Positions 1-64,000 of a DNA stretch of 64,000 nt are shown piece after piece. The stretch lies in assembly GCA_017503865.1 (NCBI GenBank), contig JAFVSI010000015.1, forward strand, positions 7,175 to 71,174. The letters are read 5' to 3'. The translations under genes and the position numbers were made by a program. This DNA comes from Clostridia bacterium. Lineage in GTDB: Bacteria > Bacillota > Clostridia > Oscillospirales > CAG-272. The notes under the pieces were generated by a model that saw nothing but the letters and a program-made list of their open reading frames with translations, was not told where the DNA came from and ran no database searches. How positions within the stretch are numbered: position 1 is the first letter of the stretch; each line of letters opens with the position of its first letter.

Positions 1-1443
1 AAATCAAAAATCGAAATGAAGGAAACCGGCACAGTCATTCTTGTCGGTGACGGAATCGCACGCGTTTACGGTCTTCGTGACTGTATGTCGAGCGAGCTTC
101 TTGAGTTTGAAGACGGAAGCTTTGGAATGGCACAAAATCTCGAGACTGAAACTGTTTCTGTTGCCCTTCTTTCAGATACAAATAACATTCGTGAAGGCTC
201 TGTTGTAAAAAGAACGGGAAAAGTTCTTTCCGTGCCAGTTGGAGAAGCTATGCTCGGAAGAGTCGTAAATGCTCTCGGCGAAGCAATTGACGGCAAGGGC
301 TCTATAATAACAACAACTTCCCGTCCTATAGAATCAGAGGCTCCGGGAATCATCGAAAGAAAGAGTGTTTCGGTTCCCTTGCAGACCGGTATAAAAGCTA
401 TTGACAGTATGATACCTATTGGAAGAGGTCAAAGAGAGCTTATTATCGGTGACAGACAAACAGGTAAAACTGAAATAGCGATCGACACAATTATTAACCA
501 AAAGAACACCGGTGTTATTTGTATATACGTAGCGATTGGTCAGAAAAACAGCTCTGTCGTCCAGCTTGCAAACGAGCTTACAAGATCGGGGGCTATGGAA
601 TATACCATCATCGTATCGGCATCGGCATCAGAGTCCGCACCGCTTCAATACATTGCTCCTTATTCCGGTTGTGCAATGGCAGAATACTTTAGAGAACAAG
701 GCAAGGACGTCCTTATCATATACGACGATCTTTCAAAGCACGCGGTCGCATACCGTGCCCTTTCGCTTCTTATCAGGCGTCCCCCTGGACGTGAAGCATA
801 TCCCGGAGACGTGTTTTATTTGCACTCCCGCTTGCTTGAACGTGCAGCTTGCGTTGCTCCCGAGTACGGCGGCGGTTCTATTACCGCTCTTCCGCTTATC
901 GAAACACAAGCCGGCGACGTGTCTGCATATATCCCCACAAACGTAATTTCCATAACAGATGGACAGATATTTCTTGAAACAGAGCTTTTCCACGCAGGAG
1001 TTATGCCTGCTATAAACCCCGGAATTTCGGTCAGCCGAGTCGGTGGTTCTGCTCAGCTTAAGGGAATGAAAAAGGTTGCGGGTGAGTTAAAGCTTCTCTA
1101 CTCTCAGTACAGAGAGCTTCAAGCTTTTGCACAGTTTGGAAGCGATCTTGACGCTGATACTAAGGCACGTCTTGCCCTTGGTGAGAGAATAGTTGAGGTT
1201 CTAAAGCAAGGCAGAAATTCACCTATAAGAGTTGGTTGTCAGGTTGCGATAGTTTATGCGGTAATTAACGGTTATCTCAATGACACACCCGTTTCTAAGG
1301 TCAAGGAATACGAAAGAAAGCTTTATGAATTGCTCGAAAACAAATATTCAGACTTCCTTGAACGCGTTGAGGCAAATTATTGGGATGAGAGTGAAATTGA
1401 AGCTCTCAAATCAGCACTGAACGAGCTTAGCTCGAAGAGGTAA
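1..1443 (+). CDS. atpA: F-type ATP synthase alpha subunit (5' end cut by window edge)
   Basis: Frame of ORF 16..1443 stays open back to nt 1. Walker A GDRQTGKT and alpha signature [24 protein letters not shown]. Followed by gamma, beta, epsilon in canonical order. Confidence 0.97.
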
Positions 1444-1446
1444 GCT

Positions 1447-2256
1447 ATGGCAGCAGATATTAAACAACTGCGGACACGAATTAAAAGTGTCGATTCAACC
1501 TTGCACCTAACAAAAGCAATGGGACTTGTTGCTTCTTCAAAGATCAGAAAAGCAACCGATTCCATGAACAAAGGCAAGCAGTATGCTAATGCTTTCGAGG
1601 AAACTGTTGGACTTCTTGCCTCATACAAGGAATGCCAAAAGAGTCCTTATATGAAACATAGATGTTCCGAGAATGAAAAGCTTTGCCTTGTAGTAATTGC
1701 AGGTGACAGAGGTCTTGCGGGCGGATATAACGCTAACATTTTCAGGTTACTTCGTGAATTTGAAGGTGCAGATATTATCCCGATAGGTAAACGTGCTTGT
1801 GAAAGATTTGGCGATAAGTTTATCGGTGCTGAAGCCTTTAAGTATGCAGACGCAAAAGAAATTGCCGACACGATTTGCAAAGATTTTGTTGATGAAAAAT
1901 TTGACAGGTTCGGGATAGTTTGCACAAAATACAATTCACTTATGTCTCAAGAGGCATATGTAAAATGGGTTCTTCCCCTCGCAAAAGACGAGCAAAGCAA
2001 ATCTGCAAGTGCTATCTTTGAGCCCGATGAGATAACGGTTCTAAATTCAATTATCCCAGACTACGTCGCAGGAATGATAATTTCGGCTGTTAAAGAAAGC
2101 TTTGCTTCCGAAGTAGCGGCAAGACGTGTTGCTATGGATAGTGCCGGAAAGAATGCTCAAGAAATGATAGACCGTCTCGGTCTTGAATACAACCGTGCAC
2201 GACAAGGTTCGATCACTCAGGAGATCACTGAGATCGTCGCGGGCAGCGGAATATAA
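1447..2256 (+). CDS. atpG: ATP synthase gamma subunit
   Basis: 269 aa. N-terminal LRTRIKSVDSTLHLTKAM and C-terminal YNRARQGSITQEITEIVAG helices typical of gamma. Located between alpha and beta. Confidence 0.93.
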   Translation: MAADIKQLRTRIKSVDSTLHLTKAMGLVASSKIRKATDSMNKGKQYANAFEETVGLLASYKECQKSPYMKHRCSENEKLCLVVIAGDRGLAGGYNANIFRLLREFEGADIIPIGKRACERFGDKFIGAEAFKYADAKEIADTICKDFVDEKFDRFGIVCTKYNSLMSQEAYVKWVLPLAKDEQSKSASAIFEPDEITVLNSIIPDYVAGMIISAVKESFASEVAARRVAMDSAGKNAQEMIDRLGLEYNRARQGSITQEITEIVAGSGI

Positions 2257-3935
<1,679 letters not shown>

Positions 3936-3955
3936 ACCATTTTAAAACAAAACAT

Positions 3956-3998
3956 AACGGAAGCACCGAGCTCAAAAATACTTGGGGCTTCCGTTTTA
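3956..3998 (+). terminator. Intrinsic terminator after the atp operon
   Basis: Long hairpin: aacggaagc (3956..3964) pairs with gcttccgtt (3987..3995), with an extended inner stem, followed by a short T run. Confidence 0.6.
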
Positions 3999-4029
3999 GG
4001 TATTTAGCAAATATCCATATATTTGATTG

Positions 4030-4058
4030 TTGACAATGCACTATATATGAAGTATAAT
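4030..4058 (+). promoter_or_regulatory. Sigma-A type promoter of the rnf operon
   Basis: Perfect TTGACA (4030..4035), 17-nt spacer, perfect TATAAT (4053..4058), about 100 nt upstream of rnfC. Confidence 0.75.
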
Positions 4059-4156
4059 ATATGGTGGATTAGTTTAAATCTTTTTTAGATTTTTACTAAA
4101 ATTTTTTCTAATTTTTGAATACAATTCCAAAAATAATTATAGAAAGGTAGAAAATA

Positions 4157-5476
4157 ATGGCTTTTTCTCTCAATGGGGTTCACACACCCCACAGAAAAAA
4201 TACCCAAAACAAGGCGACCATCCGTATGCCTCTTCCTGACTCGGTAACAATTCCGATGTCAATGCATATCGGTGCACCGGCTACCCCCATAGTAAAAATT
4301 GGAGATACTGTTAAAACAGGCACAAAAATTGCTGAGGCGACAGGATACGTATCGGCTCCAATATATTCAAGCATCTCGGGAAAGGTTACGAAAATCAAAG
4401 ATTTTCTTTTAAGCAATGGCTCGACAACACAGGCTATCGTCATTGAGTCGGACGGCGAGGGATCAGTTGATGACTCTATCTTCCCCCCCGTTGTCGATTC
4501 CAAAGAGTCACTTATAGCCGCTATCAAAGAAAGTGGTATCGTAGGCCTTGGCGGTGCAGGATTTCCTACACACGTAAAATTTAACGTTGATCCCGAGAAA
4601 ATAGACTATCTCATCATTAACGGTGCAGAGTGTGAGCCGTATGTAACGAGCGACACTGTTACGATGGTATCACGTACCGAGGATATGAAGATTGCTCTCA
4701 GCATAATTTGCGAGTTTTTTGGCATAAAAAACGTTATCGTAGGTGTTGAAAGTAACAACAAGACAGCGATATCCTCTATGAAGTCTTTTGCACAAGACAT
4801 GTCAGACGTTTGCAAAGTTGACGTTAAGGTTCTCCCTGCTCTTTATCCTCAGGGTGGTGAAAAGGTACTTATATATCACACAACCGGAAGAATAGTTAAA
4901 CTCGGAATGTTACCTATTGACACGGGTTGCATCGTAATAAACTGTACTACTCTCGCAGCTATCGGCAATTATCTTACAACAGGTATGCCTCTTATTGAAA
5001 AGTGCGTTACTGTTGACGGCGGTGCCGTCAGCGAGCCTCAAAACGTTATCGTTCCTATTGGAGCTCCTTTAGCGAACGTGTTTGAATTTTGCGGCGGTCT
5101 CAAAACCGAGCCTGCAAAAATCATATACGGCGGACCTATGATGGGATTAACCGTTCCCAATATGGACCAGCCTATTCTTAAGAACACAAATGCAGTTCTC
5201 GCTCTCACAGAAAAGGAAGCTTGGCTTCCCAAAACTACCGCTTGTATACGTTGCGGAGCTTGTACTAACACTTGTCCCTTCGGTATTGCTCCCGCTTTGA
5301 TAGAGCGAGCATATGACAAGAACGACATAGAAGAGCTTGAAGCACTGAACGTGGATGCTTGTATGGAATGCGGTTGCTGTAGCTTTGTGTGCCCTGCTAA
5401 CAGACCTCTTGTTCAAAAGAACAAGCTTTCAAAAGCAGTTTTAAAAAACGCTAAATCTAAGGGGGAGAAAAAATAA
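4157..5476 (+). CDS. rnfC: Rnf complex subunit C
   Basis: 439 aa. GLGGAGFPT nucleotide/FMN-binding motif. Two ferredoxin motifs, CIRCGACTNTCP and CMECGCCSFVCP. First gene of the C-D-G-E-A-B order. Confidence 0.96.
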   Translation: MAFSLNGVHTPHRKNTQNKATIRMPLPDSVTIPMSMHIGAPATPIVKIGDTVKTGTKIAEATGYVSAPIYSSISGKVTKIKDFLLSNGSTTQAIVIESDGEGSVDDSIFPPVVDSKESLIAAIKESGIVGLGGAGFPTHVKFNVDPEKIDYLIINGAECEPYVTSDTVTMVSRTEDMKIALSIICEFFGIKNVIVGVESNNKTAISSMKSFAQDMSDVCKVDVKVLPALYPQGGEKVLIYHTTGRIVKLGMLPIDTGCIVINCTTLAAIGNYLTTGMPLIEKCVTVDGGAVSEPQNVIVPIGAPLANVFEFCGGLKTEPAKIIYGGPMMGLTVPNMDQPILKNTNAVLALTEKEAWLPKTTACIRCGACTNTCPFGIAPALIERAYDKNDIEELEALNVDACMECGCCSFVCPANRPLVQKNKLSKAVLKNAKSKGEKK

Positions 5477-6405
5477 TGTCGAATAATCTTAAACTTTCAG
5501 TTTCTCCTCATATCCATAGCGGAAACTCAACCTCTACTATTATGCTTGACGTAATAGTCGCTTTGATACCTGCAACGGTTGCAGGATGTATTATATTCGG
5601 ACTTCGCTCTTGCTTAGTTCTTGCCGCTTGTATCGTAAGCTGTGTTTTATTTGAGTTTCTTTATAATTTGATACTTAAAAAGGAACAAACGATTGGTGAC
5701 TTCAGTGCTGTGGTTACAGGCTTATTGCTCGGTCTTAACCTTCCGGCAAATATTCCGATTTGGCAGTGTATCATCGGTTCGTTTATTGCAATTATTATAG
5801 TAAAGTGCCTTTTTGGCGGAATTGGATGTAACATTGTAAATCCTGCTATTACTGCAAGAGTGTTTATGCTCGTTTCCTTTGGAACGATGACTACCGCTGC
5901 TATGCCGACCGTTGTCGACACAGTTGCAGGTGCTACCCCACTTTCTGCCGAAACAATCGAGCAGTCTATTGGTGAGCTCTTTCTTGGACTTAAAGGTGGT
6001 GCTATCGGTGAGACTTGTATATTAGCTTTAGTAGTCGGTCTTGTGTACTTACTTGTGCGTAAGGTGATTAGTTGGCATATACCTCTTACTTTTATAGGTA
6101 CTGTTTACATTTGCTCCTTCTTTATGGAAGGACTTGATCCTATAAAGGCACTCGCTATGATTCTCTCGGGCGGTCTTTTCATCGGTGCAATTTTTATGGC
6201 AACCGACTACGTAACATCTCCTTCAACAGCTTGGGGCAAAGTAGTATTCGGTGTCGGTGCCGGTTTGCTTACCTTCCTCATTAGATACTTCGGTGACTAT
6301 CCCGAAGGCGTTTCCTTTGCTATTCTCTTTTTCAATATTCTTACACCTTATATTGAAAAATGGACTAAGCACAAAGTATTACTTGCAGGGGGTAAAAAAG
6401 CATGA
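5476..6405 (+). CDS. rnfD: Rnf complex subunit D
   Basis: 309 aa polytopic NqrB/RnfD family protein. Flavinylation-type motif DTVAGATPL and conserved FMATDYVTSP. TAATG overlap with rnfC. Confidence 0.95.
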   Translation: MSNNLKLSVSPHIHSGNSTSTIMLDVIVALIPATVAGCIIFGLRSCLVLAACIVSCVLFEFLYNLILKKEQTIGDFSAVVTGLLLGLNLPANIPIWQCIIGSFIAIIIVKCLFGGIGCNIVNPAITARVFMLVSFGTMTTAAMPTVVDTVAGATPLSAETIEQSIGELFLGLKGGAIGETCILALVVGLVYLLVRKVISWHIPLTFIGTVYICSFFMEGLDPIKALAMILSGGLFIGAIFMATDYVTSPSTAWGKVVFGVGAGLLTFLIRYFGDYPEGVSFAILFFNILTPYIEKWTKHKVLLAGGKKA

Positions 6406-7589
6406 AGAGTTTAATCAAAAGTGTTATAACCCTTGTTTGCGTTTGTGCTGTAATGGCATCCTTGCTCGCAGTTGCAAACATCATTACTGCTCCTATTATT
6501 GAAAAAAACAACAATGCCGCAGCAAACGAGGCGTTACTTCAGGTAATGCCTGAGGGCGAAGGTTTTGAAGAGATAGACATATCAAAATTTGAACTTCCTG
6601 CTACAGTTGCCCAAGCATATAAAGAAGCAAACGGCGGTTACGTCTTTAGACTTGTAACCACAGGTTATAAATCAAATTTTATTATAATGTGTGGCATCAA
6701 TGCTGACGGAACAGTTAGCGGTGCTATTTGCTTGAGTTCAAACGAAACACTTGGTAAGGAAAAAACGTTTGGCGAAAACTTTGTTGGCAAGAATAGCGAC
6801 GAAGTAGATACAGTTGATATTATTTCAGGTGCAACTAAAACAACTGAGGCATATCGCAACGCTGTCAAGGATGCACTGAATTCCGCTATAATTCTTGGCG
6901 GTGGCTCTGTTGACATTCGTACAGAAGAGCAAATCCTTGCAGATAATCTTTCTTCGGCTCTTCCTTCGGCAAATGGAAAATTCACAAAACTATTTATCGT
7001 CGAGACCGTCGAAGGCATTGACAAAATTTATGGTGCCACGAATGAAACCGGCTACGTTTGCGTGGTAGGCGAAGAATTTATAGGTGTAGATAACAATGGA
7101 AACGTTATCACCGAAACATCTGCTGAGAATTCACAGAATATCGCCGCACAAATAGCAAAAATCAAGTCGTCTACTATTGAAAAGCTTGATATTTCAGGCT
7201 ATACAAATATTCACAAAAACGTAATTTCTATATCAAAGACTGCTTCCGGAAACTACGTTGTTGAAACTAAGGGGGCAGGATACGGCATAAAAGGTGATGA
7301 TACTTATCATCCCATCTCAGGTGAATATATTGTTGTACGCGTTTCTATGACAAAGGACGGAAAGATTATTGATTGCTTAACCGTTTCTCAAGCAGAAACT
7401 GATGGCATCGGTTCAGCCTGTGCCGATGAAAAGTTCTACGGTCAGTTTGTCGGTAAAAACGAATCAAACTATACCGAAGTAGATGCTATCTCGGGTGCAA
7501 CAATGACCACCGATGGATATAAAAATGCTATAAAATACGCATTTGATGCTGTAAAAATAATTGAAGGGGGTTCGACTGATGCAGAATAA
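6402..7589 (+). CDS. rnfG: Rnf complex subunit G, double-length with two FMN_bind modules
   Basis: 395 aa. N-terminal TM anchor. Two flavinylation motifs: DIISGATKTT (SGAT at 6825..6836) and DAISGATMTT (SGAT at 7491..7502). ATGA overlap with rnfD. Confidence 0.93.
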   Translation: MKSLIKSVITLVCVCAVMASLLAVANIITAPIIEKNNNAAANEALLQVMPEGEGFEEIDISKFELPATVAQAYKEANGGYVFRLVTTGYKSNFIIMCGINADGTVSGAICLSSNETLGKEKTFGENFVGKNSDEVDTVDIISGATKTTEAYRNAVKDALNSAIILGGGSVDIRTEEQILADNLSSALPSANGKFTKLFIVETVEGIDKIYGATNETGYVCVVGEEFIGVDNNGNVITETSAENSQNIAAQIAKIKSSTIEKLDISGYTNIHKNVISISKTASGNYVVETKGAGYGIKGDDTYHPISGEYIVVRVSMTKDGKIIDCLTVSQAETDGIGSACADEKFYGQFVGKNESNYTEVDAISGATMTTDGYKNAIKYAFDAVKIIEGGSTDAE

Positions 7590-8268
7590 AAGTAATATGT
7601 CGGTTTTTCTCAAGGGCATACTAAAGGAAAATCCTGTACTCGTTCTTATACTCGGCACTTGTCCCACTCTCGCTACAACAACAACTGTAACGGGTGCCTT
7701 TGGTATGGGTATCGCAGCCCTTGTAGTTTTAATATGTTCAAACGTTTTTATTTCTTTACTTCGTAAGATAATTCCTGACAACGTAAGAATCCCTTGCTAT
7801 ATAGTTATTATAGCGGGATTTGTAACTATCGTTCAAATGATAGTAAAGGCTTTTTTCCCTGTTATTGACAGCTTGCTTGGTGTTTATCTACCGCTTATCA
7901 CGGTAAACTGTATAATTCTTGGTAGAGCTGAAATGTTCGCAAGTAAAAACAACGTAGTGAAATCTGCACTTGACGGAATGGGTATGGGCATAGGCTTCAC
8001 TCTTGCTCTTTGCGGTATGGCTTTTATTAGAGAGGTGTTCGGAAATGCAACCTTTGCAGGCATTGAAATTCCCTTCCTTGTACCCTACAAGATTGATTTT
8101 CTCGTTAAGTCTCCCGGTGGATTACTCGTCTTTGGTATGCTCATAGCCCTTGTATACGTTCTTACACACGGAAAGGCACCAATCAAACGTGAATTCTCTT
8201 GTGCGGGTTGCCCATCTGCAGGAAGCTGCCATACCGGCAGCTGTCAGTTGAAAGGAGATGAGCAATGA
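7579..8268 (+). CDS. rnfE: Rnf complex subunit E with Cys-rich C-terminal tail
   Basis: NqrD/RnfE family (ILGTCPTLA, PLITVNCIILGRAE). I prefer ATG 7579 (RBS GAAGGGGG at 7563..7570) over the TTG at 7561 in the ORF track. Tail CAGCPSAGSCHTGSC lies within 8188..8265. Confidence 0.93.
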   Translation: MQNKSNMSVFLKGILKENPVLVLILGTCPTLATTTTVTGAFGMGIAALVVLICSNVFISLLRKIIPDNVRIPCYIVIIAGFVTIVQMIVKAFFPVIDSLLGVYLPLITVNCIILGRAEMFASKNNVVKSALDGMGMGIGFTLALCGMAFIREVFGNATFAGIEIPFLVPYKIDFLVKSPGGLLVFGMLIALVYVLTHGKAPIKREFSCAGCPSAGSCHTGSCQLKGDEQ

Positions 8269-8864
8269 TGGATATTAAGAATTTAATTGTAATTTTGCTT
8301 TCATCAGTGCTTGTTAACAACTACGTTCTGACTCGTTTCCTCGGCATTTGTCCCTTCCTCGGTGTATCAAAAAAGATTGACCAAGCAATGGGAATGGGTA
8401 TTTCAGTAACAATTGTAATGCTTCTTGCTACAGCTGTAACTTGGCCTATCCAAAACTTTATTCTCGACGCTTTCGGTCTTGGATACATGCAGACAATTGT
8501 ATTTATACTTGTTATTGCTTCGCTTGTTCAGATGCTCGAGCTTGTCCTCAAGCGTCTTATCCCCTCGCTTTATAAGGGACTTGGAGTCTATCTTCCCCTT
8601 ATTACAACAAACTGTGCTGTTCTCGGTGTAACGATAAACAACATCGAAGACGGATTTACTTTTATTGAATCTATGGTAAGCACACTCGGTTGCGGTCTCG
8701 GATTTTTACTTGCAATGCTTCTCTTCTCCGGTATTCGTTCGAGAATTGACGAAAGAAATATAGCAAAACCTTTTCAGGGAATCGCAATAACCCTTATCGC
8801 AGCATCCTTCCTTTCCCTTGCATTCATGGGATTTGGTGGCATAGTCGAAAACATTTTTGCATAA
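8265..8864 (+). CDS. rnfA: Rnf complex subunit A
   Basis: 199 aa NqrE/RnfA family (LGICPFLGVS, PLITTNCAVLG). Start overlaps the rnfE stop. Confidence 0.95.
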   Translation: MMDIKNLIVILLSSVLVNNYVLTRFLGICPFLGVSKKIDQAMGMGISVTIVMLLATAVTWPIQNFILDAFGLGYMQTIVFILVIASLVQMLELVLKRLIPSLYKGLGVYLPLITTNCAVLGVTINNIEDGFTFIESMVSTLGCGLGFLLAMLLFSGIRSRIDERNIAKPFQGIAITLIAASFLSLAFMGFGGIVENIFA

Positions 8865-8877
8865 GGGGGTAACAGGT

Positions 8878-9708
8878 ATGTATGATATTTTAATTGCTTT
8901 TGCAATTGTCTCTGCTGTTGGTCTTATTGCAGGTATCCTTCTTGCTCTTCTCTCTCATCTTCTACATATCGAAGATGACAAAACCGTTAAAGCAGTGCGA
9001 GAATGCCTACCTGGCATAAATTGCGGTGCTTGCGGATTCAAGGGATGCGATGATTATGCCGCTGCCCTTGCAGAGGGAAAGGCTAAACCAAATCTTTGCG
9101 TTCCTGGAGGTCAAGCGGCGGCTGACGAGATAGGTAATATTCTTGGTATAACAGTTGAACCTCTTAAAGACGTTGTTGCTTTCGTTCACTGCAACGGCAA
9201 CTGTGAAGTAACTACGAAAAAGGCTGTTTACGAGGGTGTTAAGACCTGCCGTGCCGCTTCACAGGTTTATGGCGGCCCAGACACTTGCAGATTCGGTTGT
9301 ATCGGATTTGGTGACTGTGCTATAGCTTGTCCTTCAAATGCTATATGTATGAGAGACGGAATTGCACACGTTGACACAAGTAGATGTCTCGGTTGCGGTC
9401 TCTGCCAAACCATCTGCCCCAAAAAGCTTATTTCGATGGTTCCTCAGGAAACTGCCGCTGTAATTATGTGTAATAACAAGGACAAAGGAGCGGACGCAAG
9501 AAAGGTTTGCAAAAATGCTTGTATCGGCTGCAAAAAATGTGAAAAAACTTGTCCTCAAAATGCTATTACAGTTGTGGATAATTTGGCGAAAATTGATTAT
9601 GATAAGTGTACGGGATGCGGTGCTTGCATGCAAAGCTGTCCTACAGGATGCTTAAAGAAGGTATTTTTCCCGAATCTTGAAGAAGATTTCGGTCCGGAGA
9701 ATCTATAA
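8878..9708 (+). CDS. rnfB: Rnf complex subunit B (polyferredoxin)
   Basis: N-terminal TM helix, CGACGFKGC cluster, and four CxxCxxCxxxCP-type motifs (CIGFGDCAIACP, CLGCGLCQTICP, CIGCKKCEKTCP, CTGCGACMQSCP). ATG 8878 has an AAGGGGG RBS; the ORF-track start at 8857 is a TTG inside the rnfA end. Confidence 0.94.
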   Translation: MYDILIAFAIVSAVGLIAGILLALLSHLLHIEDDKTVKAVRECLPGINCGACGFKGCDDYAAALAEGKAKPNLCVPGGQAAADEIGNILGITVEPLKDVVAFVHCNGNCEVTTKKAVYEGVKTCRAASQVYGGPDTCRFGCIGFGDCAIACPSNAICMRDGIAHVDTSRCLGCGLCQTICPKKLISMVPQETAAVIMCNNKDKGADARKVCKNACIGCKKCEKTCPQNAITVVDNLAKIDYDKCTGCGACMQSCPTGCLKKVFFPNLEEDFGPENL

Positions 9709-9712
9709 AATT

Positions 9713-10132
9713 ATGTTTAATTCAAAAAACAGTATGCCCACTGCCAAAAGCAGTGGGCGTAAATCAAGAAACGATATTATACTTTTAGGGGTGCTAATAT
9801 TCGCTATTTCTATAATAGCCTTGCTTTTATATCTATTCAGTGAAACGTCGAACTCGGTAACGGTAACAATTGACGGCAAGCTATACGGAACATACCCTCT
9901 AAACGAAAATATAACTTTTGATATAAATACAGGTACCGATAATAAAGAGATCAATCGCTTGGTTATTGTGGACGGTAAAGCCTATATATCCTTTGCAACT
10001 TGCCCTGACGGTATTTGTGCAAAGCATCGACCGATTTCACGCACAGGTGAAAGCATTATCTGCTTGCCTCACAAGGTTGTTGTAAAAACCAATTCAAATA
10101 CCGAGAGTATTATTCCTGACATAGTAGCTTGA
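9713..10132 (+). CDS. NusG domain II-containing membrane-anchored protein (DUF1312-like)
   Basis: One N-terminal TM helix, then VTVTIDGKLYGTYPL...CPDGICAKHRPISRTGESIICLPHKVVV, the pattern of the NusG_II family. ATG 9713 lies 4 nt after the rnfB stop; the ORF-track start at 9677 is a TTG inside rnfB. Confidence 0.75.
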   Translation: MFNSKNSMPTAKSSGRKSRNDIILLGVLIFAISIIALLLYLFSETSNSVTVTIDGKLYGTYPLNENITFDINTGTDNKEINRLVIVDGKAYISFATCPDGICAKHRPISRTGESIICLPHKVVVKTNSNTESIIPDIVA

Positions 10133-10145
10133 TGGGAGAATTTTT

Positions 10146-10649
10146 ATGAAACGATCAGCAAATAAAGTTGCTTTGCTTGGCTTATGTACGGCACTCGCTT
10201 TGATACTTGCGTACGTTGAAGTGCTTTTACCACCGGTTTTTGCTGCCGTTCCCGGTATAAAGCTTGGTCTTCCGAATATAGTCATAATTTTTGTTCTTTA
10301 CAAATTCGGCATTTCTTCGGCAGCAACCGTTTCCTTTATCAGACTAATTGCCGTATCAATTCTTTTTGGTAATTTTATGGCCTTTGCATACAGCGTTGCA
10401 GGTGCTTTACTCAGTCTTTTATTTATGTCAATTCTATTTAAGCTTGACTTGTTTTCAACAGTTGCGGTCAGTGTTGTAGGCGGTGTTCTCCACAACGTTG
10501 GACAGGTTCTTATGGCAATAATTTTACTTGACACTGTCGAGATAGGATATTATTTAATTGTACTATCGGTAACAGGAATAATTTCAGGTGCTTTGGTAGG
10601 TCTTTGCGGTGCCCTTGCCATAAATCGACTTGATATAAATAACTCTTGA
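10146..10649 (+). CDS. Gx transporter family protein (heptaprenyl diphosphate synthase component I-like fold)
   Basis: 167 aa, about 5 TM helices. N-terminal ALLGLCTALALILAYVEVLLPP...PGIKLGLPNIV matches my recollection of this family. It usually sits beside NusG_II and ApbE genes. Confidence 0.75.
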   Translation: MKRSANKVALLGLCTALALILAYVEVLLPPVFAAVPGIKLGLPNIVIIFVLYKFGISSAATVSFIRLIAVSILFGNFMAFAYSVAGALLSLLFMSILFKLDLFSTVAVSVVGGVLHNVGQVLMAIILLDTVEIGYYLIVLSVTGIISGALVGLCGALAINRLDINNS

Positions 10650-10674
10650 CTAACATATACAGATATGATATAAT
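10646..10674 (+). promoter_or_regulatory. Internal sigma-A type promoter ahead of the FMN_bind-like lipoprotein
   Basis: TTGACT (10646..10651), 17-nt spacer, TATAAT (10669..10674). GGAGGTG RBS precedes ATG 10704. Confidence 0.6.
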
Positions 10675-10703
10675 CTAAACAATAAAAAAATTGGAGGTGT
10701 TTT

Positions 10704-11684
10704 ATGAAAAAACTACTTTGTATCTTTCTTAGTATTCTTATGATTTTTGCTACACTTACTTTTGTAGGTTGCAAAAAAGATGCCCCCGCTCTCAAAATCG
10801 GTTTGGGAGTTTATACAACTGTTTCGGCAACAAGTGCTGACGGTGAAGTCGATGGTCAAGGCAAAGCCACTGTTACAGTTGCTACTGTTTTAGTTGATGC
10901 AGATGGCAAGGTCGTTTCCTGTCAGCTTGACGTAGCCGACAACACCGTTAAGTATACCTCTGAAGGCAAGCCGATGGTTTACTATGGTTTGAAAACAAAA
11001 TATGAACAAGGTGCCGACTATAATATGAAGGCATACGGTGGTGCTGCTAAGGAATGGTTCGAGCAGGCAGATGCCTTTGAAGGTGTTGTTGCTGGTAAGA
11101 CTCTAAATGAGATCAAGTCACTTGTTGCAGCCGAAAACAAAGGTACCGATGAGGTAATAAATGCTGGCTGTACAATCATGGTCAATGAATTTGTAAATGC
11201 AGTTGAAAAAGCTATTACAAATGCTGTAGATTCTGCTGCAACAGCAGAGTCAGCTCTAAAGCTTGGTGTTTACACCGAGCAAACTTGCAAGGATGCTGAA
11301 GAAGAAAAGGACGGACAGAGCAAGCTCGAAACAACTGTTTTCGCAGCAGCACTTGATGCTGATGGAAAAATAGTTGCCGCATTAAGCGACTGTGTTCAAG
11401 TAACTTTTACTTTTGATATAAAAGGTGCTTCAACGTTTGATTCTACAAAGCCCGTTATAAGCAAGAGAGACGCCAGAGATTCATATGGAATGAAGGCTTA
11501 CGGCGGAGCTGCTAAGGAATGGCACGAGCAAGCTGACACATTCAATACGGCTTGTATTGGAAAAACACCCAAAGAAGTCGCTTCACTTATGGCTAACGAT
11601 AATTACGGTAATGCTGACGTTAAGGCTTCGGGATGTACGATACTTGTAAACGGCTTCGTTAAAGCTGCTGAAAAAATAGGTTAA
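10704..11684 (+). CDS. Lipoprotein with two tandem FMN_bind-like repeats (candidate ApbE substrate)
   Basis: Signal peptide plus lipobox LTFVGC. Two ~150-aa repeats share MKAYGGAAKEW.EQAD and end in DEVINAGCTIMVNEFVNAVEKA and DVKASGCTILVNGFVKAAEKIG. This resembles the D..SGAT...AV..A end of FMN_bind domains, but with GCT. Confidence 0.6.
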   Translation: MKKLLCIFLSILMIFATLTFVGCKKDAPALKIGLGVYTTVSATSADGEVDGQGKATVTVATVLVDADGKVVSCQLDVADNTVKYTSEGKPMVYYGLKTKYEQGADYNMKAYGGAAKEWFEQADAFEGVVAGKTLNEIKSLVAAENKGTDEVINAGCTIMVNEFVNAVEKAITNAVDSAATAESALKLGVYTEQTCKDAEEEKDGQSKLETTVFAAALDADGKIVAALSDCVQVTFTFDIKGASTFDSTKPVISKRDARDSYGMKAYGGAAKEWHEQADTFNTACIGKTPKEVASLMANDNYGNADVKASGCTILVNGFVKAAEKIG

Positions 11685-11687
11685 TAG

Positions 11688-11714
11688 AAACGGGTGGTCA
11701 ACCACCCGTTTTTA
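11688..11714 (+). terminator. Hairpin/terminator between the lipoprotein gene and apbE
   Basis: aaacgggtgg (11688..11697), tcaa loop, ccacccgttt (11702..11711), then T run. Confidence 0.7.
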
Positions 11715-11723
11715 ATAAATATT

Positions 11724-12776
11724 ATGAAAAAGAAATTTATCGTTTTAATACTATTGTTGTCTTTAATTCTTTTGCCTTCCCTGCTTGGCTCGTGTAACAA
11801 AGAAACAACAAAATACACAAGTTACTCGTTTGATTACTTTGATACTGTCACTTCAATAGTTGGATACGCAAAAAGCGAAGAAGAATTCAACGAAATTTCC
11901 GAACGCATTTTAGAGGAGCTTGAAGAGTACCACAAGCTTTTTACAATTTATCATAGATACGAAAATTTTGAAAATCTTTGCACTGTAAACGAATTGGTAA
12001 ACGGCGAGCACCGTACAGTTACCGTTGACAAAAAAATTATTGATTTGCTTGAATATTCAAAAGAAATGTATCAAAAAACAAACGGTAAGGTCAATATCGC
12101 TATGGGTAGTGTCCTTTCAATTTGGCACGATTACAGAGAGAACGGTATTTCAGATCCTGCTAACGCCAAACTCCCACCTATGGAGAAGTTGACAGAAGCA
12201 TCAAAACACACTAACATCGAAAAACTCATTATTGATAAAAACGCAGGCACCGTATTTCTTTCAGATCCTAATATGAAGCTTGACGTGGGAGCAATAGCTA
12301 AGGGCTACGCCGTTGAAATGATTGCAAAAGGTCTTGAAAACGACGGTATCTCGGGATATGTACTCAACGTTGGCGGAAACGTTCGTACCGTTGGAACAAA
12401 GGGAGACGGAGAAAAATGGGTAGTCGGCATAGAAAATCCAGACGAAAACAGCGAAGAGTCATACATTGCCTATCTCGAGCTTTCAGGTGAATCTCTCGTT
12501 ACAAGCGGCTCATATCAAAGATATTATATAGTTGACTCAAAGAGGTACCACCATATAATCGATCCTGAAACTCTGATGCCGTCAGACAAATTTTTGTCGG
12601 TTTCGGTAGTTTGTAAAAACTCAGCTGACGGAGATGCTATTTCAACTGCACTCTTTTGTATGGAGCTTGATGAAGGACTTGAATTTGTAAACTCTCTTTC
12701 TAGTGTCGAAGCTATGTGGGTTGATGTTGACGGCAATATCCACTATTCGAACGGCTTTAAAAACTATATAAAATAA
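11724..12776 (+). CDS. apbE: FAD:protein FMN transferase (ApbE family) lipoprotein
   Basis: Lipobox LLGSC. ApbE motifs VGAIAKGYA, SLVTSGSYQRYY, HHIIDPETL, DGDAISTALF. Start ATG 11724 (MKKKF); the GTG at 11694 lies inside the hairpin. Confidence 0.92.
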   Translation: MKKKFIVLILLLSLILLPSLLGSCNKETTKYTSYSFDYFDTVTSIVGYAKSEEEFNEISERILEELEEYHKLFTIYHRYENFENLCTVNELVNGEHRTVTVDKKIIDLLEYSKEMYQKTNGKVNIAMGSVLSIWHDYRENGISDPANAKLPPMEKLTEASKHTNIEKLIIDKNAGTVFLSDPNMKLDVGAIAKGYAVEMIAKGLENDGISGYVLNVGGNVRTVGTKGDGEKWVVGIENPDENSEESYIAYLELSGESLVTSGSYQRYYIVDSKRYHHIIDPETLMPSDKFLSVSVVCKNSADGDAISTALFCMELDEGLEFVNSLSSVEAMWVDVDGNIHYSNGFKNYIK

Positions 12777-12802
12777 AGGAGAAAGCAAGTGCTTTCTCCT
12801 TT
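12775..12802. terminator. Bidirectional terminator shared by apbE and lplA
   Basis: aaaggagaaagc / gctttctccttt with aagt loop. A/T runs on both sides. Overlaps both stop codons. Confidence 0.75.
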
Positions 12803-13769
12803 ATTTTATAAGTTCAAAAAACTCTTCAAACGTCATTTTATCGACATAAGAAGATACGTTAAAATACGGTAGATTTGACAGAGACTTCCCTATTAAAAAT
12901 CTCTCAAGTTCCTTTATATCCAAGATGCCAAAGAAATCTCCTGAGATTACTATATCTTCAATAATGTCTTTAGTAAGTTTCATTTCAACATCAACAACAC
13001 CAAATGGATATTTTTTTCTTTTGTGAACAGTGTAATTGGTTAAATACTGCTTTGTGGAATAGATCCATTCATCGTCACGATTTCTATTATAAAGCTCTAT
13101 AATACCTTCGTTTTCATCAACCGTGAAAATCTCAGCACCGAATTGCGATAGAACAAAATTTTCAACGTGATTGATAAAATCCTCGGCACTAATTTTTTCG
13201 TTCAATAATTCAACAATATTAATTACACGGCTCTTATGAGACTTAACAGCCTTGTATTCAAGCTTTTCTTTATCTACTTTTAGGACAGATGACATAACGT
13301 CAACATTGGCATTAAAAAGGAGAGTTCCGTGATGCAAAATTCTTCCGTTTGCCGAATACTGTGCGTTACCCGAAATTTTACGTCCCTCGCACTCTATATC
13401 ATTTCTGCCGCTTAGCTCACATTTAAGACCTAAAGCGGCAATAGCATCGATTATTGGCTTTGTAAAAATTTCGTAATTAAGAGCAGTTGCTTTTTCAGTT
13501 GTAGTTATAAATGAATAGTTGATGTTGCCGAGATCGTGATATACAGCACCGCCACCGGTTATTCGTCTTGATATTTTGACATTGTTCCGCTTAGCATATT
13601 CTAAATCAACCTCTGCATAAACGTTTTGATTTTTTCCAACGACAACCGTATTATCATTTTGCCAAAGCATAAAAACATCGTCGTCAGCAGTCTTAAAAAG
13701 ATATTCCTCAACTGCGAGATTGTAATAAGGATCAGTTGTTTTTAATCTTATATATTTCATATCAAACAA
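12801..13769 (-). CDS. lplA: Lipoate-protein ligase A
   Basis: 322 aa. DPYYNLAVEEYLF, RRITGGGAVYHDLGN and GRKISGNAQ motifs. Last gene of the 2-oxoacid dehydrogenase operon. Alternative start at 13760. Confidence 0.92.
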   Translation of the reverse strand: MFDMKYIRLKTTDPYYNLAVEEYLFKTADDDVFMLWQNDNTVVVGKNQNVYAEVDLEYAKRNNVKISRRITGGGAVYHDLGNINYSFITTTEKATALNYEIFTKPIIDAIAALGLKCELSGRNDIECEGRKISGNAQYSANGRILHHGTLLFNANVDVMSSVLKVDKEKLEYKAVKSHKSRVINIVELLNEKISAEDFINHVENFVLSQFGAEIFTVDENEGIIELYNRNRDDEWIYSTKQYLTNYTVHKRKKYPFGVVDVEMKLTKDIIEDIVISGDFFGILDIKELERFLIGKSLSNLPYFNVSSYVDKMTFEEFFELIK

Positions 13770-13814
13770 ATTTCGGGCATATTTCTATGCCCGAAATCTT
13801 TCTATAAATTTTGA

Positions 13815-16298
13815 TTAGATGCCCTTCTTGCTGCGTTCGATTTTCTCGATCTCAGTGAAGTTCTGTTCGGGAACGTATCCGGGAATAGGCATAATCTTCT
13901 CAGCAAGTGCATCGATTATCCAGCTTGCCTGCGGGAAGAAGCTCTTCTCAAGCTCGAAGGAAGGAGTGATCCAGTTGCGAGAACCAACTACTACAGGAGG
14001 TCCATCGAGGTAATCAAATGCAAGCTCTGTGATGTTAGAAGCCATATCACGCATTACAGAACCACGCTCACAAGCGTCACCAACGAGCAATACCTTACCT
14101 GTCTTCTTAACAGACTCAATAACCTTCTCATAGTTGAAAGGAACGATAGAACGTGTATCGATAACTTCTGCAGAAATTCCGTACTTCTCTTCAAGAATCT
14201 TTGCAGCTTCCATAGCACGGTAAAGAACTGCACCAATTGTAACGATAGTAACGTCCTTACCCTCTTTCTTTACATCAGGCTCACCGAAAGGAATTTCAAA
14301 GTGTCCAACGGGAACACCGTCCTTATTGAACTCTTCACCAAAGCCGTAAACTCTCTGCGACTCGAAGAATACAACAGGGTCAGTACCGTTAAGAGCACTT
14401 GTCATAAGTCCCTTAGCATCGGTAGGAGTTGAGGGGAATACAACCTTAAGTCCGGGAATATGCGAACAGATTGCAGTCCAGTCCTGAGAGTGCTGAGCAC
14501 CGTACTTAGAACCAACGGAAACACGAAGAACGATAGGCATCTTGAGGATACCTGCAGACATTGCCTGCCACTTAGCCATCTGGTTGAATATTTCATCACC
14601 TGCGCAACCGATAAAGTCAGCGTACATAAGCTCAACGATTGCACGACCGCCACACATTGCGTAACCAACTGCCGAGCCAACAATAGCAGACTCAGAAATA
14701 GGCGAGTTAAAGAAGCGGTGGTAAGGAATAGCCTCAGTCATCTTCTTATAAACACCGAATGCTCCGCCCCAGTCACGATTATCTTCACCGTAAGCGATAA
14801 GTGTAGGATCTTCGTAGAATTTATCAATAATAGGCTCAAAGAGAGCGTCAGTAACGTTGTACATCTTCATCTTAGAAACGGGCTTGCCATTCTCGTCCTT
14901 AGCTGTACGAACCTTGTTAGCAATCTCCTTAACTCTGGGACACTCTTCCTTAGGCATAAGAACCTCAGGCTCACGAGTTGTATCCATGCTGGGAACGTTC
15001 TGATTAGAGAACATGATAGAAGCAATCGCATCAGGCTCTTTCTTGAGATCCATACGAGGAGAAATCTCATCGTTGATAGCAAGCTTCATGATCTCTGTCA
15101 TACGAGCAGTGATGCTCTCGTGCATTGCAGCAAATTCCTCTTCCTTAGCTACGCCGCCAAGAATGAGCTTGGTCTTGAATGCAACGATAGGATCTGCTGC
15201 CTTCCAAGCCTCGATCTCCTCAGCTGTACGGTAGGTAGAAGAGTCGGAAGGAGAGTGACCGGATACACGGTAAGTAACAACGTCGAGAAGTGCGGGACCC
15301 TTGCCCTCAAGAAGGAGCTGCTTCTTGCGGCTTACAGCATCTATAACTGCGAGAGGATCGTAACCGTTTACACGCTCTGCGTGCATCTGGCTGGGATTAA
15401 AGCCTGCACCGAGACGTGCAACCATATCAAAGCCCATTGTTTCACCGCGAGTCTGTCCACCCATGCCGTAATGGTTATTAAATACGTTAAAGAGGATAGG
15501 CATACCGCCATCGCTAAACTTGCCGTCCATACCCCAAAGCTTTGTGATCTGGTCCATAGAAGCAAAGTTGAGAGACTCAAGCACAGGACCACGGCCGGTA
15601 GCACCGTCACCACAGTTGGAGATTACGATACCGGGCTTGTGGTTAGATCTCTTGTAGAGAGCTGCACCGAGAGCAATAGGAGCAGATGCACCGACAATAG
15701 CATTGTTAGGCATAAGTCCAAAAGGAATGAAGAATGCGTGCATTGATCCGCCAAGACCGCGGTTGAAACCTGTCTTACGAGCGAAGATTTCTGCAAGTGC
15801 ACCGTAAAGAAGGAAGTTGATAGCAAGATCCTTGATATTCTCAGACTTCATATGCTTCTCAACAACAGAAAGAACAGCTCCGCCGAGGAACTCCTTCATT
15901 ATGTCATAAACTTCTTCGTCAGTGAGCTTGTGAATTGAGGAAAGTCCCTTAGCAAGAATCTCTCCGTGGCTACGGTGAGAACCAAAGGAAAGGTCGTTTA
16001 TATCAAGCGAGTAAGCTTCACCAACAGCAGAAGCTTCCTGACCGATAGAAAGGTGAGCAGGACCGGGGTTGTTGTATTCAACGCCGTTGTAGTTGCTCTT
16101 AACCTTAACCTCGTTAAGCATTGTTTCAAATTCACGAATGATTGCCATATCTCTATAGATACGCATCATATCCTCTTTGGTGTAGAGCTTAAGCTCTTCC
16201 TTAAGAGTTTTGTTGTACTGACATACAGGTATGTCCTCAAAATGAATGTAGCCGGCATCAAAAGCTTTACCGGGATCAACATATTGACTCTTAGGCAT
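13815..16298 (-). CDS. 2-oxoacid dehydrogenase E1 component, fused alpha and beta subunits (ThDP-dependent)
   Basis: 827 aa. N-terminal half has the ThDP motif GDGATGRG...NNHYGMGG. C-terminal half has the transketolase-like pyrimidine-binding block FNSPISESAIVGSAVGYAMCGGRAIVELMYADF. No stop between the halves. Confidence 0.9.
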   Translation of the reverse strand: MPKSQYVDPGKAFDAGYIHFEDIPVCQYNKTLKEELKLYTKEDMMRIYRDMAIIREFETMLNEVKVKSNYNGVEYNNPGPAHLSIGQEASAVGEAYSLDINDLSFGSHRSHGEILAKGLSSIHKLTDEEVYDIMKEFLGGAVLSVVEKHMKSENIKDLAINFLLYGALAEIFARKTGFNRGLGGSMHAFFIPFGLMPNNAIVGASAPIALGAALYKRSNHKPGIVISNCGDGATGRGPVLESLNFASMDQITKLWGMDGKFSDGGMPILFNVFNNHYGMGGQTRGETMGFDMVARLGAGFNPSQMHAERVNGYDPLAVIDAVSRKKQLLLEGKGPALLDVVTYRVSGHSPSDSSTYRTAEEIEAWKAADPIVAFKTKLILGGVAKEEEFAAMHESITARMTEIMKLAINDEISPRMDLKKEPDAIASIMFSNQNVPSMDTTREPEVLMPKEECPRVKEIANKVRTAKDENGKPVSKMKMYNVTDALFEPIIDKFYEDPTLIAYGEDNRDWGGAFGVYKKMTEAIPYHRFFNSPISESAIVGSAVGYAMCGGRAIVELMYADFIGCAGDEIFNQMAKWQAMSAGILKMPIVLRVSVGSKYGAQHSQDWTAICSHIPGLKVVFPSTPTDAKGLMTSALNGTDPVVFFESQRVYGFGEEFNKDGVPVGHFEIPFGEPDVKKEGKDVTIVTIGAVLYRAMEAAKILEEKYGISAEVIDTRSIVPFNYEKVIESVKKTGKVLLVGDACERGSVMRDMASNITELAFDYLDGPPVVVGSRNWITPSFELEKSFFPQASWIIDALAEKIMPIPGYVPEQNFTEIEKIERSKKGI

Positions 16299-16321
16299 TT
16301 TTATATCTCCTTTTAAAAATA

Positions 16322-17680
16322 TTACATAAACATAGATTCACGAATAACTTCGCAAACCGTGGGGTGCGGGAATACGATCTTCTGAATATCCTCAACTCTC
16401 ATTTCGGTCTCAACCATCATAGCTGCACCGTAAATGATTTCAGAAGCGTAGCTACCGATCATGTGAAGTCCAACGATATTCTTGTGCTTCTTATCGGTAA
16501 TTACCTTAAGAATTCCGTATCCGTGCTCGTTCTCGGCAATATATCTGCCGCTGTACTTGAGAGTAACAGTCTGAACGTTTACGTCAAGCCCCTTCTCCTT
16601 GGCACTTTCAGTTGTTTCACCAACCGAAGCGACCTCAGGATTTGTATAGATTACTGCAGGAATGGAGTTGTAGTTGACTCTATCCTTCTTGCCAAGAATA
16701 TTGTTTATACAAACTTCGCCTTCTCTGTAAGCAGTATGAGCAAGCATTGACTTACCGTTTACGTCACCTGCTGCCCAAACACCAGGAACGTTTGTCTTAC
16801 CCATCTCGTTAGTAACTATAGCACCACGTTCAAGCTTAAGTCCGATATTTTCGCAACCGATACCTGCGGTTCTTGCACGACGACCGATAGAAACAAGAGC
16901 GTAATCACAAGGAATTTCAGTAACCTTGCCGTCCTTCTCATAGCAAACCTTCTTGTCCTTGATAGAGGTTACTCTTGCACCAAGAATAAACTCAACTCCA
17001 CGAGAAGCATAATCCTTTTGAAGGAGTGTTGAAATTTCTCTATCAACAGGACCTGCGATATGGTCGAGCATCTCAACAACGTAAACCTTGGAGCCTACTG
17101 AATTGAAGTAAGATGCCATCTCAAGACCTATAACACCACCGCCGACAACAACCATTGTCTTAGGAATCTCAGTAAGGTCAAGAACCTCTCTGTTTGTAAG
17201 TGCGAAGCCTGCCTTAAGAGAATCAGCAAGACCGTCAATAGGAGGAAGTGCGGGAGCAGAACCTGTAGCAATAAGAAGCTGTTTACCAACGTAATCCTTG
17301 CCGTCAGCAGTGACAACGAAACCTTCACTGTTTCTCTCCTTGATAACGGCAGAAGCCTTAACGACCTCAACGCCGCTCTTCTTCATCTTTCCGCCTATAC
17401 CGGAAACGAGCTGTTTTACAACACCGTTTTTACGGTTTACCACAAAAGCGTGGTCGATCTCAGCAGAACCAAAGGTTACACCGTAATCCTTGCCGTGCTT
17501 AGCATAATCATAAATCTTTGCGGAATACAAAAGAGTCTTTGTGGGGATACAACCCTCGTTAAGACAAACACCGCCAAGAGCTCTCTCTTCTATAACGAGA
17601 GTCTTGAGACCTGCGTGGCCGGCTCTTTCAGCCGCATTATAACCAGCAGGGCCGCCACCGAGAATAATTAAATCGTACAT
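16322..17680 (-). CDS. lpdA: Dihydrolipoyl dehydrogenase (E3)
   Basis: GGGPAGY FAD fold, redox disulfide GGVCLNEGCIPTK, C-terminal HPTVCEVIRE. Confidence 0.96.
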   Translation of the reverse strand: MYDLIILGGGPAGYNAAERAGHAGLKTLVIEERALGGVCLNEGCIPTKTLLYSAKIYDYAKHGKDYGVTFGSAEIDHAFVVNRKNGVVKQLVSGIGGKMKKSGVEVVKASAVIKERNSEGFVVTADGKDYVGKQLLIATGSAPALPPIDGLADSLKAGFALTNREVLDLTEIPKTMVVVGGGVIGLEMASYFNSVGSKVYVVEMLDHIAGPVDREISTLLQKDYASRGVEFILGARVTSIKDKKVCYEKDGKVTEIPCDYALVSIGRRARTAGIGCENIGLKLERGAIVTNEMGKTNVPGVWAAGDVNGKSMLAHTAYREGEVCINNILGKKDRVNYNSIPAVIYTNPEVASVGETTESAKEKGLDVNVQTVTLKYSGRYIAENEHGYGILKVITDKKHKNIVGLHMIGSYASEIIYGAAMMVETEMRVEDIQKIVFPHPTVCEVIRESMFM

Positions 17681-17696
17681 TTACAAACTTCCCTTC

Positions 17697-19028
17697 TTAC
17701 TTTGTCAAAAGCAAATCAAAATTTTCAAGTGCGAATACAAGCTCCTTGAGGAATCTTGCCGCATCAGCACCGTCAAGCACTCTATGGTCAACAGTAAGAG
17801 AAAGTCCCATTGCAGAATAGGTTACGTCCTCACCGTTAACTTCCTTAATTCTCTTTGTCAAGCCGCAAACACCAAGTATTGCTGTCTGGGGAGGATTGAT
17901 AATGGGAGTAAAGGACTCAATTCCAAGAGAACCGAGATTAGAAATCGTGAAGGTTGCACCCTTGAGATAGTCAGGGTTGATAGTACCGCTCTGAGCAGCA
18001 GCTATAACAGACTTAGCTTCCTTTGAGATCTCGTTAAGAGACATTTTCTCTGCGTGGAATACGGTAGGAACCATAAGTCCTCTTTCGGTATCAACCGCAA
18101 CACCGATGTTAACTGTGTTGAAATATCTCATTGTCTCGTCAAGACAGTGAGCATTGAGTCCCTTGTGGTTAAGAACTACACGGGATACAGCGTAAAGAAT
18201 GATATCATTAAGAGTTATGTTAGCAAGTCCCATCTTCTCAGCACCAGCCTTAAGAGACTTACGAAGAGCAAGAATCTTTGTTGCATCAAAAGAAGTATTG
18301 AGTGTGATCTGTGCCATTGTTGTAAGAGACGCACACATCTGCTTAGAAATGATCTTTCTGATATTTGAAAGCTTAACATCCTCATATTCAGCAACAGTAG
18401 TAGCAACGGGAGCCTCGGTAGCTACTGCTGCGGCGGGAGCATTGAGATCAGCGAGAACAACCTTTCCGTTAATTCCGCTTCCCTCAACTGCTGTTGTGTA
18501 GTTAGCAGAAGCAGCACCGGAAACGGTAAGTCCGCGATCAACAAGACTCTGAACGTCTCTCTCTATAATACGTCCGTTAGGACCTGTAGGTGTCGCCTTA
18601 AGAAGGTCTGCACCTGTCTTTGCTGCAAGAGCCTTAGCTCTCGGAGAAATAGCACCGGTAGCTTCGCTTGAAGTAGCTTGTGCCGCAACCTCAACTGTCG
18701 CTGCAGTCTCAGCAGGTGCTGCCTCAGCCGCCTGAGCCTCTGCTACGGGCTCATCCTCAGATTTAGGAACGAAAGCTGAAAAATCCTCTCCGTCCTGACC
18801 AATAACACATACGTTTTCAAGACAAGGAACGTCATCGCCCTCTTCTCTGAAAATTGCCAAAATTTTTCCACTCTCGGGAGCGGGCTCATCGAAGGAAGAT
18901 TTATCTGTCTCGTACGAGAAAAGAATTTCTCCCTTTTCAACTGTATCGCCAACCTTCTTGTTCCAAGAAGTGATGATACAGGATTCAACGCTCTGTCCCT
19001 GACGTGGCATAATAATCGGTGTTGCCAT
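17697..19028 (-). CDS. Dihydrolipoamide acyltransferase (E2)
   Basis: Lipoyl domain with YETDKSSFD lysine, Ala/Glu-rich linker, E3-binding domain SPRAKALAAKTGADL, catalytic DHRVLDGA. Confidence 0.95.
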   Translation of the reverse strand: MATPIIMPRQGQSVESCIITSWNKKVGDTVEKGEILFSYETDKSSFDEPAPESGKILAIFREEGDDVPCLENVCVIGQDGEDFSAFVPKSEDEPVAEAQAAEAAPAETAATVEVAAQATSSEATGAISPRAKALAAKTGADLLKATPTGPNGRIIERDVQSLVDRGLTVSGAASANYTTAVEGSGINGKVVLADLNAPAAAVATEAPVATTVAEYEDVKLSNIRKIISKQMCASLTTMAQITLNTSFDATKILALRKSLKAGAEKMGLANITLNDIILYAVSRVVLNHKGLNAHCLDETMRYFNTVNIGVAVDTERGLMVPTVFHAEKMSLNEISKEAKSVIAAAQSGTINPDYLKGATFTISNLGSLGIESFTPIINPPQTAILGVCGLTKRIKEVNGEDVTYSAMGLSLTVDHRVLDGADAARFLKELVFALENFDLLLTK

Positions 19029-19078
19029 TATTTTTCATTCCTTTCAGTATGATATTTTTATCTTTTTTACCAAATATC

Positions 19079-19107
19079 ATTGTATCACTTAAAGAAATAA
19101 AAGTCAA
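19079..19107 (-). promoter_or_regulatory. Proximal sigma-A type promoter of the E2-E3-E1-lplA operon
   Basis: Minus strand TTGACT (19102..19107), 17-nt spacer, TACAAT (19079..19084), about 50 nt upstream of the E2 start. Confidence 0.55.
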
Positions 19108-19242
19108 CCTATTTGCCAAAAAAACCTTATAATTCAAAGACTTTTTACGATAATGACAGAATTTTATCAATCAAAATTATCAGTTACTTTTCAAATCCAA
19201 TTAAAAGTCCGCCGTTTTCTGCATAATTTCATTTTATTTGTG

Positions 19243-19272
19243 ATTATACAGTATTTTTTGTTGAGTTGTCAA
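19243..19272 (-). promoter_or_regulatory. Possible distal promoter of the same operon
   Basis: Minus strand TTGACA (19267..19272), 18-nt spacer, TATAAT (19243..19248). AT-rich context, so it could be fortuitous. Confidence 0.4.
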
Positions 19273-19280
19273 CATTTAAT

Positions 19281-19321
19281 AAAAAATTGAACAGATAAAT
19301 GAAAAAACATCTATCTGTTCA
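19281..19321 (-). terminator. Terminator after the M20 peptidase gene
   Basis: Arms 19288..19297 and 19312..19321 (tgaacagata / tatctgttca), followed on the minus strand by a T6 run. Confidence 0.6.
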
Positions 19322-19325
19322 AAAT

Positions 19326-20765
19326 TTAGAACTGTTTAATAAGCCTTATGTAAAATTCAACCGCACGGCAAAGCGTTTCAAGTCGGATTTTCTCATTATT
19401 ACCGTGAATGCTTGCTCTCTCTTCACTCGTGAGATCCATAGCCGAAAAACGGTAAACCTTGTCGGAAATTTTGCCGTAATGACGGCTATCTGAGCACTGA
19501 ACCATAAGGTATGGCGAGACAATCGTTCCTTTCCAAGTGTCAGCAATTGCTTTTGCAACTCTCTCATAACCTTCACAATCGGTTCTTGAAATACGGCTTG
19601 GCTCGTTACCGTGAATCTTAGTTACGCTAACCCTGTCGTTGTCTATAGTTTTTCTAATGTACTCGACAGCACCGTCAATCGAGTCAGCAGGATTAAGACG
19701 AATATTTGAAACCATAGTAGCGGTAGGAGGAATAACGTTTGAAGCATCGCTACCCTTCATTTGTGTAAAGGCAACTGTCGTTCTCATAAGAGCGTTCATT
19801 TCACCACCGCTCTTCTTGGCAATCATATCAAGCACAGGTCTAAAGCACCAAAGATTTGCAAAAATCATTCTATAAACAAAGGTTGAATGTCGGCCGAGAG
19901 TATCGAACATTTGACGAACAGGCTCGGTTATATGACACTTAAAAGGATTTGCTTCAACCTTGCAACAAGCAGCGGAAAGCTCGCCGACAGGAGTATGAGC
20001 TTTAGGAGCAGATGCGTGACCGCCGTTTGACTGTACCTCATATTTCAAATCAAGAAGTCCCTTCTCAGCAATACCGACCATAGCACAAGGAGCTTTGACA
20101 CCCGGAAAAACGTTTTCAACAACGGCACCGCCCTCGTCAACAACCGCACGAAGCACGATTCCTTGCTTTTCAAAATAATCAACTATATGACAAGCACCAA
20201 GTCCGTTTACCTCTTCTCCGCCCGAAAAAGCAAAATAAATGTCATTTTCCGGTACAAAGCCTTCCGCAATAAGATGATTTGAGGCAGAGAGAATTCCGTT
20301 GACTGTTACCTTAGTGTCAAGCGTTCCTCTTCCCCACATAACACCGTCCTCTATTATTGCTTCAAAGGGGGGCTTTGACCACTTTTCTTCAACAACGGGA
20401 ACTACGTCGTAATGTGCCATAAGCACAAGCGGTTCTCCTACAGTTTTTCCCGGCCATCTAAATAAAAGTCCTCTGTCATCAAGCGTTTTTAGCTCACACG
20501 TAGCAAAAACATTCGGGTATAGAGTTGGAAGAAGATTTATAAGCTTTTCAAATTCAGCATCGTCCTCGTCATCACGAGAATATCTCGACACGGTTTTACA
20601 CTTTACAAGCGAAGCCAGTGCCGAAATAGCGGCGTCCTTATCAAAGTTAATTTCCTCGCATTCACTCTCATCTTGCTTTTTTGGAACAAAAAGTGCGGTA
20701 CGTATTAAAACAACAGCTAAAAAAGCTAAGATTAGTGCAGAAAGAATAATTACAAAATACAACAT
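19326..20765 (-). CDS. Membrane-anchored M20 family metallopeptidase
   Basis: 479 aa. N-terminal TM helix followed by R/KK. M20 metal-ligand blocks MAHYDVVP and FSGGEEVNG. Confidence 0.88.
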   Translation of the reverse strand: MLYFVIILSALILAFLAVVLIRTALFVPKKQDESECEEINFDKDAAISALASLVKCKTVSRYSRDDEDDAEFEKLINLLPTLYPNVFATCELKTLDDRGLLFRWPGKTVGEPLVLMAHYDVVPVVEEKWSKPPFEAIIEDGVMWGRGTLDTKVTVNGILSASNHLIAEGFVPENDIYFAFSGGEEVNGLGACHIVDYFEKQGIVLRAVVDEGGAVVENVFPGVKAPCAMVGIAEKGLLDLKYEVQSNGGHASAPKAHTPVGELSAACCKVEANPFKCHITEPVRQMFDTLGRHSTFVYRMIFANLWCFRPVLDMIAKKSGGEMNALMRTTVAFTQMKGSDASNVIPPTATMVSNIRLNPADSIDGAVEYIRKTIDNDRVSVTKIHGNEPSRISRTDCEGYERVAKAIADTWKGTIVSPYLMVQCSDSRHYGKISDKVYRFSAMDLTSEERASIHGNNEKIRLETLCRAVEFYIRLIKQF

Positions 20766-21442
20766 TAAAGAATCCCCTTCTTATACAAGATTCGAGCATA
20801 CGCAAGAGTAAATACAACACCAACGGGAACCATGATTCCTACCGTACCCGCATTAAGAGCAGGGACAAAAATAAATGCGATAAGCATAAGAATAACAGGG
20901 CCGATAGCAAGTTTTACGTTTTTTGATACGAATACGACTCCAAGTGCTCCAAAAAGTGCGGGAAGCATTTGGTCGAAGGCAGGCTTTAACGTTGCAGAAG
21001 ATAAAATAGGCTCAAGAGGGGCTATAAGCAAAACTCCAATTATTATGATAAAGGTAGTTACAATAGAGGAAACGGCTATCGAAATAGTAGATATAAGCTC
21101 GCCCTCTTCGCTTTGAGCTTTAACGTTTGCGTTTTCAAGAGCCCCGAGTGCACAAGGAAGCTTTAAATTAGAAATATTGCCTGTTACAAAGGATAGATAA
21201 GAGCCACCTGCACCAAGCATGGGTATGTAAGTGATAGTCTCAATTATACCGACCGCCCAATACATAGGAGCGGTAGCAAGAAGTCCCTTGCCAACTCCTG
21301 CCCAGTCGGGTATTGCCGAAAAGATAACACCGACAACAACAGGAAACGCCATAAGAAGGACCATCATAGAGAGATTCCAGATGCGACCGTCACGGTGGAC
21401 ACTGTCCATATAAGTAAATTCTTTTCTATTCATTTTCTTCAT
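20765..21442 (-). CDS. Uncharacterised polytopic membrane protein (about 6 TM)
   Basis: 225 aa, hydrophobic. Stop overlaps the M20 start (TAATG). Start overlaps the upstream membrane gene's stop (ATGA). Confidence 0.7.
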   Translation of the reverse strand: MKKMNRKEFTYMDSVHRDGRIWNLSMMVLLMAFPVVVGVIFSAIPDWAGVGKGLLATAPMYWAVGIIETITYIPMLGAGGSYLSFVTGNISNLKLPCALGALENANVKAQSEEGELISTISIAVSSIVTTFIIIIGVLLIAPLEPILSSATLKPAFDQMLPALFGALGVVFVSKNVKLAIGPVILMLIAFIFVPALNAGTVGIMVPVGVVFTLAYARILYKKGIL

Positions 21443-22233
21443 GCTATCACACCTCCAAGCAAAGCAGTTACGGGAATTGCAGATGCCATACCAAGAACCA
21501 AGCTTATCGGCAATGCGTAGTCGTTAAGCCATTTCCATTTGAGCTTTTTCATTAAGAGACCGCACATAGCCATCACAAGTGCCGAAACTACCATTACAAC
21601 AACAGGAACAAGTCCCGAGGTGCTCGTAAACATTTCACCCTTAGAGTTTGTATATACACCGTTTTCAGATAACCACAAGCGAGAAATATCGCAGAAAACA
21701 AATCCTACAAAAGCAGAGATCATACCGATAAAAAGAGCGTTTTGCATAATATCACTCCACTTTTTGTCTTTTTTCTCAAAGCTAACAAGACCGTTCTGAA
21801 TCTTTTTTCCAAGCACAGGAACGAGCCATATACCGACGAGTATAGAAAGTGTCATAACTATTGAAATTGTTAGATACTGAGAGGCATTCATATCACCAGC
21901 AAGCTCTGAAAGATTAAATCCCATACCCGAAGCCGCATTTTGTGCAGCTATTGCCTCATAAGAAAGAGAACCTATAACTGAAAGTCTCAGCCAAGGAAGT
22001 GGAAGACCAAGCGATTGCGAAAGCGATAAAATAGCAATAACAATTGAAACTGCAGGGGCAACTGTAAACACAGCAGATGTCAAGATAGTCTTTTTTACAG
22101 TTTGATTCGACATTCCTATTTTCTTTGCTTGACGCATTGCTTTAAACAAAAAATAAAACGATTGGGCTAACACCGCCACAATTATGATGCCGACAAGCAC
22201 GAAGAGAACAGGATGATTTACACTAAATTCCAT
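21439..22233 (-). CDS. Uncharacterised polytopic membrane protein (possibly DUF5058-like)
   Basis: 264 aa, about 6-7 TM. First gene of a three-gene translationally coupled unit. The family name is from memory only. Confidence 0.65.
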   Translation of the reverse strand: MEFSVNHPVLFVLVGIIIVAVLAQSFYFLFKAMRQAKKIGMSNQTVKKTILTSAVFTVAPAVSIVIAILSLSQSLGLPLPWLRLSVIGSLSYEAIAAQNAASGMGFNLSELAGDMNASQYLTISIVMTLSILVGIWLVPVLGKKIQNGLVSFEKKDKKWSDIMQNALFIGMISAFVGFVFCDISRLWLSENGVYTNSKGEMFTSTSGLVPVVVMVVSALVMAMCGLLMKKLKWKWLNDYALPISLVLGMASAIPVTALLGGVIA

Positions 22234-22266
22234 AATATCTCCTTTAACTCAATAGAATATACATTT

Positions 22267-22295
22267 AGTATAATATTTTATCCTAAAAAAGTCAA
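22267..22295 (-). promoter_or_regulatory. Promoter of the membrane-membrane-M20 operon
   Basis: Minus strand TTGACT (22290..22295), 17-nt spacer, TATACT (22267..22272). AAAGGAGA RBS before the start at 22233. Confidence 0.55.
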
Positions 22296-22298
22296 GCA

Positions 22299-23390
22299 TT
22301 AAAGTTCTTTTTCAATAATATCGACAATTTTCTCAGAGGCATTTCCATCACCAAACGGATTCACCGTCTGCGACATTTGTTTATATACTTCGTTATCGTC
22401 GAGCAAAAGTAAAATATTTTTATAAACCTCGTCCTCGTCCGTGCCGATCAGCCGCAGTCCCCCGCAAGCAAGTCCTTCGGGGCGTTCTGTCTTGTTTCTA
22501 AGCACAAGTACGGGTTTATGAAGTGCCACGCCTTCCTCCTGAACACCACCGCTATCGCTGAGAGCAAAGTAACATCTTGAAAGAATATTATGAAAATCGA
22601 CTACGTCTAAAGGCTCACATGTTTTTACGTTCATACAATTACCAAGACACTCTTTAGCAATACTTCTTATTTTAGGATTTGGATGCAAGGGGAATAAAAA
22701 ACAAATGTCTTCCCTTTCTCCCGCTACTCTTTTTACTGCTGAAAAAACCGACTTCATAGGCTCACCGATATTCTCCCTTCTGTGCATCGTAAAAAGAATT
22801 ACTTTTTTTTGCTCTAATAAGGGTAAAAATGGACTTTCATATGTTTTTGAGAGTGTATATTTAAACGAATCAAGCACGGTATTCCCCGTCAAAAACACAT
22901 TTTCTTTTCCCTCGTTTATAAGAAGCTCTTTCGAAAGCTGCGTAGGTGCGAAATCAAGACTTGACATAAGCGTTATCGCTCTTCTGTTAAACTCCTCGGG
23001 AAAAGGCTCTTCTATATCGCCGCTACGCAATCCCGCCTCAACGTGACCTATTGGAATACCTCTATAAAATGCTGCAAGCGAAGCAGCAAAAGCAGTACTT
23101 GTATCACCGTGAACAAGTACAATGTCGGGGGCACATTTTTCAAGTACAAGGCTTATGCCTTTTAGAACCTTTGATGTAATATCGAAAAGTGTTTGTCCTT
23201 TACTCATAATTTGAAGATCATAATCAGCCTTCACACCAAAAACTGACAAAACTTGGTTTAGCATCTGTTTATGTTGACCGCTAACACATACGCAAACCTC
23301 AAATTTTTCTCTTTTACTTAATTCTAACACAACGGGGCACATCTTTATAGCTTCAGGTCTTGTACCGAACACAACCAAAACTTTTTTCAT
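22299..23390 (-). CDS. wecB: UDP-N-acetylglucosamine 2-epimerase (non-hydrolysing)
   Basis: 363 aa. FGTRPEAIKM, HVEAGLRS and DSGGVQEE motifs. Confidence 0.94.
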   Translation of the reverse strand: MKKVLVVFGTRPEAIKMCPVVLELSKREKFEVCVCVSGQHKQMLNQVLSVFGVKADYDLQIMSKGQTLFDITSKVLKGISLVLEKCAPDIVLVHGDTSTAFAASLAAFYRGIPIGHVEAGLRSGDIEEPFPEEFNRRAITLMSSLDFAPTQLSKELLINEGKENVFLTGNTVLDSFKYTLSKTYESPFLPLLEQKKVILFTMHRRENIGEPMKSVFSAVKRVAGEREDICFLFPLHPNPKIRSIAKECLGNCMNVKTCEPLDVVDFHNILSRCYFALSDSGGVQEEGVALHKPVLVLRNKTERPEGLACGGLRLIGTDEDEVYKNILLLLDDNEVYKQMSQTVNPFGDGNASEKIVDIIEKEL

Positions 23391-23456
23391 AACGTTACCT
23401 GCCTACAATATTTTTATTATTTTTTCCATACAGGTAGGTGTTTATTTAAATGAATG

Positions 23457-23488
23457 AAAAAAAGGCGTCGCATTGCGACGCCTTTTTA
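23457..23488. terminator. Terminator after the PII-like gene
   Basis: ggcgtcgc / gcgacgcc stem with att loop, flanked by an A run and a T run. Confidence 0.75.
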
Positions 23489-23493
23489 AAAAA

Positions 23494-24204
23494 TCATTCT
23501 TCGTTTTCTTCGGTTTGTGCTGCCTTGTTTAGACCGACAACACAGTCAACAGGCAAAGAAAATATTATTCCCCTTCCTTGCGTGTTAATGCCCGAAGCCT
23601 CGGCAATAGCATTCATTACCTTGTTTTTATCCTCACGCTTTACAACGTTGAGTATGATTTCCTTTTCGGGCTGAATTGCAATACCGAGGAATTTCTGTGC
23701 TTCCTCAGCACCCATTCCGAGTGCGTGAATAAGTGTACCGCCTCTTGCACCTGCAGAAATAGCAGCAGTTTTTACGTCTTGAAAATATCCTCTTGTTATT
23801 ATTGTTATAACCAGCTCATACTGATGTTCGCTTGACATATAAAAATCCTTCTCCTTAGTTATTTTAGGTTGAGTCTCGTCATCTTTTTTGACAATTCCCG
23901 ACAAAAAAGATGTGGCACTTGTAAGAGGAACGGTAAACATTATTCCCTTACCGGGCTTTGAAATGTTTATTTTCTCTTCTGCGAGGTCAAAAATATAATT
24001 GGCACGTTCAGAGGAAATAATCGAGATCATTATGCTTTTTTTATTCTCACCAAAGCCAAGATATTCAAACATTGACGAGTCAGCGCATCCAAATCCGTGA
24101 GTCGATACACTGATCGGAGCTTTTGCAGAATTAAATACGTGAGCCAACTCTTCGCTCTTGCTGTAATCAACAATTGAAAACAACGCACAAATTCTATTAC
24201 TCAT
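23494..24204 (-). CDS. Tandem PII-like (GlnB-fold) protein, two fused units
   Basis: 236 aa. The second unit aligns by eye to GlnB (VITIITRGYFQDVKTAAISAGARGGTLIHALGMG...KEIILNVV...GRGIIFSLPVD). The first unit is more divergent. ATGA overlap with the DUF1538 gene. Confidence 0.7.
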   Translation of the reverse strand: MSNRICALFSIVDYSKSEELAHVFNSAKAPISVSTHGFGCADSSMFEYLGFGENKKSIMISIISSERANYIFDLAEEKINISKPGKGIMFTVPLTSATSFLSGIVKKDDETQPKITKEKDFYMSSEHQYELVITIITRGYFQDVKTAAISAGARGGTLIHALGMGAEEAQKFLGIAIQPEKEIILNVVKREDKNKVMNAIAEASGINTQGRGIIFSLPVDCVVGLNKAAQTEENEE

Positions 24205-25784
24205 ATCTCACTCTCCTCTTCATAAATATCAAATTCAACGATTTCATCAGAAAGCGTTGCAATAGAAACAACTGGCTCGACAGCACGTCTCGCAATAGCG
24301 GTTTTTATCTTTGCAACAAGGCCAAGCAACTGGATAGTTACAAGGGGCGTCATAGCAACGAACGCGACAAGACCGTACGCGTCAGTCAAAGGATTACCGT
24401 TAACAGCACTGCAAGCACCGAGTGCGAGCGGTAAAAGGAAGGTCGCCGTCATAGGGCCGGATGCAACTCCACCCGAGTCAAAGGCAATGGCGGTAAATAT
24501 AGGCGGAACTAAAAAGGTCATTACTAATGAGAACAAATATCCCGGAATAAGAATATACCATATAGACATTCCAGTAATAACACGAAGGAGTGCAAGTGCC
24601 ACCGACAGTGCAACTCCAATTGAAAGTGCAAAGCCTACAGACTTTCCTTTTACAGCACCTTCCGTAACGTCTTCAACCTGATGTTTTAAAACGTGAACAG
24701 CTGGCTCAGCAGAAACGATGAACCAACCAATAACAGCTCCGATGGGTAAAAGCAACCAAGGCATATTACTTTCGCCAATAGCTTCTCCGATAAAGCTGCC
24801 CATAGGCATAAATCCAACGTTAACACCCGTCAGGAACAAAACGAGTCCTATGTACGTATAAATGAGTCCAACGAGAATTTGTATTACGTTGACCTTACCA
24901 AGCTTGAGTGAAAATATCTGAAAAATAATAAAGAAAATAAGAATAGGAAGAAGTGCTACGGCGACCTCGACCATATGATCGGGCAATTCCTTTACGTATT
25001 GATAAAACACGGCGGAAATAGAGGTAAGTGCCTCAGCCGATTCTCTTCCTATCTCAACACCCGACACACCGTTTAGCGCACCGAGAATAAGCACTGTAAT
25101 AATAGGTCCTATCGAGCAGAGTGCGACGAGACCAAAGCTGTCTTCTGCTGAATTCTTATCACCTCTAACAGAAGCAAGTCCGACACCGAGTGCCATTATA
25201 AAAGGAACGGTAATGGGTCCTGTTGTTACTCCGCCCGAATCAAATGCAACAGCAACAAAATTGTTTGGAATTAGAGGTGACATAGCCAAAACAAATATAA
25301 GACCGTACATTACGAGTAATATATATGAAAGCTTGACCTGAAGATAAACTCTGAAGAAAGAGACCACCAAGAAAATTCCAACGCCAACAGCTACTGAAAT
25401 TATCATAACCGAAGGGTCGACGACTTTTTCAAGTGAGTCAGCAAGAACACGAAGATCAGGTTCTGCAATCGTTGCTATAACACCAAGAATAAAACAAACG
25501 ACAGTCACAAGAAGAATACTTCTTGACTTAGTGATATGTGAGCCTATTGATTGACCTATTTTCATCATCGATACATCCGCACCAAGTGTAAAAAAGGTCA
25601 TACCAATTATCAAAAGAATTGTAGCAATTATAAAAGATATTATTGAAAAGAATGACGCTTTTGCAACTGTTAGCGACAAGACTAAAACAATTGCCGCGAC
25701 GGGAAAAACTGCAAAAAACGCTTCTTTGAATTTTTCGAATAAATGTTTAATCAATTTTATATACCTCAAGCCTAAACGCAACAT
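24201..25784 (-). CDS. Tandem DUF1538 membrane protein (internal duplication)
   Basis: 527 aa polytopic. Repeated signature AFDSGGVTTGPITVPFIMALGVG / AFDSGGVASGPMTATFLLPLALG. Alternative TTG start at 25754 has a GAGG RBS. Confidence 0.8.
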   Translation of the reverse strand: MLRLGLRYIKLIKHLFEKFKEAFFAVFPVAAIVLVLSLTVAKASFFSIISFIIATILLIIGMTFFTLGADVSMMKIGQSIGSHITKSRSILLVTVVCFILGVIATIAEPDLRVLADSLEKVVDPSVMIISVAVGVGIFLVVSFFRVYLQVKLSYILLVMYGLIFVLAMSPLIPNNFVAVAFDSGGVTTGPITVPFIMALGVGLASVRGDKNSAEDSFGLVALCSIGPIITVLILGALNGVSGVEIGRESAEALTSISAVFYQYVKELPDHMVEVAVALLPILIFFIIFQIFSLKLGKVNVIQILVGLIYTYIGLVLFLTGVNVGFMPMGSFIGEAIGESNMPWLLLPIGAVIGWFIVSAEPAVHVLKHQVEDVTEGAVKGKSVGFALSIGVALSVALALLRVITGMSIWYILIPGYLFSLVMTFLVPPIFTAIAFDSGGVASGPMTATFLLPLALGACSAVNGNPLTDAYGLVAFVAMTPLVTIQLLGLVAKIKTAIARRAVEPVVSIATLSDEIVEFDIYEEESEI

Positions 25785-25925
25785 TCAATATATCATGCTT
25801 ATTATAACACAGTAGAAAACCAATTTCAACTAATAATTGTAATTCTTTTAAATTTGTATTGATTTTTTGCAAATTGTGTGATATAGTATTTAATACTACA
25901 TATAATATTCCGAGGGGGGAATCAA

Positions 25926-26600
25926 ATGACGAGACAAAAATTATCTGAAAGAACTCTTCCAAAGTACACTAAGGGTGAAGAGATATTTAATATGGTTTCA
26001 CATATAGTCGGAGGCGGACTTGGAGTTGTCGCTTTGACATTATGCGTAATATTTGCAGCAATAAACAAAAATGTTTACGGTGTTGTTGGGAGTGCAATAT
26101 ACGGTGCATCTCTTATAATTCTTTATACGATGTCAAGTATCTATCACGGATTGTCGCCGAGACTGATGTCTAAAAAGGTCTTTCAGGTACTCGACCACTG
26201 CTCGATATTCTTTTTAATTGCAGGAACCTACACCCCTATTTCTCTGTCCCCACTTCGTCAGTACAATCCTCTTCTCGGTTGGACAATTTTCTCTGTTGTT
26301 TGGGCGACGGCAATAGTTGGCATAGTTCTTAATTCAATTGACATAAAAAAATACAAGAAGCTTTCGGCAATATGTTATCTTCTGATGGGTTGGTGCATAA
26401 TTTTTGCTTGGAAACCAACTGTTGCCGCCCTTGATAGAAATGCAATCGTTTTGCTTTTGGCGGGAGGAGTATCGTATACAGTAGGTGCTATGATTTATTA
26501 CTTTTTCAAGAAAAAACCTTACTCTCACTCAATATTTCACTTGTTTGTTGTCATGGGCAGCATTTTTCATTTTTTTACTATACTTTTATATTGTCTTTAA
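25926..26600 (+). CDS. Hemolysin III / PAQR family membrane protein
   Basis: 224 aa, 7 TM. Motifs SSIYHGL, LDHCSIFFLIAGTYTP, HSIFHLFVVMGS. GAGGGGGGA RBS. Confidence 0.9.
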   Translation: MTRQKLSERTLPKYTKGEEIFNMVSHIVGGGLGVVALTLCVIFAAINKNVYGVVGSAIYGASLIILYTMSSIYHGLSPRLMSKKVFQVLDHCSIFFLIAGTYTPISLSPLRQYNPLLGWTIFSVVWATAIVGIVLNSIDIKKYKKLSAICYLLMGWCIIFAWKPTVAALDRNAIVLLLAGGVSYTVGAMIYYFFKKKPYSHSIFHLFVVMGSIFHFFTILLYCL

Positions 26601-26612
26601 TTTACAAAACTA

Positions 26613-26641
26613 TTGACAAATTATTAAGAATTATGTATAAT
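26613..26641 (+). promoter_or_regulatory. Consensus sigma-A type promoter upstream of the nhaC-family gene
   Basis: TTGACA (26613..26618), 17-nt spacer, TATAAT (26636..26641). Confidence 0.6.
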
Positions 26642-26684
26642 AATGTCAAAACATACAAGGTAGAATGCCGAATTTGTATTGACA

Positions 26685-26718
26685 AAAGCTCTGCGGCGTT
26701 TTCGCAGAGCTTTTTCCA
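26685..26718 (+). terminator. Terminator-like hairpin in the leader of the nhaC-family gene
   Basis: aaagctctgcg (26685..26695) pairs with cgcagagcttt (26703..26713), followed by ttccatttt. It lies between the promoter and the RBS of the antiporter gene. Confidence 0.6.
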
Positions 26719-26752
26719 TTTTACCGTATGAAAAAAGAAAGGATGTTTTCTT

Positions 26753-28465
26753 ATGAAACGCAAAACTTTATTGAGCATATGCGTTATCGCTGTGCTCGCC
26801 GCTCTTTTTGTGACGTTGTCACTCGTGGTTGACAACGGTGCAGTCGGCAAATTCGTAGACCCCGACGGATTCATTATGTCACAGGAAGACGTAGCACAGT
26901 ACGTTCTTGAAGGTGGAGATCCCGCAGAGCTTTCAACTGTAGATTCCCCATACTATGCAACTTACCTTGCTCTTCTCCCCCCTGTTATAGCAATCGTACT
27001 TGCTCTTATAACAAAAGAGGTTTATTCTTCTTTGTTTGTTGGAATTCTTTCCGGAGCACTTCTTGCAACCAACTTTAATCCCGTTGGTACACTTACTACT
27101 ATTGTAAGCGACGGTTTTATTTCTTCGGTTGCTGATTCTTGGAATGCAGGAATTCTTATGTTCCTCGTTCTTCTTGGAATGATGGTTGCTCTCATAAACA
27201 AGGCTGGTGGCTCGTATGCTTTTGGAAACTGGGCAAAAACTCACGTAAAAACACGCATGGGTGCTCAGTTTGCAACACTTTTACTGGGTTGTCTTATATT
27301 CGTTGACGACTACTTCAACTGTCTCACAGTTGGTAGTATTATGAAGCCTGTAAGTGACAGCAAAAACGTATCCCGTGCAAAGCTCGCATATCTTATCGAT
27401 GCTACTGCTGCTCCCATTTGTATGATAGCTCCTATCTCATCTTGGGCAGCTGCTGTTGCGGGTGTTGTAGTTTCTGTTAACGGTCTTGCTCTATTTATAA
27501 AGGCTATTCCTTACAATTTCTACTCACTTCTCACACTCGTAATGATCATTACTATCACCGTTCTCGGATTTGATTACGGTCCTATGAAGCGTCACGAACT
27601 CAACGCTAAAAACGGCGACCTCTTCTCCGAGGGTGAACGCAACGAGGGTGACGGAACAGTTGTTGACAGCAACGCTAAGGGCGGAGTTATCGACCTCGTT
27701 CTTCCCATTGTTGTTCTTATAGTTTCTTGTATTCTCGGTATGATCTATACCGGTGGATTCTTTGACGGCGAATCCTTTATTGATGCTTTCAGTAACTGCG
27801 ATGCTTCTGCTGGTCTTGCTCTTGGCTCAGCCGTTGCAGTTGTATTGAGCGTTATATATCTTATTTGCCGTAAGGTTATCTCCTTCAAGGATGCTATGAA
27901 TGCACTTCCTAAGGGCTTCTGTGCAATGGTTCCAGCAATTCTTATTCTTTGCTTTGCTTGGACACTTAACGGTATCACAGGCTCACTTGGTGCTGACATT
28001 TACGTTTACGACCTTATGTTCGGTGCCGCTGAGGGACTTAAGATGCTCCTTCCCGCAGTTATCTTCCTTGTTGCAGTTGGTCTTTCCTTCGCAACCGGAA
28101 CTTCGTGGGGTACTTTTGGAATTCTCATTCCTATCGTTACAGCAATCTTCCCGCCCGTTGACGGTGTTATGTCCGAGCTTCTCGTTATCGGCATTTCCGC
28201 TTGTCTCGCAGGTGCAGTTTGCGGTGACCACTGCTCGCCTATTTCCGACACAACAATTATGGCGTCCGCAGGTGCTCAGTGTAACCACGTAAACCACGTT
28301 GCAACTCAGCTTCCTTATGCAGTTACTGTTGCTGCAGTTTCCTTCGTATGCTTCATCATCGCAGGATTCATTCAAAACTGGCTCATCGTTCTTCCCATCG
28401 GTATCGTTCTTATGGTTGGAACAATTTTGGGTATAAAGTTTATAACCGAGGCTAAAAGCAAATAA
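26753..28465 (+). CDS. NhaC-family Na+/H+ antiporter-like transporter
   Basis: 570 aa polytopic. Overall resemblance to NhaC family proteins (for example IFVDDYFNCLTVGS, GDHCSPISDTTIMAS). Confidence 0.85.
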   Translation: MKRKTLLSICVIAVLAALFVTLSLVVDNGAVGKFVDPDGFIMSQEDVAQYVLEGGDPAELSTVDSPYYATYLALLPPVIAIVLALITKEVYSSLFVGILSGALLATNFNPVGTLTTIVSDGFISSVADSWNAGILMFLVLLGMMVALINKAGGSYAFGNWAKTHVKTRMGAQFATLLLGCLIFVDDYFNCLTVGSIMKPVSDSKNVSRAKLAYLIDATAAPICMIAPISSWAAAVAGVVVSVNGLALFIKAIPYNFYSLLTLVMIITITVLGFDYGPMKRHELNAKNGDLFSEGERNEGDGTVVDSNAKGGVIDLVLPIVVLIVSCILGMIYTGGFFDGESFIDAFSNCDASAGLALGSAVAVVLSVIYLICRKVISFKDAMNALPKGFCAMVPAILILCFAWTLNGITGSLGADIYVYDLMFGAAEGLKMLLPAVIFLVAVGLSFATGTSWGTFGILIPIVTAIFPPVDGVMSELLVIGISACLAGAVCGDHCSPISDTTIMASAGAQCNHVNHVATQLPYAVTVAAVSFVCFIIAGFIQNWLIVLPIGIVLMVGTILGIKFITEAKSK

Positions 28466-28478
28466 GCTAACATAAATA

Positions 28479-28519
28479 AAAGATACCCGACAGTGAAATT
28501 CACTGTCGGGTATTTTTTT
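28479..28519. terminator. Bidirectional terminator between the antiporter gene and galM
   Basis: 13-bp stem atacccgacagtg / cactgtcgggtat, aaatt loop, T7 run downstream and an A run upstream. Confidence 0.85.
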
Positions 28520-29573
28520 ATTTTACTGAGAACTTAAAAATCGTTGTGTAATCATAAACCTCACTGGGTTCGAGTATAACGTTTGTAAAATTATCGTGGT
28601 TTATACTGTCGGGCATTTTTTCTGTTTCAAGACAAACAAGAGTTTGTTCCTCTTGAGCAACGCCGCCCTTAAATGGATATTCTTCATTATTTACGTAGTT
28701 TCCTGTGTAAATATGAACAGCCGGCTGATCAGTGAACATTTCCATTACACGACCGCTATTTTTATCATAAAGCTCAGCACGCTTAACTATATTTTCGCTT
28801 TCGCCGAAATAAAAGCAATGGTCATAACCTCTCGCAAATATAAGGTCCTGATTATTACTTAAAATATCGCGACCAATTTCTTTTGAGGTAGTAAAATCAA
28901 ATGGAGTTCCCTTTACACTTTTGATTTCCCCCGTAGGAATAAGTGTATCATCAGTAGGAAGATAATACTCGGCATCAAGGAAAAGCTCGTGCGAATGAAT
29001 ACTTTCACTATCGTAACCACCAAGATTAAAGTACGAGTGATTCGTAAGATTCACAATTGTCTTTTTATCTGTTGAGGCAACGTAGTTTATTGAAAGTGCG
29101 TTATCGGAACTTAATGTATATTTAACACTGACCTTAAGAGTACCGGGGTAGCCTTCTTCTCCGTCTGGTGAGATATAGCTAAAAATAATACTCGGCTCAT
29201 CTTCGCCAACCGTATCCACGTCCCAAACCTTAGAATTGAAGCCAAATTCTCCACCGTGAAGATGATTGGGACCGTTGTTAATAAACAAGCTGTAGTCCTT
29301 GCCATCGAGAGTGAATTTTCCCTTGCAAATTCTGTTACCGACTCGACCTATTACAGCCCCCTGATAACCGTCGGCATTGACGTATGAATCAAGCGAATCA
29401 TAGCCTGCAACAACGTCGGCAAAATTGCCATTCCTATCGGGCACGTGTATTTCTTTAACGGTAGCACCGTAATCAAGCAGCTTTACCTTAACCCCATTTT
29501 TGTTTTCAAGTGTATATTCAGTAACACTTCTGCCATCACTAAGTTTTCCAAAAAAAACTTTTGAAATACCCAT
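28518..29573 (-). CDS. galM: Aldose 1-epimerase (galactose mutarotase)
   Basis: Motifs NHLHGG, NLTNHSYFNL, GYDHCF, CLETE. Start moved to ATG 29573 (MGISKVFFG), 1 nt after the galE stop. The longer ORF-track form overlaps galE. Confidence 0.92.
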   Translation of the reverse strand: MGISKVFFGKLSDGRSVTEYTLENKNGVKVKLLDYGATVKEIHVPDRNGNFADVVAGYDSLDSYVNADGYQGAVIGRVGNRICKGKFTLDGKDYSLFINNGPNHLHGGEFGFNSKVWDVDTVGEDEPSIIFSYISPDGEEGYPGTLKVSVKYTLSSDNALSINYVASTDKKTIVNLTNHSYFNLGGYDSESIHSHELFLDAEYYLPTDDTLIPTGEIKSVKGTPFDFTTSKEIGRDILSNNQDLIFARGYDHCFYFGESENIVKRAELYDKNSGRVMEMFTDQPAVHIYTGNYVNNEEYPFKGGVAQEEQTLVCLETEKMPDSINHDNFTNVILEPSEVYDYTTIFKFSVK

Positions 29574-29574
29574 A

Positions 29575-30588
29575 TTATTCCTCGTAACCGTTAGGATTTT
29601 TAGACTGCCAATTATATGAGTCCTTGCACATATCCTCAAGATTGTACTGTGCCTTCCAACCGAGTATCTTATATGCCTTCTCGGGATTTGCATAACACTC
29701 ATCTATGTCACCGGGACGTCTCGGTCCTATTTTATAGTTGACCTTAGCACCGGTTGCTTCCTCGTAAGCCTTGACAACGTCAAGAACAGAGTAACCCTTA
29801 CCTGTACCAATATTGAAGTATTCAACTCCCGTAATCTTCTCTGCTCTTTCAAGTGCACAAAGATGTGCCTTAGCCAAGTCAACAACGTGAATATAGTCAC
29901 GTACACCTGTGCCGTCGTGAGTATTGTAGTCGTTACCGTGAACAGAAAGGCATTCTCTCTTACCGAGTGCGACCTGTGCAACGTAAGGAAGCAAGTTGTT
30001 GGGAATATCTCTGGGGTCCTCACCAATAAGTCCCGACTTGTGCGCACCGATAGGATTGAAGTAGCGAAGAATAGAAACGCTCCACTCATTATCAGACGCC
30101 CAAAGGTCCTTAAGGATTCGCTCTATCATAAGCTTTGTCTCTCCATAAGGATTTGTTGTAGAAAGCGGAAAATCCTCGGTTATCGGCACACTTGCAGGCT
30201 TGCCGTAAACGGTAGCTGAAGAACTGAAAACAATTCTCTTTGCGTTGTACTTTGAAAGAAGCTTGCAAAGATTAAGAGTTCCCGTTATATTGTTGTGATA
30301 GTACAAAAGGGGCTTTGAACATGATTCACCAACTGCCTTAAGACCTGCAAAATGAATGCAGCTCTCAATGTTGTTCTCAAGAAATACTTTTTCAAGTGCA
30401 TCTATATCAAGAAGGTCAACTTTGTAGAATTTAACCTCTTTACCTGTTATTTGTTTAACTCTTTGAAGAGATGTTTCCTTGCTGTTTGAAAGGTTGTCGA
30501 CACAAACAAGCTCCTTTCCAGCCTCAAGAAATTCAACCATAGCGTGCGAGCCAATATATCCAGCTCCACCGGTAATAAGAATTGCCAT
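29575..30588 (-). CDS. galE: UDP-glucose 4-epimerase
   Basis: 337 aa. GGAGYIGSH Rossmann motif, catalytic YGETK. Confidence 0.96.
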
Positions 30589-30726
30589 AAATATACCTCC
30601 GATATTATTAATATATAGCTTTTGCTAAATCAACTTATTATAACATTATTGTATTAAAAATCTAATATCGTAAAATATTGTTTACACTTTGTTTACATCT
30701 TTACACTTCTAACATATTGAATTTTT

Positions 30727-30755
30727 AGTACTTCTATGATATAATTGTCTCAAAT
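30727..30755 (+). promoter_or_regulatory. Promoter of the Crp-family regulator / ABC operon
   Basis: TTGAAT (30727..30732), 17-nt spacer, TATAAT (30750..30755). Confidence 0.55.
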
Positions 30756-30771
30756 GAGACAAAAGGGGTTT
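30756..30771. promoter_or_regulatory. 16-bp perfect palindrome TGTCTCAAATGAGACA (candidate Crp/Fnr-type operator)
   Basis: Reads as TGTCT-N6-AGACA, immediately after the -10 box and 2 nt before the start codon region of the Crp-family gene. Confidence 0.5.
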
Positions 30772-30773
30772 TT

Positions 30774-31442
30774 ATGAGTATTATAACACTTGTCCCAAGA
30801 TTACTAAAACATCCGATTTTCAAAGGAATAGATGAGTCGGTTATTTCAAAATATTTGTGTGAAGAAAGCTTTACGGTACAAACCTTTGAGCCCTCTTCTG
30901 TAATTATCTCACCCGATGAAATAAATTCACCCATTTCAATCGTTATAAGCGGCACGGTCGAGATACTTTGCAACAATTCAAACCACAAGGTGTTACTTAA
31001 GACCTCGGGAGCTGGAACTGTTTTCGGTGTGGCCAATCTATATGCTGATAATCAAACCTTCCCAAGTATAGTTTCTGCAAAGACCGAAACCAAGGTTTTG
31101 ATGGTAGATAAGAAAATTTTTAAATCTATGCTTGTAGCAGAGCCTGAAATTCTAAATAATTTTCTTGCCTTCTTAAGTAACAAGGTAATATATCTTAACA
31201 AGAAGATAGCCTCGTATACTGCAGGAAATAATGAAAAGAAATTGGCATATTTTCTTTCCGAAAATCAAATTGACGGTATCGTTTCAACCGAAGTGAGCAT
31301 TTCGGATATTGCTGTAATGCTCAACATGGGCAGGGCTTCCCTGTACCGTGCTTTTGATAAGTTTGAAAGCGAAAATATTATTTCGAGAGACGGTAGGACA
31401 ATTCACATAACCAATTTAGAAAAATTAAAAAAATACATATAA
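30774..31442 (+). CDS. Crp/Fnr family transcriptional regulator
   Basis: 222 aa. N-terminal cNMP-binding-like beta-barrel. C-terminal HTH (ISDIAVMLNMGRASLYRAFDKF). Confidence 0.85.
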   Translation: MSIITLVPRLLKHPIFKGIDESVISKYLCEESFTVQTFEPSSVIISPDEINSPISIVISGTVEILCNNSNHKVLLKTSGAGTVFGVANLYADNQTFPSIVSAKTETKVLMVDKKIFKSMLVAEPEILNNFLAFLSNKVIYLNKKIASYTAGNNEKKLAYFLSENQIDGIVSTEVSISDIAVMLNMGRASLYRAFDKFESENIISRDGRTIHITNLEKLKKYI

Positions 31443-31457
31443 AAAAGGAGAACTCTT

Positions 31458-32504
31458 ATGAAAAAAAATCTTACAAAAATCATTTCAGTTGTTTTGGCAG
31501 CACTTATGCTACTTACACTTGTCGCTTGTAACACTACTCCCGACACACCCAATACCCCCGACACCGATGACGTTAACGTTCCTGACAGCTACAACAAAGA
31601 GCTTGAGATAAAGATCAGTCTTCTTAACGGAACAACCGCACTCGGCATGTCAAAAATGATAGCTGATGCTAAGAACAACGCTGACGATATGAACTACAAC
31701 ATTGAAATATTTGCTTCTGCCGATATGATCACAGGCCCTATCGTATCAGGTAACACACATATTGCCGCACTTCCCACAAACGTAGCTGCAAAGCTTTATA
31801 AGGCAAGTGAAGGTAAGCTTCAGCTCCTTGCACTTAATACGCTTGGCGTTCTTTATCTCTTACAGAGTGGAGAAACACCCGTAAGTAGCTTTGAGGATCT
31901 CAAGGGCAAAACAGTGTATCTCCCCGGTGCTGGCTCTAATCCCGAGTATATCACAGCTGCACTTTTTGAGGCAAACGGTCTTGAGGTTGGAAAAGACGTC
32001 ATTCTTGATACTACTACTTATCCTTCCCCCGATGCACTCCAAACCGCACTTGTTAGCGGAGTTGGTGGAGTTGAATTTGCAGTTCTTCCCGAGCCCAAGG
32101 TAACTGTAATTACAATGAAGAACGCAAACGTAAAGGTTGCTATGAACTTCACAGAAAAGTGGGAAGCAATTTACGGAAAGAACACGCTTGCTCAGGGTTG
32201 TCTTGTTGTAAACACCGACTTTGCTAAGGCTCACCCCGCTGAAATTAAGAAGTTCCTTGACGATTACAAGGCTTCTGTTGATTTTGTTGTAGGCGGCACC
32301 GATGAAGCTATTACCGCAATTCTTGACGCAGGTATTCTTCCAAGCGAAGCTATTGCAAAAAAGGCTCTTCCCAACTGCAATATCTGCTTTGTCGCTGGTG
32401 AAGAAATGAAGAGCTCAATCTCGGTTTTCTATGAAAAACTCTTCGAGGCTGACAATAAATCTATCTTGGCAGTTCCCGACGATAATTTCTACTACGTAAA
32501 ATGA
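31458..32504 (+). CDS. ABC transporter substrate-binding lipoprotein (NitT/TauT-like)
   Basis: Lipobox LTLVAC, Pro/Thr/Asp linker. Followed by a cognate permease and ATPase. Confidence 0.75.
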   Translation: MKKNLTKIISVVLAALMLLTLVACNTTPDTPNTPDTDDVNVPDSYNKELEIKISLLNGTTALGMSKMIADAKNNADDMNYNIEIFASADMITGPIVSGNTHIAALPTNVAAKLYKASEGKLQLLALNTLGVLYLLQSGETPVSSFEDLKGKTVYLPGAGSNPEYITAALFEANGLEVGKDVILDTTTYPSPDALQTALVSGVGGVEFAVLPEPKVTVITMKNANVKVAMNFTEKWEAIYGKNTLAQGCLVVNTDFAKAHPAEIKKFLDDYKASVDFVVGGTDEAITAILDAGILPSEAIAKKALPNCNICFVAGEEMKSSISVFYEKLFEADNKSILAVPDDNFYYVK

Positions 32505-33277
32505 ATAAAACACTAAATAAAGCATTTCAAGTAGCCGTATCAATTCTTTTTTGGTTCTTGGTTTGGGTAGTTGCTTCTTATAGAGTTAACAACGCATTCC
32601 TTCTTCCATCACCTGTTAAAACTTTGAGGGCTACTTGGGAATTGCTTAAAACGAGTGACTTTTGGTTGATTGCTTTCAATACGCTTGGCAGAATATTTCT
32701 TGGAATATTCATAGCAACTCTCATTGGAATCGTTGTGGCGATTGCAACGTCGAAAGTTACATTTTTCGACACGCTGTTATCCCCCGCTATGAGTGCGGTT
32801 AAAGCCACTCCCGTTGCTTCTTTTGCCTTTTTAGCTGTACTCTTTATAGGACACGACGTTTTACCAATATTTATCACTGCACTTTTAGTCCTCCCAATTA
32901 TATGGACTAACGTTTCTGCCGGTATAAAGGGAGTTTCAAAGGAACACAAAGAAGTTGCAAAAGTTTATCAATTTTCGAAAACTAAAATGCTGACAAAGCT
33001 TTATGTTCCAAGCGTTCTTCCCTACTTTCTCGCGGCGTGCCGTTCAGCTATAGGTCTTGCTTGGAAAGCCGGTGTTGCAGCAGAGGTTCTATGCCCACCG
33101 CGACGTGCAATCGGTACAGAGTTGTATAACGCAAAAAACTATCTTGATACAGAAAAGCTTTTTGCCGTAACCCTTCTAACTATTATATTCAGCATAATCC
33201 TTGAAAAGCTTTTGATCTATTTGATTTCTAAGCTCCCAATTAAATCTAACGTTTCAAGTACAGAGGTGAGAGCGTGA
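32501..33277 (+). CDS. ABC transporter permease
   Basis: 258 aa, about 6 TM. ATGA overlap with the binding-protein gene. Confidence 0.85.
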   Translation: MNKTLNKAFQVAVSILFWFLVWVVASYRVNNAFLLPSPVKTLRATWELLKTSDFWLIAFNTLGRIFLGIFIATLIGIVVAIATSKVTFFDTLLSPAMSAVKATPVASFAFLAVLFIGHDVLPIFITALLVLPIIWTNVSAGIKGVSKEHKEVAKVYQFSKTKMLTKLYVPSVLPYFLAACRSAIGLAWKAGVAAEVLCPPRRAIGTELYNAKNYLDTEKLFAVTLLTIIFSIILEKLLIYLISKLPIKSNVSSTEVRA

Positions 33278-33888
33278 TAACATTAAAGAATATTTCGGTA
33301 AGCTTTGATAAAAAAGCTGTTATAAAAGACTTAAGCTTCACCTTTGAGAGCGGAAAAAAGTACGCAATTATGGGCGAATCCGGAAGCGGCAAAACAACCG
33401 TACTAAACGTAATTTCTGATTTAATTAAACCCCAAAGCGGCGAAGTACTTAAAAATAACGACTGTAAAATTGCTTACGTTTTTCAAGAACCGCGTCTTTT
33501 TGATTGGATGAGTGTGCTTGAAAACGTCTCTATTGCTAAAACAGATGCCCAGTCGAACAAAGCAATTGCAGAGGAAATACTTATAAATCTCGGTCTTGCG
33601 GAGTCCCTAAATCAATTTCCACCAGAGCTTTCAGGTGGAATGAAGCAAAGAGTTTCGATCGCAAGGGCGATGGCATACGAGCCTGACGTAATCCTGCTTG
33701 ACGAACCGTTTAAAGCTCTTGATGCTCAAACAAAGAAGTACGTTGCCACGTATCTGTTTGACTTCTGTAAAGATAAAACAGTAATTATGGTTACACACGA
33801 TGAATCTGACCTCGAATACGTAGACGAGGTACTGAAAATCGAAAATACACCTGTAACTTCATTGACAATGGTAAAATGTAACAGATAA
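33274..33888 (+). CDS. ABC transporter ATP-binding protein
   Basis: Walker A GESGSGKTT, signature LSGGMKQRV, Walker B ILLDEPF, H-loop VTHD. GTG start overlaps the permease stop. Confidence 0.93.
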   Translation: MITLKNISVSFDKKAVIKDLSFTFESGKKYAIMGESGSGKTTVLNVISDLIKPQSGEVLKNNDCKIAYVFQEPRLFDWMSVLENVSIAKTDAQSNKAIAEEILINLGLAESLNQFPPELSGGMKQRVSIARAMAYEPDVILLDEPFKALDAQTKKYVATYLFDFCKDKTVIMVTHDESDLEYVDEVLKIENTPVTSLTMVKCNR

Positions 33889-33896
33889 CGCTTTTT

Positions 33897-33926
33897 GAAT
33901 AACCAACATCTTCTAAAGGCAATACT
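33897..33926 (+). promoter_or_regulatory. Candidate forespore (sigma-F/sigma-G type) promoter of sigG
   Basis: GAATA (33897..33901), 16-nt spacer, GGCAATACT (33918..33926). Resembles the Bacillus sigma-F consensus GCATA-N15-GGnRAYAMTW as I recall it. Confidence 0.4.
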
Positions 33927-33963
33927 CCCGATATAAGCCAATAATGCTTATATCGGGAGTATT
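33921..33963 (+). terminator. Perfect 18-bp hairpin: terminator of the ABC operon and RBS-sequestering structure for sigG
   Basis: aatactcccgatataagc (33921..33938) pairs with gcttatatcgggagtatt (33946..33963), 7-nt loop. The sigG RBS GGGAG (33955..33959) lies in the 3' arm. ATG at 33966. Confidence 0.7.
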
Positions 33964-33965
33964 TT

Positions 33966-34739
33966 ATGTATTATAACAAAGTTGAAATTTGTGGCGTAAA
34001 TACGTCAAACCTCAAGACTCTTACAGATAAAGAAAAAAACGAATTGCTGAAAAAAGCAAAGAACGGTGACACAATCGCAAGACAGGATTTAATCAACGGA
34101 AATCTAAGACTCGTTTTAAGCATCATACAAAGATTTACAAACCGAAAAGAGAATATGGACGATCTCTTCCAAGTCGGTTGCATCGGTCTTGTAAAGGCAG
34201 TTGACAACTTCAATACCAACTATGACGTTAAATTCTCAACTTATGCAGTTCCAATGATAATTGGTGAGATCAGACGTTATCTTCGCGATAACAACGCTGT
34301 AAGAATAAGCCGTTCAGTTCGAGATCTTGCATACAGAGCTTTGCAGATTCGTGAAGAGCTTGTGAACGAAAAGCAGACCGAGCCTTCAGTCGAAGAAATT
34401 GCAAAAAAGCTTGGTGAACCCCGCGAGGCAGTTGTCAGAGCTATGGAAGCAATAATCGAGCCAATATCTCTCTATGAGCCTGTATACAGCGACAACGGTG
34501 ACTCCATATACTATATGGATCAACTAAGTGACAGCGACAGCTCGGACGAGATATGGCTCGAAAATATTGTGCTGAGGGAAGCTATGAATAAGCTCACACC
34601 ACGCGAAAAAACTATAATAAATTTGCGATACTATAAGAACAAAACGCAAATGGAGATAGCAGAGGAAATTGGAATCTCACAAGCTCAGGTATCACGACTT
34701 GAAAAAGGAGCACTTGAGCATATACGAAGACAAATGTGA
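33966..34739 (+). CDS. sigG: Sporulation sigma factor SigG
   Basis: Near-colinear with B. subtilis SigG: NKVEICGV.TS, NGNLRLVLS.IQRF, DDLFQVGCIGL, FSTYAVPMIIGEIRRYLRDNN, GISQAQVSRLEK. Confidence 0.92.
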   Translation: MYYNKVEICGVNTSNLKTLTDKEKNELLKKAKNGDTIARQDLINGNLRLVLSIIQRFTNRKENMDDLFQVGCIGLVKAVDNFNTNYDVKFSTYAVPMIIGEIRRYLRDNNAVRISRSVRDLAYRALQIREELVNEKQTEPSVEEIAKKLGEPREAVVRAMEAIIEPISLYEPVYSDNGDSIYYMDQLSDSDSSDEIWLENIVLREAMNKLTPREKTIINLRYYKNKTQMEIAEEIGISQAQVSRLEKGALEHIRRQM

Positions 34740-34744
34740 AAATT

Positions 34745-35551
34745 TTATCTCTTTTTTAGTTTGCCGACGACCTTGCCGCAACAAACAACTTCACTGAAGT
34801 TTTTAAGTAGGATGTCCTCAAACTCAGGGTTAAGGGATATGAGACGGTCGCCGCCGTATTGCTTGAAATATCCCTGTCCGTCAAGAACAAAAATTCCAAG
34901 CTCACCGACGTCAAAGATCTCGGAGCGTTCAACAAGAATAATATCGCCGTTATGATATTTAGGCTCCATACTGTTGCCGCTTATGCGGAGTGCAAAATCA
35001 GCACATCTTGTCTTTTCGTTATCGGGAATATTTATTCTCTCTGCACTTTCCTCATCAAGATAAACTCCTGTACCGGCAGACACGGGCATATCGAAAAGTG
35101 CAATAGATCTACGCGCTGCAACCTCACTCATCTTGCGGCGTACGTCAGCGGGATCAAGGACCTTTGCAACGTTTTGAGCCTTCTTGTGCGAAGCAACAAC
35201 GTCCTCTTGAACGGATCTTGCTTCGCTGATACGGGTAAATTCCCTTTCTACAACAAATTTTGCAATATCCTTTCCGCAAGAATCAAGCTCGCGGAATTTT
35301 TTTACAAATGAAATCTCTTCCTCGTCAAGCTTAAAATTGTTGTTATTTTGTGGCGTGCCGTTAACAAGATAGTCGATAGAGCAATCAAGTGCATTTGAAA
35401 TTGCTATAATATTGGCAAGCTTTGGAGAATCGTTCATTCCCGCAAGTATTTTACTAAGAGTTCCAAGCGGAATTCCCGTAATCTCAGCAAGCTTATCGTT
35501 GGTAATTTTCTTTTCACTTTTGAGTTGCTTTATTCTATCAATATAATTCAC
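34745..35551 (-). CDS. XRE-family HTH / S24 (LexA-like) peptidase repressor
   Basis: N-terminal HTH (LAEITGIPLGTLSKIL). C-terminal S24 domain with GNSMEP serine and a distal Lys. Confidence 0.85.
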   Translation of the reverse strand: MNYIDRIKQLKSEKKITNDKLAEITGIPLGTLSKILAGMNDSPKLANIIAISNALDCSIDYLVNGTPQNNNNFKLDEEEISFVKKFRELDSCGKDIAKFVVEREFTRISEARSVQEDVVASHKKAQNVAKVLDPADVRRKMSEVAARRSIALFDMPVSAGTGVYLDEESAERINIPDNEKTRCADFALRISGNSMEPKYHNGDIILVERSEIFDVGELGIFVLDGQGYFKQYGGDRLISLNPEFEDILLKNFSEVVCCGKVVGKLKKR

Positions 35552-35633
35552 AATCGCACCCCCATTTTTCCTTTGTTGGAATTATTATAGCATACTTTTT
35601 GCGATTTGTAAATATATTTTTAAAATATTTTTC

Positions 35634-36827
35634 TTAAAAAGGAATTATTTTTATAATTTCCACTAAATTTCCACCAATCAGCTCTGCTGCAGCTCGTGCT
35701 TCATCAATACTGTTTCCACTTGATCCAATTTTTATAGTCATCGAATACCTTGATAATTCTTGATTAAATGTATATGATGACAATTCGACGGGCATACAAA
35801 GATTTGAATATTTCAAATTTAAAAGTTCGCGAAGCTTCAAAGCAAGCGAAAGATTATCCTGCCAATTTTCATAGCTGTCCCCTGCCCAATCACTGCCAAC
35901 CGTACACGACACCTGTGCGGTTGGCTTATTATTAACAAGAGTAACAGGACGTATTATATCCCCACTTGAGCTTAAAATCGAATCCCTTTGTACGTCTATA
36001 ACCAACTGAATTGTTGGATACCTTTCAAGGTATTCTTTAACTGTTGATTCGCTTCTTGCATACGAGTCCTTGTATCTTATACTGTCATGAAGTGTGGTAC
36101 AGTGCAAAGTAGTAATACCGTTTTCATTTAAAATATTGCTTATAATTTGACCGACAGAAACAACATTCTTATCGCTGTTGTCACTTCTCGCAAAATCTCT
36201 CTGAGGATCGAATTTGTATGAAGATTTACCATCATAAACGTAAGAATCACTTGCGTGTGTATGAAGCAGGAGAACTCTTGGAGCATCCTTATTCGTAAGA
36301 AGCTCGAAATTATTATTTTTAAAATTCTTTTCCAAGAGAATTTCAAGATTTGGGAGGTATCCAGTTGAATTATTAATATAAAAAACACCGTTTTGTTTTT
36401 GTGAAAGATCCATTGGAATTATACCAACCTCGCCTTCAAGAACTTTTGTTTGATCAAACTCATATAACTTGTCTAAGGTCATATTTAAGCTTGGTAATTC
36501 CTCGGTGTCTTCGCTTTCGGTGTCGGAAGGTGCCACAGCTTCGAGATCTGTCTTTCCCGTCTCTTCTGCAATATCACTTTCCGTGCCTGTTTCCTGCTTG
36601 TCCGTTTCATCTTTTCCAACATCTTTCTCAAAATCACAGATTAAAAAAGCTGTAACTATCAAACAAATAACCAATAAAGTTGAAATTGCAGTTATCATAC
36701 TCTTACCGAAAATAGTGAGAGTTTTTGAGCGACTTTTTTTATTGAAAAAATTAAGCTCTTTAATTTTTTCCTGTTCGAGTAATGGTACGTCAGTAGCACT
36801 TTTAAGTCCAAAAATCTTTTTTCTCAT
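35634..36827 (-). CDS. spoIIP: Stage II sporulation protein P
   Basis: N-terminal TM, acidic linker, SpoIIP amidase-like core (VLLLHTHASDSY). Immediately downstream of gpr, as in Bacillus. Confidence 0.85.
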   Translation of the reverse strand: MRKKIFGLKSATDVPLLEQEKIKELNFFNKKSRSKTLTIFGKSMITAISTLLVICLIVTAFLICDFEKDVGKDETDKQETGTESDIAEETGKTDLEAVAPSDTESEDTEELPSLNMTLDKLYEFDQTKVLEGEVGIIPMDLSQKQNGVFYINNSTGYLPNLEILLEKNFKNNNFELLTNKDAPRVLLLHTHASDSYVYDGKSSYKFDPQRDFARSDNSDKNVVSVGQIISNILNENGITTLHCTTLHDSIRYKDSYARSESTVKEYLERYPTIQLVIDVQRDSILSSSGDIIRPVTLVNNKPTAQVSCTVGSDWAGDSYENWQDNLSLALKLRELLNLKYSNLCMPVELSSYTFNQELSRYSMTIKIGSSGNSIDEARAAAELIGGNLVEIIKIIPF

Positions 36828-36884
36828 AAGTTCCCCCTTGTTTTTAATATACCGTTTACTAAAATATATTCAATCAAGATTATT

Positions 36885-37709
36885 TTATGAAATAATTTCT
36901 AAAGCACCGTTTATAGCTCTTGAAATTAGCTTTGCTGATGCTTCTGTAAGCTCATCGCATTCCTTAGGTGTAACAAAAAAAGTCTTGGACTCTCTCAGTA
37001 CAGAAAACAAACTATCGTTTATATCTTGAAAGTTCGCTTTTTCAAGTGTATCAAGCACGAGTGTAGCTGAATCAACGACAGTTGGCACTCCTATTGCAAT
37101 AACCGGAATGCCAACCGTTTCCTCGTTGATTGCACTTCTTGCATTGCGTACACCGCTCCCCGGAGCAATACCATTGCTTGAAATTTGAATTGTTGTACCA
37201 AGACGGTCACAGCTCCTTGCAGAGAGTGAATCTATTGCAATTATTAAATCAGGAGCTATCTTATTTGAAATTGATCGAACAATATCAACCGTCTCAATCC
37301 CGCTTTTTGATAAAACACTCGGTGAAAAAATCGAAATTAACGGCAGAGTATTGTCTGAAGTATTTAAATGTCTTGTTGGCGAAAGCTTTGATACAGTTCT
37401 CGGTCCAATAGAGTCCGCCGTAAAATCAGAATTTCCAAGACCGATTATCAAATATGAAAGCTCTTTTTTGTCTCGACCTTCGAAAATGCTTTCTATTATT
37501 TTCGTTAGCTCTTCACTTATTGTGAGCGAGATTAAATTCAAGCTATATTCATCAAGTATATTTAACTTATCACAAAACACGGTTACACATTGAAATATAT
37601 CATTTTGTCTAATTATTGTGCAATAGCCTAAATCTTCTTCTAAGCAATTATAATTTTCATCAATATTCAAGTTTTCACAAGCCAAATCAGTATTATATAT
37701 AGGTTTCAT
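36885..37709 (-). CDS. gpr: GPR germination protease
   Basis: YNTDLACE N-terminus, IIGLGNSDFTADSIGP, IAIDSLSARS, GIAPGSGV and GVPTVVD blocks of the GPR endopeptidase family. Short form (274 aa). Confidence 0.88.
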   Translation of the reverse strand: MKPIYNTDLACENLNIDENYNCLEEDLGYCTIIRQNDIFQCVTVFCDKLNILDEYSLNLISLTISEELTKIIESIFEGRDKKELSYLIIGLGNSDFTADSIGPRTVSKLSPTRHLNTSDNTLPLISIFSPSVLSKSGIETVDIVRSISNKIAPDLIIAIDSLSARSCDRLGTTIQISSNGIAPGSGVRNARSAINEETVGIPVIAIGVPTVVDSATLVLDTLEKANFQDINDSLFSVLRESKTFFVTPKECDELTEASAKLISRAINGALEIIS

Positions 37710-37825
37710 ACCTTTTCTTCTCCTAACTATATAAAATCAAATTGGTAATATGCACAATATAAAGTTCACACTTTTGTGCATTTAACCAAAACTTGTAACA
37801 AAATCATTATAGTCATTGATTTTGA

Positions 37826-37854
37826 CTTCAAAAAATGATATAATATCGTGAGTA
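37826..37854 (+). promoter_or_regulatory. Promoter of the orphan peptide-binding protein gene
   Basis: TTGATT (37826..37831), 17-nt spacer, TATAAT (37849..37854). AGGAGG RBS before the start at 37908. Confidence 0.5.
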
Positions 37855-37907
37855 AATATTTAATTATATTTATATATGTTTAGTACCAATTAGGAGGATT
37901 CCAACAA

Positions 37908-39719
37908 ATGATGAAACGTATAATTTCGCTTATACTTTGCCTTGTTTTAGTAGGCTCCGTATTTGCAGGTTGTTCGTCAGGTCCCAATGACGAAGACAAG
38001 GGTGCATATATCAATATGTATCTTACCGACATGGTCTACGACCTTGACCCTGCAAATGCTTTTGCAAACGAATCGGCTCTCAAAATAGTAAGCCTTTTGT
38101 TTGAAAATCTTTTCTATATTGACGATGACGGAGATATAAAGAAAGAGCTCGCGGCAAAGTACGTAATTACCGAAGACGAAAAGAACAATGAGTATTATAT
38201 GACAATTACTCTTGGTGAGGGCACTTGGAGTGACGGCATTGCAGTTACTGCTAATGACGTTGTTTACGCTTGGAAGAGAGTACTTGATAACGAAAACTCC
38301 TTCGCTGCTGCTTCTCTCCTTTTTGACATAAAGAACGCACGTGCAGCAAAAGCCGGTGACGCTTCAATCGATGACGTCGGTGTTTATGCTCTCAACGAAA
38401 AAGAAGTAAAAGTTGAATTTGAGGGAAAGATCGACTACGATCAGTTCCTTCTCAATATTTCAAGCTATGCTCTCGTTCCTCTTCGCGAAGAGGTTGTTCT
38501 CAGAAACGGTGCTGACTGGGCTAAGAAGCCCGCTACCATTGTAACAAGCGGTCCCTTCAAGCTTCGTGTTGCAAGATATGACACAACTAAGAAGGACGAC
38601 GGAACTGTTGTTCTCAAAGAGATGGTTCTTGAAAGAAACACCTACTACCACAGAGATCCCCTTGAGGATCCTCACGATAAAGCTGTAAAACCTTACCGTC
38701 TTAATATCAACTACGATATGTCCGACGAAGATATCAAGGCTGCATATGATGCCGGTGAGCTCTTCTACATAGGTAATATTCCCCTTTCCCTTAGAGAATA
38801 TTATAAAGATGATGCCAAGATAACAGATGCCCTCAGCACAAACGCTCTCGTTTTAAATCAGAATGCAGAAATTGCAGGTCAAAAGCTGTTTGCTAAGAAA
38901 GAGGTCAGACAGGCTCTTTCACTTGCTATTGACAGAGAGGCTATAGCAAATGCAGTAGTTTTCGCAAAGGCTGCAACAGGACTTGTTCCTCACGGCGTAT
39001 TCAATGCTGATTCTGACAAGAAAACATTTAGAGAAATCGGTGGCGATATTATTGCAACATCTGAAAACGTTGACAGTGCAAAGTCACTACTCTCTTCTGC
39101 AGGCGTCAAGCCTTCCGATTACAGCTTCTCCATTACAGTAGCAGCTTACGACGACGTTCATAACGCAATAGCAAATATGATCAAGGATGCTTGGACAGCT
39201 CTTGGATTCAAAGTTAACGTCAAGGCAATTGACGTAATCAATAACGATGACTATTATAAGCCTACCGAGTCAACTCCTATCGATATTAAGGATGACCTTT
39301 ATATGGAAGCTTATCAGGGTGGTGATTTCGAGGTAATTCTTGTTGACCTTTGTGCACTTTCCGTTGATGCGTTCTCCGTTCTTGCTCCTTATGCAAAAGC
39401 ATATTCGGGCGAGGGCATGGATATGTCCAACTTCGATTACGTTCTTACACCTCATATAACAGGTTACGATAGCGAAGCTTACAACGAGATAATCGAAAAA
39501 GCTTTCGATGAGAAGAATATTGAAAAGCGTGCTGAAATACTTCACGATGCAGAGAAAATGCTTCTTGACGATATGGTAGTGATCCCCGTTGTATTCAACG
39601 AGAATGCAGTTCTCGTTAGAAAAGACCTTTCTAAGGTTGAGTTTACATACTTCGGCACACCTCGTTTCAAGAAGACTAAGCTCAAAAATTACGAGAAGTA
39701 TCTTCCCGTTGAAGAATAA
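37908..39719 (+). CDS. Family-5 (OppA/DppA-like) peptide ABC substrate-binding lipoprotein, orphan
   Basis: 603 aa. Lipobox VFAGCSS. Size and overall pattern of SBP_bac_5 proteins. No permease or ATPase genes adjacent. Confidence 0.85.
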   Translation: MMKRIISLILCLVLVGSVFAGCSSGPNDEDKGAYINMYLTDMVYDLDPANAFANESALKIVSLLFENLFYIDDDGDIKKELAAKYVITEDEKNNEYYMTITLGEGTWSDGIAVTANDVVYAWKRVLDNENSFAAASLLFDIKNARAAKAGDASIDDVGVYALNEKEVKVEFEGKIDYDQFLLNISSYALVPLREEVVLRNGADWAKKPATIVTSGPFKLRVARYDTTKKDDGTVVLKEMVLERNTYYHRDPLEDPHDKAVKPYRLNINYDMSDEDIKAAYDAGELFYIGNIPLSLREYYKDDAKITDALSTNALVLNQNAEIAGQKLFAKKEVRQALSLAIDREAIANAVVFAKAATGLVPHGVFNADSDKKTFREIGGDIIATSENVDSAKSLLSSAGVKPSDYSFSITVAAYDDVHNAIANMIKDAWTALGFKVNVKAIDVINNDDYYKPTESTPIDIKDDLYMEAYQGGDFEVILVDLCALSVDAFSVLAPYAKAYSGEGMDMSNFDYVLTPHITGYDSEAYNEIIEKAFDEKNIEKRAEILHDAEKMLLDDMVVIPVVFNENAVLVRKDLSKVEFTYFGTPRFKKTKLKNYEKYLPVEE

Positions 39720-39722
39720 TCA

Positions 39723-39762
39723 AAAAAGCATCCGTTAAGCTTGTTTAACGGATGCTTTTTTT
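39723..39762 (+). terminator. Intrinsic terminator
   Basis: 16-bp stem aaaaagcatccgttaa / ttaacggatgcttttt, then T run. Confidence 0.85.
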
Positions 39763-39767
39763 AATAC

Positions 39768-39796
39768 TTGAAAAATCAAAATTTATATGATATAAT
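39768..39796 (+). promoter_or_regulatory. Promoter of the DUF896 gene
   Basis: TTGAAA (39768..39773), 17-nt spacer, TATAAT (39791..39796). Confidence 0.5.
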
Positions 39797-39830
39797 GATC
39801 GAGTAATATATTTTGAATTAGAGGTACTAC

Positions 39831-40037
39831 GTGGAAAAAGAAAAGATATTAAGAATAAACGAGCTGGCAAGAAAGTCAAAGACCGAGGAGGGGCTTACCA
39901 CAGAGGAGCTGGCTGAACAAAAAAAGCTTCGTGAAGAATACATTGCAGAATTTAGACTTTCAATGGGAATGATGCTTGACAACACTGTCATACAGTATCC
40001 TGACGGCTCACGCAAATCTTTAAAGAAAGATAAATAG
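39831..40037 (+). CDS. DUF896 (UPF0291, YnzC-like) small protein
   Basis: 68 aa. ILRINELARKSKTEEGLTTEELAEQKKLREEY is typical of the family. GTG start after a GAGGT RBS. Confidence 0.8.
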   Translation: MEKEKILRINELARKSKTEEGLTTEELAEQKKLREEYIAEFRLSMGMMLDNTVIQYPDGSRKSLKKDK

Positions 40038-40042
40038 AAAAA

Positions 40043-40076
40043 GAAAATCGGTGTCATACGACACCGATTTTCTTTT
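40043..40076. terminator. Bidirectional terminator
   Basis: gaaaatcggtgtc / gacaccgattttc stem with atac loop, T run. Confidence 0.85.
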
Positions 40077-40094
40077 GCCAATTTAAAGATCAAA

Positions 40095-40415
40095 TCAGCC
40101 CTGTGCTTTTTTTCTTTCCTCGAAGCAAGCACTGCAGTATACAGGTCTGTCTTCAGAGGGCTGGAATGTTACTTTTGCAACACCACCGCACTGTGCACAA
40201 ACTGTTTCGAAGTACTCACGGGGAGCTCTGCCGGCATTCTTCTTTGCGTCACGGCAAGCCTTGCAAGCCTTAGGCTTGTTCATAAAGCCTTTTTCTTTGT
40301 AGAATCTCTGCTCGCCGGCTGTAAATACGAACTCGTTGCCACAATCCTTGCAAACAAGAGTCTCATCCACAAATTTCTCTGCTTCAGCTCCTACTTTTAC
40401 TTCTTCTTCGTACAT
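40095..40415 (-). CDS. Zinc-ribbon domain protein (two CxxC...CxxC units)
   Basis: 106 aa. CKDCG...CKACR and CAQCG...CSACF pairs. The first unit resembles the zf-trcl type motif FVFTAGEQRFYKEKGF. Confidence 0.7.
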   Translation of the reverse strand: MYEEEVKVGAEAEKFVDETLVCKDCGNEFVFTAGEQRFYKEKGFMNKPKACKACRDAKKNAGRAPREYFETVCAQCGGVAKVTFQPSEDRPVYCSACFEERKKAQG

Positions 40416-40533
40416 GGTTTTGTTACCTCACTTTGTAGAATGTTCTCCTAAAAACAGTTCCGACAGTTAAAAAAGTGCACGGATTAAAGTGTCTAGGTTA
40501 TATATCGATAGGCAAATTGCCTTATCAACAAAA

Positions 40534-41112
40534 TTATTTTAAAAGGGTCCTGAGTTTTTTTCTTATTCTATATATGGCATTTGCAACAGACTTTTCATTA
40601 GACCTCATCAAAGCTCCAATCTCTTTAGCTGTCCTTCCCATCATATAATGGTGCCATATCGTATTTTCATAATCCGAGAGATTCGATTTAATCACCTTAT
40701 AAATGGTGCTTAAATTCTCTTTAGAAATGATCTCTTTTTCAAGATCCTCAAGCAAATCTTCCTTACGCACGTCTTGCATCGAAAAAGCAGTAGAACATTC
40801 AGCTCTGCGTTTGTTGATGGCTCTTATCTGAGTTACAAGAGCATTCGATACGCAAATTCTTGCATATAAACCAAACTCAACTTCAGTTTGCGTTTGATCA
40901 TAATTCAAAATAGCATTATAAAAAACGACCATTGCTTCTTGAAGCAGATCCTCAAAAAGCGATTTTGTCAAATCATCATTCTCGTATTTAGAAACCAAAG
41001 AAATTAGCATAGGTCTGTACTTTTCAAGTATTTGTGAAAATGCTTGTTGATTACCATTCTTAACCGAACTAATAAGCTCATTTAATTGAACTGCATTGTC
41101 AGCACTATTCAT
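40534..41112 (-). CDS. Sigma-70 family (ECF-like) RNA polymerase sigma factor
   Basis: Region 2-like (FSQILEKYRPMLISLVSKY) and region 4 HTH (RTAKEIGALMRSNEKSVANAIYRIRKKL). Start moved to ATG 41112, behind a GGAG RBS. Confidence 0.8.
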   Translation of the reverse strand: MNSADNAVQLNELISSVKNGNQQAFSQILEKYRPMLISLVSKYENDDLTKSLFEDLLQEAMVVFYNAILNYDQTQTEVEFGLYARICVSNALVTQIRAINKRRAECSTAFSMQDVRKEDLLEDLEKEIISKENLSTIYKVIKSNLSDYENTIWHHYMMGRTAKEIGALMRSNEKSVANAIYRIRKKLRTLLK

Positions 41113-41278
41113 AATCAACTCCAAAAAGATACAAATCACCCAATACGTTGGCTTTACTATTTAATTATACCATCAATTTGTATAATGTCAATAGTTTTTT
41201 ACAAAATAATTTAAATAAATTCAACAAAATATGAAAAAATTCATAAATTTGGTAACAAATATACAACAAAAGGTAACG

Positions 41279-41824
41279 TTAATCGAAAAGATAATTAACG
41301 TTTCCAGCCATCAAACTGATTACACCTCTATAAATATTTTCGGGACGTTCGTAAAAATTATCCTTCATTCTCTTTGCTCTGTCAAAGGTGTCGACGGTAT
41401 ATTTCAGAGAAAATATCGATTTTTTATTCTCAAGAAAATAGCAAGACAATTCGTACTTGTTGTCGTCTATTTTTTCTATTTCGCATTTACACTCAATACC
41501 GCGTTTTTTGAAATCGATATATCTTAGTGCTCTTGACAGGCTTTGGTCAAGTATAGTTGAGAGAATATCTCCGTTAAGTTCCCTCGCAACGCACTTCCCT
41601 TTTTCTGTGATTATATAACAATCCTCGCCCTCAAAATCCACCTTTTCTATAAGCCCCGAATCGAGCATTTGATTAAATCCTTCTGCAAAATCAAGATACA
41701 TTACGTAGTCAGTCTGCATAACAATATCATTGATAGTAACAAAATCAAGAGGGTAGCTTATATTTTCCATCAAGTAAAGAACAAAAATCTTTACGTTTTT
41801 CATACTTCCTATTGGAGATCCCAT
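41279..41824 (-). CDS. DUF4364-like protein
   Basis: 181 aa from ATG 41824 (AAGGTG RBS). N-terminal winged-helix-like segment IFVLYLMENISYPLDF. The family name is from memory. Confidence 0.55.
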   Translation of the reverse strand: MGSPIGSMKNVKIFVLYLMENISYPLDFVTINDIVMQTDYVMYLDFAEGFNQMLDSGLIEKVDFEGEDCYIITEKGKCVARELNGDILSTILDQSLSRALRYIDFKKRGIECKCEIEKIDDNKYELSCYFLENKKSIFSLKYTVDTFDRAKRMKDNFYERPENIYRGVISLMAGNVNYLFD

Positions 41825-41954
41825 ACAAAACACCTTTCGCGTATAAAATTTTCATTAAAATTATACCATACTAAGCATTTTTTTTCAATATATATTTGCA
41901 TTTTGAAGAAAAATGTGGTATCATATATTATATACATACCCTGGAGGTTTAATT

Positions 41955-43142
41955 ATGATAAATATAGCAATCTTAGGATTCGGTGTTGTTGGTAGCGGAA
42001 CTGCCGAGGTCCTTACCGCAAATCAAAAGTTTATTGAAAAAAGATGCGGTTGTGAGTACAATATAAAATATATACTTGACCTCAGAGACTTCCCCGACAG
42101 TCCTTTTGCAGACAAGGTCGTTCACGATTTTAATATTATTCTTAACGATCCCGAAATTACTATCGTCGCTGAAATGATGGGCGGATCACACCCCGCATAT
42201 GACTTCTCTATCGCTTGTCTTCGTGCGGGTAAGCACGTTGTTACTTCTAACAAAGAAGTTGTTTCCACCTTTGGAACAGAGCTTTGCAAGACAGCTGCCG
42301 AAAACGGTGTAAGATATTTATTTGAGGCAAGCGTTGGTGGCGGAATACCGATTATTCGTCCTATTATAAACGATCTTGCATCAAACAATATCAATCAGAT
42401 TTCGGGTATTCTCAACGGAACTACAAACTATATACTTACAAAAATGCGTGATTGTGGCGAAAGCTTTGATACAGCACTTAAGGACGCCCAGAGACTCGGA
42501 TACGCTGAAGCTAATCCTTCTGCTGACGTTGACGGTATAGACGCTGCAAGAAAGATCGTTATCCTTGCCGCACTCGCTTCGGGCAAGCTTATCGATCCCA
42601 AAACCATTCACACTGAAGGAATTACTGCTATTTCCCTTGCAGATACAAAGCTTGCTGCCCTGCTCGGCTTTGCTATAAAGCTTATTGGTTATACGAAGGT
42701 CGAGGATAACAAGCTTATCGCTTACGTTGCTCCTCATATGGTTCCCCTTTCAAATCCCTTGTCAGGCATCAACGATGTTTTCAATGGTGTTCTTGTTAAG
42801 GCTGATATGGTTGGCGAGGTAATGTTCTACGGTCCCGGTGCCGGAAAGTTACCGACAGCAAGTGCCGTTGTTGCTGATATTATTGATATTATGAGCAACA
42901 AAACCGATGACACAAAGACAATTAACTGGACTGATGCTAAAGCTACCGATATTGCAGACTTTAATTCTTATTCTTCGAAGCGAGTATTTGTGTTTAACGG
43001 CAAATCACTTGTTGCAGGCATTAAAACTGTTTCTGACAACGGTTTCAGTGCAACACTTACAGATGAAATGACAGAGAAGGAAGTAAATGACATCAAAGCT
43101 AAGCTTGGCACTTCCCTTCTTGCAGTTTACAGAACTCTTTAA
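41955..43142 (+). CDS. hom: Homoserine dehydrogenase
   Basis: NAD-binding ILGFGVVGSG, catalytic-domain blocks GILNGTTNYILT and LGYAEANPSADVDG, C-terminal ACT-like region. Start at ATG 41955 after GGAGGT. Confidence 0.93.
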   Translation: MINIAILGFGVVGSGTAEVLTANQKFIEKRCGCEYNIKYILDLRDFPDSPFADKVVHDFNIILNDPEITIVAEMMGGSHPAYDFSIACLRAGKHVVTSNKEVVSTFGTELCKTAAENGVRYLFEASVGGGIPIIRPIINDLASNNINQISGILNGTTNYILTKMRDCGESFDTALKDAQRLGYAEANPSADVDGIDAARKIVILAALASGKLIDPKTIHTEGITAISLADTKLAALLGFAIKLIGYTKVEDNKLIAYVAPHMVPLSNPLSGINDVFNGVLVKADMVGEVMFYGPGAGKLPTASAVVADIIDIMSNKTDDTKTINWTDAKATDIADFNSYSSKRVFVFNGKSLVAGIKTVSDNGFSATLTDEMTEKEVNDIKAKLGTSLLAVYRTL

Positions 43143-43149
43143 AAGATCA

Positions 43150-43180
43150 ATAGGTAGGCTTTTAGCCTACCTATTTTTTA
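43150..43180 (+). terminator. Intrinsic terminator after hom
   Basis: ataggtaggct / agcctacctat stem, T6 run. Confidence 0.85.
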
Positions 43181-43259
43181 CACATTTTACTAAAAAGTAT
43201 ATTATTTCTTTATTTTGTCAATAATAAAAATATAAAACTGACGAAGGAAGGTACTTTAA

Positions 43260-44525
<1,266 letters not shown>

Positions 44526-44528
44526 AAA

Positions 44529-44554
44529 AAGGCGATGACATAAGTCATCGCCTT
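44529..44554. terminator. Bidirectional terminator between eno and carB-dapF
   Basis: aaggcgatgac / gtcatcgcctt stem with ataa loop. A run upstream and T run downstream. Confidence 0.85.
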
Positions 44555-44560
44555 AATTTT

Positions 44561-47500
44561 TTATATTTCAAATTCTCCGTTATAGATAAGCTCTGCGTTT
44601 CCTGTGAGAGTTACGCACTCTTCAGTGTAGTTTACTATAAGGTCACCGCCGCGAAGCTTAACGGTAATGTCTTCGCCCATACGGCAGAATCCGTTTTCTA
44701 CAGCCGCAACAACAGCCGCACAAGCACCGGTACCGCAACCGTAGGTCTCACCGTTACCACGCTCCCAAACACGCATTTTTATTGTGTTGTCGTTTACAAC
44801 ACGGATAAACTCGGTGTTAATTCTCTCGGGGAATTCCTTTGCACTCTCAAAGAGAGGTCCAACTCGCTTTACGTAAACACCGTCAACGTAATCCGAGAAT
44901 ACAACACAGTGAGGATTACCCATTGATACACAAGTTATCTTATAATCCTTTCCGCCAACGCTGAAGGGGTAGTTAATAACCTTATCTGCCTTAATGGTTG
45001 TAGGAATATCCTTAGAGAAGATACTTGCCTTACCCATATTTACACTTACAGATGAAACCTTACCGTTTCTCGTGTAGAGCTTGAGCTGCTTAACACCGCT
45101 TCCTGTCTCAACAGTAATATCTTCTTTATCAACTATATGATTATCATAGAGATATTTACCTACGCAACGGATACAGTTACCTGCCATCTTACCTTCACTA
45201 CCGTCAAGGTTGAAAATACGCATCTTTGCATCGGCAACCTCAGACTTTTCAATAAGAACAAGACCGTAAGCACCAACGCCGTAGTGTCTATTGCAAAGAG
45301 TGAGACAAAGCGACTCGGGACAAGTGATTTTACCGTCAAAGTTTTCAATGAAGATATAGTCGTCCCCTGTTCCGTGCATTTTTGCAAACTTAAACTTACG
45401 AGGCTCGCTTCTCATATCGTTGATGTCAACAAGCTCAGTATTCTGCTGATTAAATCTACTTGCGATAACGTCAGCGAGAGCATTTGCAGTATCAAGAGAC
45501 GTGAGACAAGCAACTGAGTGCTGAAGAGCCTTTCTGTGAAGTGCTATATAATCGTCAAGAGTTGTGCTGAAAAGCTCGCCCGTATAAACAATGTAGCTTA
45601 TCTTTCCTTCCTCAATAAGCTCGTAGGCATCCTTACTGTCATTTATGCCTCTGACAGTTCTAACGTCAACGCCAAGTCCTTCAATAGCTCTTGCAGTATC
45701 CTTAGTAGCGTATATCTTCATTCCAAGGTCGTCAAGCTTCTTGGCAAGACTAACGATCTCTTTAAGGTCGTGTTCGTCAACACTGATAAATACACCGACG
45801 TCAGATCCTGAAGAAGGAGCTTTTATCTTAAATCCTGCCGAGGTCATACCTTTGAATATTGCCTCGTTAAGCGTAGCACCAAGACCGAGAACCTCTCCTG
45901 TTGACTTCATCTCAGGACCGAGATAGGAGTTAGCGTCGGTAAGCTTTTCGAACGAAAATACGGGAACCTTGACCGCATAGTAAGGCGGAGTCTTATAAAG
46001 ACCAGTTCCGTAGCCGAGATCCTTAAGCGGCTCACCTATCATTACACGTGTTGCAAGGTCAACCATAGGAACACCCGTAACCTTACTGATGTAAGGAATT
46101 GTTCTTGAAGCACGGGGGTTAACCTCAATTACGTAAAGCTCGTTTCTCCAAATAAGGTACTGAATATTTACAAGTCCCTTTGTACCGAGAGAAAGTGCGA
46201 GCTGTGTTGAAGACTCTATAAGAGTTTCAAGCATCTTATCATTAAGATTGTAAGGGGGATATACAGCAATAGAGTCACCGCTGTGAACTCCTGCACGCTC
46301 GATATGCTGCATAACACCGGGAATAAGAACGTCCTTGCCGTCGGAAATTACGTCAACCTCAAGCTCCATTCCCTTCATATACTTATCAACGAGAACGGGA
46401 TTTTCAATTCCAGTTGAAAGTATTCTCTTCATATATGCTCTGACCTCTGTATCGTTATACACGATAGACATATTCTGTCCACCGATAACGTAAGAGGGAC
46501 GAAGAAGCACGGGGTAACCGATATCATTACCGGCCTTAATGGCTTCCTCAGTAGTCATAACACTTGTACCAACGGGACGCTTGATGGAGAATCTTTCAAG
46601 AAGTGCATCAAACTTTTCTCTATCCTCAGCTGTATCAATTCCCTCAGCAGAAGTACCGAGAATTTTGATTCCGTTGTCATCAAGGAATTTTGTAAGCTTT
46701 ATAGCTGTCTGTCCACCAAAGGCAACAACGACGCCAATAGGCTTCTCAATTTCAATGATGTTCATAACGTCCTCAGACGTAAGAGGCTCGAAATACAAGC
46801 GGTCTGCAGTATCATAGTCGGTAGATACAGTCTCAGGGTTGTTGTTTACGATAACAACATCATAACCGAGACGCTTTAGAGCCCAAACGCAGTGAACAGA
46901 AGAATAGTCAAACTCAATTCCCTGTCCTATACGGATAGGACCTGAACCGAGAACAAGAATAGTAGGCTTACCGCTACGTGCAAACGTGCGGGATTCGCAA
47001 TCCTTGTCGTACGTCGAATAAAAGTAAGGCGTCTTAGCATCAAACTCAGCAGCACAGGTATCAACCATTTTATATGACGCACGGAGCTTAGGAAGCTCAT
47101 CGCAACCGCCCATCTTGATAAGTGCCTTGTCGGGATAACCGAGATTTTTACCCTTCTTATACTCTTCAAGACCGATTCCGTTTTCGACAACGTCACGCTC
47201 GTACTGAACAAGGTTCATAAGCTTATGGAGGAACCAAGGATCTATTCTTGTTATCTCGTGAATGGTCTCAATTTCTACACCGCTTTTAAGTGCCTCAAAA
47301 ACAGTAAAGAGTCTGCGGTCGTCGGAAATCTTAAGACGCTCCATAAGAGGCTTGTCCGAAATAGGAGCAGCATTGAGAGTATCAAGAGAAATTTCAGCTC
47401 CTCGTACCGCCTTCATAATAGCCTGCTCGAAGCTTGTACCGATGGACATTACTTCACCTGTAGCCTTCATCTGCGTACCAAGCATACGGCTCGCACCCGT

Positions 47501-48595
47501 GAACTTTTCAAAAGGCCACTTAGGCATCTTTACTACAACGTAGTCGATAGCAGGCTCAAAGCAAGCACAAGTTTTACCCGTAATATCGTTTGTAATTTCA
47601 TCAAGTGTATAACCAAGAGCGATCTTCGAGGTTATCTTTGCAATAGGATAGCCGGTTGCTTTACTTGCAAGAGCTGACGAACGTGAAACACGAGGGTTAA
47701 CCTCTATAACTGCATACTCAAAGCTATCAGGATTGAGAGCAAACTGACAGTTACATCCACCAACTATCTCAAGTGCACAAATAATCTCGAGAGCCGCTGT
47801 ACGAAGCATCTGGTATTCCTTAGGGGAAAGTGTAAGAGCGGGAGCTACGACTATTGAGTCGCCCGTATGTACTCCAACAGGGTCGAAGTTTTCCATACTA
47901 CAAACCGCGATACAGTTTCCTGCAGAGTCACGCATAGTCTCAAATTCAATTTCTTTCCAGCCGTAAATATATCTCTCAACGAGAATCTGACTGATAGGCG
48001 ATGCATCAAGTCCCGTCTTTGCGACGAGCTTAAGCTCCTCGGGATTGTTAGCAACTCCGCCGCCTGCACCGCCGAGTGTGAAAGCAGGACGAATAATAAC
48101 GGGATAACCAATCTTTCCTGCAATAACGAGAGCTGTGTGAACGTCGTTAGCTATATCAGAAGGAATACAAGGCTGACCTATGGCTTCCATTGTATCCTTG
48201 AACATCTGTCTATCCTCTGCTTTGTCAATCGCACGGGCATCAGTTCCAAGAAGTCTTACGTTATGCGATTCAAGGAAGCCCTCGTGAGAAAGCTGCATGG
48301 CAATTGTAAGACCTGTTTGACCGCCAAGACCAGCAAGAATGCTGTCGGGCTTTTCTTTTTCAATAATTCTCTTAACAGTTTCAACCGTAAGAGGCTCGAG
48401 ATATATCTCATCAGCGAGAGCACTGTCTGTCATAATGGTAGCGGGGTTGGAGTTTACAAGAACAACGTTTACACCGGCATCCTTAAGAACTCTACAAGCC
48501 TGAGCTCCCGCGTAGTCAAACTCTGCCGCCTGACCGATAACGATAGGGCCTGAACCAATTACAAGAACTTTTTTAATATCTTTATTAAGCGGCAT
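44561..48595 (-). CDS. carB: Carbamoyl-phosphate synthase large subunit fused in frame to diaminopimelate epimerase
   Basis: 1344 aa. Residues 1 to about 1066 (45398..48595) are a complete CarB: two ATP-grasp halves, oligomerisation domain and MGS-like domain. The last 278 aa (44564..45397) are a complete DapF (KMHGTGDDY, GNCIRC, SMGNPH, ERGNGETYGCGTGA). No stop or frameshift at the junction. Confidence 0.92.
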   Translation of the reverse strand: MPLNKDIKKVLVIGSGPIVIGQAAEFDYAGAQACRVLKDAGVNVVLVNSNPATIMTDSALADEIYLEPLTVETVKRIIEKEKPDSILAGLGGQTGLTIAMQLSHEGFLESHNVRLLGTDARAIDKAEDRQMFKDTMEAIGQPCIPSDIANDVHTALVIAGKIGYPVIIRPAFTLGGAGGGVANNPEELKLVAKTGLDASPISQILVERYIYGWKEIEFETMRDSAGNCIAVCSMENFDPVGVHTGDSIVVAPALTLSPKEYQMLRTAALEIICALEIVGGCNCQFALNPDSFEYAVIEVNPRVSRSSALASKATGYPIAKITSKIALGYTLDEITNDITGKTCACFEPAIDYVVVKMPKWPFEKFTGASRMLGTQMKATGEVMSIGTSFEQAIMKAVRGAEISLDTLNAAPISDKPLMERLKISDDRRLFTVFEALKSGVEIETIHEITRIDPWFLHKLMNLVQYERDVVENGIGLEEYKKGKNLGYPDKALIKMGGCDELPKLRASYKMVDTCAAEFDAKTPYFYSTYDKDCESRTFARSGKPTILVLGSGPIRIGQGIEFDYSSVHCVWALKRLGYDVVIVNNNPETVSTDYDTADRLYFEPLTSEDVMNIIEIEKPIGVVVAFGGQTAIKLTKFLDDNGIKILGTSAEGIDTAEDREKFDALLERFSIKRPVGTSVMTTEEAIKAGNDIGYPVLLRPSYVIGGQNMSIVYNDTEVRAYMKRILSTGIENPVLVDKYMKGMELEVDVISDGKDVLIPGVMQHIERAGVHSGDSIAVYPPYNLNDKMLETLIESSTQLALSLGTKGLVNIQYLIWRNELYVIEVNPRASRTIPYISKVTGVPMVDLATRVMIGEPLKDLGYGTGLYKTPPYYAVKVPVFSFEKLTDANSYLGPEMKSTGEVLGLGATLNEAIFKGMTSAGFKIKAPSSGSDVGVFISVDEHDLKEIVSLAKKLDDLGMKIYATKDTARAIEGLGVDVRTVRGINDSKDAYELIEEGKISYIVYTGELFSTTLDDYIALHRKALQHSVACLTSLDTANALADVIASRFNQQNTELVDINDMRSEPRKFKFAKMHGTGDDYIFIENFDGKITCPESLCLTLCNRHYGVGAYGLVLIEKSEVADAKMRIFNLDGSEGKMAGNCIRCVGKYLYDNHIVDKEDITVETGSGVKQLKLYTRNGKVSSVSVNMGKASIFSKDIPTTIKADKVINYPFSVGGKDYKITCVSMGNPHCVVFSDYVDGVYVKRVGPLFESAKEFPERINTEFIRVVNDNTIKMRVWERGNGETYGCGTGACAAVVAAVENGFCRMGEDITVKLRGGDLIVNYTEECVTLTGNAELIYNGEFEI

Positions 48596-49653
48596 TAGTT
48601 TTCTCCTTCCATCATTTTGATAAATCTGTCATAGAGGAAAAGTGTTCCTCTCGCACCCTCCCAGTTATCTGGAAGGAACTGAACGGAAAACGCACCAAAC
48701 TCGGGGTAATCTATTCCCTCACAACTCTTATCGTTGACGTTTATAAAGCTTACCACTCCGTGATTTGTGCTGTCAGAAGCAACAGCAAATCCGTGATTTT
48801 GTGCTGTTATAAACGTTCTTGTTCCATCTGTTTCACGTACAGGCTGATTTGAGCCTCTGTGACCGTATTTGAGCTTATATGTCATACCTCCGTCAGCAAG
48901 AGCCAAAAGCTCGTGACCGAGACCAATTGCAAATATAGGCTTCTTACCGAGAAGTGCCTTTACCTCTTCAATATAGAAAACGTTTTCAGAGGGATCTCCG
49001 GGTCCGTTTGAAAGAAGAATTCCATCGGGCTCGGTTGCAAGAATTTCATCAGCGGTAAAAGTTGCAGGAACTACTGTAACTGCACAGCCCTTAGCCTGAA
49101 GCGACTTAATAGCATCGCTTACAGAGCCATAGTTTACAACTGTAACGTTCAGCTTTTCGTCTCCTTCAGCAAACTTCTGAGTTTGGGCACTTGTTACCGA
49201 TGCAACTGCATCAACGATTTTAAAATTCTTGATTTCCTCAAAATCCTTAGGGATCTCACTGCAGATACAAGCATTCATAGTTCCGTTTTCACGGAGTATC
49301 TTTGTTATTTGTCTTGTATCAACTCCGCAAATTCCGGGAATGTTGTTGTTTTTAAGGAAGGTGTCAAGATCGTACTGACTTCTGAAATTTGAAGGCTTTT
49401 CACAGTATTCACGCACCACATATCCGCCAAGTGCACACTTTCCAACGAAATCCTCTTCAATAACTCCGTAATTTCCTATCATAGGAAACGTCTGCATAAC
49501 TATTTGTCCGTAGTATGCGGGGTCTGTAAGAGTTTCAATGTAACCAACTGCCTGTGTGTTAAAAACGAGCTCGCCGATTCCCTTGCACTCTGCACCAAAG
49601 GAATAACCTTCAAATACGTGTCCGTCTTCAAGTATTAAATAAGCTTTTTTCAT
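48595..49653 (-). CDS. carA: Carbamoyl-phosphate synthase small subunit with a degenerate glutaminase active site
   Basis: 352 aa. Conserved CarA blocks present (LLSNGPGDP, ITAQNHGFAV). The nucleophile motif reads AIGLGHE instead of GICLGHQ. The HPE motif reads FLPD. TAATG overlap with carB. Confidence 0.9.
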   Translation of the reverse strand: MKKAYLILEDGHVFEGYSFGAECKGIGELVFNTQAVGYIETLTDPAYYGQIVMQTFPMIGNYGVIEEDFVGKCALGGYVVREYCEKPSNFRSQYDLDTFLKNNNIPGICGVDTRQITKILRENGTMNACICSEIPKDFEEIKNFKIVDAVASVTSAQTQKFAEGDEKLNVTVVNYGSVSDAIKSLQAKGCAVTVVPATFTADEILATEPDGILLSNGPGDPSENVFYIEEVKALLGKKPIFAIGLGHELLALADGGMTYKLKYGHRGSNQPVRETDGTRTFITAQNHGFAVASDSTNHGVVSFINVNDKSCEGIDYPEFGAFSVQFLPDNWEGARGTLFLYDRFIKMMEGEN

Positions 49654-49672
49654 ATTAACTCTTTCACCTCAC

Positions 49673-50575
49673 TTATGCAAGACATTTAACAAGTACAGCC
49701 TTTTGAGCGTGGAGACGGTTTTCCGCCTCGTCAAAGATTTCTGCAGCGTGCTCTTCGAACACCTCAGCAGTTATCTCCTCTTCTCTATGTGCGGGCAAGC
49801 AGTGGAGCACCATAGCATCCTTTGCCGCAACGTTCATAACGTCACGGTTTATCTGATAGCCCTTGAATATTTCACGACGCATAGCAGCCTCATCCTCTTG
49901 TCCCATAGACGCCCATACGTCCGTGTAAAGAACGTCTGCATCCTTTGCAGCCTCAAGAACGTTATCGGTACAAGTAAATCTACCGGTTGCCTCTGCCCAT
50001 TTCATTATTTCAGCATCGGGAGCATAGTCCTTAGGACAAGCCACCGAAACTGTCATTCCCATCTTTATTCCGCCAACTATAAGCGAGTTTGTCATATTAT
50101 TACCATCGCCAATATAGCAAAGCTTCTTTCCGCTTATCTCTCCCTTATACTCTCTGATAGTCATAAGGTCAGCAAGTACCTGACAAGGGTGACAGTAATC
50201 TGTCAAACCGTTGATAACGGGTATCTGTCCGCAAGAAGCAAGGGACTCGACCTCTTCCTGAGCAAAAGTTCTTATCATAATACCGTCAAGGTAACGGGAA
50301 AGAACTCTCGCGGTATCCTGCACGGGCTCACCTCTACCTATCTGAAGGTCTCTTGAACTAAGAAAGAGTGCCGCTCCACCAAGGTCGTACATTCCGACTT
50401 CAAAGGATACACGCGTTCTTGTCGAGGATTTTTCAAATATCATTCCAAGCGTCTTACCCTTAAGAATGTGGTGCGTTATACCGTTTTTCTTCTCATATTT
50501 GAGCTTATCTGCGGTATCAAGTATCTCATCGATCTCCTCTTTGGAAAGATCCATAAGCTTTAACAAATGCTTCAT
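49673..50575 (-). CDS. argF: Ornithine carbamoyltransferase
   Basis: STRTRVSFE, HPCQVLAD, DVWASMG and HCLPA motifs. Confidence 0.95.
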   Translation of the reverse strand: MKHLLKLMDLSKEEIDEILDTADKLKYEKKNGITHHILKGKTLGMIFEKSSTRTRVSFEVGMYDLGGAALFLSSRDLQIGRGEPVQDTARVLSRYLDGIMIRTFAQEEVESLASCGQIPVINGLTDYCHPCQVLADLMTIREYKGEISGKKLCYIGDGNNMTNSLIVGGIKMGMTVSVACPKDYAPDAEIMKWAEATGRFTCTDNVLEAAKDADVLYTDVWASMGQEDEAAMRREIFKGYQINRDVMNVAAKDAMVLHCLPAHREEEITAEVFEEHAAEIFDEAENRLHAQKAVLVKCLA

Positions 50576-50605
50576 TTCGCAAGTATCTCCTTCAATATTT
50601 TCTAT

Positions 50606-51979
50606 TCAATTTAATTCGTTTCTTATGTAAGCAACCTGTGCCTCAACCGATTCTACCGAAGTACCCCCCTCGGAAATTCTCTTTGAAACACACGTTTCGA
50701 GAGAGATCTCACCGTAAAGATCTTCCTCAAAGAGTTCACTGTGCTCTCTATATTTGTCAAGTGAAAGCTCGTCAAGAACACAGTTCTCTGAAATACACTG
50801 TGCAACTATCTGTCCGACTATCTTATACGCGCTTCTGAAGGGCATTCCCTTCTTTGCAAGATAATCCGCAAGGTCGGTAGCATTTATAAATCCGCCCTGA
50901 GCGGCACGGTACATATTGTCAGCCTTGACCTTCATGGTCCTTACCATAGGACAAAATACCTTGAGGCACATAATAACAGTATCGACCGAGTCGAATATTG
51001 CCTCTTTATCTTCTTGCATATCCTTGTTGTAGGCAAGGGGTAAACCCTTAAGTGCGACAAGAAGTGCTATAAGATCACCGTATACTCTTCCCGTTTTGCC
51101 TCGCACAAGCTCTGCCATATCCGAATTCTTCTTTTGAGGCATTATAGAAGAACCTGTTGTATATGAATCATCAAGCTCTACAAACTTGAATTCCCAGCTT
51201 GACCAAAGGATTATTTCCTCGGAAAACCTTGAAAGATGCATCATAAGGATTGAAAATGCACTCATAAGCTCAAGACAAAAATCCCTGTCAGAAACTCCGT
51301 CAATGCTATTCATACAAATTCCGTCAAAGGAAAGCTTTTCGGCAACCATTCTTCTGTCGGTATTATAAGTTGTACCCGCAAGTGCACAAGAGCCGAGAGG
51401 TGAGTAATTCATACGTGCAACCGCGTCCTTGATTCTCGAGACGTCACGCGAAAGCATCATAGCATAAGCCATAAGCTGATGACCGAAGGTGATAGGTTGT
51501 GCCCTTTGAAGATGCGTATATCCGGGCATGATGACCGTCTTGTTCTCTTCAGCTTTATCAGCCACTGTAAGAGCGAGCTCCTTTATAAGCTCAACTATTT
51601 CCTCGCATTTGTCTCTAAGATAAAGTCTTATGTCGAGGGCAACCTGGTCGTTTCTGCTGCGAGCTGTATGGAGCTTTTTACCTGTGTCTCCAATACGTTT
51701 TGTAAGCTCGCTTTCAACGAACATATGAATATCCTCAGCAGCCATATCTATTTCAAGTTTTCCACTGTTGATATCGTCAAGTATGGACGTAAGTCCGTCA
51801 ATTATTTCGGCAAGATCGCTTTCTGTAATGATACCCTGTTTTGCAAGCATCGAAGCGTGTGCAATAGAGCCTTTTATGTCCTGAGCATACATTCTGCTGT
51901 CAAAATGTATCGACGAATTGAAATCGTCAGCAAAGCTGTCAAGCTCTTTTAGAAACCTTCCCGACCACATTTTTTCCAT
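50606..51979 (-). CDS. argH: Argininosuccinate lyase
   Basis: 457 aa. Fumarate-lyase signature GSSIMPQKKN. MWSGRF N-terminus. Confidence 0.96.
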   Translation of the reverse strand: MEKMWSGRFLKELDSFADDFNSSIHFDSRMYAQDIKGSIAHASMLAKQGIITESDLAEIIDGLTSILDDINSGKLEIDMAAEDIHMFVESELTKRIGDTGKKLHTARSRNDQVALDIRLYLRDKCEEIVELIKELALTVADKAEENKTVIMPGYTHLQRAQPITFGHQLMAYAMMLSRDVSRIKDAVARMNYSPLGSCALAGTTYNTDRRMVAEKLSFDGICMNSIDGVSDRDFCLELMSAFSILMMHLSRFSEEIILWSSWEFKFVELDDSYTTGSSIMPQKKNSDMAELVRGKTGRVYGDLIALLVALKGLPLAYNKDMQEDKEAIFDSVDTVIMCLKVFCPMVRTMKVKADNMYRAAQGGFINATDLADYLAKKGMPFRSAYKIVGQIVAQCISENCVLDELSLDKYREHSELFEEDLYGEISLETCVSKRISEGGTSVESVEAQVAYIRNELN

Positions 51980-52042
51980 AGTTATTTATACACAGTTTGC
52001 CCACCACAAATATTGCGGTAGGCAAACTTCTCCTTATAGGGA

Positions 52043-53278
52043 TTACTTTTGTTTATTTTTATTAGCCTGATTTACCTGAGCCTGAACCTTTATAGGAAGT
52101 CCAAACAAATTGATAAATCCTGTTGCATCAGCTTGGTTGTAAACGTGATCCTCACCGAAGGTAGCTATCTCTTCGGAATAAAGTGAGTAATCACTCCAAG
52201 CACCTGCCTTGATCATATTACCCTTGTAAAGCTTAATACGAACCTTACCGGTAACGTTCTCCTGAGTCTTTTCAACAAATGCCGAAAGAGCCTCACGAAG
52301 AGGTGTGAACCACTGACCGTTATAAACGAGGTCAGCAAATGTTACGCTAAGCTCGTCCTTCTTGTGAGCTGTATACTTATCAAGACAAAGAGTCTCAAGA
52401 TAGTTATGTGCGAAGTAAAGTATAGCTCCGCCGGGAGTCTCGTAAACTCCGCGACACTTCATACCGACAAGACGGTTCTCAACTATATCAAGAAGTCCTA
52501 TACCGTTTGCTCCACCGACCTTGTTAAGCTCAAGAATAATGTCCTTTGCACTCATCTTCTGATCGTTAAACGCAACGGGACGTCCTTTTTCAAACTCAAG
52601 GGTTATATAGGTGGGAACGTCGGGAGCATCAATAGGAGAAACACCCATCTCAAGAAAACCGGGCTTTTCGTAAAGAGGCTCGTTTCCTGCATCCTCAAGA
52701 TCAAGTCCCTCGTGACTGAGATGCCACATATTTTTATCCTTTGAGTAGTTAGTCTCACGGTTTATCTTAAGAGGAACGTTGTGTGCCTCAGCATATTCGA
52801 TCTCTTCCTCACGGGATTTGATATCCCACTCACGCCAAGGAGCGATAATAGGCATATCGGGAGCAAATGCCTTAATAGTAAGCTCGAAACGAACTTGGTC
52901 GTTACCCTTACCTGTACAACCGTGACAAATTGCGTCAGCACCCTCAGCCTCAGCAATCTCAACGATACGCTTTGCGATTACAGGACGTGCAAAGGAAGTA
53001 CCGAGAAGATACTCCTCGTATTTAGCACCTGCCATTACGGTAGGAATAATATAATCGTCAACGAACTCGTTAGTAAGGTCCTCTATGTAACACTTTGAAG
53101 CACCGGTCTTGATAGCCTTCTCTTCAAGTCCCTCAAGCTCGTCGCTCTGACCAACGTTACCGCTTACAGCGATAACCTCACAATTGTTGTAATTCTCCTT
53201 GAGCCACGGAATAATAATGGACGTATCAAGTCCGCCCGAGTACGCAAGAACAACTTTTTTGATATCTTTCTTTTCCAT
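52043..53278 (-). CDS. argG: Argininosuccinate synthase
   Basis: [12 protein letters not shown]-binding motif. Start moved to ATG 53278 (MEKKDIKK), behind a GAGAGGTG RBS. The ORF-track start at 53308 lies inside the operator. Confidence 0.95.
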
Positions 53279-53293
53279 TTTTAACACCTCTCG

Positions 53294-53328
53294 TGAATAT
53301 ATATTCAAATTACGTGAATATTATACAT
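53294..53328. promoter_or_regulatory. Tandem ARG boxes (ArgR/AhrC operator)
   Basis: Perfect palindrome TGAATATATATTCA (53294..53307) and a second, weaker box TGAATATTATACAT (53315..53328), 21 bp apart. Matches the TGAAT-W4-ATTCA core. Confidence 0.7.
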
Positions 53329-53348
53329 CTTATACATTGATTTGTCAA
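53320..53348 (-). promoter_or_regulatory. Consensus promoter of the arg operon
   Basis: Minus strand TTGACA (53343..53348), 17-nt spacer, TATAAT (53320..53325). The -10 box is overlapped by ARG box 2. Confidence 0.7.
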
Positions 53349-53645
53349 TGCTTTAAACAACAAAAATATTATAAATATTTAACGTTTTAATGTCACAATT
53401 GCACAAAGCACCAATGGGTTTCAACTTCACTAAAGAGATTATGCAAAAAACCGCGAATAAATATTTATAAATATTCATAATTTTGGACAAAACAAAGACT
53501 CTATCAACGCCCATAAATCCAAAATATATTATACTTCTTTTTTACTAAAATTGCAATAGTATTGTGATATTTTTTTACGATTATTATATTGAAAATCTAT
53601 TTTTTTCCTTTACGTATTTTAAAATTTATATTTTTGATAAAAATA

Positions 53646-53674
53646 GTGACACAAGTATTATTTTGTGGTATAAT
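53646..53674 (+). promoter_or_regulatory. Promoter of ribF
   Basis: GTGACA (53646..53651), 17-nt spacer, TATAAT (53669..53674) with upstream TGTGG. Confidence 0.5.
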
Positions 53675-53702
53675 ATACAAAAACTTTGAAAGGAGAACGG
53701 AA

Positions 53703-54638
53703 GTGATCGTATCAACCGAACTGAACTACACACAAAGAGAACCTTGCGTTGTTGCTCTTGGTTGCTTTGACGGTGTGCATTTAGGACACACCGCTGTTAT
53801 AAATCAAGCAAAAGAAAAGGCTGATTCGCTTAACGTTCCCCTCTGTATTTGGAGCTTTGCAGAGCCCCCAAAGCGTTTTTATGCAAAAGAAACCGTCCAT
53901 CTTCTTTCAAGTGCAAAGTCAAAGGCAGAAATTATCGAAATGCTCGGTGCTGACGTTTATATATCTGTAAAATTCAATGCGAATATTGCCGCTGTCACAG
54001 CAGAAGATTTTTTTAATAATATTTTAATTAAAAACCTGAATTGTGTGGCTGTTGTGTGCGGATATAATTTCACCTTTGGAAAGGGCGGTTGCGGCAACGC
54101 AGAGCTTCTATCCTTCCTTTGCAAGAGCTATGGTATTGATTTCATTCCCGTACAGTCTGTAAACGTTGACGGTGAAGCTGTCAGCTCCTCAAGAATCAGG
54201 GGTTATATTCTTAACGCAGAAATTGAAAGAGCCAACAAGCTTTTAGGCAGACCGTATTCAATCGTGGCAGAGATCATAGACGGGAAACATCTTGGACGCA
54301 ATCTCGGCTTCCCCACCATCAATCAAAGAATTGACGAGAACCTTTGTAAGCCCGCAAACGGAGTTTATCTTACGAGAGTAACCTTAGATGACGCTTGCTA
54401 CTTCGGTATAACAAACGTAGGCACTCAACCAACGGTGTGCGGTCGTGACATTGTAGTTGAAACTAATATTTTTGATATTTCTGCCAACCTTTACGGCAAG
54501 GAAGCTACCGTTGAATTTCTGAAATTCATTCGTCCCGAGCGAAAATTCAACACTATTGATGAATTAAAGACACAAGTAAATAGGGATATAGCAACAGCAA
54601 AAGCTATGGCTGCTGAATATAAAAAGAGCACAGAATAA
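53703..54638 (+). CDS. ribF: Bifunctional riboflavin kinase / FMN adenylyltransferase
   Basis: ALGCFDGVHLGH nucleotidyltransferase motif. C-terminal kinase domain (GFPTIN, GVYLT, E.NIFD). GTG 53703 follows an AAAGGAGAA RBS. The upstream part of the ORF is AT-rich nonsense. Confidence 0.93.
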   Translation: MIVSTELNYTQREPCVVALGCFDGVHLGHTAVINQAKEKADSLNVPLCIWSFAEPPKRFYAKETVHLLSSAKSKAEIIEMLGADVYISVKFNANIAAVTAEDFFNNILIKNLNCVAVVCGYNFTFGKGGCGNAELLSFLCKSYGIDFIPVQSVNVDGEAVSSSRIRGYILNAEIERANKLLGRPYSIVAEIIDGKHLGRNLGFPTINQRIDENLCKPANGVYLTRVTLDDACYFGITNVGTQPTVCGRDIVVETNIFDISANLYGKEATVEFLKFIRPERKFNTIDELKTQVNRDIATAKAMAAEYKKSTE

Positions 54639-54656
54639 ATCTCTGTGCTCTTTTTT
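54621..54656. terminator. Terminator overlapping the ribF stop
   Basis: aaaaagagcacag / ctgtgctcttttt stem. Confidence 0.8.
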
Positions 54657-54658
54657 GA

Positions 54659-54961
54659 TTATGCAAGTGCGTGCTCAAGCCAAACGACACCAATGCTGAA
54701 AGCATCGTAAAGACCTTCCTTAGCTCCCTGCTTTATGATCTTGTTAGGATCTTTAGAATCAATGACCTGAACGAATATCTTGTCAGGTACCTGATTACCG
54801 CCTTCTTCCTTATACGACATTATCTCGAGAATGAGAATACATTTTTCCGTCTTATCTCCATAGCAAATGGTATTTCCCTCACGCACAAGCGGTCTGTCCT
54901 TGTACATAAGATATTTGCCTTCAACCAAATTAGTTATATCTGCCACAACTCGTACCTCCAT
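54659..54961 (-). CDS. Hypothetical small protein (95-100 aa)
   Basis: Protein-like composition, unlike its plus-strand mirror ORF. GGAGGT sits at codons 1-3, so GTG 54946 is an alternative start. No family recognised. Confidence 0.5.
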   Translation of the reverse strand: MEVRVVADITNLVEGKYLMYKDRPLVREGNTICYGDKTEKCILILEIMSYKEEGGNQVPDKIFVQVIDSKDPNKIIKQGAKEGLYDAFSIGVVWLEHALA

Positions 54962-55015
54962 ATATTTTCATAAGTATTATAAAACAAAAACAGTAAATTG
55001 TCAAGAACTTCAAGC

Positions 55016-56824
55016 TCAGGAAAGATATTTTCTAAGTGCTTCAATAAGCTTGTCATTGTCTTCGGTATTTCTAATTGCAATTCGCATAAATTCTTTACCG
55101 CTACCGCCAAGCTTTTGAGTAAGATCCTTGACAAGAATATCATCGTTAATGAGAAGATTTTTTGTTAACTCCTCAGCACTTATTCCGCAAAGCTCTATAA
55201 GAAGATAGTTAGCTTCGGACGGAAAAACGCGTATTGATTTAAACGATGACAAAAGTTCTACGAAGCGACGTCGCTCTTCCTTAAATTTCTTTAGAGCCAA
55301 GACGTAGTCGCTCTTATATTTTTCAGCAATCTGCATATAGAATTCACCGAAGGAATTTATATTCCAAATTGCAACGTCACGCTTAATGTCAGCAATCAGC
55401 TTTGCATCACCCGATGCAAGAACACCGAGACGAAGTCCCGGAACTCCGTATGACTTCGAGATGCTCTTAACAACAACAAGGTGAGGATTTTTCGCAAGTA
55501 TATTGCTATCAATAAGAGTAGAATTTTCTTCGGAAAAATCAACGAAGGACTCGTCGATAATGAGCTTGATTCCCATTTCTGCAGCCCAATCGATAAGTCG
55601 AAGAACATCAGCTCTCGGTATGTAGTTGCCCGTAGGATTGTCGGGATTTACAATTACAAGATTTGATACGTCCTTGTCACAAAAATAGGAAATAACGTCA
55701 TCAGCGTTATAGCGGAATCCATCTGTTTCGGGCATCATAACAACGCTTTCTTCCTTCAAAAAGCGGTTAGGATACTCCTCAAAGGTCGGACGGATAAAGC
55801 CTGTCTTGCCCACAAGCGACTCCATCATTGCTTTTATAAGCTCAGCCGCACCGTTGCCAACGACAATCTCCTCAGGCTGAACGCCAAAATTCTTAGCCGC
55901 AAGCAAGGAATTGACTCTCATCCCCGAAGGATATTCACAAAGAAGAGTCTCAAAGCTGTTCTTTATCTCCCCTATCATTCTCTTAGGCGGATAATAGGGA
56001 TTTACAAGATAGCAAAAATCGATAAGCTTGGGGTAACGCCAATAACCGCCAAAACGTGACTGAAGAAGCTTCACCTTCTCGTGAGGGTCTGTCGTAAACA
56101 TTGAGGACGCAATATCAAGGTCCTGAACGTCATCTATCTCATACCACTTGTGAGAGGAAAGTCGCTTTGCACGTATCTCGGTTTCGTCAAGCATAGTGAT
56201 AACACGAAGCACCTGCTCATAATACTCGTTATTGCCAAGTGCACTCGAATATGCCTTAAGGAAGGGCACGTAGCAATTCTTCGAGAAATTTTTGCTGAAC
56301 TTATATATGTTTACAGTCTTATAGTACTCGTCAACCTCGTCATAATCGAGTTTTTTGCCCGATATAAAGGCATCTATAGTATCGTCAGCTGAAATTTTTA
56401 CGCAAGTACCGTCCATCCAAGCCTCATACTTGTCAACAAGGGCGAGAGTGGGGCGAGGATCTGAAACAAGCTCTTCAATTACTCCGTCCTCAAAGATAAG
56501 GTCGGACTCAAAGAGAAGAGTGTCGTCCTCGCAAAGATAATCACTTGCAAGATAAAGCGAGTATATATTATTGGTCTTATCGTAAATGGGATTTTCAACG
56601 TAAACGATAGGAGTTTTAACGTCAAGCGTTGAAATATAATCAATAAGGTGCTGGGAACGGTATCCGACAACAATTACGATTTTGTCAAGATTTTGCTTGT
56701 CAAGCTGAGAGAGCATACGCTCGATAAGCGTAACCCCGTTGACTTTGACCATACATTTAGTATTGTCTCGGGTAAACTCTTTAAGACGCTTACCCATCCC
56801 CGCTGCCAAAATAATTGCGTTCAT
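55016..56824 (-). CDS. Fusion of LicC-like nucleotidyl(cytidylyl)transferase and class I/II PLP aminotransferase/decarboxylase (HisC/CobD-like)
   Basis: N-terminal 235 aa: AIILAAGMGKRL, NNIYSLYLA, WYEIDDVQDL (compare pneumococcal LicC). C-terminal 360 aa: DFCYLVNPYYPP, VNPDNPTGNY, SISKSYGVPGLRLG (PLP lysine). Confidence 0.85.
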   Translation of the reverse strand: MNAIILAAGMGKRLKEFTRDNTKCMVKVNGVTLIERMLSQLDKQNLDKIVIVVGYRSQHLIDYISTLDVKTPIVYVENPIYDKTNNIYSLYLASDYLCEDDTLLFESDLIFEDGVIEELVSDPRPTLALVDKYEAWMDGTCVKISADDTIDAFISGKKLDYDEVDEYYKTVNIYKFSKNFSKNCYVPFLKAYSSALGNNEYYEQVLRVITMLDETEIRAKRLSSHKWYEIDDVQDLDIASSMFTTDPHEKVKLLQSRFGGYWRYPKLIDFCYLVNPYYPPKRMIGEIKNSFETLLCEYPSGMRVNSLLAAKNFGVQPEEIVVGNGAAELIKAMMESLVGKTGFIRPTFEEYPNRFLKEESVVMMPETDGFRYNADDVISYFCDKDVSNLVIVNPDNPTGNYIPRADVLRLIDWAAEMGIKLIIDESFVDFSEENSTLIDSNILAKNPHLVVVKSISKSYGVPGLRLGVLASGDAKLIADIKRDVAIWNINSFGEFYMQIAEKYKSDYVLALKKFKEERRRFVELLSSFKSIRVFPSEANYLLIELCGISAEELTKNLLINDDILVKDLTQKLGGSGKEFMRIAIRNTEDNDKLIEALRKYLS

Positions 56825-56880
56825 TTATCAATTTCCTTGTCTTTTAATAAAATTTCGTTTAGACATAGTTATACTTTTAA

Positions 56881-56909
56881 AGTATAGCACAATATTTAGC
56901 ATTTGTCAA
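56881..56909 (-). promoter_or_regulatory. Promoter of the LicC-aminotransferase fusion gene
   Basis: Minus strand TTGACA (56904..56909), 17-nt spacer, TATACT (56881..56886). A 7-1-7 palindrome ATACTTT-T-AAAGTAT (56871..56885) overlaps the -10. Confidence 0.55.
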
Positions 56910-56910
56910 T

Positions 56911-56944
56911 AAAAAAGGAGACGTTCAAAATCGTCTCCTTTTTT
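56911..56944 (-). terminator. Terminator after ddh
   Basis: aaaaaaggagacg / cgtctcctttttt stem. Confidence 0.85.
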
Positions 56945-56945
56945 A

Positions 56946-57926
56946 TCAAAGCAATTTCTTGCGAAGCTCTTCACCACTCATCTGTGAGAGATATGCGGGA
57001 GCTACGTCAAGGACAGTCTTGCAGCCCTTTTGACCTTCCTTGTTCATTCTATATGCCGCACGTGCATATGCAACGAGGACGGACGAGGTAAACTCGGGGT
57101 TAGAGTCAAGCTTCAAGCTGTACTCGATAACGTGTTTATGCTCTTTGTTAAAGCCCGTCACACCGCTTCTTATCACAACGCCGCCGTGAGGAATGCCCGA
57201 ATGGTCACGGCGAAGCTCATCAAGAGAAATGAAATGAACAGTAGTATCGTAATCGGCAAAGTAGTTAGGCATCGTCTTTATCTCGTTCTCAATTCTTGCA
57301 AGATCTGCACCCTCTTCTGCAACAACGAAACACTCTCTTGTATGTTTCTCTCTTGCACTAAGCGTAGGAGCGTCACCGCTTCTAACTGCCTCAAGTGCCT
57401 TTTCTACGGGAATGGTATATTGTCTTGCATCAACAACGCCCTCTATTCTTCTGATAGCGTCGGAATGTCCCTGACTTACACCCTTACCCCAAAAAGTATA
57501 GTCGTTTCCTTCGGGGAGAATTGCTCCCGCGTACATTCTGTTAAGTGAGAACATACCGGGGTCCCAACCAACAGAAATAATAGCTACCTTTCCGCTCTCA
57601 CCTGCCGCCTTGTCAACGTTTGCAAAATGCTCGGGTATTCTTGCGTGGGTATCAAAGCTATCAATTACGTTAAAATATTTTACGTACTCGGGCGTCTGAA
57701 CAGGCAGGTCGGTCGCACTGCCACCGCAAATAATAAGAACGTCTATCATATCGGTAAGATTTTTAATATCGTCAATATGGTAAACACCAACGCCCTCGGT
57801 GGCGATCTTCAAGCTTTCGGGAGGTCTTCTTGTAACAACTGCAACAAGCTCCATGTCGCTGTTTTGTCTTATAGCAGCCTCAACGCCACGTCCGAGATTT
57901 CCATAACCTAAAATTCCTACTCGCAT
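56946..57926 (-). CDS. ddh: meso-Diaminopimelate D-dehydrogenase
   Basis: 326 aa, colinear with Corynebacterium Ddh: GYGNLGR, GWDPGMFS, WG.G.SQGHSDA.RR, MPNYF, PHGG. Confidence 0.92.
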   Translation of the reverse strand: MRVGILGYGNLGRGVEAAIRQNSDMELVAVVTRRPPESLKIATEGVGVYHIDDIKNLTDMIDVLIICGGSATDLPVQTPEYVKYFNVIDSFDTHARIPEHFANVDKAAGESGKVAIISVGWDPGMFSLNRMYAGAILPEGNDYTFWGKGVSQGHSDAIRRIEGVVDARQYTIPVEKALEAVRSGDAPTLSAREKHTRECFVVAEEGADLARIENEIKTMPNYFADYDTTVHFISLDELRRDHSGIPHGGVVIRSGVTGFNKEHKHVIEYSLKLDSNPEFTSSVLVAYARAAYRMNKEGQKGCKTVLDVAPAYLSQMSGEELRKKLL

Positions 57927-58162
57927 ACAAAATTCTCCTTGTTAGAACACTAAAACTAATAGAATAATTATATTACAAATCTTTTTCAATGTCAACCGAT
58001 TCAAGCCTATAAATATATAAAAACAAAGATTTTTTCCAATTTCATTCGGTATATTTTGTTTTTCTCGATTTAAAATAATTACATATGTTAAGAAACGTTA
58101 ATAATTTTCTCAGCAAAATATTAAGATTTTGGTTATATTATTTTTTTACTTAGGGGGAGCTT

Positions 58163-59296
58163 ATGAAAGAGAGATCAAAAAAACTTATTGATATTATTTT
58201 TTGCATTATATTGTTGATCTTTTCACTGTCGCTAATGTTTTCTTTGTTATTTTCAAAAGAAAAGAGCTTTTCAGAAAAGGAAAACCGAGTATTAAAAACA
58301 AGACCAAGCGTTAAGATAGATAGAATTTTAGACGGACGGTTTTTTAGTGAATTCTCAAAATACTGTGCCGATCAGTTCCCCCTCAGAGAATTTTTCACAG
58401 GCATTTCAAGCTTTATCGACCTCTCTCTCGGCAGAATAGAAGCAAACGGAATAATTGTCATTAACAACAAAGTGCTAATCCCACGCAACGACTATAGCAA
58501 TAACCAAATTCTTCACGACAATTTAAAGGCAATAGCAACTTTCATAGAGAGCAACAAATCAAACGGTCTTCCCTCGTATATTGTCGTTGCTCCTCGCAGC
58601 CTTGACGTTAACAAAGAAAAGCTACCAATCTGTTTTTCAAACGATTATGGCACAGCCGAATATGATGCATTATACAATACAATTAAAAAACAAAATCTTA
58701 TTGACACACTACCTTGTCTGACAAAAAATGTAAAAGAAAAAAACTTCTATAACACCGATCATCACTGGACTACACACGGTGCGTATATTGCATATCTTGA
58801 AATTACAAATAGGCTTGGTATAGAGCCATATCCAATCGATTTTTTCAATGTTGATATTGTTAGCACCGACTTTCTCGGCACGTCATTTTCAAGATCGGGA
58901 TTGTACTCTTTTGATGATAAGGATACTATTGTGCTATACCGATATAAGAATGACGATAAAATAATTATAACAAGAAACGGCAAAGAAAGACCGCTATACG
59001 ATTTTTCTGCACTCGAACACAGTGATAAATATAGAATCTTTCTCGGCGGAAACACCGATATTTTAGAAATTCGCAATCAAGAAGCGAAGCCTAAGCTACT
59101 CATCATAAAGGATAGCTTTGCAAACTCTGTCATTCCGTTTCTTACCCTGCATTTTGATATTGATGTAATAGATTTGAGATATTATAAAAATTCGCTCTCA
59201 AGTTATATTTCAAGTAATGACTTTGAAGCTGTTTTGCTTTTGTTCGGGATTGATACCCTCGCAACCGAGACTTCCTGCATCAACATAAGAAAATAA
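58163..59296 (+). CDS. DHHW family protein (AlgX/AlgJ-like SGNH O-acyltransferase fold), membrane anchored
   Basis: N-terminal TM helix. Eponymous motif NTDHHWTTHGAY. Confidence 0.85.
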   Translation: MKERSKKLIDIIFCIILLIFSLSLMFSLLFSKEKSFSEKENRVLKTRPSVKIDRILDGRFFSEFSKYCADQFPLREFFTGISSFIDLSLGRIEANGIIVINNKVLIPRNDYSNNQILHDNLKAIATFIESNKSNGLPSYIVVAPRSLDVNKEKLPICFSNDYGTAEYDALYNTIKKQNLIDTLPCLTKNVKEKNFYNTDHHWTTHGAYIAYLEITNRLGIEPYPIDFFNVDIVSTDFLGTSFSRSGLYSFDDKDTIVLYRYKNDDKIIITRNGKERPLYDFSALEHSDKYRIFLGGNTDILEIRNQEAKPKLLIIKDSFANSVIPFLTLHFDIDVIDLRYYKNSLSSYISSNDFEAVLLLFGIDTLATETSCINIRK

Positions 59297-59367
59297 ATGT
59301 AAATTTACTTGTAAATATAAAGATTTCGTGATATACTATAAGCAATATTTTTTGTGTGGATATTTTT

Positions 59368-59994
59368 ATGATTAAAGTTGTATTTGAAAATTCAAATTTT
59401 ATAGTTTGCGAAAAAGAGGCGGGGCTTATCAGTGAATTTTCCCCTACCTCTCCAATTTCATTGCCTTCCTTACTTTGCAAGCAGCTGTCCTTGGGTGAGC
59501 TTTTTACAGTTCACAGGCTTGACAAAGAGGTTTCGGGGCTGATTGTTTACGCCAAAAACGCACAAACGGCAGCAGCAATTTCACGACAGATAAGCGAGGG
59601 GCTTTTTCAGAAAGAATACCTCGCAATAGTTTCGGGAAAACTAAGCTCAACCTCCGGCAAGCTTTGCGACCTATTATATCACGACAAGCAAAAAAACAAG
59701 ACCTACGTTGTAAAAAAGAAAAGAGCCGGTGTTAAAGAAGCCGTCCTTGAATACAGTGTAGTCGATTACGATGCGGTAAACGATACGTCAAAGCTAAAGA
59801 TAAAGTTGCTGACAGGTAGAACTCATCAAATACGCGTTCAATTTGCCTCACGGGGACACTCGATTTTAGGCGACCGCAAATACGGTTCTCCGCTAAACGT
59901 TAAGCCTATCCGTCTTCATTCGCACTCAATTTCGTTTTTCGATTCGGACAATAAAGAAAACGTCTCCTTCACTTCTCTGCCAAGCTGGTTTTAA
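59368..59994 (+). CDS. RluA-family pseudouridine synthase (no S4 domain)
   Basis: Catalytic HRLDKEVSGLIVYAKN and GRTHQIRVQ motifs. ATG 59368 preferred; GTG 59356 possible. Confidence 0.88.
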   Translation: MIKVVFENSNFIVCEKEAGLISEFSPTSPISLPSLLCKQLSLGELFTVHRLDKEVSGLIVYAKNAQTAAAISRQISEGLFQKEYLAIVSGKLSSTSGKLCDLLYHDKQKNKTYVVKKKRAGVKEAVLEYSVVDYDAVNDTSKLKIKLLTGRTHQIRVQFASRGHSILGDRKYGSPLNVKPIRLHSHSISFFDSDNKENVSFTSLPSWF

Positions 59995-60064
59995 TGCTTT
60001 AGTTGACTTTTACGGCAATTCATGATAGAATATTCAATACGTTTTATCTATTACTGAGGTACAT

Positions 60065-61303
60065 ATGAAAAAAAGCAAGTATATGCAAAACAATGCAATA
60101 AACGTTTTTTTCTGGGCAACGCTTGGCGGTGCTTTTATTGCTATGCTTTGTATACTTGCTCTTTATTTTTTTGACAGCCGTTTTTTTGACGGACAGCTTG
60201 CCGTTTTCTCAGATTTTGTCGAAATAATGAACGTTTCAATTGAAGATAGCCCGTATCTTTTAGAAGGCTCGTCTTACCCACCGTTTGCAATAATTATACT
60301 ATACCCCTTCGCTCTCATTTGCAAAAACGTTTTCTCTTCTTTAGCAGGACAAACTCTTAGCGTAAACGAGCTTACTTTAAAGCTTTTAGACACGTATCAG
60401 TTTTGGATATCGATTTGCCTGTTCTTCATCATTTGTACGACTATAATCATTTGCTTGGTGTCAAAAAAATATGAGCTTAGAGGCTCAAATCTTTTTAAGG
60501 TTTCATCAATAATCGTGCTGTCTGCTCCCTTTATTTATACGGTAGCACGTGGAAATTCCATTTTAATTGCACTCATATTCGTAATGCTGTTCTTGCTTTT
60601 TAAGGACAACAAAAAACCTATTTTGCGTGAACTATCCTATGTTTGCCTTGCCATCTCAGGCTGCCTTAAGATTTATCCCCTTTTCTTTGGAGTTTTTCTC
60701 TTAAAGGATAAAAAAGTTTTAGCTTCACTTAGAGTTGCGGCATACTTCTTCATAATTTTCTTTGCCTCATTCTTCTTCTTTGCGGGAGATCTTAACGATT
60801 GGACGGAATTTACTGAGAATCTCGGTGGATTTATGTCAAACGAGACACGTCTTACAGGCTTCAATAATCTCTCAATAAGTGCCTTGATTTTTAAAGTAAT
60901 TCACGTCTTTGCACCAAATTTAACAGCCGAAAGTACTGTGTTTTCAGTTTTGAATATCATCATTATTGCTCTTATCTTCCTTTTGAGTACAGTTGCGGCA
61001 GTGGCAACAAAAAATGATTTTTCAAGATTACTTATTTGCTCAGCAATCGTTGTCCTGATACCGTCAATATCTTATTTCTACGTTATAATATTTACCCTTT
61101 TGCCCTTCCTTGAGCTACTAATAAAAGGTAACAAAGAAAAAAAGTATTACTATTCTTTTCTCTTTCTCTATATAAGCTTATTTGTAATACCAATCTTTTT
61201 CATTCCTCATTCAATTATAATCATAGCACTTTTGATTTTTGAAGTTCTCAAAGTATTAAAAAACGAAGTTTTTATTAAAGGCAAAAATACGGCTAAGTTA
61301 TGA
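60065..61303 (+). CDS. Polytopic GT-C-like membrane protein (DUF2029 / GT87-like)
   Basis: 412 aa, more than 10 TM. First loop has acidic residues and a SSYPPFA motif reminiscent of DUF2029 glycosyltransferases. Confidence 0.5.
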   Translation: MKKSKYMQNNAINVFFWATLGGAFIAMLCILALYFFDSRFFDGQLAVFSDFVEIMNVSIEDSPYLLEGSSYPPFAIIILYPFALICKNVFSSLAGQTLSVNELTLKLLDTYQFWISICLFFIICTTIIICLVSKKYELRGSNLFKVSSIIVLSAPFIYTVARGNSILIALIFVMLFLLFKDNKKPILRELSYVCLAISGCLKIYPLFFGVFLLKDKKVLASLRVAAYFFIIFFASFFFFAGDLNDWTEFTENLGGFMSNETRLTGFNNLSISALIFKVIHVFAPNLTAESTVFSVLNIIIIALIFLLSTVAAVATKNDFSRLLICSAIVVLIPSISYFYVIIFTLLPFLELLIKGNKEKKYYYSFLFLYISLFVIPIFFIPHSIIIIALLIFEVLKVLKNEVFIKGKNTAKL

Positions 61304-62184
61304 AAAAACATATAAGTAAGATTTTATTTATTTCATCAATGGCAATATTCGGTACCATTGCCATATTCGTAAAAAACATCCCTATTCCATCGGGAGAAAT
61401 AGCCCTATATAGAGCTATACTTGCTTCAATTCTTATTACAGTCTTTCTCTTAATCAGAAAAAAGCCTATTCATTTAAGGGAATTTAAAAAATCTGTGCCG
61501 ATCCTCTTGGTTTCTGGTGCGGCAATGGGTTTCAATTGGATATTTTTATTTGAAGCATATAATTATACAAGTGTTTCCACAGCTACATTAAGCTATTATT
61601 TTGCCCCAATTCTCGTAACTGTTGTCTCACCTATTCTTTTTAAAGAAAGGCTCACTATAAAGCAGATAATTTGCTTTATAATGTCAACACTCGGTATAGT
61701 TCTTATCACCGACCTTGCCGACTTACATTCAGAGTCAACCAGCCTTTTGGGAATAGGTCTTGGACTTACGGCTGCCGTCTTATATGCAACTGTCATAGTA
61801 CTAAACAAATTTCTCAAAGAAATTGACGGCATCACAAGAACACTGCTCCAGTTTTTGTCCGCAATATGTGTTCTTATCCCTTACGTGCTTTTAACAGGCG
61901 GTCTAAATCTTAATCTGCTTACTCCAATTAGCATTGGAGCACTTATTACGGTAGGACTTATTCACACAGGCATTACTTACTGTATCTATTTTTCAACAAT
62001 GAAGGACCTTGACGGACAATCAGTGGCAATTTTAAGCTACATAGACCCATTGGTTGCGATATTTGTTTCAGTGTTTGTTCTCGGCGAAACAATGAGCATA
62101 TTGCAAATTGCGGGTGCCGTTTTAATACTCGGCTTTACCTTGCTAAATGAAATTCCCATTTCATTGCCACAAAAGAATAAATAA
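61300..62184 (+). CDS. DMT superfamily (EamA) transporter
   Basis: 294 aa, 10 TM in two 5-TM halves. ATGA overlap with the upstream gene. Confidence 0.85.
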   Translation: MKKHISKILFISSMAIFGTIAIFVKNIPIPSGEIALYRAILASILITVFLLIRKKPIHLREFKKSVPILLVSGAAMGFNWIFLFEAYNYTSVSTATLSYYFAPILVTVVSPILFKERLTIKQIICFIMSTLGIVLITDLADLHSESTSLLGIGLGLTAAVLYATVIVLNKFLKEIDGITRTLLQFLSAICVLIPYVLLTGGLNLNLLTPISIGALITVGLIHTGITYCIYFSTMKDLDGQSVAILSYIDPLVAIFVSVFVLGETMSILQIAGAVLILGFTLLNEIPISLPQKNK

Positions 62185-62217
62185 AAAGAAGCGGTACAAA
62201 AAGTACCGCTTCTTTTT
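62183..62217. terminator. Bidirectional terminator between the EamA gene and nrdR
   Basis: 15-bp stem aaaaagaagcggtac / gtaccgcttcttttt. Confidence 0.85.
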
Positions 62218-62662
62218 ATTTATCGGATTGTAATCTTTTAAGCTCTGCAAGGAAAGTTTCGAGGTCTTTGAACTCTCTGTATACAGACGCAAATCTAACG
62301 TAGGCAACCTCGTCAAGCTTTTTAAGCTTTTCCATAACAAGCTCACCAATCTCTTTTGTTGTGATCTCGTTGGAAAGCGAATTCTGAAGCTCGTTTTCGA
62401 TCTCGTTTACGATCATCTCAGCATTGACAGGTCTTTTTTGACAAGCCTTAAGAAGACCTACAAGAAGCTTGTTTCTGTCAAAAAGCTCTTTACTTCCGTC
62501 TTTTTTAATTACAAAAATTTGAACTGCCTCAAGCATTTCAAAGGTTGTAAAACGCTTCTGGCAAGAAAGGCACTCTCTACGCCTCTTTATACTGTTACCC
62601 TCGTTAGCAGGGCGTGAATCAATAACTTTACTATCGTGGAAACCGCAAATGGGACATTTCAT
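62216..62662 (-). CDS. nrdR: Transcriptional repressor NrdR
   Basis: [18 protein letters not shown] zinc ribbon, [19 protein letters not shown]-cone. The true start is ATG 62662; the ORF-track extension to 62854 is AT-rich. Confidence 0.95.
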
Positions 62663-62695
62663 AATTAAAAAGAGTCCTTTCGAAAAATTTTCTTT

Positions 62696-62724
62696 ATTAT
62701 AGCATAAAATTACGGAAATGTAAA
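62696..62724 (-). promoter_or_regulatory. Promoter of nrdR
   Basis: Minus strand TTTACA (62719..62724), 17-nt spacer, TATAAT (62696..62701). Confidence 0.5.
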
Positions 62725-62868
62725 GAAAAAAATCTAAATAATGTAATATTTTTTGTATTTTAACACAATTTATTGATTTTTTAACAAAAATTACACTATC
62801 TATTATACTTGAAGAACGAAAAAGTTTATGATAAAATATTTTCAGAATATACAAAAGGAGATAACTTA

Positions 62869-63117
62869 ATGAAAAATATTATATTAAACATCTCCGTTAC
62901 GTCATCAAGAATACTGCTTGTCGGCTTCCCCGTTATGTTTTTATGCTTTCTTTATCTTATATTATCATTTACAACGCAAGACTCCGTCTCAAACACTGTA
63001 CTTTTACATACATACACACCTCAACTTGAGCATTTTATGATGAGTCTTACTATTATAATTACTGGAGCCTTGTTATTTGACATAACCGAAAAGGAATATA
63101 AACTAATTAAAAAATAA
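62869..63117 (+). CDS. Small two-TM membrane protein, hypothetical
   Basis: 82 aa from ATG 62869, with an AAAGGAGA RBS 7 nt upstream. Two hydrophobic helices. Followed directly by a terminator. Confidence 0.55.
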
Positions 63118-63143
63118 AGGGTTGCATTTGCAACCCTTTATTC
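63116..63143. terminator. Bidirectional terminator
   Basis: aaagggttgca / tgcaacccttt stem, ttt loop. Confidence 0.85.
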
Positions 63144-64000
63144 TTAGAGCTTCTCGGGATATTTTCCTTCATCATGCATTTTCTTAAGCTCACCTGCAAC
63201 GAGAGCCTTATCCTCTTTGTATGTTACTCCAAACCAAACGGAATCGGTCGAAAGGACTGAAACCTCAAGCTCTCCTGCTTGAATAAGAGTATCAACCATA
63301 GTAGGAAGTGCACACTCCTTCTTGAGCTCACCTTCAGGAAGCTCCTTGAGGAAGCTTTCAAAATAATCCTTAGCAAAATCAAAGAACTCGGGAAGGAAGC
63401 CCCAAAGGTTCATAGAAACGAGTGAATCGGATGCAAGAACACCCTCAACCTTATCGCTAATTACGTCATTTTCGTCAATGGTAATATCGTAATGCTCCTT
63501 AACGGTAGAAAGCTTACCGTCAGACACCTTACAAACTCCACGCGATACCGAGCCATTACGGCTAACCGTATTCTTAAGCTTATATGCAACCATAGTTGCT
63601 TCACCCGACTTAAGAGCGTTGAGCTTATGATAAAGCTCATCAAACGCCTCAGAACCGTAGTAATCGTCAGCGTTTATAACTGCAAAAGGCCCGTCAACAA
63701 CGTCCTTTGCACAAAGAACTGCGTGAGTCGTGCCAAAAGGTTTCGTTCTCTCTGCTGGAATCTTATAAAACGCAGGAACAGATGAATAATCCTGATATGC
63801 GAAAGCTATCTCAGCTCCCTTAATATTCTTGCAGAAATTCTCGATAACAGGACGGTGCTCAGGCTTGATGATAAATACAACTTTATCAAATCCAGCACGA
63901 ATAGCATCGTAGATAGAGTACTGCATAAGTATCTCTCCGTTAGGACCAATGCCGTCAACCTGTTTGTTTCCACCGTATCTCGAACCGAGACCTGCTGCCA
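63144..64000 (-). CDS. Sugar-phosphate nucleotidyltransferase family protein (5' end beyond window)
   Basis: The frame stays open upstream of Met 63926. The region 63927..64000 encodes AAGLGSRYGGNKQVDGIGPNGEIL, the G-rich NTP-binding loop, so the gene starts outside the window. Confidence 0.8.
   Translation of the reverse strand, partial: AAGLGSRYGGNKQVDGIGPNGEILMQYSIYDAIRAGFDKVVFIIKPEHRPVIENFCKNIKGAEIAFAYQDYSSVPAFYKIPAERTKPFGTTHAVLCAKDVVDGPFAVINADDYYGSEAFDELYHKLNALKSGEATMVAYKLKNTVSRNGSVSRGVCKVSDGKLSTVKEHYDITIDENDVISDKVEGVLASDSLVSMNLWGFLPEFFDFAKDYFESFLKELPEGELKKECALPTMVDTLIQAGELEVSVLSTDSVWFGVTYKEDKALVAGELKKMHDEGKYPEKL

Follow-up and report, generated by a model that had tools for sequence, protein, structure and literature searches.

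The window analyzed here, a stretch of 64,000 nucleotides, belongs to the assembly of an uncultured Clostridia bacterium of the gut (2.14 Mb, 95% complete, contamination estimate 4.4%) and carries a gene in which a nucleotidyltransferase is fused to a PLP enzyme (Table 1). The reading frame is unbroken with 0 internal stops, and Pfam assigns NTP_transf_3/NTP_transferase (PF12804/PF00483) to residues 3–122 and Aminotran_1_2 (PF00155) to residues 313–597; the fusion described in the first-pass annotation is thus borne out, as is every motif quoted there. The AlphaFold model reaches a mean pLDDT of 95.5 across both domains. More than 8000 full-length clusters exist at 90% identity, and the fusion is therefore no assembly artefact. 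Relative to orthologues of 90–93% identity, which occupy the same ddh–ribF site, dN/dS is 0.040–0.055 for the whole fusion and 0.012–0.015 for the nucleotidyltransferase domain, compared to 0.018–0.033 for ddh. The gene is functional and under strong purifying selection (dN/dS ~0.05). As had been stated before, the ORF list and Pfam place no PEP mutase, choline kinase or transferase among the adjoining genes.

Table 1 Features at the fusion locus, with positions in the window
Feature	Position	Strand	Description and basis
Fused nucleotidyltransferase and fold-type-I PLP enzyme	55016..56824	-	602 aa; ORF, Pfam, PDB search, AlphaFold model, dN/dS
PntC/LicC-type cytidylyltransferase domain	56096..56824	-	residues ~1–243; solved relatives, alignment, conservation
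SMUL_1544/CobD-type PLP domain, predicted decarboxylase	55019..56062	-	residues ~255–602; PDB matches, tree, motifs
Sigma-70-type promoter of the fusion	56881..56909	-	TTGACA, 17 nt, TG-extended TATACT; 11/12 match
Hairpin, likely ddh terminator	56911..56944	-	13-bp stem, 8-nt loop, ends in T run; read from sequence
AT-rich palindrome over the -10 box	56870..56886	.	17 bp, 8-bp arms; one arm is the -10 box
Small conserved gene outside the module	54659..54961	-	probably 95 aa, start 54946; own promoter 54976..55004
ddh (meso-diaminopimelate dehydrogenase)	56946..57926	-	housekeeping neighbour marking the site; TIGR01921 above cut-off

In relatives with 77–93% identity, ddh lies upstream of the fusion at the same position. 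The hairpin that abuts the -35 box of the fusion likely terminates ddh; it is absent from the list of the scanner, and the orthologues carry a different hairpin at the same place. Since this hairpin is followed by a near-consensus promoter and the next ORF has a promoter of its own, the fusion gene looks monocistronic. At three orthologous loci the -35, TG and -10 positions of the promoter are retained while the symmetry of the palindrome is lost. The palindrome, previously given as 15 bp, exists and overlaps the -10 box, but it is longer than described and is one of nine perfect inverted repeats in the window (arms of at least 8 bp, spacer of 0–1 base). We rejected it as an operator because its symmetry is not conserved and such repeats recur; it is probably due to chance and lies outside the system. 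The 100-aa ORF reported downstream as conserved-looking does exist and is indeed conserved, but it stands apart from the fusion. Its promoter matches the consensus at 12/12 positions. Of 80 genomes examined from the order, 70 contain the ORF, almost invariably in one copy, whereas the fusion is limited to 7 of 72 genomes of the genus, so that the two form no unit and the ORF was rejected as a fusion partner. It has no match in Pfam or NCBIfam and is an unannotated near-core gene, unrelated to the fusion.

The best solved relatives of the nucleotidyltransferase domain are Tde-PntC (E = 1e-16) and LicC (E = 7e-13). The G-x-G-x-R...K motif of the fold is intact (G9, G11, R13, K23); from the alignment, R13 and K23 likely serve CTP, and D108, D138, E229 and D231 are likely metal ligands. 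In PntC, Glu104 and Glu196 surround the primary amine, while the Asp/Asp pair of LicC fits choline (Rice et al. 2019, PMC6697681). In the fusion, E106 and E203 align with E104 and E196 of Tde-PntC, the LicC equivalents being Asp105 and Asp192, and each position is Glu in 86 of 89 relatives. The likeness to LicC noted earlier thus stands for fold and motif, but the domain is nearer to PntC, and an identity as LicC was rejected because the wide Asp105/Asp192 choline pocket is replaced by E106/E203. PntC features are found in the Glu/Glu primary-amine pocket and the acidic metal ligands, but the PEP mutase pathway was not found in the genome. Whichever partner adjoins the fusion, be it opine dehydrogenase, OCD or methyltransferase, or no such partner at all, the pocket residues hardly vary, which suggests that the substrate has a plain primary amine and that N-modification takes place later, with the reductase predicted to act once the amine has been activated.

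The PntC match would also suit a phosphonate pathway with a CMP-aminoalkylphosphonate as product (AEP from phosphonoalanine, or an FrbH-type product); distant split homologues do lie beside PEP mutase, and FrbH cytidylylates a phosphono-amino acid. We nevertheless regard this pathway as very improbable. PEP mutase (PF13714) has no match in this 95% complete genome, and the copies linked to PEP mutase branch far from the family and differ in the sequence of their pocket. Since no PEP mutase was found, an aminophosphonate product is unlikely in this genome. Of the head groups considered in the first-pass annotation the amino-alcohol stays, with ethanolamine favoured. A Mesorhizobium split homologue lies beside PEP mutase and one more aminotransferase of class I/II, with no phosphonopyruvate decarboxylase (Ppd) annotated within the 14 kb shown; this context fits a decarboxylase role, here on phosphonoalanine, in a reaction that would be the phosphonate counterpart of the one proposed below. 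Two rhizobial plasmid loci (L147:3744-8218, L104:5756-9740) combine PEP mutase, a nucleotidyltransferase and a PLP-domain homologue with no Ppd annotated, and are candidates for a route to AEP via phosphonoalanine decarboxylation. Distant full-length homologues on a Priestia plasmid (L103) and a Rahnella plasmid (L105) are accompanied by ATP-grasp ligases and MFS transporters in what look like small-molecule clusters, where the annotation shows no PEP mutase close by.

The PLP domain carries the motifs GGYW, DFCYLVNP and DESF, and K457 (the Schiff-base lysine, codon 55454..55456), D424, R465 and R581 are all present and conserved among relatives. Its PDB matches are led by 6OUX (SMUL_1544, E = 6e-46), followed by 3FTB (2e-33) and CobD 1LC5 (2e-32), with other HisC entries at 2.5e-22 or weaker. 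The annotation of 6OUX describes SMUL_1544 as a serine-O-phosphate decarboxylase with a role in norcobamide synthesis. Identity to the PLP domain is ~32%, and the motifs CYL-x-NP, DESF, WN and IA-x-R are common to both. In a quick tree SMUL_1544 joins the fusion family (SH-aLRT 94) on a long branch, with CobD-like and three HisC-like rows apart. In our motif table the fusion family and SMUL_1544 have DESF in common, with DEAF in CobD and DEAY in HisC and in HisC-like enzymes linked to TupA and HAD genes. Residue 566 is Lys in 79 of 89 relatives and Arg in SMUL_1544, CobD and HisC. We predict from these comparisons a PLP domain of decarboxylase type, closest to the L-serine-phosphate decarboxylase SMUL_1544. 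The earlier label of a HisC/CobD-type enzyme is thereby narrowed: in PDB ranking and tree the domain groups with SMUL_1544 and not with HisC or CobD. Two direct identities were rejected: (i) CobD, as TIGR01140 scores 175.5 bits with a cut-off of 290.55 and CbiB was not found in the genome search, and (ii) HisC, as TIGR01141 scores 150.9 bits with a cut-off of 276.55, DESF replaces DEAY and a separate hisC is present in the genome.

The same fold is known to catalyze both DHAP transamination (as in Cj1437) and L-Thr-P decarboxylation (as in CobD) (PMC12409886), and a PLP domain of either kind would yield CDP-serinol or CDP-aminopropanol, each of which offers an amine to reductases. TIGR01140 is moreover the best NCBIfam match of the fusion, though far under its cut-off. 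We consider these products unlikely. SMUL_1544 exceeds Salmonella CobD by 44 bits against the PLP domain, CbiB was not found in the genome, and the HisC-like enzymes from TupA ATP-grasp/HAD contexts like Cj1435–1438 form a separate DEAY clade; these enzymes were entered in the tree as a context proxy only, and may be taken to stand for Cj1437. The affinity of the PLP domain to the Ser-P decarboxylase thus favours ethanolamine over serinol and aminopropanol. At two loci (L043:10027-12805, L029:2979-5810) a TupA ATP-grasp, a HAD-like protein and a HisC-like PLP enzyme adjoin the fusion itself, and such modules resemble the Cj1435–1438 amidation module and, in their context, the serinol-amide genes of Campylobacter (PMC12409886).

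At E = 1e-30 or better the family has 712 representatives (single-domain relatives included) from Bacillota, Actinomycetota, Spirochaetota, Fusobacteriota, cyanobacteria and proteobacteria; within Clostridia, 8 of 299 genomes (~3%) carry the fusion. We derived neighbourhoods from the 80 closest genome loci, which are not independent draws, and report plain counts with no statistical test. LicD is found at 28 loci and a TagF-type transferase at 25, never together (53 with either); an opine dehydrogenase is found at 24 and an OCD-like reductase at 13, together in one locus (36 with either). All 13 OCDs and 23 of the 24 opine dehydrogenases lie at most 250 nt from the fusion frame. Many of these loci are Wzx/Wzy, flagellin-glycan or YidC-sulfatase clusters, and the neighbourhoods support the earlier claim that a single polypeptide supplies a CDP-activated phospho-amine to the cell surface. 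Reductases and SAM methyltransferases as partners require an amine product, and the tailoring and transfer partners as a whole require an amine-bearing CDP-alcohol. At the same ddh site, the fusion of the 77% orthologue is followed by an opine dehydrogenase, which makes the reductase partner part of the history of the fusion locus. Fusion-free glycan loci also carry these reductases (G377, G227), which therefore need not act on the product of the fusion.

The family includes triple fusions with a C-terminal SAM methyltransferase (P0123, P0124, P0216, P0260) and other fusions with a TagF-type domain, and a cyanobacterial locus (L146:6971-10433) encodes fusion, methyltransferase and licD in this order. 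The triple fusions and the cyanobacterial operon are candidates for choline-independent CDP-choline or N-methyl-ethanolamine donors. Several other arrangements were observed. A locus with fusion, reductase and licD is present in Butyrivibrio sp. AE3009 (L025). Next to TagF-type transferases, a protein that combines a YidC-like domain with a sulfatase/LTA-synthase-like one is found repeatedly (L011:7966-10524, L041, L071 and others), and sulfatase-like genes of the YidC-sulfatase cluster are present at 22 of the 80 loci. The OCD beside the fusion in genome G312 (L125:8058-8951) has two in-frame stops within the match and may be a pseudogene; an opine dehydrogenase is encoded elsewhere in that genome. 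A parallel, fusion-free module in G319 (L113:5883-12350) comprises a pair of LicD genes, a PLP enzyme of class V, an OCD as well as an opine dehydrogenase, and a protein in which a TagD-like cytidylyltransferase is joined to a GFO oxidoreductase; this module may have arrived at the same donor by convergence.

The genome under study encodes serC–serA away from the contig of the fusion, and the separate hisC lies in a his operon. Also on another contig is an OCD of the partner subfamily (C23:169-1110, E = 2e-153), an orphan that follows an IscS-like gene and is unlinked to the fusion. Among 299 other Clostridia genomes, 5 have a member of this subfamily, in 3 cases next to the fusion. The genome search suggested in the first-pass annotation, for PEP mutase and LicD-like transferases, gave no match in the 95% complete assembly. 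Pfam profiles (LicD, Glyphos_transf, Stealth) detected no LicD, TagF-type or Stealth protein in this genome, with no signal from the Stealth positive control; custom profiles for LicD, TagF and YidC-sulfatase, together with a scan for the LicD motif, likewise found nothing there, and no Wzy-type cluster was seen. By inspection, the two PF00884 matches of the genome are lipoprotein-like and not LTA synthases. Glycan genes (rfbF/G-like, GT2, rfbH-like and a priming sugar transferase) do not form a cluster but lie dispersed between housekeeping genes (C35:23785-27553, C45:451-3621, C27:93757-94362).

A hairpin-rich repeat of ~350–400 bp has matches on more than 25 contigs, in many cases at contig ends (C23:1-148, C23:12077-12486), and the same repeat type is found at L141:7600-7980 and L141:4950-5365. 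Short ORFs on some repeat-bearing contigs (C23:8845, C23:33977, C24:7243) are presumably Y1/RAYT-transposase-like, judged by motif, and the dispersed repeat resembles an element of the REPIN/MITE type at which the assembly is interrupted. Because many contigs end in this repeat, an assembly gap is the simplest account of the missing transferase, the alternative being a lipid acceptor or an unrecognised transferase. Duplicated assembly stretches (C5/C60 with a CDP-alcohol phosphotransferase and its neighbours, C15/C56 with galE) are consistent with the contamination estimate.

With a lipid as acceptor, the chemistry would be the same and CDP-ethanolamine would feed a membrane lipid via a CDP-alcohol phosphotransferase in a Kennedy-like manner, or would pass to an unrecognised transferase. 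LicD and TagF were not found in this genome, two distinct CDP-OH_P_transf genes were, and distant homologues adjoin CDP-alcohol phosphotransferases. We still judge this decidedly unlikely. On inspection, both CDP-OH_P_transf genes look PgsA-like and stand in housekeeping contexts; the genes that recur around the 80 close loci include no conspicuous cluster of CDP-alcohol phosphotransferases; and LicD or TagF is present in each of the 14 further genomes with the fusion that we checked. This last argument is weak, as half of the genus genomes (36 of 72) have LicD alone. A cobamide linker, suggested by the role of SMUL_1544 in norcobamide synthesis, a part in histidine synthesis, and a relic of a lost glycan locus, suggested by the orphaned position of the gene, are largely excluded and together retain only a very slim chance. 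CbiB was not found and glycan genes neighbour the fusion elsewhere, the genome has its separate hisC, and dN/dS of the fusion near the ddh value argues against decay.

We therefore return to surface decoration and propose that the fusion is probably a phosphoserine-fed CDP-ethanolamine synthase, a function predicted from its domains and their relatives. The two domains would convert L-serine O-phosphate (from SerA/SerC) and CTP to CDP-ethanolamine, CO2 and PPi. Two orders of steps come into consideration, which we rate about equal: (i) Ser-P to ethanolamine-P to CDP-ethanolamine, as SMUL_1544 followed by PntC would do, or (ii) Ser-P to CDP-serine to CDP-ethanolamine, following the logic of FrbH. 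The 'make-then-activate' order put forward earlier is thus not established, since FrbH activates first. The OCD/mu-crystallin-family reductase encoded on C23 would then probably condense the amine with a 2-oxo acid, e.g., pyruvate, to give an N-(1-carboxyalkyl)ethanolamine-phosphate group, which a LicD- or TagF-type phosphotransferase would move onto a surface glycan. A LicD enzyme takes CDP-ethanolamine as donor in vitro (PMC11982090), and N-(1-carboxyethyl)ethanolamine phosphate is a known Proteus O-antigen substituent (PMC9630907). The Proteus O-antigen gene-cluster paper makes no mention of ethanolamine and hence offers no gene-to-structure link. Counting against our proposal are the ~32% identity and long branch to SMUL_1544, the transferase not found here and the unlinked OCD. 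Detached from any transferase, this copy is a poor one for studying the acceptor.

For the family as a whole, we give an even chance to its being an entry enzyme that leads from phosphoserine to CDP-ethanolamine, maybe via CDP-L-serine, with no need of lipid donors or of ethanolamine or choline uptake. Its partners would be exchangeable: two unrelated reductase families leading to opine-type N-carboxyalkyl-ethanolamine phosphate, and methyltransferases leading to de novo N-methylated or phosphocholine glycan tags. Each half-reaction has precedent. Our literature search, which had most subscription journals outside its reach, found no study of the fusion, of a phosphoserine to CDP-ethanolamine route or of its exchangeable tailoring enzymes, and the fusion family is very widespread and apparently uncharacterised. 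The bacterial phosphocholine routes covered by one review (PMC10434233) use choline uptake or phospholipids, and the word 'serine' is absent from its main text. If the proposal is true, a CDP-ethanolamine-type donor is made directly from serine biosynthesis in ~3% of Clostridia genomes (8/299) and in bacteria from several other phyla. Structural work has revealed zwitterionic glycan substituents and others of the N-carboxyethyl-ethanolamine-phosphate type, for which candidate genes would then be at hand. With methyltransferases, the outcome would be choline-independent phosphocholine tags, which host proteins recognise.

Among known systems, FrbH of FR-900098 biosynthesis in Streptomyces rubellomurinus is reported to include a PLP decarboxylase part, for which the CMP conjugate is the substrate. 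Its architecture is thus probably the same as that of the fusion, and it is probably a characterised precedent for this build, likened here by description. The PF12804 cytidylyltransferase of FrbH cytidylylates L-2-amino-4-phosphonobutyrate (Rice et al., PMC6697681), a phosphonate substrate in an antibiotic pathway with PEP mutase, and neither a named FrbH nor an FR-900098-like locus was among our homologue matches. Tde1415 PntC-AEPT (Treponema denticola, PDB 6PD1/6PD2) likewise joins an N-terminal nucleotidyltransferase to a PLP enzyme, has the Glu/Glu amine pocket and serves surface decoration. However, the PLP part of Tde1415 belongs to the class V transaminases (PF00266) and not to PF00155, so that the parallel drawn earlier to aminotransferase fusions of AEP pathways does not hold for the PLP part; 6PD1 aligns to residues 2–241 of the fusion only, and Tde1415 needs PEP mutase and Ppd, the former not found in this genome. 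SMUL_1544 (Sulfurospirillum multivorans) is the closest characterised relative of the PLP domain. Cj1436 of Campylobacter jejuni makes ethanolamine phosphate for the capsule (PMC12409886) and is likened by description, not by sequence. Both are stand-alone proteins, in contrast to the fusion, and neither product becomes a CDP donor, that of SMUL_1544 entering a cobamide linker and that of Cj1436 being made an amide by an ATP-grasp ligase. The Lic-1 pathway (LicA, LicB, LicC, LicD) likewise hands a CDP-activated phospho-amino-alcohol to LicD. LicC has an Asp/Asp pocket where the fusion family has Glu/Glu, and Lic-1 salvages choline by a transporter and a kinase, whereas the fusion family would build its head group from phosphoserine.
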